Below are positions 1 through 64,000 of a stretch of 64,000 nucleotides of DNA, piece after piece. The stretch spans positions 4,216,001 through 4,280,000 of the forward strand of contig CM119383.1 in NCBI GenBank assembly GCA_051294905.1, written 5' to 3'. Positions within the stretch are counted from its first letter, which is position 1, and each line of letters begins with the position of its first letter. The notes beneath the pieces are model-generated. The model was not told where the DNA came from. It worked only from the letters and a program-made list of their open reading frames with translations, and did not search any database. The position numbers and the translations under genes are program-made. Origin of the DNA: Botryllus schlosseri (lineage: Eukaryota).

Positions 1-156
1 CGTTGTATCAGAAACGTACCGCCGTCTTTGTGAAACTTTGTAATGCCTCAAGCTATGCACGTTGACGAGTCATCGTGCTGTTATATTAGTAATCCCTATA
101 AATGTGGATGTTTCTTGTAACAGCGCTTGTCCATACAGATCTTGTCTGTTTCATAG

Positions 157-360
157 ATCATCGGTTTACTGGCGATTATTGTGTTCGCGATAAGTGCCAA
201 AGAGGAGTCGAATTTCGACAACGACATCGCGCTTACCGACAATTTGATTATTGATTCGTCAAAAACAAAATGCGACGAAAACATTTTCGTTACCTTGATG
301 TTGCAATCGTTTCAAAAAAGCAACGTATTTAAACAGTTGCTGGTCGAAATAGCCAAGTAA
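157..360 (+). CDS. Possible terminal coding exon of an upstream gene (hydrophobic segment plus acidic region); product unknown
   Basis: Acceptor tttcatag|157, then 68 codons open to TAA (IIGLLAIIVFAISAKEESNFDND...VEIAK*). No recognisable family. Confidence 0.25.
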   Translation: MIGLLAIIVFAISAKEESNFDNDIALTDNLIIDSSKTKCDENIFVTLMLQSFQKSNVFKQLLVEIAK

Positions 361-1058
361 CGTTCCTTAATAGGTACTTATAAACGCAGAATCGTGTAAT
401 CCCCGAAAATTCGTTTTGGTTTCGAAAAGACTATATCTGAGTCTAGCAGTGCGTTTTAATTTTGTTGTCGTGTATACCTAATACCTATTCAAAGGCCTGC
501 AATTAGTTTCTTATTTTCTCGCGGAATGTGCGCTGTGCAATGCGCATTGCACATTATTCATTTGTCACTCGACACGTAGTGCTTCCTCACTGTTACATTT
601 TCGTAAGTCGCAATACCAGTAGCGATTGTGACTTAAAGCATCCGTGTGGAATTTTATATCTGCCTAACAATCACCGCTTCGAAGGCCAAACAAGCGACCT
701 TTATACGATGCAGAAATTATATTTTTAATGTAACGGGGATTTTAGAGTTAACCGTAATAATTACTCGCAAAAACGGAAATACAGCCGCCTAGAATATCTG
801 ATAATAGCTTTCAATAGAACGTCCCGTATAATTAGGGGGAGATTATCACTTTGTGCTCGTCCTACTGGTTTGCTTTGATGCAAGTTAAGATCATGATGAT
901 AATCAAGATTTACAAATATATTGTCAAGATGTCAATATTCTGTACACTGAGTGATCCCAATCTGGTCGATTCGTATTAGAGAATCCGCCACTTTTGCGTC
1001 TGGGATGTAACGACGACAGTATATAGGCATGTGCCTCTACTACCCGTTACATGTCAAC

Positions 1059-2043
1059 TAGGGATGGTGGGAACCCCTAAAAGGTTCAGGTTCGTGTGAA
1101 CGTGAACCTTTTTGAAAGGTTCTGTGTGAACGCGAACGTGAACCTTATGACGTCACGTGACGCCATATTGCTAATTCCAACCCTACATTTCAGTGAAGTG
1201 ATATATTGATGTACGCGATAGCTAGCAACGGCTCAGGTAATATATAAGCCACAATGCTTAATTAAGCACATGCTGACGTTTTAAACTTCACCAAATGTAT
1301 CAACTGGTGCACTAAAATGCTATAATAAAATCAATTTTCCGTCGCTTTGCCCACAATTTCGACGAGAACATGCAAGGGAATATAAACTCATGCCTTAACG
1401 GTCTAGGCCAGCCCGGACAATGTACTGGACGTCTCACTATTGCTACATTGATATTGCGCAGAGTGTAAAACGGGTTTCTATTCTTGCTTCCGATGTTAAT
1501 TATTACCCCATAAAAAGTTATACAGTAGTCAACATATCAATCGCACGGATTTGGTTTTTATGATACAATAAACATATAAAATCAAGTTGCATCCCGTGCG
1601 CCTGCTAGATTTTTATCAATTTCACTGATTGCTTGAATAAGCATCGTTCGCTGACTTCCCAGATAGCGTATTTCGTCCATGATGTTATGTTATTGCGGGT
1701 CAAACGCACAGTAGAGAGTCATTAAATATTCACTCACGGAAAGCTGAATATTTCGAGCAAACTGTTCTAACAAAGCAACTAAAATATTTGATATTGGCAA
1801 GGTGCATGCTCGTTTAGTGTTGATTTTTTATGCTGCCAGTGCCATGCACAGAGTGGTCCGAAGTTGAAATGCGAAGAATTTAAACCAAAGATGTTATAAT
1901 AGCATGAAAAATTGTAATATATGAAAAAGGGTTCACAGTGCAGAACCTACCAAGGTTCGTTTGTGAACGTGAACGTGAACTTCTAAATTTCTGAGGTTCA
2001 CATACAGAACGCGAACGTGAACCTCACGTTCGCACCATCCCTA
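1059..2043 (+). mobile_element. Non-autonomous hAT (Ac-type) element, TAGGGATG family, copy 1
   Basis: Termini tagggatggtg / caccatcccta; perfect 8-bp TSD atgtcaac (1051-1058, 2044-2051); subterminal gtgaac repeats; homologous throughout to 55453-56583. Confidence 0.92.
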
Positions 2044-2051
2044 ATGTCAAC

Positions 2052-3363
2052 CTCGGACCAATCTAGCATGGCGCTGGTAGCATAAGAAAATCAACACTAA
2101 ACAAGCATGCCCCTTACCAATCTAAAAAAACTACTTGATTTGTTACAAAAGTTTGCCCGAAATAATCGGCTTTCCGTTAGTGACTCTCTGCTGTGAGCTT
2201 GGCCCGTAATCACACAACTTCAAGAACGAAATACACTACGATGTACATTGTACATACTTAGCGAATGATGCTTATTCAGCCTATCAATTAAATTGATATA
2301 AAGAATACATCGTTGTGTAATGTAAAAAATCTGGCGTTCGGACGGGATCCATTTTGTTTGGACGTGTTTACTATATCATAAAAATCAAATCCGTGCGATT
2401 GGGGTGTTGGCTACTGTGTAACTTTTGTAGGGTTATGGTATATGGTATAGTGACGGGCAACATTCGGCTCGCAAAGGGATTTTGACCTGCAGAGAGTTTC
2501 TATCCTGAAAGTAAAATTCTATTCTGAAAGTATTGAAAAAATAATGCGTCACAGAATGAATCCAAGTTTACCAACCTGAGAAAGTTGGGCATGAACATGA
2601 AACTATTAGCTCTGTTAGAGTGTACCTATATTATCGACCGTGAACATTAATAAGACAAAGCTGTGTTCCAATCTGACTGATTCTCGCGTGCTGTCTTTAC
2701 TAAGGGCTTCTACATACGACATGCAACCAGAGTTCAAAGAACTTGTTGATAACTTTGATCGGCCACAGATGTCTGATTGACTTCAACGACGACTGTTAAT
2801 ACATTCATTAAATACTGTTTTGGTCCCTATGCTTTAATCTTGAAATTTACATTAAATAAGATTTATTCCTTGTATAGGTTGATAAATACGCGATTAGTGT
2901 ATATCTGTAATCCGACCCGCCAAGTACTTCATTTTACCATATCTGGCCCACCGATCGGAGAAGTTGCCCCCCCTCTGGTATATGGGGTTATATCGATAGC
3001 AAGTATATAAACCTGTTTTACACTCTGCTCAATATCAATGTAGCAATAGTCAGACGCCGAATACATTGTCCGGTCTGGCCTCGACCGTTAAGGCGTAAGC
3101 TTATATTCCCTTGCAAGTCCTCGTCCAAATTGTTGGCAAAGCAACGGAAGATATTGCTTTTATGGGATTATTATAGCTTTTGATTTCAGTTGATACATTT
3201 GCTGACGTTTAAAAAGTCAGCATGTACCTGAGTCGTCGCTAGGTATATTGTAGCATACATCACTGAAATGTTGAATTTGAATTAGAAATATGACGTTACG
3301 TGACGCCATAGGTTCACGTTCGCGTTCACACGAACCTGAACTTTTCAGGGGTTCGCACCACTA
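2052..3363 (-). mobile_element. Older, inverted, truncated copy of the TAGGGATG family
   Basis: Segments are reverse complements of copy 1 (e.g. 2052-2130 vs about 1790-1870; 3240-3363 vs the left end). Interrupted by other repeat fragments (2773-3010 resembles 48121-48325). Confidence 0.75.
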
Positions 3364-3829
3364 TAAATGTAACCCTACTCACGGTGCCCGTATGCTGGGC
3401 AGTCTCGTGTGCAGCTGTCCTCGGGCCTGTGAAGTCTAACAAGATCGAGAAGGAAAGTCGAAAAGAGAGACCAAGTTTCTGGGTCAATGGAGGTGTTAAC
3501 GATCCGTGCCGCAACGTAGATATCTGGTTGATCCTAGTGTTGAAATCCTTTCTCGGTGCACACCGTAATATGAATACCGAACACGTAAATCTAGACGACC
3601 CTATACCGCAGCACCGATCGTCGCGATTTGGCCGTCGTGGACATTATCGGGTAAACTGCGCTTTAACTCAATCGTGCCGGATGGGTCACTCGGGCGGTCC
3701 TGGACTAAAATGCCATGGCCTTCCTTTTACATATCGTAGCGACATGAAGTCAGGATATTCTTGACGCCAAGACTCCTTTGCAACTTCTGGTGCTATTGAG
3801 CAGAGTAGGATAAATTTCTATAGAGAATA

Positions 3830-4157
3830 TTCGTCTTTCCCAAATTAGATCAGAATTAGAATTAAAATAATAGCTACAATATTTTTTTCAAATTAGAGGA
3901 GTATTAGAATTATAGATACAACAATCTTTTACCAAATTTGATTAGAGTTAGAATTGCTGAATTTACAGTAAGAAATACAACAAAAATCATGATCAGTTCA
4001 TATCAAATCTCAGATTATTCCCGTAACCACGAGAATGGCAAATGTTTGCACACCATTTTCAGGAAAACCACAAATTAGATTGGAACTAAGGTTAAGGCAC
4101 AGAAGCATTTCAGATATTAGATTGTATTAGATTACCGGCATGTTACTCTAGTTAGCC
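3830..4157 (-). repeat. Dispersed AATTAG-rich repeat (tggacaactag-terminated family), degraded copy
   Basis: Reverse-complement similarity to 16416-16790, 53066-53557 and 59203-59573. Confidence 0.6.
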
Positions 4158-5721
4158 TCATTAGTCATTAGACAACTACAATTATATAGTTTTCGAAGTC
4201 GGCTGCTTCGAATAATTGAAATTATAATGTTTTGGATGATAAAAACATACAATTATTGGAAGCCAGATAGGAATAAGTGAAGTGAAATGGTTAAATCTGA
4301 AGGTGTATTGATGCAAGATATGTTTTGCTTCGGTAATCATTGGCGTGAGAGTTGTCATCGAAATGGACCCAAAATATTGTTAGGCAACCCAAACATTGGA
4401 TTGACATTTAAAAGCGTTTTTAGATATATTTTGAGCCCACACTTTACACTTTGTCAGATACAATCCGCTACAGCAACTCTGAGGAATTACCTCATGTATC
4501 TCACTATAGCTCGGGTCTAGGTTTGTCTTTACAAGTATTTGATTGTCATTTCACCAATTAAGTTCCTTTCATTGTTCTATCGCGTCGAAAGAGAGAACGA
4601 GCTTTCCACAAACTCATTACCGATCGGAAGAAGAAAAATGATGCTAACCAACTTTTGGAACAGCGGAGAAGTGTTTTTACGGCTCTTCATGCAGTTGGCC
4701 TCATCAGGTTCATCCTAGCGCAACACATCAACTGGAAACCTCTTGAGCAGATCGCTAACACGTCACCGAAACAAGTTCCTCTCAAACAGCTAATACATAC
4801 ATGATCCAATATAGTGAGTATAGGTCTCGAAGTGACACATTCAAAACCATTTAATATATTTTATCGAGTGTTCCGCTTTTATCGCTCAGAAGAAGATCAT
4901 GCTTTCACCGTATCGTTTCGTAAAAATTCTAATCGATTTCAGGAGTTTATTATTTGAAACCCCTAATATAATATTGAATTAATGAAATCGCCATCAAAGA
5001 CGCTTAATCTGCGGGCTGCGGATATATATTAGGATGTGGTTTCCTTAATCTTGAACAGAAGTTTTCAAAATTACTCTTCCACAAGCAATATAGCCTACCT
5101 TAAACAAGATGAACGGCGTCGTAATATCAATTTTCTCTCTTTAGGTGCGGTAAACATTCTCATCTCGAATGTGTGGTTGCACGTTTCGGATACTTGGGCC
5201 CACAACACAAGACTCTGTGTTGATGTGGCCCAATATATCGCACATTTGTATGCCGATCATCCTATAATGCATGAGTTCTTAAACTGTTGGTCGCGACTTT
5301 GTAGTGACTAATTCAATCAAAACTGACTTTATGTGTATATATCCTATATGGCAGTGGTTCTCAACCACCGATCCGGACCGGACCGGATCGGCACCGGTCC
5401 GCGACAAGTTTCCTGCCGGTCCGCCCGATGTTTTAGAATTTTATATGTCAATCAGAAAATGCGAGAAGTTGAGTGCTTGTCCATTGATTAGGGAAATACA
5501 CATCAAATTTTTAAATATTTTCAGAAGAGTGGGACGTAATTTATGCGTAGCGTCGCAACAGACAGCTCATTGTCTACTTTCGGCGTTCGTCACAATGGTA
5601 CAAGTGTTACAAACAAACTATCAAAAAGTATACTGTAGCTCGTTTCGGACAAGTTATATGTGAAAGCTACGAAGACTTTTGAACAAACTTCAATTGATCA
5701 ACTGTTTACAGTATAATAGAG

Positions 5722-7253
5722 CTGGGGTTCTCCACTCGCAGTTCGCGGACCGCATGCGGCCCGCAGTCGTTTGTTTTGAGGCCCGCGACATCTTTCATTA
5801 TAAACGCGATTACTACTGGTGTAGCGTATTGTTACATAATAATTTCGCTACTTAGCTCTCTTAACGCACTGCCTCTGTTTCGTTTGATTACTCATTCTTT
5901 GAAATGTTCTGGTTTCTTGATATATTTTCGAGTTTAGATTGTTATTGTTTTGAATCGGTATTCGGCTGGACTGTGGTTTCAAAGAATCTCGCTGCGTAGT
6001 ACACTTTTAAAGAGTTTTTCACTCGCCGCGAATGGTTTGAACAGAAACAAGAACAAGGAACGGGAAATTAAACGGCGAAACTGGGTTTGTAATCTAACTC
6101 TACGTGGAACAATGAACTTGCTTTCTCAGGTATAAATGGAAAACCGATGTGACATATTTGTCGAAGAACAGTTGTCGTAGCGAAGCGTAGAAGCTGAAAA
6201 TGATACCACGATAGTTTCTTCTGGAATTATACATATCGCCTGATCTTAGAAAAAACGTTGCTATAGCTAGGGGTCAAGCCCAGCAATCCATATTTCGAGG
6301 CACTGCTAGAATTTCCGATGGCGTTACAGACGCATCGTTCAAAATTGCTTGGAATATCGCTAAATCCAAGAAATCGGCTGGGGAAGGTGTGATTTCAATA
6401 AAACTTTAAGATACTGTGCGAATATTCGCCGTTTCCGGAACTTAGCAGCAAGGACAACATCACCTGACAAATTTCGAAGCTACAGTTGTCTGATTCAAAC
6501 GTGACCAGAAGAGTAACAGCAATGGCAGTCTATCTTCTATCGTATGTTCTGAAAAGCGTTGCCGTGTAGACCACTTTAACCTAGCATTGGACGAATCCAC
6601 CGACTCCACAGTCCACATACAGTGCATAGCTAATTATCTTGGTGCGTTTTATCAGAGGTGACATATTTCCAGAGGAAATGCTGACAGGGCCAACGCGGGT
6701 ATGGGACCAGCGAAAAACATCAACGTGACAAAATTGACCTTGGTAACTATTGGTGCAGGGCTCCAGACATGGAAGGAAAAGAGAAGGGTTGATTGGTTTG
6801 CTCAGGAATGACCCCGAATGCCAGAATTCTTCTCATATCACTGAGAGCTCAAAGTGACAATGGCCTCTGTAACGAAAAAGCTACCATTATTTTATACTTA
6901 CTCGCTCACGCATTGAAACAGAGAGTTCGGTTCTCTGGTGGAAGAATTTTAAGGTGCATATGCTGACTTGGCAACGAATCCAATGCACGCTCCATGGAGG
7001 GTATTACTAGCGCCGCTGGAAGATACATATTCTGACAAAAAACAACTACTGCAAACTTACAAACGCTGTCCGTTAATGCTTTAGAATGCATAAAAATGTA
7101 CTATATGCCCGATTACGACTGGTAAATAGGCTACGGTTACAGTAGCTTAAATTTAATAGTAGCCCAAAATACACGGTAATAATGTTATGCGACCCGCAGC
7201 GTCTTTTGCTGTTAAAAGGCGGCTCGTTATACGAGGGAAATTGAGAACCCCTG
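5722..7253 (+). mobile_element. Nested hAT Buster/Charlie/SPIN-like transposon, decayed
   Basis: TIR ctggggttctc / gagaacccctg; TSD taatagag / aaatagag; carries transposase remnants. Confidence 0.8.
6040..6850 (+). pseudogene. Degraded hAT Buster-type (GTF2IRD2/EPM2AIP1/SPIN-like) transposase
   Basis: Frameshifted translations: NSTWNNELAFSGINGKPM*HICRRTVVVAKR (N-terminal region), FNLALDESTD (about 6575-6605, first catalytic Asp motif), a TTDGAPxMxG-like remnant (about 6740-6790) and PEFFSYHC (about 6820-6845). Stops, frameshifts and deletions throughout. Confidence 0.8.
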
Positions 7254-9334
7254 AAATAGAGCCTATTGCAAATTCACATTCAAGAGACACCGAACAATCA
7301 CAATCAAGTTAGTCTTTAACAGGACTTCGCGAACTTCAATAGAACCACGTATGGTACCAGAAAGACGTCATTAAATGGAGTTTCAAGCTGTCGTAATTTA
7401 TTTTCGAGTGCATTTTAGTTTTTGAAGGTTCACCGGTCCGCGAGATTTGTTTTGAAGTTTTACCGGTCCGCGAGGTCAAAAAGGTTGCGAACAACTGCTA
7501 TAAGGGGTTTGTAACCGAGATCGTACTGTTTCTGGTCAAAATTCCGTCTAAGATCCATACGGAAAAGGCAATTAAGATCTGACCAAGTCTAGTCTTTTGT
7601 ATGCTCTCGCCTGGCGCGGTTTCAAAAGAAGTTGGGAGTCGGTGATAATGTGTCCCGAAAATCCTGCATAACTGAACGAGGGCATGTCGTCAATGTGCAA
7701 GTCGACATCATCCTTCTAAAGATCTCGGATTTATTTAAAAGATAAAGTCTATATGTTTGCACCGTGGGTCTTGGTAATGTGAACGAAATCGTCAGAATGA
7801 AAAGCGTTTCTCTTAATACAGGCACGAAAAGAGAGAAACTAACATGGAATTATTCTTCATATATGTAGCAGATTAATGAATTCTGTAGTGTCTGTATAAA
7901 CCACAAAATTGCTAGTCCGCTTTGTAGTTTTGTAACGACGCTCCACAGCGTTCAATTTGAATATCTAATCTTAATTTATTGTAGTATTTATCTAACACTC
8001 AGCAACGAATAATTTTAATCCAAATGTGATATTCTCAAGTATATCTACGTCACATATTGTGTATTTATGGAAAATGATGACGCATCAAAATGCAGCCGCT
8101 TGACGTTGTGTAGCTATTTTCGGTGTTGCAGTGTTCTACTGCTGGCGTAACAGTTCGTCGTACCGGCGTAATTTGTGTTGTAATCATCCCGTGCTTCAAA
8201 GGAACCGCGGCAACGGCGAGGTTGTTGTTGTTCGTGGTATTCATGGTGTTTGTCGACTACTATGGTTATTTACACCAGAACAATTTTCTTCATTTAGTCC
8301 GTATCTGCCGAGTCACTTCTAGGCTTTTATAAGAGTCCTCTCACACGAATGATATGGCGAGGAGGAGCCTAGATAAAAAAATAAAAAAAACGGCAATATT
8401 GAATGCGACACTACTTTTACGCTGCGGCATGTACTCCCGTACTGCTATGCATAATGCAATAGCGAAACATTATCTTTGTGCCAACGTAATTAAACTCTCT
8501 AGCCTAGCGTATGACATGTCACTAATGAGACATAAGTCAATGTATAATAATAGGTAAAACAACAGCGTGACTCAATTGCTTCTAAAATAGATTTATTCTG
8601 AAGAATATCCTTTTAAATCAACCACAACCTCGAAAGTACATAGGTGCGTCCATGCTATTTCGATTCCTTTAAAAACTCCATACCTTTAACGAGCTATTTG
8701 TTGAGGCCTGCAATACGTATGACTTACACATACTTTTCGTGCTTATTGATTTAATTATAAGGCGTGATTAAAAGCACGATTATAGATATCTCAATTCTCG
8801 TGTACAATCTCGAGTAGAAAATATGTCATGTTCATATAAGGTGGGATTTGCACATTGTATTTTCATAGCAATTGAAAATCGTCATTCAAAGGTAAACAAA
8901 TGTACTCAATAGCTTGCAACTGACCTATATTAGACAGTTTCACATGCCAAAAATTACAATTTGGACTATATACCAGTACAATCGTGAGCAAACGTTTTCT
9001 TGTATTCAAAAAGACAAACATTTTATTATCAAAATAGCCCCTTGATGGTAACATCTACTGAGTATTGAAGAGACAATCAAGTGAGGTAAGGCCGCTGAAG
9101 AGAATATGCAAGTAAAGTCACTGATTTTATTCAGTTCTCATGTGATGTAGAATTCTACTGAAGCGTATGTAAAACTGCGGTTTTCCAGGGCAGGTTACTC
9201 TTCGTCGGATCCTGCGCATACGCGATGGAGCGGCATAGATTTGCCTTCGTGCCACTGATATTTGTCACTACTATACGTACTGTGCGTGTTTTCAGGAAGT
9301 CAAAACAGTCCTCAACTACCTCCATATGCGGCGA

Positions 9335-12300
9335 TCATCCGGGTAAGCGTGTCCGACGCGTCCTGCCGCCAATCCCTTTCTTCCTGCACACAAACAGCGT
9401 CCAAACGGCTCGTCGGAACTGCTTGTTACGGACGCTGTAGATGATGCAGTTCCAGAACGAGTTGGACAACAGAAACCTCGAAGCCAAATAGATCGCTGAC
9501 GCGAGGTAGTTCTCAATCTTGGGAGTAGTAACACTGCAAAAAATCATATTGCTTGCGATTAGGGCAGGACACCATGATTCGAGTATTTGAATCTGAATCG
9601 ACTTTTAATTCTAATGATTGGAGTTGAGTAGTGAGAGATGAATTTTAGGGTCTGAAATTATAAGCTACTTATTTCGACTAATAGTTTATTTATCAAGGTG
9701 AATTATAGAGTAGCTACCCTTTTCCACTGCGAAAGGCTGTAAACCACAATTGGTACATATGTGAACTTTCCACATCGTTCATACTGCTATGCCGTCGACG
9801 CCAGAATTGGATCAGTTGTAATTTGTAATTGAGCTGAATGTAATTAATTAAATTTTTCATGTAATTGTAATTTTTATTTGAGTAAAATTTTGCCTAATTA
9901 CAATTTCAATTACGGTACATTTTCATTGGAATCAGCCAAGCACGACATAAAATAATTAGGCCTATTTACATAGGTGTGCTATGCGTGTCTGGTTAACTAG
10001 ATAATTCAATCATGGTAAACTGTTTCCCATACTTCAGTAGCAACAGAAAACCTGGTAAATTGATATATAGTCGAAATCAGTGGTTCTCAAACTTGTTTAG
10101 ACATGCCCCCCTTTATGATAGTTAAAAATATCGCGCCCCCTTATCGTCAAATTACAAAATGCAACCAGAATGCTAGCAATCCCAACGAATAGTTTGATGG
10201 CATGGAAGGTTATGACTGATGAGAGAATCCTCAAATATGAAATTCGGGCTATGCACAGAGCAATAGATATAAATTGAAGGTGAATCGTGCTGTGCGCGAA
10301 ATAAATGCCAGTTTACCGCAGCTTCGCGACCCCCCCCCCCTCAGATGCTTTCACGCCCCCCAGTTTGAGAACCACTGGTCTACATATTAATACTTCAAAA
10401 ATGGATGAACAGCAAATCAACTCTTCTGAAACCTGTTCTGAACCATTTCTTACTCCCCTGTCAGAGTTTTTTTCAAATCTTTGATCAAAACTGAGGCTTG
10501 CTGCAACAATTGCAAAAAGAAATTCAAGTTTTCAACCATCAAGGCTTCATCAAACTTGATCACTTATTTGAAGAGATATTCTCCCAATCTTACCCTCAAT
10601 CATAGCCAAATTTACGGGGGCCATAAACTTTTCACACTCTAATGTTCAACAAATGCAATCCATCAGTTTTTGAGCAAGTAAAAATGTACATGCGAACCAA
10701 ATTTTTGTAATTTGTAGTTATCGGGAGCTTCTTTCCGTTTGCATTTATTATAATTATATTAATAATTATAATATGATTATTCAATTAAATGTTTAACAGC
10801 AATGGTAATTGTAATTTGATATCATTAGCATAGAGTGATTGTAATTGTAATGTAATTGAAACATGCAAGGGGGTACTTGTAGTTGTAATTGTAATTGAAC
10901 TGAATTAATGTAATTGATCCAACTCTGGTCGACACCAGAGGTATTCGGATACTCAACTCGACTTGTGGCCTATGCCCGATTCAGAATCGTATTACTCAGG
11001 AACTCGTTTTTACTTGGCCAGGATCGCATAAGATGCGAGCGTTGCGATGCTAGGCACCAACGCGACTGTGAAGGCTCCGATCATGACAGCCAAGGTCCTT
11101 GCGACGGATCGATCACCGTTGGCGGATTTTAAGGAGAGTCCGCTTGCTCTTCTGTGTATGGATTTTTTTACGCTGTTGTACATTCGCTTGCTTTTTCTCT
11201 TGGCTTTGTGGAATGCCGTTCCGTGAGATTTTTCGCACGCGGACGTGGGTTGACCGGCGCTGAATCGGCGAATAATGAATAAATATAGAGGTATCCAAGC
11301 GGTAACCATCATAAATGAGATGAATCTTCTCTAGATATCTAGGCCTGTGGAGCGACATTTGAGCATGTGACTTTATAACCCTGAAACTAAGCCGAACCCG
11401 AACCATAACCCTATGATTATACCATAGCCGTATCCACATGATCAAGTGTCGCATGCACAATGCCCATATGTCCACGAACCGTGTAGCCTTTCTATAACGA
11501 TGTTTGTTACAATAAGGGCATTACAGGAGGAAATGGCGTGCGGATCACCATGGGCCCGGGTCCCGAGATAGGAGGTCGTATTATGCTGCAAGAATCACAC
11601 TTGAATAGTATATTCATTTCACTATGAATTGAATATACTATTCAATTGTATACTGAAGTTCGGTACCTCCAAAGAACTCTGTGCGGAAGACCTATGAAAT
11701 CACTTTCTACATTTTCTGAATGTACAAGTGCTTTTTCTTTTTTTCACGTCTTGCGCAGTATATTATATTGATGGTTTGTTTTCTGTTATGCAATTTCACT
11801 TATAATTATACAACAATGTATTTGTATCACATACTTAGATCATTAATTAGAGAGTCGGAAACAAACTGTTTCCTTTCAGGAGTCACTTGGAGGTACTGAG
11901 CTTCAATATACAATTGAATGTAATATATTAATGTTGAAATAAACACCCGAATATTTTTGGCTGGCACTTGTCGCGAATAATCGTCAGCAACTAGTAGAGA
12001 ATTGAAAAGAACTTAGTGTATCAACGGTCGTATCACGGGCACAAGAATTAGAATAATCGAGCCAAGCAGACGAACTGTGCTAAATGTACTATTTTTAGAT
12101 TATGCACTAACTCCTTCTGTAGGTTGGCTGATTTTGATAAAAGTCGTGTCCATGGCACATGAAAGAATGAAATATGTCGTCTCATTAAATTTTTCGCATG
12201 AGTAGAATTATCAACTTCGGCGAAAAATTATGATCGCTCAATTCTCCATTAGCTGTTGACGATGATTACCCCTGCCGCGTGCCAGCCGAAAATATTTTGG

Positions 12301-15300
12301 CTTCTTCCAATAATTCACCTTATAGTTTCTGGTTGTGCTTGAAATAATTTATGGCCGTCTGGGCAATTGCACCTTCCTCTTCAATTTGAGTAAATTTTTA
12401 CAGGACCTCTTTCACAACAACTGATATCGAAAATAGAGGGCAGCGGTGCGTTAACGTGATGAAATCTAAATCTCTTTCGTTCCATCGCATGCGCCGAGTA
12501 ATGTCACTCGGGACTTATGATAACTTAAGTTAACTTACGACAACTTAAAGTTACGGTGGGCCCCGTGTCACTATATAGAACAATTTACTTACCAAGAAAT
12601 GTGGGCAGTCCTGTCCGCATTCTCCGTGATTTCAAATGACATCCTGTTATCATATTTTATATTACCTGCGCTCAGTTTTGATTTGACCACATCGCTCGAC
12701 ATGGACCTTGAAACACGCTGTGAATAATTTGTAGCCACGCTGCTCGAGCGACTATGGTTCCGTCTTTCTTCGCACGCGCGTAATTTCTTGAACATGGCAC
12801 AATTCAGTATCCATACTATAAGCAAAGGAACAAGCAGCGTTGTTGCGAAGAGTATTGATGCTTCGCCTCCAACAGGCAGCACTATGTTGAGTGCAGATAT
12901 CCCGTAACGGGCGCGAATGAAGATAGGGAAAGCCGCGATAACGAGAGCTAGAAGCCATATGAAAAATAATGCCCATGCACTTCTTCGTTTCGTCAGGTAA
13001 CGTCCTTCACTGTTATAAAGAAAAAAGAACCGTAATCGCTTGATAAGTAGTAGGACTATACTATATGTTAATGTATGTTTTATTCCTTTGCCTTACGTCT
13101 TATCAATTTTAGCCTGCCCCGCTCCGGCAAATTCAACGTCGTGCAGATGTATGGGCAGACAATCAATCGACTATACCAGTGGTTCCCAAGGTGGGCGATT
13201 TTGAGGATCAGGGTGGCCAAAATACCAAAAGGGGCGATTGGGGGCGAAACATCCTTCGTTTTTATATTATAAGTAAGACGATATTTTTTTACCTATAAAA
13301 CGGAAGATCATTGACCTGAAAAATCAAAATTTGGACTTTTTTGACATTAAAAAACTTAATTTTCACAACATTTTTACATCATGTATGCAAATTAGATGTT
13401 TCCGCACATAATGTTAGAATTGTACTACCTATCTACATTTCTGGTTGGAACTGTCTGTCCTTACGAAGTAGTTTGGCCTGAAAAAAACTTTTTTGACTTG
13501 AAAACTGACAAATGTTTACATGAAAAAGATTAGTTGTAACGAAATCTAGACCTATGAAGAATTCCAGTAGTTACATCACGCATTATGGTAGAAATAATTA
13601 AAATTTGTTGGAGTACAGCGAAAGATACTTTCCTACATTCTCGGGTAGAAAGTGTCTGTCCTTACTAAGCAGCTTGCCAAGAATGAAGAAAAAACGTTCA
13701 ACAGCAGCAGTTGTTGGCTAGCAACACTGAAGTTGTGCGTACACTGCTGGTGACACACCGTGTTGCTTCATTCTGACAATGTTGTCTACATCAGTGGTTC
13801 TCAACCTTTTTCACCTCGCGGACCGGCAAAATTTCAAAAAATGTCTGGCGGACCGGTGAACTTTCAAAATTGAAATGAAGCCAAAATGTAAAGCATGCAA
13901 CCGTTTTTTGCAATTACATGGTGCTAGAGAGTGACATTTAGAAGGTTTTGATCGTAAATAATTATCTTCATGATACCATCCATGTGATTTTATGGTAGTC
14001 AGTCTGCTGAGTCGATGTAAAATGCCCTTGTCCAGATAAACGTGCTACCGTCCAGAGTCGTTTACAGTCGTTCGCATCGAAGTCTGTGGGCTTAACCGAC
14101 CACGCCAACTCGAATTATATTCTTCTCTTTGACAATATCGAGACAAGAAGCGTTTCGGAGTCGCACCAAGCACCTTTGTCGTGCTACCTTGCTCCTTGCC
14201 CACTGCCACCAGACGCATAGACTACTCTGGCAACTACAAATACAATGCGTGACGCCAGAAAACACCTTACAGCAACTATACCGGCCGTAGGCTACCTGCC
14301 GAAAAAGCACTTCGTCAGCCCAGCCTCAAAAGCGTTGGTCTTGGTCCCCTCATGGCGATAAGCCAAACTTCCCTACAGTTGGGTGGATATTTTCACCTGT
14401 ACTTGTGAAGACATTCGTTGTACTCAGTGTATGCAAAGAGTTTGAGTAGCTTAGTCGCACCAATAGCGAAAATTTTCCATCATTCATGACTCAATCGGTT
14501 TTCTCGCCGCTGAATTTTTGGCACGCCTTTCGTAGATGTTAGCCTAATCTTCATTATTATGTGTTGGTACGTCGTGGCGCGGTAATGGCTGACGCCCAAA
14601 TGCCTGTTTCTATAAATCATGCGTATTTCTCGGAGAAGGGTACCTAATAAGCAAGACATTTAGTGACACTAAATTGTGCAAAGCACGAAAAGAAATTGAA
14701 AAATGTTGGAAAAAGTATCAAAAAAATACGCTATGATTTATGTTCATCAGGGTTGTAATGACTCTCGAGAGTCATTTTTTTTTCAAATGAAAAATGACTC
14801 GACTCGACTCGACTCGACCTGAACTCGAGTCATTGCGTATGACTCGGACCTAGTAATATGACTCAAGACTGGGTCTACCAAGACAGGCATTTCATTGTAA
14901 TTTCGAAGAATAGTAAAGTTATCACACTGATATATTATTTCGTCTATATCAGTACCAGTACTTGAAAATGCTACCAGAAACTGTTGAAAATGAGAGAAAT
15001 GAGGATACGGCATTATGAATGAGAAGCATTCAATATCACCGAGTAGAGTTGTGAAAAGTGGGTTTCACATGACATTAACTCGAAACTGAACAGTCCACAC
15101 AATGACTTGGACTCGGACTCGAGTCAAAACACGATGACTCGGACTCGGCAGTCTACTCAGTGACTTGGACTCGGACTCTACTCGGTGGTGAATTGAAAAT
15201 GACTCGACTTGACTCGAGTCAAAACTATAAAAGTGAGATTGACTTGCGACTCGGAACCTTGTGACTTGGTTACAACCCTGATGTTCATTTACAAAATAAT

Positions 15301-18300
15301 TCCGGGCTATTTTCAAGCTCAGCCCCTCTCCGAATGGGCGGTTTTGGGTGCCCCGGCTACGGTCCTGCACAAAATGAATGAATTGAAGACGAATGCTCGC
15401 GCAAACTGCGCTGTTTAGCGATGAGTCAACTCGTACTGGTTCTATACTTATGTCGCTCGGATGTCGTCAAATGACACGTCTGGAACTTTAAGTCAAATCG
15501 AACATGTTTCCAGCCGGAATGTTACCTCACAAAGTTCTGAATCAGTTTAAAACTTGATGCTTTAGTTATTTTATCAATGGAAAAGCCTTTTACATTGCAT
15601 CTTGAATTTAAGATATAAAATTGTAATATACTCGGCGGACCGGCAGGAATGTCGTCGCGGACCGGCGGTTGAGAACCACTGGTCTACATCACAATTTCAA
15701 TCATGCGCTTCTTGATATAAGAACCAATGCCCGATTGCCCAAGCAGCCTTGCGTTACTTAGGATATTGCGGTGCCTTGAGCACAACACCATATCAACCTA
15801 TTTGTTTCACATTTGACCGTTTATGATTCACAATGAGCAGACAATAGACCGTATACAATGATATGATAAGCCTATAAAGTAGGTTACAAGCTGTAAAATG
15901 TCAAATGATAAGTTCACCGACAGTGCAAACATCCAGAATAAAACGAAATGCAGGTTGCAAACATGTTTTGACTGTGTAAACAATTTGACGATATTTTTTA
16001 CCTAACGCTTCAATTTTGACAAAATTCTGACTTATTTTGACATATCGAAAAAAATCGCCCTAATTATAAGGAGTAAAATAATTATCATTAATAATAATTT
16101 TCTTCGTATTCGCGTCGCACAAGTTTGTTGTCTTCAAAAATATCTCGTCGAAGGGGGTGAGTCTGAGTCGTTATTCGAGATTTGAAAAGAGACCTTTCAG
16201 TGAATGATTTTCTGAGGTATGTAATATATGTGACAGATCGAAAGCAAGATTCCGCCTATAGTTCTGGCAAAACTGCTGAATTATGGATGTATGGAAAAGT
16301 ATTTCCATACATACTTGGAAATTTACATACCATACGTGCATATTTCCACATTCCATACAGAAATTCCGCTCCATACCAAACCGTATTTCCAAATCATACC
16401 ATGCCATGCCAGACTTGGACAACTAGATAATTGTAGCTGTGTAATTACACTAATTAGAGCGTAAGACCTTGGTAGCGATTAGAGCGATATGCCGTTGATC
16501 AATTCTAATCTAATTTGTAAAATGTTTCTTTTCTCCAATTCTAATTCTAATCTAATTTGTGAAATGTTTTTATGCTCTAATTTGAATTCTAATATAATTT
16601 CTGGTTTTCTGGAAAATGCCACAAGGGAACTGTACAGTGCGAAACGAGCCAAGCTTGCTTTACATACACTTGTATTCCTCATCCAAATGAAAATATGCTC
16701 TGATTTGATAGGAACTGAACTTGATTCAATTTCCAGGTTTTCGCGATTTCAGCGATTCTAATTCTAAACTAATTTGGAAAAGGCTGCGTATAGCTATAAG
16801 ATACAGTTAACCAAACCGAGTCACAAAAGTTAAATGCTTATTACGACATCCCTGCGACAAACGGCATATCTTGATAGCGTACAGCGTCTGCAGTTGAATT
16901 CGACAATGTCATTGTACCGTGATGGTATCCGATGGCTTGTCTATCTGTACCTTATCGGTAAGTATTTAAACTATGCATAGTAACCAGGTTGATTGGAGGC
17001 CAGCAGTGCGATGACTAAGATTTCAGAGAATTGCGACCCACGTAAGAGTAAGAACAAAAGCGGGCCGCGCTGTAAGTCGCCAATTCAGAGTTAATCATAA
17101 AAATATTACCGGGTTTGGTGTAAAATCCCCAATCCCCATTGACGTCCAAACGCCATCAATACCACAACAACAATTTCGGAGAATAATGCGTCATTTTGCT
17201 CACCACCATGGCAATGAAAATAATCAAGATATGGCATCACTTCCTTCCTAGTGTTTATTTGTGCATTTGTTAAACTTAATCTGACTCGGGGTGCATCAGT
17301 ACAGTCGTTTTGGTAGTGTGATATACATATGGACGAATTGAATTAGTTCTTTCCAGACGAATCAGGTATCCCATACACCAGTGGTCAGGAACCTTTTTTG
17401 TCCGAAGAGCCATGTTTGCCTTATTTTTTCCATCTCAACTCCCAAAGAGCCATACATGTCAATCAACTGTTACGTCACAATTGAAAATTTGTGACGTCAT
17501 GGTAGAACTAATTTGGACTCACTACATCGGATTCCTCGTGAGCGCCATATTTTCTCTGTAAAAACTGGTATCTATTGTTCGAAAATAAAGCTCGAAACGT
17601 GACGTAACGCACAGACGTACCAAGCCTCATTGATAACGCAATTCATCGTAAGTAGATTAGAATTTTATTATAGTTACTCCTGATTACCCCTGACGAGTGT
17701 CAGCCGAAAATATCCGGGTTTATTTCAATATGAATATACTATTCAATTTATTTTAACTGATATTAATCGGATGTGGCTGTCACACTGATTCCGAAAGTCG
17801 AAATGCTTCTCAATTCTCAAAGTATTCGGTAACATAACGTTGCGGTATTCGCAAACATTTCATCGCCGGTACTACACAGAGTTACTAATCCAGAACGTGG
17901 ATAGCTATGGCGTTGTTTGTAATTCGAGTTTGTAATTGTGAATGTCACATCGACAACAGTTCATTTCACGCCATAGATCAGGAAGACAATGTGTATTGGA
18001 AAACTGCGCTTTGAAATGGGCGTCGCCATGTCTGTTATGCTCTTTGATTAATCAATGTATCGCACAATGCAAGATTTTGAGTCGGGTACATAGAATTCGC
18101 GAGTTATATTGGCCGCCGGCGTGACAGTCACTCAAATTTGATGATTTTGAAAAGGGGGGGTCCGAGCCCCTAAACCTGAAGACCGCATTTTCTTTACCTC
18201 TCAAAGACATGTTTATACTGCCCCGAGAATAATTATTCTAGCCGTTATGAAAATTTACCAATATTGATCAATTCAGTACAAAAATAAATATTTGGCAAAG

Positions 18301-20329
18301 AGCTATATCTTATACCCAAAAGAGCCTTATATGGCTCGCGAGACATAGGTTCCCGACCACTGCCATACACCGAATCCGCTGATTCAACTATCGGCGTGAC
18401 CATCCGATTTCGCTTGTCAGTTCAAAATGGAGGAGAATACAATCCCCGACTTAGCCCATCCCTGATAATACCGCGTGGCGTTTCGACCACGTTGGTCGTT
18501 TTAAACCTTATAATTCCTCAGCTGCAGACTTTGATCACGGTCCACTTTCACCCTAGGCTTTTGTAAGACACCGATTACGCAGATCGTGTGACAATAAGGA
18601 GGAGTGTAGATCAAGAGTGTGGGTCTGTAAAACTTGAAACACCTTAAATGTTACTGCGCGAAGCCAATTTCGCGTATCCAATAGGTGTTCGATTGGCCTA
18701 CGCTGACCTAAACTTCTACTCTTCCGGTATTATCTTATAATGACAGCAATATTTTTTCTATATACACTAGCAAATCCGTGCCAACATAAATAATTTAGAC
18801 TGTTGGACCAGTAATGTATATGGATAACTTCCGGCCTCAGGGAGTGAGGATCGACCTCCAAATATTCAAATACGGAGGCATCTTATTTCCCAGCGTTTTC
18901 GAACATTTACTGGGTATATCACTCTACTGCCCCTTGATATTATCGCAATAGATAAATATTAATTGGTGCATTTTTTATTGTAATTTTCCATAGAAATGAT
19001 TTTGTTGAACTTGAGGGGAAATTTCTTCAGCTTCGGTTGCTGGTGTTCGAATCCTCTTTATTTCAAGTTTTTATTTCAACTTTTCGTACTATTCGTTCAA
19101 CGTGCGTGCCTCGTCTCAATGTAGGCTATTGTTCCATTTTCATCACTATATTAATAGTTCATGGTGATGGTTTTTGATTCACAAACTTTTGCAAGTCGTG
19201 AATACCTGTTTTGACCTTTCTATTCTATCACAATCTTTTTATGAGTTGAAGTGATACAAACGTTAATAATGTGGACAAAAATAAAATCGTCTCACCTGTA
19301 TCGAAACGGCTTTGTGACCGCCAGGTAACGATCAACACTCGCAACAGCCATCGTGTACACCGAGATGGCAAATGACATGATTGTTGAAAACCCGATGAAG
19401 TGTGCCATTGACTGTGCCATGTGGACTGTGATTGAATACTCGTAATACGCTCCACGAAAGGGCATCGGTCGAAGGTAGTACGCGTAAGTCACAAATATGC
19501 AAAAAGGAAGCACAAACACTCCGACCGTCAGGTCACCGAGGGCCAGCGATATCTTGAAGTATCCCGGGACATTTCTCATTATCCTTGTTCTCGCTGCCAC
19601 CACCAGAACCAACGCATTTGATACGATCGTAAGTAACGCCAGTATACCATCGAAAAACATGACGAACGGTATCACTGCTTTGCATTCCCGAGGCAGGCAG
19701 TCGCGTACCGATAATTGTCCTGCCGAAAGCCTGCCTTGTCCACATGCAAAATTACGGCAAAACGGAATATATGGATTGTAAATCTCGGAGTAATCTACTG
19801 GAATAAATACGTCTGGTGACGACGAGTCGTTTTTCAACGTTTTTCGTTCAGCAGCATCCAGAAACTCCTTGACCATGCGGCACGACATATTTACCAATTC
19901 CATATCATTCTGAGCCCTGAAATCCGCCAGGAAAGAACCGGGCCGCTGCGGATTATAAGAAATTCTCCATGGGATAAATGTCTTGTTTGCGTCGCATACG
20001 GTTCGGAATTCGTCCTGGTGGCACGCGGCTAAATAGGTGACGTTGTAGTACTCGTTATGAGAAAAGTCTTTGTTGTAGCAGATCTGCGACATGTACTTGG
20101 ACGATCCGTCCTTTCTGTCGCAAAACTCCATAAACAGATAGTAGTTCAATATCGATTTTCCATGATAACTGAATTTAGCTTTAGGACAATCATCCGTGTG
20201 CTTTGTACCAGAAAAGTCTTCCACATTCGTGGCATCGGGTGTCTGCTCTGTAAAGTTCCGGTTTCCAGTGATGCATTCGCAGACGTTTGAAACTACCAGT
20301 GTCACGAGAAGCCTTGCAAATGAACTCAT
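9335..20329 (-). CDS. Class A (rhodopsin-like) GPCR, 631 aa, with signal peptide and about 200-aa Cys-rich N-terminal ectodomain; 4 coding exons
   Basis: Exons 20329-19296, 13009-12593, 11259-11014, 9533-9335 (1896 nt). All introns are GT-AG and phase 2, and the frame joins. Motifs: TM1 SNALV, TM2 SLALGD, TM3 VDRYLAV, TM4 W, TM5 P, long ICL3, TM6 AFTVALVP, TM7 NSFWNCIIY, helix 8 NKQFRRAV. Confidence 0.9.
10078..10377 (+). mobile_element. hAT Buster-type MITE (GPCR intron 3)
   Basis: TIR cagtggttctcaa / ttgagaaccactg; TSD gtcgaaat / gtctacat (6/8); homologous to 54672-54985. Confidence 0.85.
11600..12330. mobile_element. Cluster of degraded Penelope-like 3' fragments in both orientations
   Basis: Matches to the 61165-61719 element (gaatatactattcaattg, gtacctcc, gttgctgacgatta). 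Hammerhead cores are mutated. Confidence 0.65.
13792..15681 (+). mobile_element. Non-autonomous hAT Buster-type element with nested MITE
   Basis: TIR cagtggttctcaacc / ggttgagaaccactg; perfect TSD gtctacat; gcggaccggc subterminal repeats. Confidence 0.9.
14748..15280 (-). mobile_element. hAT MITE, CAGGGTTGTAA / gactcgagtc-rich family (nested)
   Basis: TIR cagggttgtaa / ttacaaccctg; perfect TSD atgttcat. Confidence 0.92.
16416..16790 (+). repeat. tggacaactag-family AATTAG-rich dispersed repeat
   Basis: Colinear with 53066-53557 and 59203-59573. Confidence 0.7.
17379..18362 (+). mobile_element. hAT Buster-type MITE containing a Penelope-like fragment (about 17680-17745)
   Basis: TIR cagtggtcaggaacc / ggttcccgaccactg; perfect TSD ccatacac. 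Confidence 0.88.
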
Positions 20330-21408
20330 AACTGATAGATGCCTAATCTAGGTTATCTGCGATAATTTATTAGCTATTAAGAAAAGAAACTTTCAAATCA
20401 TATCCACAAAAGGATAGCAATCAATCTCCGACGAAGTTATGGGAGAGATCCAAACTATAAGTCGGAACACTTTCCAACAATAATCGTTATCGCTTCATTC
20501 GATGGAACAAATTGTGGAATGGTGTTCAGCAAACTTTGTGATACATGATCAATATCCAATGGCTTACTGCCCGTGCTTGCAATTCGTGACAATATCAAAT
20601 CGAAACCTCAAAAGCTTTAAAATCTTGTAACGGCGCGGGCAGAAATTAAACCGCATGCTGTCTTAATAAAATCTAAGATCATTTGATTCATTCTATTCAT
20701 TTGTATCTAGCATTGTTAAACCATAATCATGCCTGGGATATATAGAACATCGAATATCCATAAAGCTACAGCTAGGAAGCGGAAATCATACAAGCTATAG
20801 GCCCTTCATGTTTACTTCTGACGGATCGTTCGCGTTTGAATTGACTTGATTATGGTCGCTTCCTTGACGTCACATGCGTAGCGTCCGATCAGGTAGTTCT
20901 CGATATCGCTGAATCATGCCAGTCATTTCATTAGGATACGTGACTCTGACAGACGATTTGTACACAATGCACATGTCGCTTGATTCCAATCAGAGCATAG
21001 AAGCACGCGCCTTCGTTCTGTTGAAGGTAATTAAGGCATAGCCTACGACTAGACTAGATCATATTCTGATAGCTGGCAACGGATCAGCTGAAACCGTGAT
21101 GAAATAACTCGCGGTTGTGACAACATTTCGGTAAAAAAAGGTTATACATTGTTTATTTTACCTATTTAGAAAATATCCGGATTGCGACTATACGGAAATA
21201 TATATAGGGCTATAAGCCAAGCATGTAACAGCGAAGAAAGTGATTCATTCTATTACTGACATCAATCGCGCGAAAAAGTCGATGTCTCGCGAGGCGGGGC
21301 TTTACCCGGGATATTATTCAGAAACACCGCTTCATTCAATGTCTGGAGAAGCCCAGAGACAAAGTGGATCATGATGCAAGTCGCAGTAAACAACTATATG
21401 CTGTAAAC

Positions 21409-22598
21409 CAGAGGTCTCAAACACGCGGCCCGCGGGCCGCATGCGGCCCGCCACAGCATTTTGTGCGGCCCGCGATGACAATTTGGATTTTCAAATATTT
21501 GATAATATATAAGTGCCAAATATATCTTTTCAGGTTTAAAAGTTGAGATTCCTCTCAAATTACTCTGAAAGCCTGAAACTATTCATCAAACTTCACCATC
21601 ACATCAATTAGAAACGCTACCATGCAGTATAGAAGATTCATTATTTCGTCACATTTCCAATTCATGATGATAAAACTGTACCCTTAGATAATTTGTGACT
21701 GAAATTTGTAAGTTGTGACTGGGACGCGAACTTTCGTAGAATTACTCGGACTCCGGCTGACTCGATGACAAAATGAAAATGACTCCAGTGAAACGCCGTA
21801 TTGGTTGCAGCCATATGAATGCAACAAACTATTCACGTGTCATGGGGAATAGTAATAGATCGGAAGGTAGTAGCTTGGTATTCCGCTATCTAAGCAAGTC
21901 GTTATGGCAAACATTGGGAATCTGTTAGTTACATCTTGGGTCCGTACATACACATGTTATTAAGGCCACTTAAAGGTAAGGAATATACCGCAGTGGTACG
22001 CTCCAACGATGTAACGATGTTCGGCGTTCCTACATTTTTATTACTATGACACATGCAAAAATATATATATTGCTATCTACATGCCCCAATATTCCAAGGT
22101 ATTTGACCAAGGACAATCATGAGATTAATAGCCCAGTTATCAGGGGTATACCCGAATTCTGGATTGGGCTACACTGCTCGACCCTAAATTCTGTGATATC
22201 ATATCTTATCAATCTGTTAAATTCAAAATATTGATAGCGGCTGCAAAATTATAACGAGATAGCTTTTATGATGACATCATGCATTTGTCCGCTCGCATGG
22301 TGTCTATATATTATAATTATTATCTATCAAGCACAACGGCGATTCGATTCAGATAGTTATAAATGTGATTATTTTTTCGTGCCAGGTCTAAATTGCTACA
22401 AAAGTAAATGGCATTTTTACGATGTGTGTTGAATGTCAGTCTGGTACGTCGGCACACTTTGAATAGGACAATTTCATCCCGTCAAATAAGGCCTAGTCTA
22501 CTTGGAAAGACATATAATCCCCCTATAGATGCTGCGGCCCGCGGCGTCGTCAAAACTGGAAAATTGGCCCGCGTGCACATTTGAGTTTGAGACCTCTG
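21409..22598 (+). mobile_element. Non-autonomous hAT Buster-type element
   Basis: TIR cagaggtctcaaac / gtttgagacctctg; perfect TSD ctgtaaac; gcggcccgcgggccgc subterminal palindromes. Confidence 0.9.
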
Positions 22599-24074
22599 CT
22601 GTAAACGAAAGAATGGAAGAGAGAGAAAATCATCAGATAGCTAAGAAACCCTGACCGAATTGAATGAATATAAAGAATCACCGAGATCCTAATTGTGGGG
22701 CTCACCACAAGGTCGTAGCCTTTATGGCCGGTGACAATTTGATGAAAAGTGCTAGGAATAAGAGAAAGCGTCATCGAGTACTGTACTTCAAAACTAGTTT
22801 CAGTTCTTATACCTCAATCGGTGTGCACTTTTCGATACTTGCCATTAATAATGGAAGAGTACGACGCTGTACAAATGAAAACGTGAAGGAATTCATGGGT
22901 ATCGATCAGACACCAGGCGTTGGGAGTGCAATCCCGCCCTGGCATTGATAGGAATGGCCAGAAATCGAACAAAGTTAGCGATCTGTTTTAAACGCAACCT
23001 GGCGATATCCAAATCTCTAATTATGGTAGTAACTCCAAGCTGTAATGAATTTTTTTAATCTTAAATATGACGATATTGAGCATAATTTCAGTCATCCCTC
23101 TTATTATCATTTTAAAAAACAACTTGAAATGCAACGACAACCAAACGAAGGTTGTGCAATGCGTATATTTTTGTGAAATAACATAATTTTACAGTAATAG
23201 TAACATATTTTGCCAAAATTCATTGAATGTAACTTCCCGTAGTTGTCTCCATTACAGCAAAAATTGAAATTGAACGAAAAATTAGGATAACCAAAGCATG
23301 GTAAAAAATTATAATTTTTCTCGAGAATTTTGCAGGACATATCACACTATTACGGTTATAAGTATTAGAATAACTAACTAACTCACCACTTGCTTGAACT
23401 GGAAACGCAATGCAGCTAATCAGAAATCGAAACTGAAGATTGGGTCCCAGGTATAACCAAACTGTTTATGAGCTCCTGCTCTGAAAAGACTCTAAGGATC
23501 CCTATTACTATAGTTGTGAATGAGAAGATCTTACCGGTCAATCGAAATTCTCGTAGATTTTTAACAACGAAATACTGTAAGGTATTATGATGATACACTT
23601 CGCTCCAGACAAATCGCCACGACTGACATTGTGCGAACGGCTCCAAGCTTTGCTTTGACTATTCGGCCACAGTATCTTCTACAAATAGTGGCGTATCGAC
23701 AATAACGAGAAAAGCAAATTCTTGTTATCCTAACAAGCACCGGTAATAATGATTGATGCATATCCATCTAACAAAACATGCAGATCGGTACGAGGGTTAA
23801 TTTCTACAATATTATATATCCAGGCAAGCGTAGCCGAGAATGTCTGCCGAATCTCTACCTATAAGTACATGAGCGTAGATTTCTACTTTCTTAATTATTC
23901 AGACAAGCGTAGCCCACGCCAGATTGCAATGTTTATCAATCAACAACTGAACGTGCACTAGGTAAAGAGTGTAAATTTCTCCACAATAATTTCTCGTAAC
24001 AAAATTGTGATGTTATTGAAGCATTCCATGCAATATACCTTGCGGGAATAAGGTTTTTGACTTGGCAATGTAAA

Positions 24075-24158
24075 GTCACATGACGTCACCGGTTCATTTC
24101 AGGCTCGTGTTCACAGAGAACCAAAACCTTTCAGGGATTCACATTCGCGCCATCCCTA
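24075..24158 (-). mobile_element. Terminal remnant of the TAGGGATG family
   Basis: Ends in ccatcccta, with a tgacgtcac motif and gttcac repeats as in the left end of 1059-2043. Confidence 0.55.
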
Positions 24159-26194
24159 TTACATAGTATACCATTGTTTAATTTCTGTCCAAATTCTGTC
24201 GCCTTTATGAATAAATTGAAGAATGGCAGAGAAAATAATAATGATTCTGATTTGCAGCTGTTCGTTTGTAGTTGAATTTGAGCGCTGCTTCATTGGCAGC
24301 GGCGCTCGGAAATTTAATATCGATATTCACGAGTTGGAAAGTGTACCTGGGAAATAATAGTAGTCATGATATTCTCCTTTGTATTTTGATGAAATTACAA
24401 TTCAAGAACCACACGTATTAGTTGCAGTTTTCTACGATCTCCATTCATCATTCGAACTATAGCGGGGCCGACGATAACTTATAAGTTATAGTACTCAACA
24501 TAAGTCCCGGAACTAGCCTTAGAACAGCGACATTAACTGGATGAATGATTGGATTGTTACTCTTCTTGGAATGAGATATAGCCTACTGTGAAAATGCAGA
24601 TCTTTCGGCAGAAAAAATATTCCATTTAAATCTGTGTTTCTTAAATACAAATTGCGAGTGTGGTATAACCGACATAATTGACGATTCCATTGAGTCTACC
24701 ATTTTTCAGAATTCAAGAAGAGGACTTGTTTGCGGGCAAGTAAAACGAAAGTAAAATGGTTACGTTTGAGTTTGATAGTTGCAAGCAAAAATAACAAAAA
24801 CAAAGCGAAAGTTACAAAAATACACACAAAAACAAGAAATCAAATTTATTTTATAGATTCATAAATACTTTGCGGTTCCCTCAACTTTTGTCAAGAAGGA
24901 ATGCTCATTGATAACAAGATTGTGAAATTGTTTAAACCAGGGGTGTCATAGATACGGCCCGCCAGATGATTTGATCCGGCCCGCGAAGCAATTCTGAGTA
25001 GATTGAGATAATACCTTCATCTTCCAGCACATCTCTATCAATTATTGAGAAATACATCCATTAAATAATCCCTCAATACAGCAAATGTCGAGTATATCCA
25101 TAAGCCTTATTATAACCACCAGACAGCGATGTTCAGTCAGTTCAGATGTCATTCTGTTCGCCATAACGAACAATTCGGCGAAGAGAAGGCAAAAAGAAAG
25201 CCTAAAAGTGCACACTGAGTTCAGACTTTTATGGAAAAATTGACCCAAACGTAGTTATTCACAGAAGCGAAAACATCAAGGCAAAGCGCAACCGATATAT
25301 CGGAATAGAATATAATAGTTACACAAAAATGTTATTCAAATATCTGTGGTTGCACTGCTGTATCACTTTTGACTTCTGACAAGGATTCCTGGCCTAGAGA
25401 AACCCGAATCGCGATTAAATAATAATGAAGCATTTTCGGTTAAATCTATATTGCATTCCTCTCTGCGCATACGCGGGACTACCGCCAGAGTACGACTTAA
25501 ACACTATAGTTGCCTATATCGTCGTTAAAGCCACTTTTTAGCCGTTTATAACTGTATTTAACTATAGATAGCTGACATATGGAGGTTAGTTAGCTATAAT
25601 TCAACCGGCCATTCATCGTATTTTTTATTCCATTGTTTGCAAATAAAGTTGTCGCTAGAATAGAATCCCTGTGTTCCGTTATATAACATGATATGCCGGG
25701 GCCTACGATACATAAAAAATATCCTAGGCCCCGGATATGCTATTGTATATATATATATATATGCATTTAATAAAGTATACAAGTGAAAAACGATGGCATT
25801 GAGGCAGTGGTGTAGCAGCCACTTGGCGGTTAGGGCTCTGCGCCAGGGGTGGCAGGCTCCAAAGGGGGCGGCAAATGAGGCTGTACGTGTACAAGTGCAC
25901 ACTGCACAGTGTACGCAGCCGGCTAGAGCAGCGTAATTAGTAGTCCCGAGAGCTAAATTTTCATCAAACTGGTGCCAATCGAAAGCTAGCGTCGCACTGA
26001 TTCCGACAACACACATTAAAATGTGAGCATGGCAATGGAACGACTCCGAAATAGCCGTCAAGGCCGATTGTTCCGAACAATCGAAGAGCCGCAACACAAT
26101 GACCAATCGACCATAATAATGAAAAGTGTATCGAACGATTATGTTCGCAGCAATGCGGATTTTCAGACGGTTATTTCGGGGTGGTTCCGTTGCC

Positions 26195-27623
26195 CTGACT
26201 CCTCGGATGGTCTGATCATGTCAACAATATAAAAACTATAATCTCGCGTGGTGTCAGGGCTCTCTATCACCGTAAAAATTTAATTCCTCATCAAACTCTC
26301 AGATCAGTCTACTATATGCCTTAATTCACTGCTAACTCATTTATGGGATCCTACTTTGGGGACCTGCGGCAAATAAACATCTGCAAAAATTGCAAGTCTT
26401 GCAAAACCGAGCCATACGAATTCTCTGTCGGAAATCTAGATATGAAAATTGTAATAGCATGTATCGAAGCGTTGGAATATTGAAAGTGAAGACATTTTCA
26501 AATTTGAGGTAATGAAATTTATGCATAGCTATCATCAGGGTGAACTGCAGGGTTGTAACCAAGTCACAAGGCTCCGAGTCACAAGTCAATCTCACTTTTA
26601 TAGTTTTGACTCGAGTCAAGTCGAGTCATTTCAATTCACCACCGAGTCAAGTCCAAGTCCAAGTCAGCGAGCAGAGTGCCGAGTCCGAGTCATGGTATTA
26701 TGACTCGAGTCCGAGTCCAAGTCATTGTGTTGACTGCTCAGTTTCCGGTTGAAGTCTTGGTAAACCCACTTTTTATAACTCTGTTTGGTGATATCGAATG
26801 GTTCGCATTTATAATATACCAATTTTCCTCACTTTTAGCAGTTTATGGTCGCATTTTCAAGTACCAGTACCAACGGACGAAATCCCAATAGTGTGTTGGC
26901 TGAGGAATTACAATGAAATATCGGTCTTGGCCGTGTGAGTCTCGAGTCAATGACTTGGTTCGAGTCATGCGCAATGACTCGAGTCCAAGTCGAGTCAATA
27001 CACAGATTGACTCGAGTCGAGTCGAGTCATTTCCGTATTTTGAATAAATGACTCGAGTCAAGTCGAGTCATCAGAAAATCGTGACTCGAGTCATGACTCG
27101 AGTCATTACAACCCTGGTGAACTGTCACTATATTTTGATAATCTGTTCAAGATACCTTAATTCAGATACCCACCAACATCATACCAGATTTTCTTCTAAC
27201 TTGTCTCTGTCTGTGCAACACCACTCTACCAGTTTAGTACAAAATTCGATCAGTTTTATTGGTGTAAATGTTTGGAATAAGCTGCCACCTAATCTCCGCA
27301 ATTTAGACTCTTCTGCTTTTAATAAATAATGTTTTCATTCTCTTATCTCTAACTACCGCTAAATTGTATTTGCATTGTATTTCGAATTGGTCCATGATAA
27401 TCTGTCTTATTTTTCCTTTCGTTCGTTAGTTAATTTTATTTTTTATTTAATAGTTATCGACTGTGACAATTGCTCCTGTACTGGGTTGCTCGGCGATGAA
27501 GACTTTGTCATATCGAGCCTTCCGTCTACCTTGTATGTCGCATTTCACTGTTACATTTTGTTGTGTGATGTTGATATGTAATGTATACAAATAAAGATTC
27601 TCTCTATCTCTCTCTCTCTCTCT
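26195..27623 (+). mobile_element. 5'-truncated LINE (CR1/L2-group) 3' end: ORF2 C-terminus, 3' UTR and (CT)n tail
   Basis: Translations WSDHVNNIKTIISRGVRALY, YGILLWGPAANKHLQKLQVLQNRAIRIL, FKFEVMKFMHSYHQGEL and HQHHTRFS...SISFIGVNVWNKLPPNLR are typical LINE ORF2 C-terminal motifs. Ends aataaagattctctctatctctctctct. Split by the 26548-27116 MITE. Confidence 0.8.
26548..27116 (+). mobile_element. CAGGGTTGTAA MITE inserted in the LINE
   Basis: TIR cagggttgtaa / ttacaaccctg; perfect TSD gtgaactg. Confidence 0.92.
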
Positions 27624-27808
27624 GCCCAGCTTTTAAATTGTATTTCCGGAATCAGGGCAACAATAGCTTCCGATTAAGATCAACAGTCTTAAATTGGAGT
27701 TAGCTGCGGAAATTGACAGATTTAAAAGGCTGGTGCGGAGCAGTGAAACCACGTTTGATCGTAATGTAACAGCGTTTAATGTTTTACAGTGTTTAGTTGA
27801 ATCACACC

Positions 27809-29311
27809 CAGTGGCGTAGCAGCCACTTGGCGGTTCTGGCTCTGCGCCAGGGGCGGCAGGCTCCAAGGGGGCGGCAAAATGAGGCTGCACAGTATACTGT
27901 ACACAGCCGGCTAAAAGCAGCGTAATTGGTAGTCCTATAGCTGGCGCCCCGTGAGATGAAATTTAATCAAACTGGTCTCAATCGCAGATGTGGTCAAAGT
28001 AGTCACCGTCGCTACTCAAGTAGAAGTAGAAGTGGTGGTTCACAAGTAAGTAAGTAAGTAGGTATTCTACGCTTATTTTTGCCAACAAAACTGAAAACTG
28101 TCAAGTAGAAGTAGAAGTAGTCTAAAATCATAACTACTTAAAAAGTAGTTTGAGTTGGCAAAATCTACTTCAAGTACCTCAAGAAGTGGAAGTACTTCGT
28201 TACTGACCACCTCTGCTCAATCGAAAGCTAGTGTCACGCTGATTCCGAATATGTTAACATGGCAATGGAACCAATCCAAAATAGCCGTCAAAGGCCGATT
28301 GTTCCTAACAATCGGAGCGCCGCAACATAACACAATGACCAATTGACCATGATATTGGAAATTATATCTAGCGATTATTCGGAAAAATGCCGATTTTCAA
28401 ACCAGCACTTAAATTGTATTTCCGGAATCAGGGCAACTATAGCTTTCGATTAAGATCAGTATTGTTAAATTAAAGCGCTCGGAGGGCCTGGCCAACTATA
28501 GGATGAACATGACCAATGACCTTTGACCAATTATGCTGCTTTCAGGTGTCTCAGCAGTAGGCTTGTCTGGGTATTCAAGTGTGACAACTAATTAGCCCAT
28601 CTATCCGCAGGTTAGTGATCTATACTTTGAGTTACGATTTGGTAAAGCAGACCGAGATAGCTGTGACCGAGATAGCTATGCTGACCGAAAACTTCGTCAT
28701 AGGCCTATACAAAATACATGTAGGTTTAATTGTCCATAGGCGCTTAAATGAATGGCGTCGAATGTTCCTGTCTTGGCAATCTGAACCTCGCAAGACAGAT
28801 ACCATCCCGCATGGAAAAATTATAAGCCAGTGAAAAAATAACAATTTGAAATCGTGTAATCTTATAGTTTAGTACGTTTGGGCGTTTCTATATTTTTATA
28901 TGGCAGACAGGAATTCGCGAAATAACATTAGGCCTACGTAACGAAGTCATACCAACGGATCCGCCCGCTACCTTTTCAAACTCACCTCACTCAGCTCTAC
29001 CGGTAAATCAGATTAAGTGAGCAGAGAGATGATAAAAATTGTTAGCAATATATATGCAATTCCTGAATTCCCCGTCATATTGACCGGTTTAATCATGAAT
29101 GATATAAATAGGCGAGTAAAGCTGACTCAGTAACGGACACACAATGTAGACGAAAAGTAAACAGCGAATAGCGTGAGGGGGGTCTGGGGGGTGGATGGGC
29201 AAGACCAACGTTTTGGGGGCTTGACGAAGTGCTGTTACGGCCCTGGGTCTACTTAGGGGGCGGCATTTTAAGCGAGAGCCGGGGGCGCCAGCGCATGCTG
29301 CTACGCCAGTG
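27809..29311 (+). mobile_element. Second CAGTGGCGTAGC-family copy nested inside the first
   Basis: TIR cagtggcgtagcagc / gctgctacgccagtg; perfect TSD atcacacc; left about 600 bp homologous to 25805-26170 plus 27625-27700. Confidence 0.88.
27985..28215 (+). mobile_element. CAGA(T/G)GTGGTCA MITE (agtagaagt-rich), nested
   Basis: TIR cagatgtggtca / tgaccacctctg; perfect TSD ctcaatcg; the empty site (gccaatcg) is visible in the outer copy near 25975. Confidence 0.9.
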
Positions 29312-30019
29312 ATCACACCCACTTGATTCGATACCATATTTATGCCCGTGTCTGAAACTTTGTCTGACCATTGGTGTTTCAATTGTGAGCTGTGAAAGGA
29401 GCTTTTCAAAGCTCAGTCTGATAAAGTCTTATTTGCATCACCATGAATGATGATCGGCTACCAGTTCCATCCATTTTTTCTATAGAAAGAGACTATACGT
29501 TCAAAAACTTGATTTCGAGGTTATTGTCGCTAATTTCGCTTCGGCAAAAGCCCGAAAAATTCAGTTTCGAGGCGTCTATTGATACATTATTTGCCTAATA
29601 CCTTCGTTCACCAGCATTTTTGTCTTTATTATTTTGGCCTTATAAACGCTCAGGCGGTGAGGCTTCTTTCTGAAGTAATTTAGAACTTCGAAGACGCGGC
29701 ATATTATTTGCAATTATTTTTATAGAAAAGATTGCTTGAACATTAAACTATATAGAAATTTGCTGCGGTCTACTTACTACGGCGGGAGGGGGGGCGGGCG
29801 GTATTTTCAACGAAAGCCATGGGCGGCAGCACATGCTGCTACGCCACTGCATTGAGGCAATATTTTGGAATCATTTGACTGATCCGACCCGCAAGCTATC
29901 TGAAGATTTAAATCCGGCCCGCGACGCCAGTTGATTCTAACACCCCTTAAATAAATATAAAAAAATATTATAAAATATCATTGAAATTACAACCGCTAAG
30001 ATTCTCGACACCTAGCGAC

Positions 30020-30278
30020 ACCGAGCGAGATAGTGTAATGGTTATGCGTCCGGTTTCTCGAGCGGTAGGTCGTGGGTTCGATCCCCGGCCGGGTCATACC
30101 AAATACTCGAAAAATGGTATCCGCAGCTATCCTGCTAGGCGCTCGGCATTCACGGATAGCCTGGAGGAGAAAAACAAACGGGGGCGCAGACCTCATGGGG
30201 CCGTATCGCAACTCCGTCGCCAAAAGCATCTCGATGGTGCAGGCGAGAAAGAATATCATATCTCTCTCTCTCTCTCTC
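30020..30278 (+). mobile_element. tRNA-derived SINE with Meta-domain-like core and (CT)n tail
   Basis: A box tagtgtaatgg (30031), B box ggttcgatccc (30075), then ggtcataccaaatactcgaaaaatggtatcc...cctgctaggcgctcggcat, resembling the MetaSINE central domain as I recall it; (tc)9 tail. Confidence 0.75.
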
Positions 30279-32273
30279 CTATTCAACGAATAGGCAGGAC
30301 ACGATATTTTTTGGAAATAAATACGTCTCGCCTGAAAGTATTGTTGAAAATAGGCTATATAAGCGTCTCGAAATGCGAAAAAGTAGCTAGGACATTTCGC
30401 GCGTCATCGATAGACAAATCCTCTTAAAATAGGACAGATAGGCCTATTCTGTTATAATAATTATTTTTATCGGCCCAAGACACAAAATGTAAAATGATAC
30501 ACAATAGACGCAGTGCGATACTGAAACTACCAAATATACCAACTCAATCTGGCATCCACCTCATCGTAATGTCCGATGTAACAGTATTCACTTTTTTAGA
30601 TTTACGCGCTTTTTTCAATATCCTTCTTGAATACGTCGTTGCCCGGGATTTTTTTATGTCTTTTGTTGCAAAGAGACGTCGTGTGTGAGCACAGCGTCGT
30701 TGAAGAGGAGCCCAGATACACGTTCGACGTTTCAAAATCTGGTACTGCCGAGAATCGCACCGGGGCATCCAACGTTGATATAGCGTCGGCTCGGTGTGAC
30801 TAAAAAATCATCATTCGGGCAATTGGGTGGTGATATTGAGGTGATAAATGTGATGATAGGGCAAGTTTTTGTTGCAGTCAAATCCGATGAAAGTTGCACT
30901 TAATTTTTACAAAAGTTGCATTAATTTTGACAAAAGTTACACTACAAAGTTGCGTTTATGGACAAGTTCCGTTAAATTAGGAGGGCATGAGATACTCGAA
31001 TCGATCCGTATCCAAAGCACTGTAGCTAAACTTAGTGTTGGCGACTTCAACAAAATCAATAGCCTGAAAAAATTGACCCAGTAAAAATATAATTTTCGGC
31101 AGTCTAGCCTGAATATTACGTCACATCTGAAAGGATCTCAATTCTTAACGACAGTGAAATAATCAAGCGATCTATTTACATATAGTGGCAAATATTTTCA
31201 GTAAAAAGTTAGACGCATGAAAAAACGGAGAAAAGCTGCAAAAAGTTGCACTATAGGATTCCTCCAAACAACTTAAAACACCATATAACATAACTAAGTA
31301 TTAAGGAAGCTGCCGGAAGCTGTATAAAAGTTGCAAAAGTTGCAAAAACTTGCCCTAGTGATGACTTATATTTTTCTAGTAACCTTGCTGTTTCATTGAA
31401 GGGGAGACCGGGGACAATTGTAACACTTTTCGTATTTTCCAACATTACGTGTTCTTCTCGAGGAAATTTCACTTCCAAAGTTTTATATAAAGAAGCCAAC
31501 AACTCGATAGTTGATATGAAAACTAAATTGGAACTCAATCAACAATCAATCATGGAAATTTTGGGTCGCAAAAATCGCTGCTCAAATGTTACAATTGCCC
31601 CCTACCCAGGGGCAATTGTACCACCCTTGCGGGGCAATTGTAACAGTGGTATTTATAACTAAACACAAACTGAATGAACAACGAAAACGGAAGCACAAAT
31701 TGTAATATTGCATGAAACTAAAGGAAGAGACGTTTGAACGCTTCCAGGCTACGCCCGATCGCATTTATGGCATCTGAATGCAATATCACCCTTCGTGTTT
31801 TGTTCAAGCTTAAAGTGTACAAGAGACACATTCATTCCATCATCTCCCTACCAAGGGCGTAGCCAGAAAAAATATTTGGGGGGGGGCGAAAAATTCGATG
31901 AAGTAAATGACCCCCCCCCTTAAAGATAAGGAAAAAATAGGTAAAATCGATGGACTTGGGCGCTTATTGGATGATTAACACAACATCTGGGGCGGTCGTT
32001 ATATATATTCCACTCACAGACGGATGTGATCAAATGATGATTGTGGAAAACCAGGACGACAACACTTTCGCGCGAAGCGCGAAAATTTTTCATGGTTAAT
32101 GAATGAAATTGGTTCATTATATTGGTATTTGCATATTGCAAATACGTTTTCATTGTCAGATTTACCGGCAGGGCTGATAGAAGTGGTGTCATCAAACATT
32201 CAGCGGGCAATTAATTATACATCTTGAGCAATATGTTCATACCACACGGCAAGACTATTTAGAGTTTCTAGAG

Positions 32274-32715
32274 CAGGGTGGCCAAAAGGGCCACATGAGA
32301 CTTACGAACCATTGCGTGGGCCACTTGAATGGTGATGAGCTTTTTTAGTCTTCCGATAGGAGCGTACCGGATAATAGGTAATGTTGAAAACAATACTTAT
32401 ATTATACGCATCAAAATCAATAACAATTATGACATGAAGACTTGGTGTCGATCCCCGACCTAGCCGCGCGAAATATTGTACATTATATAGTCATATACCA
32501 CGATCTGCGAAAATGTGGCTGGCCCCTGGCTACGCCAATGCGTCGGAGCTCGGAACTGATATTTTAGTCGGCAAAATCCCAAATTTCGCGGTCAGGCTAA
32601 TCAAATTTTGGTTTTTCGGTTTTGGTGATTTATTTGTTGATAATATTAGTAATTTCGAGAATGAACCCGCGGGCCTCTCAAAACCTTCTCGCGGGCCATG
32701 GGTTGGCCGCCCCTG
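32274..32715 (+). mobile_element. hAT Buster-type MITE (cagggtggcc family)
   Basis: TIR cagggtggcc / ggccgcccctg; TSD ttctagag / ttctatag; right half homologous to 37160-37874. Confidence 0.75.
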
Positions 32716-34249
32716 TTCTATAGAGGGAGGACGCCGGACGAGACAGTTGTCATTTATTGCTGTTACTTGATGACTTGCGTAGAATGCTGTCTTCACTCAA
32801 GAGATCGAGCACACGCATGGTCGTAGCCAGAAAAACAATTTATTTGTATTTTGTTTAGGGGGGGGGGGTTATGACTTTAGGGGATATCTCGCGTGGGAAC
32901 ATCTCGCAGAACCGTACATCCTGCCATAGGCAATTTCATCACTACCCTTTATACATACGATTCTTAGACGCACACACACACATACTCTATGGAAGCTTCC
33001 AGTTGCCAACTATAGCTTGTATTAGGCGGTCGTTGCACGGACGAGCCCAAATCGCTGACATAAAGTGATGAACAATCAGTGTGAATTTCGGCCCTAGTCG
33101 CGCGGAGCATAAATGTTTTTTGAAAAAATGAAAGAATTTGATCAATAATATTGGTACGTCTATATGAGCAAGTTGTGTCCATTCTTATTACTCCGTTGAA
33201 GCACGGTTTGGGCGTAACCTCTGGTAGAGATTGACGCTACTTTAAAGATTGAAATCGCTGATACATACCAGACCAAATTAAAAAAACTCCTTTGATCAGA
33301 CTCGTTCAATTTCAAATTAGCAATTTTTAACGGGAGGTGGTGATATTTTCCTGTGCCAGTTGCGTTTATGTTGGAGGGGTCTGATTGCAGGGACAGGATC
33401 ATTAGGTGCCAGCCATTTAAGCACCCGAAAATCTATATCGAAGGCTTCGGAATACATGGGTCGGTTTTATGGTCGTCAATCATTTTGGGAGCGCGCTTTG
33501 CGGAGTCGCATGTAGCCTATTTTTTATATCTTCGTGTGTCCCGGAACGGAAGTTGCAGGAGCTAACAGTCCCCAACCCCCATACTGAACTGACACTCCTA
33601 CAGATTCAATCAACCCAACGACCTCAGGCTACTCTAGTGCATCTTCTGGTACGGTTGTATTCTCATAATTGAGAATGCAGCTAAATTCAATAATGGGTAT
33701 TTGCGGAATAATTTTTTTTCGTGATACCGATAATAAAATTAAGACATGAACGGACACTAAATCGCGCGAAGCGCGAAGAAAATTTTTAGGTTGCATACAT
33801 TTGCCCCAAAATAGTCTAATATCTATTGATTTTACGAAAATTTTCTAAAAATTTGGGGGGGGGCGACCGCCCCTTTCGCCCCCCCCTGGCTACGCCAGTG
33901 CTCCCTACACATATCAGGCCTTTTCTACCAAGGTTCTGTTGTTCAGCGGGCATAATGGGTTGGTCATTCGGTCACCTGCGAAGGTGCGAAACCGACCTGG
34001 CTAACATATCTTGGTTGAATGGGCCGATGATAGTATAGTAAAACGAGGACGCAACATTGTGTGGCGTCAAAGCTATAATGACATTTATCTGTGCTGTAGA
34101 AAATTAACATAAATTGTTCACATCAAATATCAAAATGTAAGTGGGTCATGATCAAAGTCAGAGGACGAGAATTAAGACATGACTATTGAAGTTCGACACA
34201 CCAAAAGTCGATCATCACGAGAAAGGGTGGTTGAACCGTCAGATTCACA

Positions 34250-35140
34250 TCACCACTATTGTATGGCCGTTTCGACAGATGATCATGTTAGAATTGGTAT
34301 CGCAAGGCAGTATCTGTTCTGGTGAACTTCTGGCTGTTGCAAGATTATTCTGCAGTAGATGAATGGTAATAATACCAACATATGAACAAAGACATTCAGA
34401 ATTGATAACATATTGTAACGGGGCAAAAGTAACAGAGTGTTACGATTGCCCCTGACACGCTCGACCATGATTTTTGTCTCAGTATGGTACCTTCCCGGCG
34501 ATGCAAGTCCTATTCTTTCCACCACTGCGGTAGACTATAGTAACATTGTTCCAGCTACACATATTACGTTGTAACTACTTGAGGTACTATTCGTCCAGAC
34601 AAATTATTCCAGACCAGAAAAACTTTACTCAAGAGTCAAAAATTTCGTTTTTTGCAAATTATTCCGGGGTTTCGCATCGTAGCTCAACGTAACTCCAGGT
34701 ATATTAGGAGAGATAACTGCTGCATGCGCACTTAAAATATCAAGCTGATTTCTCCATCCTACTAGCGGTGAGGTCGAATGTTACATTTGCCCCTAGTTAC
34801 ATTTGTCCCCGGTCTCCCCAACTCATCAAGTATTTGGCGCCTCCAATTTTTTCTGGTCACACCACTGCCATTGCATAGGATGTCATATTGCAGTTTAGAT
34901 TGGAAAGAGAGAATACATAATGACCAGAGCGAATTGCAGCAGGATGGGTGGAAGAGGAAGTCAGTAGAACAGGTCGCCATATTTTTCTCGGATGACCGCA
35001 GTGCTGTGCATATGGCCCCTCAACGACACGTCCAAATCCAGTAAGATACTAAGGTGTTTGGCAGAGTTAACATTGGAAATAGTTTGCCAAGAAATATCAA
35101 CAGGTAGGTTGTCATTCAAGTTTACGACGAGTGACTGAAA
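34250..35140 (-). pseudogene. Highly degraded LINE ORF2 C-terminal remnant, interrupted by DNA-transposon fragments
   Basis: Minus-strand translations ISNVNSAKHLSILLDLDVSL (KYLG-like), FLFHPSCCNSLWS (YC..W motif) and SILNVF...FIYC; stops and frameshifts present. Confidence 0.4.
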
Positions 35141-37159
35141 CTTTTTGGCATTGACACAAAGGCTGTTTCATGCAGCTGTCCAAGATATAAGATATACTAT
35201 ATTTTGAGATCCGGAAAGTAGGACACTTTCCAGTTTCTACCGGCTGCAAAAGTTACTGTTGTGGACTAGTAAATTGATTATTTCCAAATTTACACAGCTA
35301 ATTATCAGTGTCGATTAAAAAATCATATTTCCGATTTGACTCCCGCATTACTTGTTTTCACCAATCAGTGTTATGTTGACTAAAAAAGGTCATTCTTCAG
35401 TTCTGACTCCCGTCTTATCGGCAAACATTTCACGTTTTTCGTGGTCTTTTTTAGCATTTTAGGTTGAAAAGGCGGACAAATTGTCTAAAATTAGGACATT
35501 TGGCCGAAAGGAGGAGATTTCTTCAAAAAGGAGGGGGTATGGTAATTTTACCTAACATGTATTCGGGGCAGTTGTTATCAGGCTTGGGCTTTCATACTTG
35601 AATGGCAGGTGCGAGGGTGACGAGTAACTGCGCAGTGCGCATATTTACTGTCGGACTTGGACCAAAAATAATAATATTATTTACCAGTAGTAAATTCTCC
35701 AATATATATCTAGGAAGGTCATTGAGCGGCGCTTTGTTATTTTAAAGATTTGATTAGTCTATTTTCTTCCACTCATCACAGTCCGGCGCCAATCACGGAG
35801 GTCAAGGGTCACATTGTCTGATTGTAGATTATCCTAGTTTTGGTTATGGGGGTGAGGTTTATATGCGAAATATATATTTATATAGAGATTTCAATGATGT
35901 TTTCCACTGCTCAAATATTCTAAAAATATATTTTATTTTTCTAGTGTCCCAATACTGGACCATCCACAACGCACATCACCTGAATGGCTTTACATTTTTA
36001 ATGTTATATTTTGTCACGGTGTCATGGAACCGAGGTTTTCTGTCTGTTTATTCTGGTCGTCTCGTCGCAGGAGATATGGTGTCGCGTAATCTCATCATAT
36101 GCAACTATTTGCCGGTGAAAAATTTAAGTTTAGCCGTCAAAACTGCGAGGGGAAGAGTGCGCGTAAAGAAACAGCGGGTTGTGATAGATCTTTGAAATGT
36201 GTGTATCGTAACTGTGGCTTTTTCGCCACGGGCATGGTGCGGTAATGGCTGTTTTCAACGGTATTTTCGGTGCTGTACTGAGTGAGCGAGTGACGTAGAA
36301 TGTGGAGACATCGAGAAGCTCCTTCCTTGAATACCAACGTTTAATCAATATTATGGTGTCGGTCGTATGTCTCACCTTAGCATTATGCCTAAATGTTGAT
36401 GGAACTGTATTTCAAACAATCGCATGTTCAGTTTGTGTTTAATCATGCATATTCAAAGACTTTCTGAATACTGAGTTAAGTGAATTACGTCATATTGATG
36501 AAAATAATATACTGATTCAAGTAGCATGATATGCACTCTCAAAATCGCCGGAAAACTGTGACAGAAATGAATATGATCAATTGCTTTTCTTTCGCAAACT
36601 GCAAACGTTTATGCTATTAGTGATCATTACTGATTCTGAATGTATTTATAATTTGTTCGTAAATCATGTTTTACTGTGGTTTGAAAAACGTAGCGAAGTA
36701 TTGAGTGAGCAATGCCGTACAGAATACTTGCAAGTTATTTATGAAATGAATTAACAGTCACTGACAGCCAATATGGAATTGGTGTCTCGTGCACACCAAA
36801 GATTCTACTGACTGCACACAGGTGTGACGCCGAGAACCGCCTTGGCACACCAAAGATATTGCGCTAAACGTACCGGGATTCCAACCTGGACTGACAGCAT
36901 AGTCATTATCAGTAATCATAACTGCATGTGCTTGATAGATTCCAAGCAAACATCTGCCAATGATTAACCCATACTATTTTACAGGATAAGATACCCAACC
37001 CACTGTGACATGACTATTTTCATGCCTAATCTTGAGTGACGGAATACAGCTTTTTCCATTTCAAATGCTTAAAATGAGTGGGCCCTATACTTATATAACT
37101 TATACTGTGTTGGAAGTCGAAATTTTGTCTTATAATAAATGTTCATGATTCTCTTAGAG

Positions 37160-37874
37160 CAGGGCTGGCCAACCTTTTCAGCCAACGGGCCACATTTCCA
37201 TTTGATCGACAAATAATTGTGCGGGCCACTAGCCGCGCCAAGCGCGAAAATTTTTTGAAGTTTATAGGTCAATAATATTGTCATTTGACTATATTGCGGG
37301 CCTGTTGTATATCGCTGGCCTAATTTTGCGATGACTGGGCTATTCAGCGCTTGGACATACCGATATCGAAAGATGCGACCAACATGCGTCAATCATTTCG
37401 TGCCTAGGTTTCATAGTCGACGGTCTTGCTGCGAGCCCAAACGCAATGTCGCATTTGTTGAACGACACTTTGTCTCGTAATCGCGAATATAGTTAGACTC
37501 AATCTGATACATTAGGCGTTCTTCCATTTTCACAAAAGGGCAACAATATTAAAAACAAGAAATCGAGTGACAATAAAATGTTGCGCCTAGCTTGTAGAAA
37601 ATTTTTACCTTCGATAAATCTACCGAAAATTATTCTGCTTTATTGTTGTGCACGAAGATATACCAATATGTGAAAGGCTGATGGATCTGTCAATGCGTCG
37701 GTACTGATATTTTAGTCATCACATATCAAGTGTTGCGGCCAGACTAATCGAATTTTAGGTTGGCCTTGCAAATTCACAATCTGTGTAATCCATTTTCGAT
37801 GATATTAGAAATTTCAGAAATGACCTCGCGGGCCACTCAAAACCTTCTCGCGGGCCACGGGTTGGCCGGCCCTG
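37160..37874 (+). mobile_element. hAT Buster-type MITE just upstream of the PHF12 start codon
   Basis: TIR cagggctggccaacc / ggttggccggccctg; perfect TSD tcttagag. Confidence 0.92.
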
Positions 37875-38134
37875 TCTTAGAGTATATGTTTTAATTACGG
37901 CCAAATATTTCTAAAATCGATCTAGTTTTGATTGATACCTAGCTGTGATTTGGATCACAGATACTTTTATGACCCTGCACTCATTTATCTCTAATCCTGA
38001 CTTTGTCATTTCCAATCGGACACAGTTCGCGAATGCACAACATATACTTGTTGCTTCAGAAGCAGTAAGGAGTGATACATAAAATTAATTGGATGTCCTG
38101 GACGTAGAGACACTTGGCATTTTCAACAAGCACC

Positions 38135-41100
38135 ATGTCTCACCTACAATGCTATGACATCGATTATACTGGTGGTCTAATGGAGGTAAGAGTAATCAAG
38201 TTGTGAACATATATATTCGAGTACAAATTTAGTTATCTTCGTATTAGTTGGACATTATCGTATTTGTTCAATGTGAATATTCTTCTTTCGCAAGTATGCC
38301 CTGTGTTCTTGATCAGGCGCGTATCCAGAGCGCGAAAAAGGGGGGGGTTTTGACGGTCCGAAATTGGCTATTATGACGTCATCAATACGATCACTCGTCT
38401 AATCGCCAAGACGACTATTTACGATACATTATAGTTTAATAATAAAAAGAGATTTGTGGTGAGTGGGAGATGTACGAATACGATACAGACGATGTCTGAA
38501 ATTGTGTTTTTTTACGGTATGATTGAAAGACATTCGTAAATGCTCACATTTAGTCATGAGCCGGCAAACGCCGCCCGTCTCCAAGCGCCTAGTTCCGGCC
38601 AGAGATGCGCGATTTTGTTAGGTTTTGACGATATTATGCGCACGGCCGGTAGTATCGCAGCGGACGAACAAGCGCGGAATAGGGCGATTGCATGAACGAG
38701 GGCGATCGCGATCACCACAGAGAGGTACGTGTGAAAAGTGTACACGAACATGTGCTTTTCGATGGCTTTACTAGCCGTACGGCTGAGCGTGCAGCACGCG
38801 CGAAGATAATTAGACCTTAATTGCAAGCAAGCAAGTCAGTCGATTAATACTGAGTACACGCTGGGATAATAACTTGAGCGGCAGAGAAACTTGTCAGTCG
38901 ATATAATTAGGTTAACTTTACTACTAGGCCTACGCAATTCTCCCGTTCACCGGCAACATAGGCCTGTATTTCAACGACAGCAAGCCGCCTAACAATCGGG
39001 AACGCGGATTGCTAGGCTTGTATTTTGAAATGTGAATGTCAATCGTAGGCCATTGCTCGCCGATAACCACGAAGACAATGTGGATTTGAGAACAGCATTG
39101 TCGTACTGGTGCCGCCTTGTCTACGTCTGGCTTATCAATCAACACGCCGCCGTGCAATTCTTAATTAGGATTTCATGGCGAGCAGGTGCAGCGAATTCGC
39201 GGGCGATGTTGATTGCCGACAACGTCGTCTTTGCAATTACGTATCGCGTCGACCAATCAGATTAGATTTTCCTAAAATGCGTCTCTCGTTTTAGCAAGGC
39301 GAGAGAGAAATCGAGGGAAGAAAGTTGAGAACGTCGGCAACTGCCGCAGCTAAAATGTAGCTGAACAAGCGCAGAATTCGTACGGAATTAGTGAAATATA
39401 GTGACCTTTTTTTATCCTTGCGACTAATTCGGCGCATAATTCCAATATTTTGTAGGGGTTTTAGACCCCCTAAATAACATTAAGGCGCCATATTTGCCTT
39501 ATCATACGAGAAAACGAATATGTTGAACTGATAAATTAGCAAATATTAGAGGCTATATTTGACATCAATTTTTGGGATTTTGAAAAGGGGGGTGTTCCGA
39601 CCCCCTAAAACCCCCCCCTGGATACGCCACTGTTCTTGATGGTTGTGGGAAGAAAAAATGTATCTGATATCACTAACAATACTGTTTGAAATGCAAAGAA
39701 ATTTAGTATTATGTCAGCTGAGATTCTATACAATGTTTTCTAGCCTATTGGTTGTAACCAAGGCACAAGGCTCAGAGTCGCAAGCCAATCTCTCTTTTAG
39801 AATTTTGACCAAGTCAAGTCAGGGTGCTAAGGGTCAAGTCCTAGTCATATATTTTGATACTCGAGCTCAAGTCACATTGCCCACTGTTCTGTTTCGAGTT
39901 CAAGTCATGTTCAACTCCCTTTCTTACAACTCTGCTTTGGTGTTATCGAATGCTTTCAATCATCAAATTTATGTCTTGTCTCAGAAAATCCAGGCACTTA
40001 TAGCGCCACCGCAGAGCGAAGAAAGCATTCGTAGAGAAAAGAAGTTGCGTGCCGCCGAACGAGAGATGTGGAGAAAGCGATGTAACCACGAGACCTGCGA
40101 TGCGTGCGGTGAAGGCGGTGATCTGCTGTGCTGCGATCGCTGTCCTGCGGCCTTTCATTTGCAGTGCTGGTGAGGATTTGAAATTGATAGCAAATCAAGC
40201 TTTTGTGAAATTTTCATATATTCCAGCCATTTCATGGCCATTGTTTACATTATCACATTGTTTTAAAATTATCCAGGCCAAGATATGCCAGAAAAAATAC
40301 GAAGTACAAGTTAATTTTATCAAAATATGTAAAATGGACATACTCAACTTTGCACAACAACAATATTAGCATTGTTTGTTAGATTTTATGCTTGATAAGT
40401 GGTCAAAATTTGGTTCACGAACTGCCTAGGCCAATTCCAATTTTGAGTTGACCAGTGTAGTGATAGCGTCTGCATGATGTGTTAATGTATATTCGTAACA
40501 GCAATCCTCCATTGGAAGAGGACAAGGTTCCCCAGGGAGAGTGGGCTTGCCATCGCTGCGTTGTAACTGGCAATGTAAAGGTGAGTCCAACGCCTTGTAT
40601 GATGTTGGTGTTATTGTCACCACAATTTCTCTTGATTTACGCTTTAGAACAAGGAGGAGGGTCATCACAAGCATACGTTAACGCCGGCCGCTATGGCTTT
40701 GTTGAAAGAGGACCTGCCGGCGATAGTCAACAGTGACGACTTGTCGGGGGTTAAGAATAAAAGTGATGTGAAAGTAGCTGCGGAAGGCTCACCGCCTGTG
40801 CCATATCCTGAAAAGTAAGGTCTTTTTATGTTAGCGAATACCGTTGCTGTGCCTGGCTGGTGTCACAGTGGTTAATACGGTGGTTCTCAACCTTATTAGC
40901 ATGGCGACTGCTAATATCTTGAAACATATTTTCCAGTTCGGTGAACCTTTGAAAAGTCAAAATGTATTATGACAAATGTATATTAAAATTAGAAGCAAAC
41001 AGTAGAAACTTCTATTTAGTGAAGAATTTGCTTCTCTCCTTATGATATATCACAAGTTGAACGTGGCTTTATTGAATTTTCTGTACTGCAAAGTCCTGTT

Positions 41101-44100
41101 AATAACCAACTTGATTTTGATTGTTTGGGTTCTTTTAAAAGAACTGCGATTTTGCTGTTTGGCACCATCTGCCAAATATCGTTAAATTGTGGTGTTGAAA
41201 TTTAGTGAATGTTGTGAAAAAGTCATTCTTTCACGTGTAATTGGTCTTAAACGAGTTGCAGACTACTTTTAAACAGTTTGGTACAACACTCGCAACATTG
41301 TGACACATGCAAAGTTGACTGTGAACTCTATATTACGAAGCCGTGAAGTAAAACGCGTTCGGAATTTCTAAATCTATTCAAAATATGATGTTTAGTTCCT
41401 CAAATTAATGGACAAGCATTCGGCTTTTCGCATTTTTCTATTGAGATATATAATTGTATAGTATATCAATATCGAAATGAACTCGAACATTTTCGGATTA
41501 CACTCGTCAGGCAATTGATTAAATGATTACCCCTGAAAATATTTGGGTTTATTTCAATATGAGTATGCTAGTCGATTGAGTATTGAAGTTCATTACCTCT
41601 AATATGATTTTGATAAATATGCAGGCAGGAATGTTGATAACACCGGTCCAAGTATAGCCTGCTGAGAACACTGGGTTAGTAGACTGTTCTGTATTCAGAC
41701 CCTCTTCCCCGGCGGCCATGTTCCCTGCGAAACGGCGTACGTCAAAAACTTCGCCTACTCACTTCGGCAGCACCGAAGAGCAAGGCAATGCCAAGCCACC
41801 CGGCAAGCTCAGTAACGGCGGCGCTCTAGCAAACAGTAAGGACTGGAGGAAAAACGTTATCAAGCTGGTAACGCGCGGGCAGCAAGCCGCGATACAGGTA
41901 ACAGGAAATGAGCCTCCGGTAGACAGGCTTTGCCTGAGGGCCGCAATTATGTGGTTCACGTATAATGTTATTAATAGAGGATTCTCCTATGGAGCATTGT
42001 TTATCGGTGTTGTGCTGTGTACACGACTGTGATATTTGTGGTCTATAATCTGCACACGGTCGCTAGGGTTGGGACTTCGGGATCAAATTTGAAATCTCGG
42101 GATTTCCTGGGATTGTCGCTTCTCAATCCAGGGATTAGAAAAGTGGTAAAATACACATTCAAGTTACACAAACAAGATTTAGTCCTTGTGATATTGAATT
42201 GACGCAAAACATAAGAGCATCAAGAGTATCATCGTTTAGACCAGGGGTCTCAAACTCAAATTTACTCACGGGCCAATTTCGTAGTTTCTGAGGACGCGCC
42301 GGGCCGCAGCATCAAATAGCGGTATGATATTTATTACCAAGTAAGCCTTATTTGACGGCCTTGCAGACTGGCATTCCATACACATTGTGAAAATGTGATT
42401 CACTATTGTATTATTCACGTTTGCCACGAAAACGTCATATTTTTAAATATTTTATAAAAAATATTGCTGTGCTTGGCACAATTTGTCGAAATAAGTTATA
42501 GACAGTAAGACGCCATGCGAGACGACAAATGCATCATGTCATCGTAAAAGCTGTCGCGTTATAATTTCGGAGCTATATAGCGGACATGTGACATGTGATA
42601 ACGATTTAGGTTGTTAGAGTGGCTTTAAAGTGAATTTTAAGTTTCAAAGTCAGAAATATGATAATTTCCAGTTGAATATTGTCGAATACTTAAAAGTCAA
42701 AATGCCGACGCGGGCCGCAAAAACAGTTCACGCGGGCCGCGTGTTTGAGACCACTATTTTAGACAATCAGCCGAGTTTGTGGCACTGCTTTATTACCAAA
42801 ATAAGAGATATGGCGCTACGTAAGCCTTGTTAGATGCTGTTTACAAATCCCGGGATTTGGTTGGGATTATTCCCGGGATCGGGATTTCACGGGGTCCCAA
42901 CGCTAACGGTCGCGTGGCTTGGCACTTTGTGTCAGTAAGGACATCCAATCAGTCCTATTTTCGTGAGCTTTATGCTGGTTTTGTTGACCTGGCCAGTACC
43001 AGTTGGATGTGTGCGTGAGGTCCAGCTTAGATAGGCTACTCACTGTCCTGGCATGTCATTTGTGATTAAAGCGATATTCTATCTTCTTTTTTTATATGCA
43101 ATGTTGTTTTCAATTCTCTACTTGTTGCTGACGATTACCCCTGACGAATGTCAGCCGAAAATATTTGGGTTTATTTCAATATAAATATATTATTCGATTG
43201 TAGGTTAAAGTTCTATACCTCCAAGAGTCTCTTAAAATAATATCTTTCTAATTTACTATATTTGCAGACTCGCAATTACTGTAGCGAATTAGAAATCAAC
43301 CCGCAGCGCTTGCCGGTTTATAATGCAAATGCATCCTATTCATTGATATCGATATGAATAACGTGTCGTCCTGACGTACCGTTTTCCATTTCAGGAAGCC
43401 AAAGAGGCGGCCGAGCATAAAATCAGTCCCGAAAGTCCGTTCGCTTTGTTGATTAAAGCGGCGTGCTTACACAACACGTCCTTGTTCCAATTGCCTTCCG
43501 AATACGCTCCCAATTCCACCTTGCCAGGTAATCACGTTTGCGAAATTGTTTGGTGCCCATTTGCGCGCCAATCGGCTTCTTGTTGTTGCAGTAGGTTGCC
43601 GAGTAGGGCCAGTACAGAACAGGAAAGACTTGAATAGTTTAAATCTCTTTTCTGCGGCTACAAGGGAAATGCTGCTGCGATACTGTTTCAGTGCAGTGGT
43701 TCCCAATCTTCCTATACTCAAGGCCTTCAATTTGAAAATATTCTGTGGGCCGCCTCAAAATTTGATACGCCGGCTACTAATAAAAAAAGCTCAGCACCTT
43801 CGCTCACACCTAACTCTCGCCTTGTTTGATCGGAGGTAAGCACCTTTTGGACCCGTGGAAAAAAGAATATTTTGTCAGCTGCCGTCCTCCACATTGAAAA
43901 TGAGTCCTCTCGAAAATCCTTCCCATAATTCGTGAAATTCGTTGTTATCCATACTGTATATCGCATTGACGCGGTGTTCTGCCTCTGTGCATTCAGGTAC
44001 GAGCAAGAGAAGGAAAGACCGGGGCCCAGGGAGGCCGCGGAAGCCCCAGGCGCACGAGCTGGACGCGTCCGGGCTGGTGCCGCTGCCCGCCAAGCTATGT

Positions 44101-47100
44101 TTCCGATGCGGCAGGTTGGTGTCCATAGGGTAGCCTGCCTTCGTCATTTGCACTATAACATTGATTCCCCCCCCCCCTCTTATCCAGACTATCGGTCTAT
44201 CTTTATCCTCCCTCAAAGCCAGAGGTAATCAGTAATGAAGTACTTACACTTTTCTGTTGTACCCTAGTAGGTTTGATCTATTATTTCACTTCATTAGTTT
44301 TTTTTTCGTTTTTGGATCCTGAAACGCTAATTTTTGCATACTTTGATCCATGTGTAGTAGGCTGCTTGAAGGTTTTATCTACCTGTTTCATCTGTATGCT
44401 ACTTCTACTATCACATTTTTATGCTAAAACGCAGTTTTTTGCAAACTTGATGAATACATACTGATTTCCTCAGTACTCTAGTATGTTTTAACGACTCGTT
44501 TCACTTATTCATAGGTTTGTTTTGTATTCTACTTCTAGTCTAACAGTCTTTTCAATGTTGAGTTACTGATTTTTGCTTAGGTGATGCATATTTTGATACT
44601 TTCCGCGTCTCGCGGGTATTGATATTCATCGATTATTAAATAATTCAATTGAAAATCTCAAGAAGCCAAGCAGTTATTGAAGTATACTTGAGTGAACGTT
44701 CTAATATTTTAGCCCCCCTGTACGTTCCCGCTTTCCTTCACTCGAAATCGCCACGAGGAGGCAATGTCATCCACTTGGGTAACAACTGCGCTATGTGTAA
44801 CGTTGGCTCGTTTTTCAGGTCATGCCGACAGCGGCCTTTGATAAACTGCGACTACTGTCCTCTCTACTTTCACCTTGACTGCCTGGACCCGCCGCTGACC
44901 AACCCGCCAGGGGCGCGGTGGATGTGCCCCAATCATCCCGAGAGGGCAACGGTAGGTGACGGACGGTTTCGGCCAGGAGAGATTTATTACGTCAACCTAT
45001 CACAGAAAACAAACATGCAAATAGTATATAATTTACAGTGATTGATTAGTAGTACTTGCCGAAACACTGTAAGGCCATAATGTGATATTCAAAGTATCTA
45101 ATGAATAGGCCTACGGTGTTTTGTATGAAAAGAGTTGCAGACTGTTATGTAGCAAGAAAATCAACTAATGCCGGATTTTCGTGTCCAGCTGAGCGAGCAC
45201 CGACCGACTTTGACGCAGAAACTGCGCGTTTTTGACAAGTTTTCGTCCAGAATCGATCAGCACAGGATCAAGCTCGAGTTTTTGAGGAAGATGCACAGGT
45301 GAGTTTCCCGTCGCTAGTTTATTATTCTGACGTTCTCGCTTGTGGCACGATAAATTTGACTCCGGCATGAGACAATACGGTGATTCAGTTAGTACCTCAA
45401 GTCGCTGCGAATTTTGACTCGAGTCGAGTCATTTCAGAATTTTTCAAACCAAGTCACAAGTCGAGTCATTTCAAAATTCTTCAAATCAAGTCACGAGTCG
45501 AATAATTTCAAATTTTTCAAATCAAGTCACAAGCCTTGTCATCCCAAATTTATCAAATCAAGTCACAAGTCGAATAATTTCAAAATTTTTCTCAAATCAA
45601 GTCATGACTCAAGTCACTTAATTCTTCAAATCAAGTCATGAGTCGAACCATTTCAAATTTTTCAAATCAAGTCACAAGCCTTGTCATCCCAAATTTATCA
45701 AATCAAGTCACAAGTCGAATAATTTCAAAATTTTTCTCAAATCAAGTCATGACTCAAGTCACTTAATTCTTCAAATCAAGTCATGAGTCGAACCATTTCA
45801 AATTTTTCAGATCAAGTCACAAGCCTAGTCATCCCAAATTTTTCCAATCAAGTCACGAGTCGAAGTTATTTCAAATTTTTTCAAGTCACGAGTCGAGCCA
45901 CACAAAATTTGAAAGTGTCTCGAGTTTTCTGATTTTGAGGGCAACCTTGCCTTATCGAAAACGCTTTTTCAGAACTCTACCACTAAAAGACAAGATAGTA
46001 CAGCCCGTCTTCAAGCGTCTAAAAGTGCCCAGGGCCGTCAAGGATCACTACGAGAGACCCTCCACACCGCCTCCGCCCGCGTCAGACGAATACCTCGCGT
46101 CCTTAGGCGCCCTGCCTCGCGCCACACTGGACATAGAAGGGCCCCGTGAAAGCGACACCCAGTCCGTCTTGACTTCGGACCAAGACCTCTGGCTGCGGTC
46201 TGTGATAGGACTGCAGTCTGAAGCCGCTTTGCTGTTACAGCAGCGCGACGGCTGCGATACTACAACTCAAACTTCAGTTGCAATGAGAGAAACAATGTGT
46301 AGTAACCATCATGATACTAGCGGCTCTGAATCATCATTGTCCAATTTCGATAGCGACGAGCTTGTTGCTCCTAAGCCCGCGACGAAACAACCCGAGACCC
46401 TGCGTAGTATCGCGAGGCACGCCTTGAACAATGCGAGAAGTTCAGAATCGGATCTAAAATTCTCGCAAAATTCAGTGCGAACCCTAAAACGCAGGAATTC
46501 CGACCCCGTCGTGTCTAATTTGCCAAAAACGAAGAGGATCGAACAGAACGGATTTCACAGCTCGTCGTCCGATTCCAATTGTGACTCAGTCGCCCCTAAA
46601 AACGGCCTGCCCCAAAAGGATGAGACTGGGCTGGTCAACGGTGTCGCTAAACACGGACTGGATAGGGATGGAAGTGTGTCTACCCGTGCGTTGATTAAAT
46701 CGGAGATATCGTCTGTTGAAATTGGGGAGGAGATGAAGACGTCACCCGTGAAAGTGGAGAGCGTGGTCCGGGGTGGTGAATCGAGTCCCGACCCGTTGGA
46801 GTTTCTCGACCCGAACATGATACGGCTTCTGGCGCTGCAGCGACTGAGACAGTTGAACGGGGATCTTTGTCAGGTTGGTTGAGTATCTGAGTGATTCGAT
46901 CCCTAATCCATTGTTATTAGTCTTCGAGTATTCGACTGTCACTTGTAATGATGTATCAACAGTACGAATAATGCGGAATGTTCAAATGTGTACGACACGG
47001 GACCGCGAAGAATATAATGCTGACTTTACATCACGTTAACGGTAATCTGGTATTTTTTGACCACAGCTATTTCATGCATCGTTTCCAGTTATGTGTGTAG

Positions 47101-50100
47101 CTATACTACGCATGTTTCGTATGTTGCGACGCGACCACTCGCGGGTTACAGCGTTCCACAATAGAAAATAGCATCAGTTGTCGTGTACGAAATGGGACCA
47201 GATATTATTTCCGACTGACACTTGTCAGGGGTAATCGTCAGCAACTGATAGGGCATTGGAAAGAACATTGTATATCGACACAAAATATGATGTCATCGAC
47301 ATGAAATTTTGAATCATCACGGCGAAGAGAGCGCTTGAGCTCAGTGTACTATTGTACAATGTTCTTTTCAATTCTCTACTAGTTGCTGGCGATTACCCCT
47401 GACGAGTGTCGGCCGAAAATATTCGGGTTCATCTCTATGGATATACTATTCAATTGTAAATTGAAGTTCTGCACTTGCAAGAAGCTCTGCGAAAAGTTAT
47501 CGTTGCTTAGTCAGTTCTTAGTGGTAAGGGTCGTATTCATTCAGTACTGGAAAAAATTATATGGTTAGTCTTGATAGTTGTTAGAATTAATACTGGATTC
47601 ATATTCGATGATTGCCCCACCTTGGATCTCTCATGCTCGCGTTTTACAGGGTGACGTCGGTGTGTCTTTCAAAGCGAGCGCGATTCTTCCAAACGCGGCG
47701 CCCGAATGCGCTACGGATGAAGCTGACGCCTCTTCGGCAGTAGCCAACATCAAGCTAGAGACAGACGACGAGGTGAAAACTGAGGTCGACACTAAGGACG
47801 TCTGTGCTGTCAAGATGTATTCGAGAGCGGCCCTGGGCTCTGTGGACGGCAGCGAGCTGCATCGGATTCATTCCAGGTACGTTTGCCCGTTCGTTTCGTA
47901 AGGATAAATCTGACGGCAGACTTGCGCACTCGCTATTTCTGTAGTCAAAATCTGGAATTTGGGTTAGGTCTTGTGGTGTGTAGCGATCGCTGAAAAGCGA
48001 TGTAAAATTTGAGGATTGACAAATATCTCGAGTATTGAATAGCTGTATTTGTGAATAATGCAACATTTTACAATGTAACAAAAATTCGTTCTCTTATATA
48101 TAGTCTACTATGCTCTATGCCAGGGGTGGGCAACGGGTCGGATACGGGGAAATGAAGTACTTGGCGCCGTTGGCGGGCCGGATTCCTGAATCGATACATT
48201 GAACGCGTATTTATTGTCCAAGGATTATTCATATTTAATGTAACTTTTAAGTTTGAGGCATAGAAACCAAAACAGTGTTCAATGAATTTATAAATGTAAT
48301 GTATACCAATAACTGTTGAAGTCAATGAGACATCTATGGTCGATCAAAGTTGTGAACAAGTTCTTTGAATTCTGGCTACGTGTCGCGCGCATAGAAAACA
48401 AAGAACGGAAGAATAACTAAAAGTCACTGACGTTGAATGCACGAACACACCATCGTGCTAGCAGGGTTGTAATGACCCGAATCAGTAAAATGACTCGACC
48501 CGAGTCAATTTGTGCGGTACTTGTACTCGAGTCATTGTGCATGACTCGAACCAAGCCACATGACCCGAGACTAGGGCAGCCAAGACCGGCATTTCATTGT
48601 AACTTCGTTGAATAGTAAAGTCACCACATTATTGGTATTTCGTCTATCGGCCTTGATACTCTGCAAATAGGGCCAGAAACTGTTAGGATTGAGAAAAATT
48701 GCGATATTATGAATGCGAGTCATTCTATATCACTCGAGCAGAGTTGAATATAGTGGGTGGAACCGGATTGGACTCAAAACTGAACAGTGAACAAAATGAC
48801 TTGAACTCGTACTCGAGTCACAACTCTATGACTCGGACTTGACTCGGTGGTGAATTGAAAATGACTCGACGTGACTCAAGTCAAAACTATAAAAGGGACT
48901 TGCGACTCGGAACTTTGTAACTTGGTTACAACCCTGCACGCTAGTGACTACCAAATTATTGAATTCTTGATGTACTGTTTTCACTAATTCTGTTCATCTT
49001 GTTCATATGTAATGACAATTAAAGGATAACATGATACGGTCTATGAATAAAACACACGACTTGGCCTGTGGTTAGTGATTTATTGATTTGAAAGAACATT
49101 GTTTAGACGTAACTGCAGTCTGGTTTGAATCGTTGAAAAGTGATTTTCAAGTCACCCTTGCCTTTCATTTTGCTGATTCCGAGTCTGAGTTGAAATAGGA
49201 AAGGGCGAAGTTTAGAAGAGCTACCTTTTTGTGACAGGTCCTGTTCAATTGGCACTTCGGCGCACTGCGACATCGTCTTGCCGAACAACGCCAAATGCAA
49301 ATACCTCTCTTCTTTACACGCCCGTATCTTCTACGACGAGGTAACCGTTATGAAAGTGCTCTGTGGAATATGTAAATATCGTTGATTTCATTTATAGGTC
49401 GGGGAACGTTTCGAGCTGTTGAACTACAGCTGCTACGGGACTTGCGTCAGCGGGTTCCTGTACGGAATGGACAGCACGGCGCAGACCTCCCAGCTCAATA
49501 ATAAGTATCACAAAAGTCACAAATCGTGTAAAATGCATTCGCCGCTCAGTTTCAAAGTGTCGAAGGCGATCAAGTCCGTCGTAGACAAAAGTAAAGGTGG
49601 GTTTCGATGTGCTTTTGGAGAGCTCGCTTGTTAAGTACCGGTGCGCCAGTATTAGTAGCATATTGTTCAATGTCATGCTTGTTTGATGTGCATGTATTCA
49701 TTTGGCATCACCAAATACTGATCTGCGTAGCAAAAATCGGGTTTTAACATTATGAAACTCTGTCACGAGGTGCTTTTCCAAGCCTTCTGCAACTAGAGCT
49801 CAGTTCAGTTTCTGAATAATTCCATCAATTCAAAACACAGCAAGATCACGATAAAATGAAAAGACCGGAAGAATTCGAAAGGACCTGTCGTAGTTTTTCA
49901 GCCAAAGAAAGGCGGAAATTGGTCGCTTTCAGACCGTGCCAACGAGATGGTAGTTTGGGACAGTATGCCATCGGTTTTGTTGAAGGATTTCCAACTACTA
50001 TCCTGCTTCCGATCTTTGGTGCTGGGTTTTCCAACGTTTTGCCTTTTCCAAATCTAATAAACAGTCGTCTACTGCTCGATAATTGTTAACGTCCTCAGAA

Positions 50101-51689
50101 ATCAAAGCCAGACCAGAAATAGACCATTTCCGTCGTATTCGGATGGTTCTCAAATTCGTATTTCCACGGTGCCGTACTTTCGTACCCATGCTGTTTGTTT
50201 ATCGAAAGGTGACTGGACTAAGGCTTGTTTTTTTTTTACGTCAGACGAAGTTAATGCAGGCGAAAGGCAGACGAACATCGCCGGCACGGACAAATGCAAG
50301 TGTCATCGAAGATTCAGGAAAAAATGCGGATGGGAAGGTGAGGTAGTCTCGAGATGCCTTGTGCAAATCATGCTTGAATGTTGCTTTAATTTATTAACTA
50401 GGATGCTTTTTGACCTGCCAACTTTGAATATAGCTCTCGATTTATCAATTCGAAGACTTTTACCTACCAAACTTGAATATCGCTTTCAATATATCAACTC
50501 GTTCTAGATATATCTTTTCCAAATTATCAACTCAAAGACTTTGAAGAATTTTCACACTCCCCTTATCGAGAGTTATCAAGTATATCTAAATGGAAGAAAA
50601 ATTAATTTTGACACAGGGGGAGCGGTCTTGTACCACGGCGCGATTGTACAGTTCGGGTGCAACGAGTACGTTTTCAGCCTGCCCCAATTTTCGACCACCA
50701 ACCCGTTTGTCAAGCGAAAAACCACAATAGAACCAGTCGCGAGGACCCTACGGTCGCGTCTGGCCGACTACAAGAAACGCCGGCCCTGGCTCAAGTCCCG
50801 TCCCAAATCGAAGGTGACACCGTTGATATTAACACGTCCTGGTCCGGTAGAGACTATGAAAGCGGTCCGGACCGCGAAAAAACACGTTTACTCCGCTAAC
50901 GGGACGACAAGACACAAGAGCGTAGCGTACAGGCTCGTGGACAAGCGAGTGTCGGGGCTGAGAGACGAGTCGGGGCAGGCAAAGAAAGTAGTGCCCCGGT
51001 CGAAAAATATGGCGGGGCAGGTGAGACGCAAAGCGGACAGCGTGAAGAGTGTGAAACGTGTGGCTGTGTCTAAAAAGCCGAGGGTCACCGCCATAGAGGA
51101 AGAACCGACAGTCCGGGCTGGAGATGACGGGGCCGACGACAGTGACGCAAGTCTATCGGACGCAGCGCGTGGACGGAGGTTTTCGGCGAGGCAGAAAGCT
51201 CGCCGGGCCAGGGCGCATAACCGAAATTCAGACAGCGACGATGGATCGGTCCGCAGCGGGTCGCCGTTTTGTAGCGTGATGGACGCGGCGATTGAACGTA
51301 AGTTAGTCCGTAACGACATGGATGTGAGACCGGGTGGGTCTTCGACCGGGGCTGGTAGTCCGGTCTCGGTGGATGAAGTCGAGTTTAGCGATGAATCGGA
51401 GGTGGCGGACCGCGAGGTAGCGCCCGCGGTGGTACGGCAACGTAGCCGGTCGTTAATGGAGCTCATGTGTACCGAGACGCTGGATGATTTTGAGAGCCCC
51501 TCCAAGGACGGGTTGAAGGACTTTGAAAGGCCCTTGCCGGTTCTGATGCAGAATATTACAAGGGTGAATCATGGGGCGGCGGTACCGGGACGCGATAATG
51601 AACCTGTGCCTAAAAATGGCGGGGAACTCGAGCAGCAGCAGCAGTCTTCGCTGTTGCGTCTTGCTGATGTTGTGATGGAACAGGCGTAG
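38135..51689 (+). CDS. PHF12: PHD finger protein 12 (Pf1; Sin3/Rpd3S complex subunit) orthologue, 1268 aa, 15 coding exons
   Basis: Exons 38135-38185, 39985-40169, 40502-40580, 40648-40814, 41699-41897, 43395-43527, 43997-44114, 44819-44951, 45153-45298, 45973-46873, 47650-47876, 49238-49340, 49398-49596, 50245-50337, 50617-51689 (3807 nt, all GT-AG, phases consistent; the 45973 acceptor was preferred over an in-phase one at 45940). Motifs: N-terminal [23 protein letters not shown]1 [31 protein letters not shown]1/MRG-binding PFALLIKAA...FQLP, PHD2 CFRCGRSC...[33 protein letters not shown], and FHA region SIGT...HARIFYDE...ELLNYS...[11 protein letters not shown]. Confidence 0.93.
38314..39632 (+). 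mobile_element. Non-autonomous DNA transposon (8-bp TSD) in PHF12 intron 1 with CpG-rich interior
   Basis: TIR caggcgcgtatccag / ctggatacgccactg; perfect TSD ttcttgat (38306-38313, 39633-39640). Confidence 0.85.
42242..42756 (-). mobile_element. hAT Buster-type MITE (same family as 21409-22598)
   Basis: Termini caggggtctcaaac / gtttgagaccacta; TSD gtttagac / ttttagac. Confidence 0.85.
45414..45900 (+). repeat. Intronic higher-order tandem repeat (about 36-bp monomers, 145-bp period, about 3 units) derived from the gactcgagtc MITE family
   Basis: Monomer core tcaaatcaagtca; the marker aagcct(t/a)gtcatcccaaatt recurs at 45531, 45676 and 45821 (exact 145-bp spacing). Confidence 0.85.
47395..47428 (+). 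ncRNA. Minimal type I hammerhead ribozyme motif (Penelope-derived), intact core, in PHF12 intron 10
   Basis: Stem I ACCC/GGGU, CUGACGA, short stem-loop II, GAAA, palindromic AAUAUU helix III, UC cleavage site (after 47424). Confidence 0.7.
48462..48936 (-). mobile_element. CAGGGTTGTAA MITE
   Basis: TIR cagggttgtaa / ttacaaccctg; TSD cgtgctag / cacgctag (6/8). Confidence 0.85.
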
Positions 51690-52173
51690 CGTACGGCTGG
51701 CTTTGTGTGATTTATTTTTTATTGTTTTATTTTTCAAAATAATGAATCGTTCGCCGGTGTGTGTTGTTGGGTTGTCGATTTCAACGCGGTTTCTTGATCC
51801 CTGTCTCGTTAATGAAGTTACTTTGCTAATTCTAATTGCGGATGTTTTGTTCTGTTGGTCGTGTCGTAATTAGGGCTTTGGGCAACGATTTGAGTAACCG
51901 AATGCCAGTCGGGTACACCTTTCCCCCCCCCCCCTTTTTATTGGCGAAAATTCTAGTTTCAATACTTACATTTCATATCCACAGTTGGATTATCCATTAT
52001 TACAGTTGTTATTACTGTAAAGGTGGTGCAAGGGGTCATGGTTGGTACTCTGTATCGGGAGTAGAAGTGGTGACATGAGTCTCTGCTCAAATGCAAGTAA
52101 AAGTGGCCGTTTCCATGCGTTAAAAAAAGTCAGTATCGTAAGCCTAGTTTTGCCTGTTAAACTGAAGTGCAAG

Positions 52174-52583
52174 CAGGGTTGTAACCGAGTCAATCTGACT
52201 TTTGTAGTTTTGACTCAAATCAATTCACCACCGAGTCAAGTCCGAGTCCAATTTATTTTGTTCAGTTTTCAGTTCATACCGGTTCCGTGCACTTTTTCAA
52301 CTCTGATCGAGTGATATAGAATGGCTCATTCATAACGCAGCTATTTCCCAAGTATTAACAGTCTGGCCTTATTTTCCGAGTATCAAGACTGATAGACGAA
52401 ATACGAATAATGTGGTGACTTTACTTTTTTCGAAGTTACTATGAAATGTCCGTCTTGGCCGGCCCAGTATCGAGTCGCGCACAATGACTCGAGTACACAA
52501 GTCGAGTCACATTACGTATTTGAAAAATGACTCGAGTCAAGTCGAGTCACCAAAAAGTCGTGACTCGAGTCGTTACAACCCTG
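52174..52583 (+). mobile_element. CAGGGTTGTAA MITE
   Basis: TIR cagggttgtaac / gttacaaccctg; TSD agtgcaag / agcacaag (6/8). Confidence 0.85.
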
Positions 52584-52689
52584 AGCACAAGTGGTCTAAA
52601 ATTATACCCACTAATGGAAGTAGTGCAAGCATGCCGTACTTGCGTGCTGGAAAAGGGGGAACCACTTCATTACTGACCGACACGACTGT

Positions 52690-53060
52690 TACTCGACTTG
52701 GGTTCGAATAGCCCACAACTCTCGTCTGCCCAGCCCCGTTAATGTGTTGAGATGTTTTCTGTACCCGCATAAAATTTCACCTCGGCAAACCCCCTGTGCT
52801 TTCGAATCCAGATCTGCATGTTCCCTGCTCCGACGATGCCAACTGTACGATTTCTCTTTGTTTGACTCCGCGCCACTTTTACGGAACTCTTTGCACCATT
52901 TCTCAACCTTCGCCTGCCTGCCCCCGCATAAGTTCACTTTGATCTTTGATTTTATTGGGGATATCGTCCACCGTGCGACAGATTGTCTTGTACGAGGTGT
53001 ATTGCACTAGTGTTGAACTCTGGGCGCAACCCCGCCTGATAATGCGCTCCGCTTTGGTGC
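52690..53060 (-). pseudogene. Degraded LINE reverse-transcriptase fragment
   Basis: Minus-strand IRRGCAQSSTL (GxPQGS-like), TVDD (YADD-like), then in a shifted frame AKVEKWCKEFR...NKEKS. Spacing implies a deletion. Confidence 0.4.
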
Positions 53061-53065
53061 AGGCT

Positions 53066-53557
53066 TGGACAACTAGATGATTCCTATCTAATTGCCGGTG
53101 ATATCGAGTGTGAAATGTTTCTACATTCTATCATTTCAATTCTGGTCTGATTTCTATTTTCCGTGAGGGTGATGATGAACTGCATAGTGCGAAACGAGCC
53201 ACGCTTGCTGTACAGACGTATGTCACGCTCACTAATTCTAATCTAATATGAGTAACTTGTCTATGCTCTACTTTTAATTCTAATCCAACTTTTGATTTTC
53301 CTGAAGATGCAGCAGGGGAATTGTATAGTGCGAACGATCCAGGCTTGGTGTACACACGTTCGCCCTTCTTATGATCTCCGATTTGATATGAATTGAACTT
53401 AATTTTTACTGTATACCTTTTTGATTCGTAATTCGATGCAACTTCCGAGTTTTTTGCGAATTGAGCAATTCTAAATCTAATTTTGAGGAGAACCGTGTAA
53501 AGTGTAGCTATAATTCTAATTGAATTTGGGAAAAGCGGAACACTTACTAGTTGTCCA
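53066..53557 (+). mobile_element. tggacaactag-family element, most complete copy
   Basis: 11-bp terminal inverted repeat tggacaactag / ctagttgtcca; no clear TSD, so the superfamily is unassigned. Confidence 0.7.
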
Positions 53558-54671
53558 TTTCTGCTTCTGTGACGATTTTGTCCTGCACGACTGCCTTGCG
53601 AGCCTATTGCATTTTACGAGTTGTTATTTTTGCTACGATTTGTCCATATACTTGCGTTCTGTAGACGTGCGCTTTGTTGTCGAGTCTTGACGTTACCGCG
53701 ACGCTCAACTCTTCAGAATCGGCGCTTCTTCGCGCGCGGACTGCTCTTACGAAAGACCGACCTTTAGTATTCCTCTCTCTTACTTTTCCTTGTGTAGATT
53801 AGCGGCTGCTAGTAGCGTGGTGTGATTTGTGCCACGAAGCTGTCGTGTCTTGGCTGCGATGGTTCGGATTGTGTTTTATTCACCGGTTTTGTATGTCGCT
53901 TCAAATACATTTTCTTGGCTATTTTAAAGAGTAACGTTGTTTTCTCCGTTCGGTTAACAATACATTCAAAATACCGTTTGTACTCATTGCGTTGCTAGGT
54001 TTGATTCTGGGGTTATTCGCCTTGTGTTACAGATTTCGAATATTGACTGAGGTAGTGGTAAATTCTGGAGTAGGGCTGACTTCAGGAATATGAAATATGA
54101 CTGAAAATGTGAGCGAATTAGTTACTGGGTCTGTGAACAATGGACATGTGAGCATATGGATTGGATTTCGTGTTAGGTTTGGGTTTAGGATTCGTGCAAG
54201 GGTTTGTTTTGGGGTTATGAAGTCACATGCTCAAGTGTCGCATGATCAGCTAGTTTTTCATTGTGTCGAATGTCAGGTAAACAGATGAGTAGAGATGGCC
54301 AGTAACGAAGTATTTCAAGCGGATATCGATTACTTCCTCGAGTGATTGTTATTTTAGGCTACGTAGCGGTTTTTTAACAATTTTAGTAAAATTAAGCCTA
54401 GAATACTTGAAATTTTCTACTTTTAATTGAGTAGAAACTTACGGCATTACTTCTACTTGGGTACCGACGGTGACTACTTTGATAACCTCTGCATAATAGA
54501 CATGAAGTTGCGGTTCGGGTTTTGTATGTTCGAGACGATAGGTTACCAGCATTACTTTACACTGGCTCTAGTAAACACTGCGATCCCAGCTTGTGGTTCA
54601 ACATCATCATCATCATTGGTTTCACCAGCGGTTTGTACTATTTATATCCAATCTAAACACATAATACAGGG

Positions 54672-54985
54672 CAGCGGTTCTCAACCTTTTTTTAGACACG
54701 CAGCCCTTTATGATAGTGAAAAATTTCGCGCCTCCCTTATCGTCATATCGCAAATCCAACCGGGATGCTAGCAACCTCAACAGATTGTTTGATGTCATGG
54801 AAGGTTATGGCTGTTGATGAGAGAATTAAAAAATATAAAATTCGGTCTATATACAGAGAAACACACGTGAATTGGAGGTAAATTGCGCAGAGCGAATTTT
54901 TTTTCAGTTGACCGCTTTTTCGCGCCCCCTTCAGATGTTTCACGCCTCCCCAAGGAGGGCGGCGCCCCCAGATTGAGAACCACTG
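54672..54985 (+). mobile_element. hAT Buster-type MITE (family of 10078-10377)
   Basis: TIR cagcggttctcaa / ttgagaaccactg; TSD atacaggg / atataggg. Confidence 0.85.
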
Positions 54986-55540
54986 ATATAGGGGAGGGGA
55001 GACAATGATACATCATGAATATTTCTAAAATGCGACAGGAAGAAAATACATCGCTCCGATGATTTAGTAGTGTCATATAAGCCGTAATCCTGACGTGGTT
55101 TGATTTCGCCAACGTCGCCGCCTTTGTGAGAAAACGACGAGTTGCTAAATTTTGCTCACCTGCGTAATTACTTCGCTACCTTTGGATTGCTGGGTGGACA
55201 ATTTGGCTGAGGCACAATGGTCCATTGATATCCAAAGGCAAATTTCACAAAATATATATAAAAATCAACACAAGAGTGCACAGACGCAAAATGGTCACCA
55301 TTACTCCCTTAAAATCATCTCTTGGAGTGTCACTCAATAAATGGAGGGCATCAGGTTTATTTTACCACCCTTTATATAAGCAATGTGAATCAACAAGCCG
55401 GCAGCGATCTTCATGCAAGTTTCATTACGATTCCAAACTTAGGGGTGTAAACTAGGGATGGTGTGAACCTCTGGAAGGTTCAGGTTCGTGTGAACGCGAA
55501 CCTTTTTGAAAGGTTCTGTGTGAACGCGAACGTGAACCTC

Positions 55541-55560
55541 ATGACGTCACGTGACGTCAT
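55541..55560. promoter_or_regulatory. Perfect 20-bp palindrome containing two CRE sites (TGACGTCA) around an E-box (CACGTG), carried by the hAT element
   Basis: atgacgtcacgtgacgtcat equals its own reverse complement. Function is not shown. Confidence 0.4.
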
Positions 55561-56324
55561 ATTGCTAATTCCAACCCTACATTTTAGTGAAGTGATAGCG
55601 TATATTAATGTACACGATACCTAGCGACGACTCAGGCCATATAATGCCACTATGCTGAAGTACATATTGACGTTTCAAACGTCGCCAAATGTATCAACTG
55701 GGGCAATCAAATGATATAATAATCCCATAAAATCAATATATTCCGTCGCTTTGCCAACAATTTCAACGAGGACTTGCAAGGGAATATAAGTTTACACCTT
55801 AACGGGTCTAGGCCAGACCGGACAATGTATCTATATTCGGCATCTGAGTTTTGCCACTTTGATATTGAGCAGAGTGTAAACGGGTTTCTATAGGCCTACT
55901 TGCTACCGATATTACCCCATTAACAAGTTATACAGCAGTAGCCAACACCCCAATCTCACGGATTTGGTTTTTTATGGTACAATAAACATATGAAATCAAG
56001 ATTGTCCCCGTGCGCCTGCTTGATTTTATACATCATACAAACGACAGCGATATCCATTTCATCGGTTGGCTGAATAAGCATCATTCGCTGAATAGGCCTA
56101 CCTATATATGTAGCGCATTTCGCCCTCGATGTTGTGTGATTGCGGGTCAAGATCACAGCAGAGAGTCACTAAATATTCGAGCAAACTTTTGTCACAAAGC
56201 AAGTAATATTTTTGAGACTGTCAAGGCACATGCTCGTTTAGTGTTGATTTTTTATGCTGGCAGCGCCGTGCATATAGTGGCCCACAGTTGAAATGCGATA
56301 AATTTCAACCTAAGATGTTATAAC

Positions 56325-56440
56325 CAGGGCTTTGGAGCAGCCGTTAATTTGCATTGCTCCAGCTCCGGCTCCGGAGCTTTCTTCTATCATACATTAGCTC
56401 CGGCTCCAGTTCCGGCTCCAGCTCCGGCTCCAAAGCCCTG
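56325..56440 (+). mobile_element. 116-bp hAT MITE nested in copy 2
   Basis: TIR cagggctttggagc / gctccaaagccctg; perfect TSD gttataac; gctccg/a repeats; empty site (gttataat) in copy 1 near 1893. Confidence 0.92.
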
Positions 56441-57473
56441 GTTATAACGAAGTGAAAATTGTAATATATGGAAAAGGTTCACAGTGCAGAACCTACGAAG
56501 GTTCGTTTGTGAACGTGAACCTCTAAATTTGCGAGGTTCACACACAGAAACCGAACGTGAACCTCGCGTTCACACCATCCCTAGTGTAAACCAAACCTGG
56601 TCTAGGACACCTGCTGATCCATCATTTTCTTCAACGGTTCTCAGTTCTCCTCAACTGATGCAGTGTTAATTTTTTAAATACTGTCTCGTTTCCGCCGACC
56701 GCTTGTCCCATTGTACACCGCCTATGGGGCACAATGGGATAAAAAGGTATGTTTTTCAATTGGCTGTGCTTTCGTTATTTCTTCGTATTTTCAAATCATT
56801 TTCCTTTGGAAATGTGTGTTTCATGTTCATCCATCGTTTTGCCAAGGTTCATTGGTATTTCTGGATGTATAATATTTTTATGACTAAATTGTGATCATTG
56901 GCCCTTGTGCCCCAACATCCCTACAATACGAGACGCAATGCGATGTAATGAACAGATCGGAGAATCTCGAAACGATCAAGTACGACCTTGCTTCGACAAA
57001 CTTATACCTGCTTACATGATATAGCCTGCACATTAGTATCGACAATATTAACGGTAATAAGTTTTTATCTCGCAATCAGAGATATATCGGTGTCTTTGTT
57101 CGAAATTTCATACCACCGCATCCGGCGCGCCGTGGAATTTCTTGAAAGGGCCAAATTAAAAACCATTTGAGTCTGTTCATATCTATCGCATCTCATGCGG
57201 TGCAATATGGATTTTAGAGAACAAACAGAACAATATTTGTGTCAGTAATGAAGCTGAAAACCGGCGACATCCACCTCTCAATTAACCATCAAGGACCCTC
57301 GTGAATTGTTAGCGGGATGATGGAGTATGCGACTATCGAACGGAGCACAATACATCGCGCTTTTATGAGTTGAGCGGGGAGCTCTCAACAAGTTGTCGAA
57401 CTGTCAAAATTTCATACCACGGATTCATACAATCTTGTCTGTAATTTCCCGGTTCGTTATAGAGCTAGTAGAG

Positions 57474-59072
57474 ATGTTGCAAAGAGTAGTCCTGGTTTGT
57501 TTGTTGTTGGCTGCATCGCACGCTGAAGACGAACCGAACGACGATACCGGGTAATATATATTTGCACGTGAGGATAAGAATGAACGCACTAATAAGTGGC
57601 TTAAATACGCAGATCATGGGAGATATCATTGGAAGAATTCGAGGCGGTTGCAACGTCAGGAAGTAAACTAGTCATCGACGTGAGGGAGCCGGATGCGGTC
57701 AAACGCGATGAAGTCGATGTTAACAATTACTTAAACATTCCGCTTAATGACGTAGGCAAGTGGAACTCTGCGTTTGAGGTTTCATGCTAATTCTTAGAGG
57801 ATTGCTTGGCGATATGCCTACATGCCGGCACATGAATTTGAATAATTGTTCGTTGTACAAAATTCAAATCAAATTATGGATTGATTTTCCTGTTATATCT
57901 GCCTGGAACGATTGGCGTAACTACAAATCTTTCAGGGAAGATTATAAAAGGGTTTCGTGGAAACGAACTAACTGGGGACATATTAATGCGAAGGGTTACC
58001 CGTTACTCCCACTGCTTACTCGTGATTGTTTGAATTTCTTCACTTGACATTCAGAGTACTGGGTATGGTTTCCGCTCCGTACCAAGAAAATATAACTCTT
58101 TCCGGGACTCACTCCAGCGGGTCCAAGTTCAGTTGCGTTGTCGCACTGGGCGCCGAAGCCTCAATCTCCGCTTCGAGGCTAGGGAATGTTAACTAGATTA
58201 TCTTTTAAACTCCTTGGGGCTTAAACTAGCAACGTCATCTGATCGACAGCTGCGTTTGCAGGTTCCTTAGGGTAGACTGGCCCATGTTGAACAGTGGTTG
58301 ACATAGAACCCTTCTCCACCCGCAACCATCAAAGCTCCCATTGGAATATTTGCTGCTGCCACGAAGGACGACTCATCTGGTCCTTACGGGAGACCTTGTG
58401 CCCGCGGGCAACGCGTTGGTGACCTACGTTTTAATCTAGAGCATTTTCAGTTACCGTGATGCGGGGGCCATTTCGCACTGTTTCTATGTATCAATTTTGT
58501 TGGATCCAAGATCTAACTGTAACCACTAACAAAACTCCCTCGATTAAAATGGAATTAAGTTACTGGCCTTATCGGATTGTGAAGGAGGTAAAGGCAATTT
58601 CAAAATAACGATTTTGAAAAACTTGGCAACAACAAGCGGTTGTCAAATGAAAGTTACGGCGTATGTTTCGGCCGGTTATATGCTTCCTAGAACGATCATG
58701 TCTCGATTTTGCTGGTTGAACATTTCATTTTTCCATAGAATCTGCCTTGGATTTATCGGAAGAGGACTTCAAATGGATGTACGACGTTGACAAACCGGGA
58801 TTGGATCAGGATTTCGTGTTCATATGCAATACCGGCCGTAAAAGTGAAGAGGCGGTGAAACTATCCAGATCGATGAACTTCACCAAGTAAGCGTTATGCT
58901 TAAGCCGGCCGCACAACCAGATGTGCAATGTATCTTCCGTTACAGCGCGAGATATGTCGTGGGTGGAACGGTCCGTTGGATTAAGGAAAGGCCGAACTTG
59001 ATAGTTGACATTGAAGACGAACATCCCGAGAACGAGACGGATACCACCGTTCATTATAAAGATGAATTGTGA
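57474..59072 (+). CDS. Single-domain rhodanese/thiosulfate sulfurtransferase (TSTD1/TSTD3-like) with signal peptide and C-terminal KDEL, 164 aa, 4 exons
   Basis: Exons 57474-57550, 57613-57755, 58739-58886, 58946-59072 (495 nt); intron 2 is GC-AG. Protein: MLQRVVLVCLLLAASHA|EDEPNDDTGSWEISLEEFEAVATSGSKLVIDVREPDAVKRDEVDVNNYLNIPLNDVESALDLSEEDFKWMYDVDKPGLDQDFVFICNTGRKSEEAVKLSRSMNFTNARYVVGGTVRWIKERPNLIVDIEDEHPENETDTTVHYKDEL. Rhodanese motifs: IDVREP, NIP, VFxCxxGxxS, GGxxxW. Confidence 0.88.
58081..58363 (-). pseudogene. 28S (LSU) rRNA fragment in rhodanese intron 2, not a functional rDNA unit
   Basis: The reverse complement reads gcagcaaatattc...gtggagaagggttctatgtcaac...aacatggg...cagtgcgacaacgcaactgaac...gaaagagttatattttctt, colinear with conserved LSU core segments. 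Weak similarity may extend to about 58480. Confidence 0.75.
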
Positions 59073-59202
59073 TCTCAACAAATGTAGAAACTTTTAGGAA
59101 ATACGCCTTGGCCTCGGAATACGACGAGAATGTTCAGATTTTGTAGCAAATCACTTGTTGGGGATTGATTTAGTTGCCATGAGATACAGGCTAGTACAAA
59201 CT

Positions 59203-59573
59203 TGGACAACTATATGATTTTTTGGAGTCTAATTAGAATAATTAGAGCAACACCCGGGTAATCCAATTCTAATCTAATGTTTGAAATAATTACTGAAATG
59301 TGTCTATGCTATAATTATAGGCTAATGTAATTCCTGGTTTTCCTGAAAATACAACGGGAGCACTGTTTAGTCCAAAACGAGCCAAGCTCGGTGTGCATAC
59401 ATTTACAACTCTCGTGCTTATGAGAAAACTTTGATATTTGATATGAACTGAACCGGTTTCTTTTGCTGTATTTCTTCCTAATTAGGAACTTACTTCAATT
59501 CCCAACTTTTGGCGTACTAGCTAATTATAATTCTAATCTAATTTGGAAAATATGAAAAGTTTCTGGTTGTCCA
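59203..59573 (+). repeat. tggacaactag-family element
   Basis: Ends tggacaactat / ctggttgtcca; colinear with 53066-53557. Confidence 0.7.
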
Positions 59574-61191
59574 GCTCTGCTACTGTAGCTAACCCGAAAC
59601 ACCTCCTAGGCTAGGGTACGAATCTATCACTTTTGTCCATCGAGATCAGTGTGCGTGTGGTTGAAGACTGACACTATCGATCATTATCGATTTAGCACGC
59701 GATAAAAGTATTCCAAGTTACCTGAGCATTGAGCATACCAGTACTACAAAACCAGCTTAATGTCAATTTCTTTATCGTTGGTCCCTTCGTTTCATCAAGT
59801 GGTATTCCATCTCATCAGATTTGAATAATGTGTGGGACTGTGGGTTTTTACAGTGTGTACAAAATTGCACATTGTATAATGCACATGTGTGCCACGAAAC
59901 TATATAGTAAAACATCTTGCAGCTCCAGAAAGTGCGGACTATCATCCTTTCTCTCTTTATTGAATTAATATATAATACTGAGTGGAGATATCACAGGCGA
60001 CGGTGAATAGCCTATAGAATCGATATAGCATATTTAGAACTAAAGACACCGCTAGTCACACACTCTATTTAATCACGGATTAGGAATTCCCTCCATTGTC
60101 TCGGGGTATGTGCAACTGCATTCCTTCTGCACCGTGTAGAAATGCCATGCAATCATGCTTGGCGGTGCGCTATGTATTTGCAATATGATTAGGAATTCTT
60201 TCGGCTTACCGGACTGCCGCTGCCATGACGCTGCATTAGATCGATGGTCAATAAATCAAGGTATGTATGTAGCTTGTTGATGAAACTCGAAAACGTTACT
60301 ACAGGATTCGCAGAAAGCACAGTATATCGTTAAATCATCGGTGAAGAATTACGGAAGAATGCAAGGAAAGAGAAAATTGTAGAGCATTTGTGAAATTAAA
60401 ACTTGATAAATCGACTTATTTCATAACAATAAATAATATACACGGTTTTTATGATCGGATGCAAATTATGACAAATGCGATCGGCGTCATCGACCACGGT
60501 GTCACTGTGAATACCCGAGCCTTTGAAGAAAACGTAACGATTTTCCAAAGCATTTTATGAAATATTGCGGACCTTAAGACTGCAAAAGTGCACGGGGAAA
60601 AGCTATAGGCTAATGTTGAACTCTTCAGACCGATATTGAGTAGGTCTGGATAAATTCTGGTTTATTCGATTAAAAGTTGAATAATAAGATTCGAGTCGAG
60701 CCGAAAACATTCGGGTTTATTTCAGTATGAATATATTATTCACTCTTTAAATATTAATTAATAATATGACGTCATAACAGTAATCATGACTTAAACGTTC
60801 AAATATATTGAATTTTGGGGCAACAAAGGGAAAATCATGCCAGTTACACGTCGTGTACGATAATTTTGCATTTCGGGACCATCATGAATATTTCGTAGCA
60901 ATTTACGACCGTTATGGGGCTCGATCACTATATACCTGACAGAAATATGGTTCCACGAATATTCTTAGCTTTGTACAGCACGTTCTTCGACGCTGACATA
61001 AGGCCAGTTAAGGTTTCGAGACTCCAACGGTGTGAATGTGAATGTGTGTGTGCGTTGAAATGGTATTTTTCGTTCTTAAAGTATGGCTCTTGATGTAAAG
61101 GCTTATATTTTCGTTACTGTAAAGAAATTGACTCAATCTCGACTCGAATCACTAGAATTGAAGATTAAATAGTATATTCATATTGAAATGA

Positions 61192-61225
61192 ACCCGAATA
61201 TTTTCGGCTGACACTCTTCAGGGGT
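61192..61225 (-). ncRNA. Minimal type I hammerhead ribozyme (left arm)
   Basis: ACCC-CUGAAGA-GUGUCAGCC-GAAA-AUAU-UC-GGGU on the minus strand. Confidence 0.7.
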
Positions 61226-61625
61226 AATCGTCAGCAACTAGTAGAGAATTGGAAAGAACATTGTATATCAACAATCGTATCACAAAATATGACGTCACCA
61301 GCATGAAAGAGAGAGCGTTCAATGTACTATTTTTAGGTGGTACACGAACTCCTTTTGTTGACAGAGTTTTGGTTGGTGTATTTTGATAAAAGTTGATTCC
61401 AAGGCACACAAATGGAATTGTGTGCCATTTGTGTGCCATTTGTGTGCCTTGGAATCAACTTTTATCAAAATACACCAACCAAAACTCTGTCAACAAAAGG
61501 AGTTCGTGTACCACCTAAAAATAGTACATTGAACGCTCTCTCTTTCATGCTGGTGACGTCATATTTTGTGATACGATTGTTGATATACAATGTTCTTTCC
61601 AATTCTCTACTAGTTGCTGACGATT

Positions 61626-61659
61626 ACCCCTGACGAGTGTCAGCCGAAAATATTCGGGT
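61626..61659 (+). ncRNA. Minimal type I hammerhead ribozyme (right arm)
   Basis: ACCC-CUGACGA-GUGUCAGCC-GAAA-AUAU-UC-GGGU; predicted cleavage after 61655. Confidence 0.7.
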
Positions 61660-61858
61660 TCATTTCAATATGAATATACTATTTAATTGTATATTGAAGT
61701 TCTGTACCTCCGAGAAGCTCTAGAATTGAAGAGCTCGAAGTGATGTGCCAATTCCTATAATATTGGCCGGTGTTACGTCATAGAGAAAACGCGGGCCCGG
61801 AATTAATTACGCATGTAATACTGGATGTAAATTGAAACCGTTTGTATTTCAGTTAGAC

Positions 61859-62530
61859 CAGGGGTGGCCAACCTTTTTGGCCAAAGGGCCAAATGCAATT
61901 GACCAACCAGCGCGCGGGCCACTAGCCGCACCAAACGCAAAAATTGTTCAAAGTTTATAGGTCAATAATATTGCTACTTGAGTATATTGCGGGTCTGCTG
62001 TATATCGCTGGGCTAAGTTCACAAGGATTTGACTATTCGGCGCCTGGAGATATCGATATCGAAAGCTTCGGCAAACATGCGTCAATCATTTTGTGCCTAT
62101 ACGTTTCATCTTCGACGGTCCTTCTGCATGTTGGACGACACTTTCTCTCGTAATTAAGAATATAGTTACACTCGATCTGGTACATTATGCGTTCTTTCAT
62201 TTTCAGTGGGGGGTCTAACAATATTTTAAAAGCAAGAAATCGAGTGACATCGTATTGCGGGAAGCGGGGAGAAAATTATTACTTTAGATAAATCTACCGC
62301 AGAACATTCTGCTTTATTGTAATGTTTGAAGATCTACCAAAATGCGACTGGCCCATGGATCTGCCGACGCGTCGGAACTGATATTTTAGTCGTTCAATTC
62401 GAAGTGTTGCGGCCAGACTAATCCAATTTTTGGTTGGCTTTGCAAGTTCACAATCTGGGCAATTGATTTTTGATAATATTAATAATTTCATAAATTACCT
62501 CGCGGGCCTCTCAAAACCTACTCGCGGGTC
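61859..62530 (+). mobile_element. hAT Buster-type MITE (family of 37160-37874), right end truncated
   Basis: Left TIR caggggtggccaacc after agttagac; colinear with 37160-37860; right TIR missing. Confidence 0.8.
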
Positions 62531-62624
62531 AAATGTGACTATGGTGTCGCCACGTTGACATGTTTAAAAAAACGGCTAAATATAAATGTATGAACTTTTC
62601 ACGGTAATTATTATAGAGTTTGCG

Positions 62625-63257
62625 TCATGGTTTTACGTACAATCCGTCGACGCCGTACCTACGCAATGGCCGGCCTAGCGTTTGCATTCGTTGGTCGTCC
62701 GGTTCCTCGAGACAAATCGGCGGTATCGGGCTTCGACTACGCTCCGACCTGTCATGCATACCTATCAGACCCGCCACGCTTTTTCTACGTCTTAGAGTAG
62801 AGCCGCCGCCGCGCCGATACGGCATCCCCAACCCCGGGTTTGGCGGTGATAAAGTCTGCTTCTTTTGGTTGGAGCTAGGCACTAACCTCCTGAATAAACT
62901 CAACCTACGCTCCGGTTTATTATTACCGGAGACACTTTTGCGCCGTTTGATTTCGCGGCATAGTTCTGCGAAAGCCTCTCGTAAGCTTTCTGTTTTTCCG
63001 TTATCGTTGGCTGCACAAGCGCAGCACTCGAAATAAGCCGCCGGTATCGTGAGGCATAATTTCCTCGCTCTTTCGGGCGAGACCTCGCGACTGTGCTTTA
63101 GGTCGGCTTTGTTCCCCACAACGACGTAGGATATGTTCTTGGCCGATTTCTTGTATTCCAGATCTTCCTTGATTTGCGCGATGCTTTCGAATGATGGTTC
63201 CTTCGTGACGTCGAACACGATCATGAAGCCGTCCGCCCAACTGACGATGGTCTCTTC
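62625..63257 (-). CDS. RERG: Last coding exon of a RERG-like Ras-family small GTPase; upstream exons lie beyond the window
   Basis: Acceptor ttctttctgtaag|GAA at 63257 (phase 0). WADGFMIVFDVT, G4 VVVGNKADL, HSREVS, G5 FECCAC and ELCREIKRR match RERG-type sequences; no CAAX. The symbol is a subfamily-level call. Confidence 0.78.
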   Translation of the reverse strand, partial: EETIVSWADGFMIVFDVTKEPSFESIAQIKEDLEYKKSAKNISYVVVGNKADLKHSREVSPERARKLCLTIPAAYFECCACAANDNGKTESLREAFAELCREIKRRKSVSGNNKPERRLSLFRRLVPSSNQKKQTLSPPNPGLGMPYRRGGGSTLRRRKSVAGLIGMHDRSERSRSPIPPICLEEPDDQRMQTLGRPLRRYGVDGLYVKP

Positions 63258-63639
63258 CTTACAGAAAGAAAGCACGCAGTCAGAATCAGCAGTCTTTTAT
63301 TACATATCGCTACCAATATGCTGGTAATCAGTATTTCAAAATATATATCCATCCATAGTGTAACTGCATGTTGGGAAGAGCAGCATATGGCCGTTAGACA
63401 TCAGCACATTGCACTATTGCAGTCATGAGAGTGAGACTCGTGCTTGTATTGTTTTTTTTTTTTTTTTTTTTTTTATATTTACCTTTCCTAACTAAACATT
63501 TTTTCACAGCCAGACTGTTCTGAGTCAAGTGTACCTGTTTGATGCTGGTGTGATCAGACTAGATGACCTTCACGGTCTTATCGATCATTCCTATCTAATA
63601 CCGAATACTGTGCACGCATATTTTCTGTACCACCATCAC

Positions 63640-63693
63640 TGCCGTTTGTTATGTATTTTGGTTCGATGAAAATAAAGACTCTCTCTCTCTCTC
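63640..63693 (+). mobile_element. LINE 3'-tail remnant
   Basis: aaataaagactctctctctctct matches the tail of the 26195-27623 LINE. Confidence 0.45.
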
Positions 63694-64000
63694 TGGTATT
63701 CATCGTATTTCAGCATCAATGGTCAACTGATCATTTTACACCAGACATATATTATTACGATCACGATTCCTCCGCTGACGGCTTATAGCACGGGTCACTT
63801 TTGTTCTCCAGGGGCGTTTTGTCAGACACCCATTACGTGGATCAAATGGCGATGAGGAACCTAGCTAGATAAACCTCCAATATACTCAGGTAGGGCTTCA
63901 GCGGGCGAACTCGGTCGGACTAGAACCCACTACTCGTCACCTTAGTGCTTGAATAGAATTAGTTGTCAGCCAGATCGACCTGTTGTTCTTTAGGAAGTAC

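Follow-up and report, generated by a model that had tools for sequence, protein, structure and literature searches.

The window analysed here is a stretch of 64,000 nucleotides of Botryllus schlosseri DNA, in which a gene on the forward strand (exons 57474-57550, 57613-57755, 58739-58886 and 58946-59072, counted from start to stop codon) encodes a rhodanese-type protein. The features of the locus are as follows:

57365..57473 (+): 5' UTR, with transcription starting near 57365-57371 and a second start near 57461
57474..57550 (+): coding part of exon 1, with the putative signal peptide (57474-57524, MLQRVVLVCLLLAASHA) followed by the acidic first residues of the mature chain; GT donor, phase 2
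57551..57612 (+): intron 1, 62 nt, GT-AG; joint present in 2 contigs and 27 raw reads
57613..57755 (+): exon 2, N-terminal half of the rhodanese domain (SWEISLEEF...IDVREP...LNIPLNDV), colinear with yeast RDL2 47-75; tiles alignment A5
57756..58738 (+): intron 2, 983 nt, GC-AG, donor AG/GCAAGT (TAG/GCAAGT ... CATAG/)
58739..58886 (+): exon 3, TSTD1-type segment ESALDLSEEDFKWMYDVDKP; loop CNTGRKS at 58825-58845, Cys103 codon at 58825-58827, NFT sequon at 58876-58884
58887..58945 (+): intron 3, 59 nt, GT-AG; joint present in 2 contigs and 13 raw reads
58946..59072 (+): coding part of exon 4, with the end of the rhodanese domain (ARYVVGGTVRW), acidic tail, NET sequon at 59031-59039, KDEL at 59058-59069 and stop codon at 59070-59072
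59073..59474 (at least) (+): 3' UTR, covered to 59474 by a 1000-nt contig of run X3

The assembly contains no mitochondrial genome, and the host was therefore checked by HSP70 in place of COX1; its HSP70 shares 97% identity with that of Botryllus schlosseri, and the host is a styelid ascidian, this species or one very close to it. The locus is a real, actively transcribed four-exon gene. Two studies have the three joints (57550/57613, 57755/58739 and 58886/58946) in their Logan contigs, and 27, 13 and 13 raw RNA-seq reads, respectively, of a third study cross them. A single RNA contig of 1000 nt (57371-59474) carries all four exons. The original prediction, made from the letters alone, had proposed four short exons joined in frame into a protein of 164 aa, with RNA-seq reads across the three introns as a check; RNA of three studies contains exactly these joints. 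It had also named transcripts lacking exon 1 or the KDEL exon as evidence against it, and both exons are present in every transcript. No alternative splice form was seen in the Logan contigs of the two studies or in the raw reads of the third. Expression is not universal, since RNA run X24 has no coverage of the gene.

The cDNA 5' ends, marked by loose ends of the template-switch oligo at 57365 and 57461, both lie upstream of the ATG at 57474, and one contig begins at 57371. The sole upstream ATG (57365) reads ATG AGT TGA, with an in-frame stop at 57366, so that the first ATG able to serve as a start is the one at 57474. The joint of intron 2 was mapped at 57752/58736 with three ambiguous letters, which is equivalent to 57755/58739. 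Two GT donors of exon 2, at 57752 and 57761, were rejected because either would shift the reading frame; the one donor compatible with the frame is the GC at 57756, which the reads confirm. The GC-AG type of this intron is a detail that the original prediction did not contain. Intron 2 also holds a dispersed repeat (58152-58322) with at least 40 copies, and a possible exon at these positions, to which reads map, was discarded because the reads derive from the repeat. An Rfam scan of 56500-62500 gave no match inside the gene.

The coding sequence carries 20 polymorphisms, 12 of them synonymous and 8 nonsynonymous and mostly conservative (pN/pS ~0.18, binomial p = 1.6e-4). None of the 20 changes an amino acid in the signal peptide, the loop or the KDEL, and those found in the loop are synonymous only. 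The KDEL is invariant in three runs, while the adjoining residues H159 and Y160 are polymorphic.

To assign the protein to a family, we built a rhodanese profile from 55 family proteins carrying PF00581. The spliced protein scores 88.1 bits against this profile (E 4e-26), whereas none of 2000 shuffled versions exceeds 6.0 bits; the match is far beyond chance and agrees with the complete rhodanese domain originally predicted. When single exons were scanned with Pfam PF00581 itself, exon 3 was the only one to match, at 12.8 bits, which is below the cut-off of 22.2. Over residues 22-134, the full model and the PF00581 protein P0010 share 40% identity. Among solved structures, exon 3 matches human TSTD1 best (6bev, E 2e-4, residues 70-118), followed by yeast RDL2 (6k6r, E 1.8e-3), with which exon 2 is also colinear. 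With the blended profile A5, TSTD1 6bev obtains 100 bits, RDL2 6k6r 94, 3d1p 81 and E. coli PspE (2jtq) 33, in agreement with the TSTD1-like character proposed at the outset. The MAFFT alignments A1, A3 and A4 misplaced exon 4 or exon 3 and were left out.

The loop CNTGRKS (residues 103-109) aligns in A5 with CKAGRRS, CRSGARS and CKMGGRA of relatives. With six residues and the catalytic Cys at its start, it is a loop of the sulfurtransferase type, the Cdc25 type having seven. The NIP motif and the loop enclose the segment typical of the TSTD1 family. In the tree, the protein falls inside the eukaryotic clade (support 97/93) on a very long branch of 2.37 changes per column, and forcing it to group with the bacterial rows costs 6.7 lnL (AU p = 0.061). 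A bacterial origin, or membership of the PspE group, was rejected on the introns, the TSTD1-type insert and the profile scores; the AU test (p = 0.061) would not by itself have decided the matter. By these sequence comparisons the protein is a member of the eukaryotic single-domain TSTD1 / RDL / Hsp67Bb (CG4456) rhodanese group.

The solved members of this group, human TSTD1 (KAT; 6bev) and yeast RDL2 and RDL1 (6k6r, 3d1p), are 'class one' single-domain thiosulfate:glutathione/thioredoxin sulfurtransferases. The Botryllus protein shares with them a single rhodanese domain of equal length, the segment ESAL-LS--F---Y---KP before the loop and the six-residue loop C-x-x-G-x-[RK]-[SG], and they are its best matches of known structure. 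As in human KAT, four exons and three introns are contained in 1.6 kb (PMC10135228). It is nonetheless very divergent, its best relatives being about 35-45% identical, and differs from TSTD1 and RDL in that an exon for the signal peptide and an acidic tail with KDEL have been added and the G-x-IPGA region has been replaced by KRDEVDVNNY. Loss of the latter motif had been noticed in the original prediction and stands, whereas the altered catalysis read from it is weakly supported, as G-x-IPGA is likewise missing from the genome's cytosolic paralogs (SSKIQSKRWLNIPY). Substrate preference may be shifted, given the replaced region.

Eukaryotic rhodanese-type sulfurtransferases are known from the cytosol and mitochondria, and the TSTD1 and RDL proteins, located there, have neither a signal peptide nor a retention signal. 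The Botryllus sequence predicts a different location. Signal-peptide and KDEL calls were made by sequence rules. The first exon encodes a signal-like segment, MLQRVVLVCLLLAASHA followed by E, at 57474-57524, with MLQR as n-region, VVLVCLLLAA as h-region and SHA as c-region (Ser at -3, Ala at -1), and with a mean Kyte-Doolittle value of 3.39 over the 10-residue hydrophobic core; the cleavage site SHA/E is the one originally proposed. In the mature chain (147 aa, pI 4.2) the maximum 19-residue Kyte-Doolittle mean is 0.53, and there is no second hydrophobic segment. Cys103, at the head of the loop, is the only Cys of the mature chain, as claimed from the codon at 58825-58827; the other Cys of the precursor, Cys9, lies within the signal peptide. 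The two sequons, NFT and NET, were located in exons 3 and 4 (58876-58884 and 59031-59039). The chain ends in an acidic tail and ...HYKDEL, the stop following at 59070, so the tail and terminal KDEL are also where the original prediction had put them.

By rule, these are the features of a soluble ER resident: a cleavable-type signal peptide, no further membrane segment and a C-terminal [KH]DEL. Instead of the cytosolic or mitochondrial location usual for TSTD1, RDL and Hsp67Bb, they point to secretory entry with ER retrieval, and the endoplasmic reticulum is the predicted work site because the protein carries both a secretion signal and a KDEL tail. Residence in the ER is thus a prediction. PDI, BiP and calreticulin, which are clients of the KDEL receptor, share the signal peptide, the acidic C-terminal stretch, the terminal KDEL and an acidic protein overall, but their fold and chemistry are unrelated to rhodanese.

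The gene appears to be native. Both introns flanking exon 3 are found at identical position and phase in a paralog of the same genome (L013), and the N-terminus of the cytosolic paralog, MVDVSPEN, carries no signal. The number of exons equals that of human TSTD1 (KAT; 4 exons in 1.6 kb, PMC10135228), with which exon count and gene length were compared. For a recent duplication out of the genome's own clade of cytosolic paralogs, the AU test gives p = 0.37, which neither establishes nor rejects it. The two intron positions and phases held in common with L013 support the original proposal of a native gene that acquired a secretory address.

Relatives were sought among 1.84 billion representatives, from which records close to this genome may be absent, with the 48-aa exon 3 and with blended profiles. 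Exon 3 gave 13 phmmer matches of at most 52% identity, profile A2 gave 15 matches and profile A5 gave 1642, headed by insect CG4456-like proteins. No ortholog was found in these searches of exon 3, A2 and A5, which did not recover the Botryllus protein itself either, and the insect Hsp67Bb / CG4456 family contains the nearest sequence relatives. Of the ~150 relatives retrieved, not one has an xDEL C-terminus. About 12 dipteran CG4456/Hsp67Bb-like relatives have signal-like N-termini, including paralogs of Lucilia (P0069, whose segment ends in ...AASHA/E) and Calliphora (P0097) and a tandem of Anopheles (P0002). These signal-bearing dipteran proteins are among the relatives that have no xDEL and are thus predicted to be secreted and not retained; in the tree, the insect Hsp67Bb / CG4456 proteins form a clade of their own, apart from the Botryllus protein. 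A marine eukaryotic metatranscriptome protein, P0008, likewise has a signal-peptide-like N-terminus and no retention signal. In comparison with the retrieved sequences, then, the KDEL tail is unique and predicted entry into the secretory pathway is not. The suggested search for rhodaneses with both signals accordingly left the KDEL unmatched and showed that the signal peptide is not special to Botryllus, being predicted in Diptera also.

The literature gives a similar picture. A 2023 review of human rhodanese-fold proteins never names the ER, signal peptides or secretion, and a 2025 review of the ER redoxome (PMC12781119) never names rhodanese or TSTD proteins. In the literature searched, no insect protein of the Hsp67Bb / CG4456 family is characterised as secreted. 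The claim that no animal class of ER-resident rhodaneses had been described holds for this literature and for the ~150 relatives: no ER-located TSTD1-type enzyme has so far been described in it.

We propose that the locus is a real, expressed sulfurtransferase gene of the single-domain TSTD1 / RDL / Hsp67Bb type, re-addressed to the early secretory pathway, and we give this reading, including the mode of action that follows, a probability of roughly 0.6. The protein would be translocated into the ER, where the signal peptide would be removed, and would be kept in the lumen by KDEL-receptor retrieval. Cys103 would alternate between thiol and persulfide, taking sulfane sulfur from thiosulfate, glutathione persulfide or polysulfide and handing it to thiol acceptors. 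The likeliest acceptors may be PDI-family proteins with a thioredoxin fold, or the glutathione of the lumen, if human TSTD1 is a guide: the best in-vitro acceptor of that enzyme is thioredoxin (KM ~17 uM, PMC10135228). As an outcome, persulfides would be added to or removed from ER oxidoreductases and cargo, or the sulfane sulfur of the lumen would be buffered. Enzymatic activity is itself a prediction from the family and the loop. PDIA1, ERp57 and ERp72 are reported targets of persulfidation with no known writer, and the significance of the modification is unknown (PMC12781119). It is tempting, though distinctly tentative, to see in the Botryllus protein the first ER-resident sulfurtransferase, which would load or remove persulfides on PDI-family oxidoreductases and cargo, or feed sulfane sulfur to disulfide formation. 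If this were true, ER persulfidation would gain an enzymatic 'writer', and the periplasmic logic of PspE and DsbC would have been reinvented in a chordate.

Comparison with PspE also suggests another role, in which the single Cys would be sulfenylated in the ER and form mixed disulfides with folding substrates, to be resolved by PDI, as an auxiliary route to disulfides. Like the Botryllus protein, PspE combines a signal peptide and one Cys with an oxidising extracytoplasmic compartment, the periplasm being equivalent to the ER lumen in this respect, and its loop CNAGRQS resembles CNTGRKS. PspE has been linked to disulfide formation together with DsbC: in the account of Chng et al. (2012) given in PMC4138195, it restores disulfide formation in the absence of DsbA through its sulfenic form and DsbC. 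In addition, disulfide formation can be driven by polysulfides (PMC11921322). The PspE effect, however, required overexpression and a mutant background, and PspE is a distant homolog (33 bits versus 100 for TSTD1 with A5) that is bacterial, intron-free, devoid of the TSTD1-type insert and in no need of a retention signal. The loop likeness stressed in the original prediction is real, but it implies no special link, since C-x-x-G-x-[RK]-S is typical of the family (CKAGRRS and CRTGRRS in relatives). We regard the relation to PspE, as far as the sequences tell, as analogy and not membership, and consider the oxidant role unlikely, even though sequence alone does not separate it from sulfur transfer.

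It is also conceivable, if quite unlikely, that the enzyme is mainly secreted, into blood plasma, tunic or gut lumen, where it would render cyanide or sulfide harmless or process thiosulfate, the KDEL being masked or merely slowing its exit. Secreted rhodaneses of the Hsp67Bb family are plausible, because the ~12 dipteran relatives and P0008 have signal-like N-termini and no retention signal. KDEL proteins can also leave the ER, as described for PDIA1, which is externalised (PMC11342103). However, an acidic tail closed by an exact KDEL is the classic mark of an ER resident, and here the KDEL stays invariant in three runs although the two residues before it vary.

A catalytically degenerate rhodanese fold, serving as a binding or chaperone-like ER module instead of a sulfurtransferase, would be consistent with the very long branch, the replaced G-x-IPGA region and the change of Arg to Lys at loop position +5. 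Inactive rhodanese domains have usually lost the Cys, whereas this protein keeps the catalytic Cys and an intact six-residue loop (Gly+3, Arg+4, Ser+6) in which polymorphisms are synonymous only. The odd N-terminal motif, moreover, is common to the cytosolic paralogs of the same genome. Although non-catalytic rhodanese domains are common (TBC1D23 is an example, PMC7274447), we find this reading improbable. An artefact, either a non-coding transcript or a chance ORF with signal peptide and KDEL, would fit the failure to recover an ortholog among 1.84 billion representatives, but it is highly improbable in view of the exact splicing, the 164-codon ORF over four exons, the 88 bits versus at most 6 and the synonymous excess (p = 1.6e-4).

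The weight of the preferred reading, a TSTD1-type sulfurtransferase re-addressed to the ER, is limited by the fact that it concerns so far one gene in one fast-evolving tunicate lineage. The finding nevertheless draws attention to the uncharacterised Hsp67Bb-like rhodaneses with signal peptides in flies and mosquitoes. The protein may also provide a tool for tests of ER persulfidation, because it is small (147 aa when mature), has a single Cys and comes with built-in controls, the Cys103Ser mutant and deletion of the KDEL. A TSTD1-type enzyme naturally addressed to the ER would demonstrate that the secretory pathway can host enzyme-catalysed sulfane-sulfur chemistry.

Scripted splicing of the window, after reading the sequence of 57200-59400, gave the four in-frame exons of the original prediction, which sum to 495 nt and encode 164 amino acids and a stop codon:

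57474-57550, + strand, exon 1, coding part
57613-57755, + strand, exon 2
58739-58886, + strand, exon 3
58946-59072, + strand, exon 4, coding part

Introns 1 and 3 are both GT-AG, while intron 2 has a GC donor (TAG/GCAAGT, at 57756), which is obligatory because neighbouring GT donors disrupt the frame. Translation gives MLQRVVLVCLLLAASHA/EDEPNDD..., continued by ...IDVREP...LNIPLNDV-ESALDLSEEDFKWMYDVDKP...FICNTGRKS, followed by ...NFT...ARYVVGGTVRW...DIEDEHPENETD...HYKDEL. Of the protein's two cysteines, Cys9 lies in the signal segment and Cys103 in the loop (codon 58825-58827); all motif coordinates first proposed were correct on recheck.

We mapped RNA over 56800-59700 from four runs: two sets of Logan contigs, each from a different study, and two sets of raw RNA-seq reads. 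The three introns are supported by joints at 57549/57612 (57550/57613 with the cut moved by one; GT..AG), 57752/58736 (three ambiguous letters, equivalent to 57755/58739; GC..AG) and 58886/58946 (GT..AG). Both contig runs contain every joint, and run X20 supports them with 27, 13 and 13 raw reads, respectively. None of the joints listed for the four runs in this region skips exon 1 or the KDEL exon, and a 1000-nt contig of run X3 represents the whole mRNA (57371-57549, 57612-57752, 58736-58886 and 58946-59474). The cDNA 5' ends, seen as loose ends with the SMART template-switch oligo, lie at 57365 and 57461, both upstream of the ATG at 57474; the sole ATG upstream of it (57365) reads ATG AGT TGA, and an in-frame stop is found at 57366, so that ATG 57474 is the first usable start. 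Run X24 has zero coverage of the gene, which indicates that its expression is not universal.

Reads within intron 2 (58152-58322) derive from a dispersed repeat, some 170 nt long and present at least 40 times in the genome at 72-76% identity. Its copies include a regular array on contig C28 with a period of 12-15 kb, and one RNA run contains it at a low level. Just past the 3' UTR, 59516-59612 looks like a highly expressed repeat, with a summed contig depth of about 1747 in run X1 and many odd joints and loose ends. A long palindrome at 61331-61520 matches the plant miRNA families MIR7504 and MIR5565 of Rfam on both strands (71 and 60 bits, below gathering), most likely as hairpin look-alikes. 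The downstream neighbour, at 62625-63275 on the opposite (-) strand, is a 216-aa open frame for the C-terminal portion of a GTPase of the Ras family (PF00071, 65 bits), with a long basic tail and no evident link to the rhodanese.

Rule-based reading of the protein bears out the proposed signal peptide and terminal KDEL, and predicts ER residence. The N-terminus opens with MLQR as a short positive n-region. A hydrophobic core of 10 residues (Kyte-Doolittle 3.39) comes next, then the c-region SHA, which places Ser at -3 and Ala at -1, and lastly an acidic stretch. The core is not long enough to serve as a membrane anchor, and the Arg-rich amphipathic character of a mitochondrial presequence is absent from the segment. 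A scan of the mature chain, which has 37 acidic and 15 basic residues (pI 4.2), found no hydrophobic segment (maximum 19-residue mean 0.53). The C-terminus is an exact KDEL behind an acidic tail, a classic hallmark of soluble proteins that reside in the ER.

Among PDB sequences, the best match of exon 3 is to human TSTD1 (6bev, E 2e-4, residues 70-118), with yeast RDL2 (6k6r) next; exon 2 matches RDL2 residues 47-75, so the two exons are colinear. Exon 3 alone scores 12.8 bits for PF00581, under the cut-off, as expected for a query of one third of the domain. Its exhaustive phmmer search against 1.84 billion representatives gave 13 matches, the named ones being insect "thiosulfate:glutathione sulfurtransferase-like" and Hsp67B2 proteins. 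Local comparison of the spliced protein with fetched family proteins gave 40% identity to P0010 across residues 22-134 and 31-45% identity to many carrying PF00581. An HMM made from 55 single-domain members of the family gives it 88.1 bits (best of 2000 shuffles, 6.0 bits). P0010, which among single-domain relatives comes closest to exon 3 (52% identity), is filed at NCBI under the pitcher plant Sarracenia purpurea var. burkii, yet its near copies and best relatives are animal/insect-type TSTD1-like proteins, and it may be contamination from a pitcher inhabitant.

In an alignment that blends the gene's exons with one paralog and three relatives from insects, the whole rhodanese domain is tiled by exons 2 and 3 together with the beginning of exon 4, and the profile of this blend scores 100 bits for TSTD1, 94 for RDL2 and 81 for RDL1, against 33 for PspE and 31 for GlpE, in agreement with the TSTD1-like character first noticed. 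In a maximum-likelihood tree the protein falls within the eukaryotic clade (97/93 support); its branch is very long, at 2.37 changes per column, and no sister is resolved. By the AU test, a grouping with this genome's cytosolic paralog clade is not rejected (p = 0.37), and one with the bacterial rows comes at a cost of 6.7 lnL (p = 0.061). The gene encodes a TSTD1-type rhodanese whose catalytic loop is intact. A route to disulfides through a sulfenate, like that of PspE (PMC4138195), is unlikely.

No xDEL C-terminus occurs among about 150 fetched family members. Signal-like N-termini are found in about a dozen dipteran CG4456/Hsp67Bb-like proteins of Lucilia, Calliphora, Cochliomyia, Toxorhynchites, chironomids and Anopheles (a tandem protein), among them P0069, P0097, P0094, P0068, P0071, P0151, P0037, P0126 and P0002, all without a retention signal, and in a marine metatranscriptome protein, P0008, also without one. 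In the Lucilia relative this segment ends in ...AASHA/E, as in the Botryllus protein. Such N-termini suggest that undescribed secretory-pathway members of the family probably exist elsewhere, and the dipteran proteins could be rhodaneses that flies and mosquitoes secrete, so far undescribed. The Botryllus protein, which carries KDEL, is quite unlikely to be mainly a secreted detoxifying enzyme. A 48-aa exon query and the blended profile recovered no ortholog, which is weak evidence of absence with such queries and with entries from this genome or its near relatives perhaps missing from the database. Full-text literature searches turned up no ER-resident, secreted or KDEL eukaryotic rhodanese; a 2023 review of human rhodanese-fold proteins does not mention "endoplasmic reticulum", "signal peptide", "secreted" or "lumen", nor does a 2025 ER-redoxome review (PMC12781119) mention "rhodanese" or "TSTD".

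The gene is single copy in the host genome (495 Mb, 219 contigs), which contains further TSTD-like genes. The paralog L013, on contig C4, has a counterpart of exon 3 with a phase 1 acceptor in the same codon and a phase 2 donor after the same ..FT-K/N codon, and human TSTD1 (KAT) is likewise a four-exon gene of 1.6 kb (PMC10135228). Together these features argue for a native family member, as had been proposed. Exon 1 encodes exactly the signal peptide and linker, and the last exon contributes the acidic KDEL tail. The product of an intronless HSP70 gene in this assembly shows 97% and 95% identity to the two HSP70 proteins of Botryllus schlosseri, compared with 82% for Styela clava. The genome belongs to a colonial ascidian, botryllid or styelid, in keeping with the heavy polymorphism of the RNA reads, most of which are 95-99% alike.

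The replacement of HIPGA, which had raised the question of altered catalysis, is real, but a cytosolic single-exon paralog on contig C6 (N-terminus MVDVSPEN, no signal) also lacks G-x-IPGA (SSKIQSKRWLNIPY), which marks the replacement as a feature of the lineage and not as evidence that catalysis was lost; a degenerate, non-catalytic fold is distinctly improbable. Contig C4 carries a tandem series of a single-exon rhodanese ORF of 171-173 aa at 16.42-16.59 Mb (L006-L010; loop CGSGKRS; PF00581, 29.8 bits). With at least six copies, the series is a lineage-specific expansion of TSTD-like genes, and its members cluster with the C6 paralog in the tree. In another region (C9:15479151-15479483; L002, 796-2028, - strand), a 410-aa single-exon ORF on a chromosome-scale contig is a tRNA 2-selenouridine synthase, MnmH/SelU (NCBIfam NF008752, 372 bits, cut-off 266), with an N-terminal extension of about 60 aa. 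This enzyme is mainly bacterial, and the ORF could reflect horizontal transfer, contamination or a rare eukaryotic SelU.

Three RNA runs contain 20 coding variants, 12 synonymous and 8 nonsynonymous (A37V, K44Q, D53E, R117K, S118T, D144E, H159P and Y160S), which corresponds to a pN/pS of about 0.18 (103 synonymous and 389 nonsynonymous sites) and a synonymous excess with binomial p = 1.6e-4. The loop variants (G106, S109) and the one signal peptide variant are synonymous, and KDEL has no variant in these runs, though both preceding residues vary. Purifying selection acts on the encoded protein; the gene is real, spliced and constrained, with a signal-type N-terminus and KDEL, and an artefact is extremely improbable.

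The protein would be translocated and its signal cleaved after Ala17, with possible N-glycosylation at N120 or N152, and the KDEL receptor would retrieve it. A thiol/persulfide cycle at Cys103 could then pass sulfane sulfur from small donors (thiosulfate, GSSH, polysulfide) to thiol acceptors. Human TSTD1 prefers thioredoxin (KM ~17 uM; PMC10135228), which by analogy makes the abundant thioredoxin-fold PDIs natural candidate partners in the ER, where PDIA1, ERp57 and ERp72 are persulfidation targets, of unknown meaning according to the 2025 review (PMC12781119). The original interpretation is supported as far as the sequence and RNA data reach. Its weight is tempered, since ER location and activity are predictions and the protein is known from one ascidian; at that strength, the results support a TSTD1-family sulfurtransferase in a new compartment.
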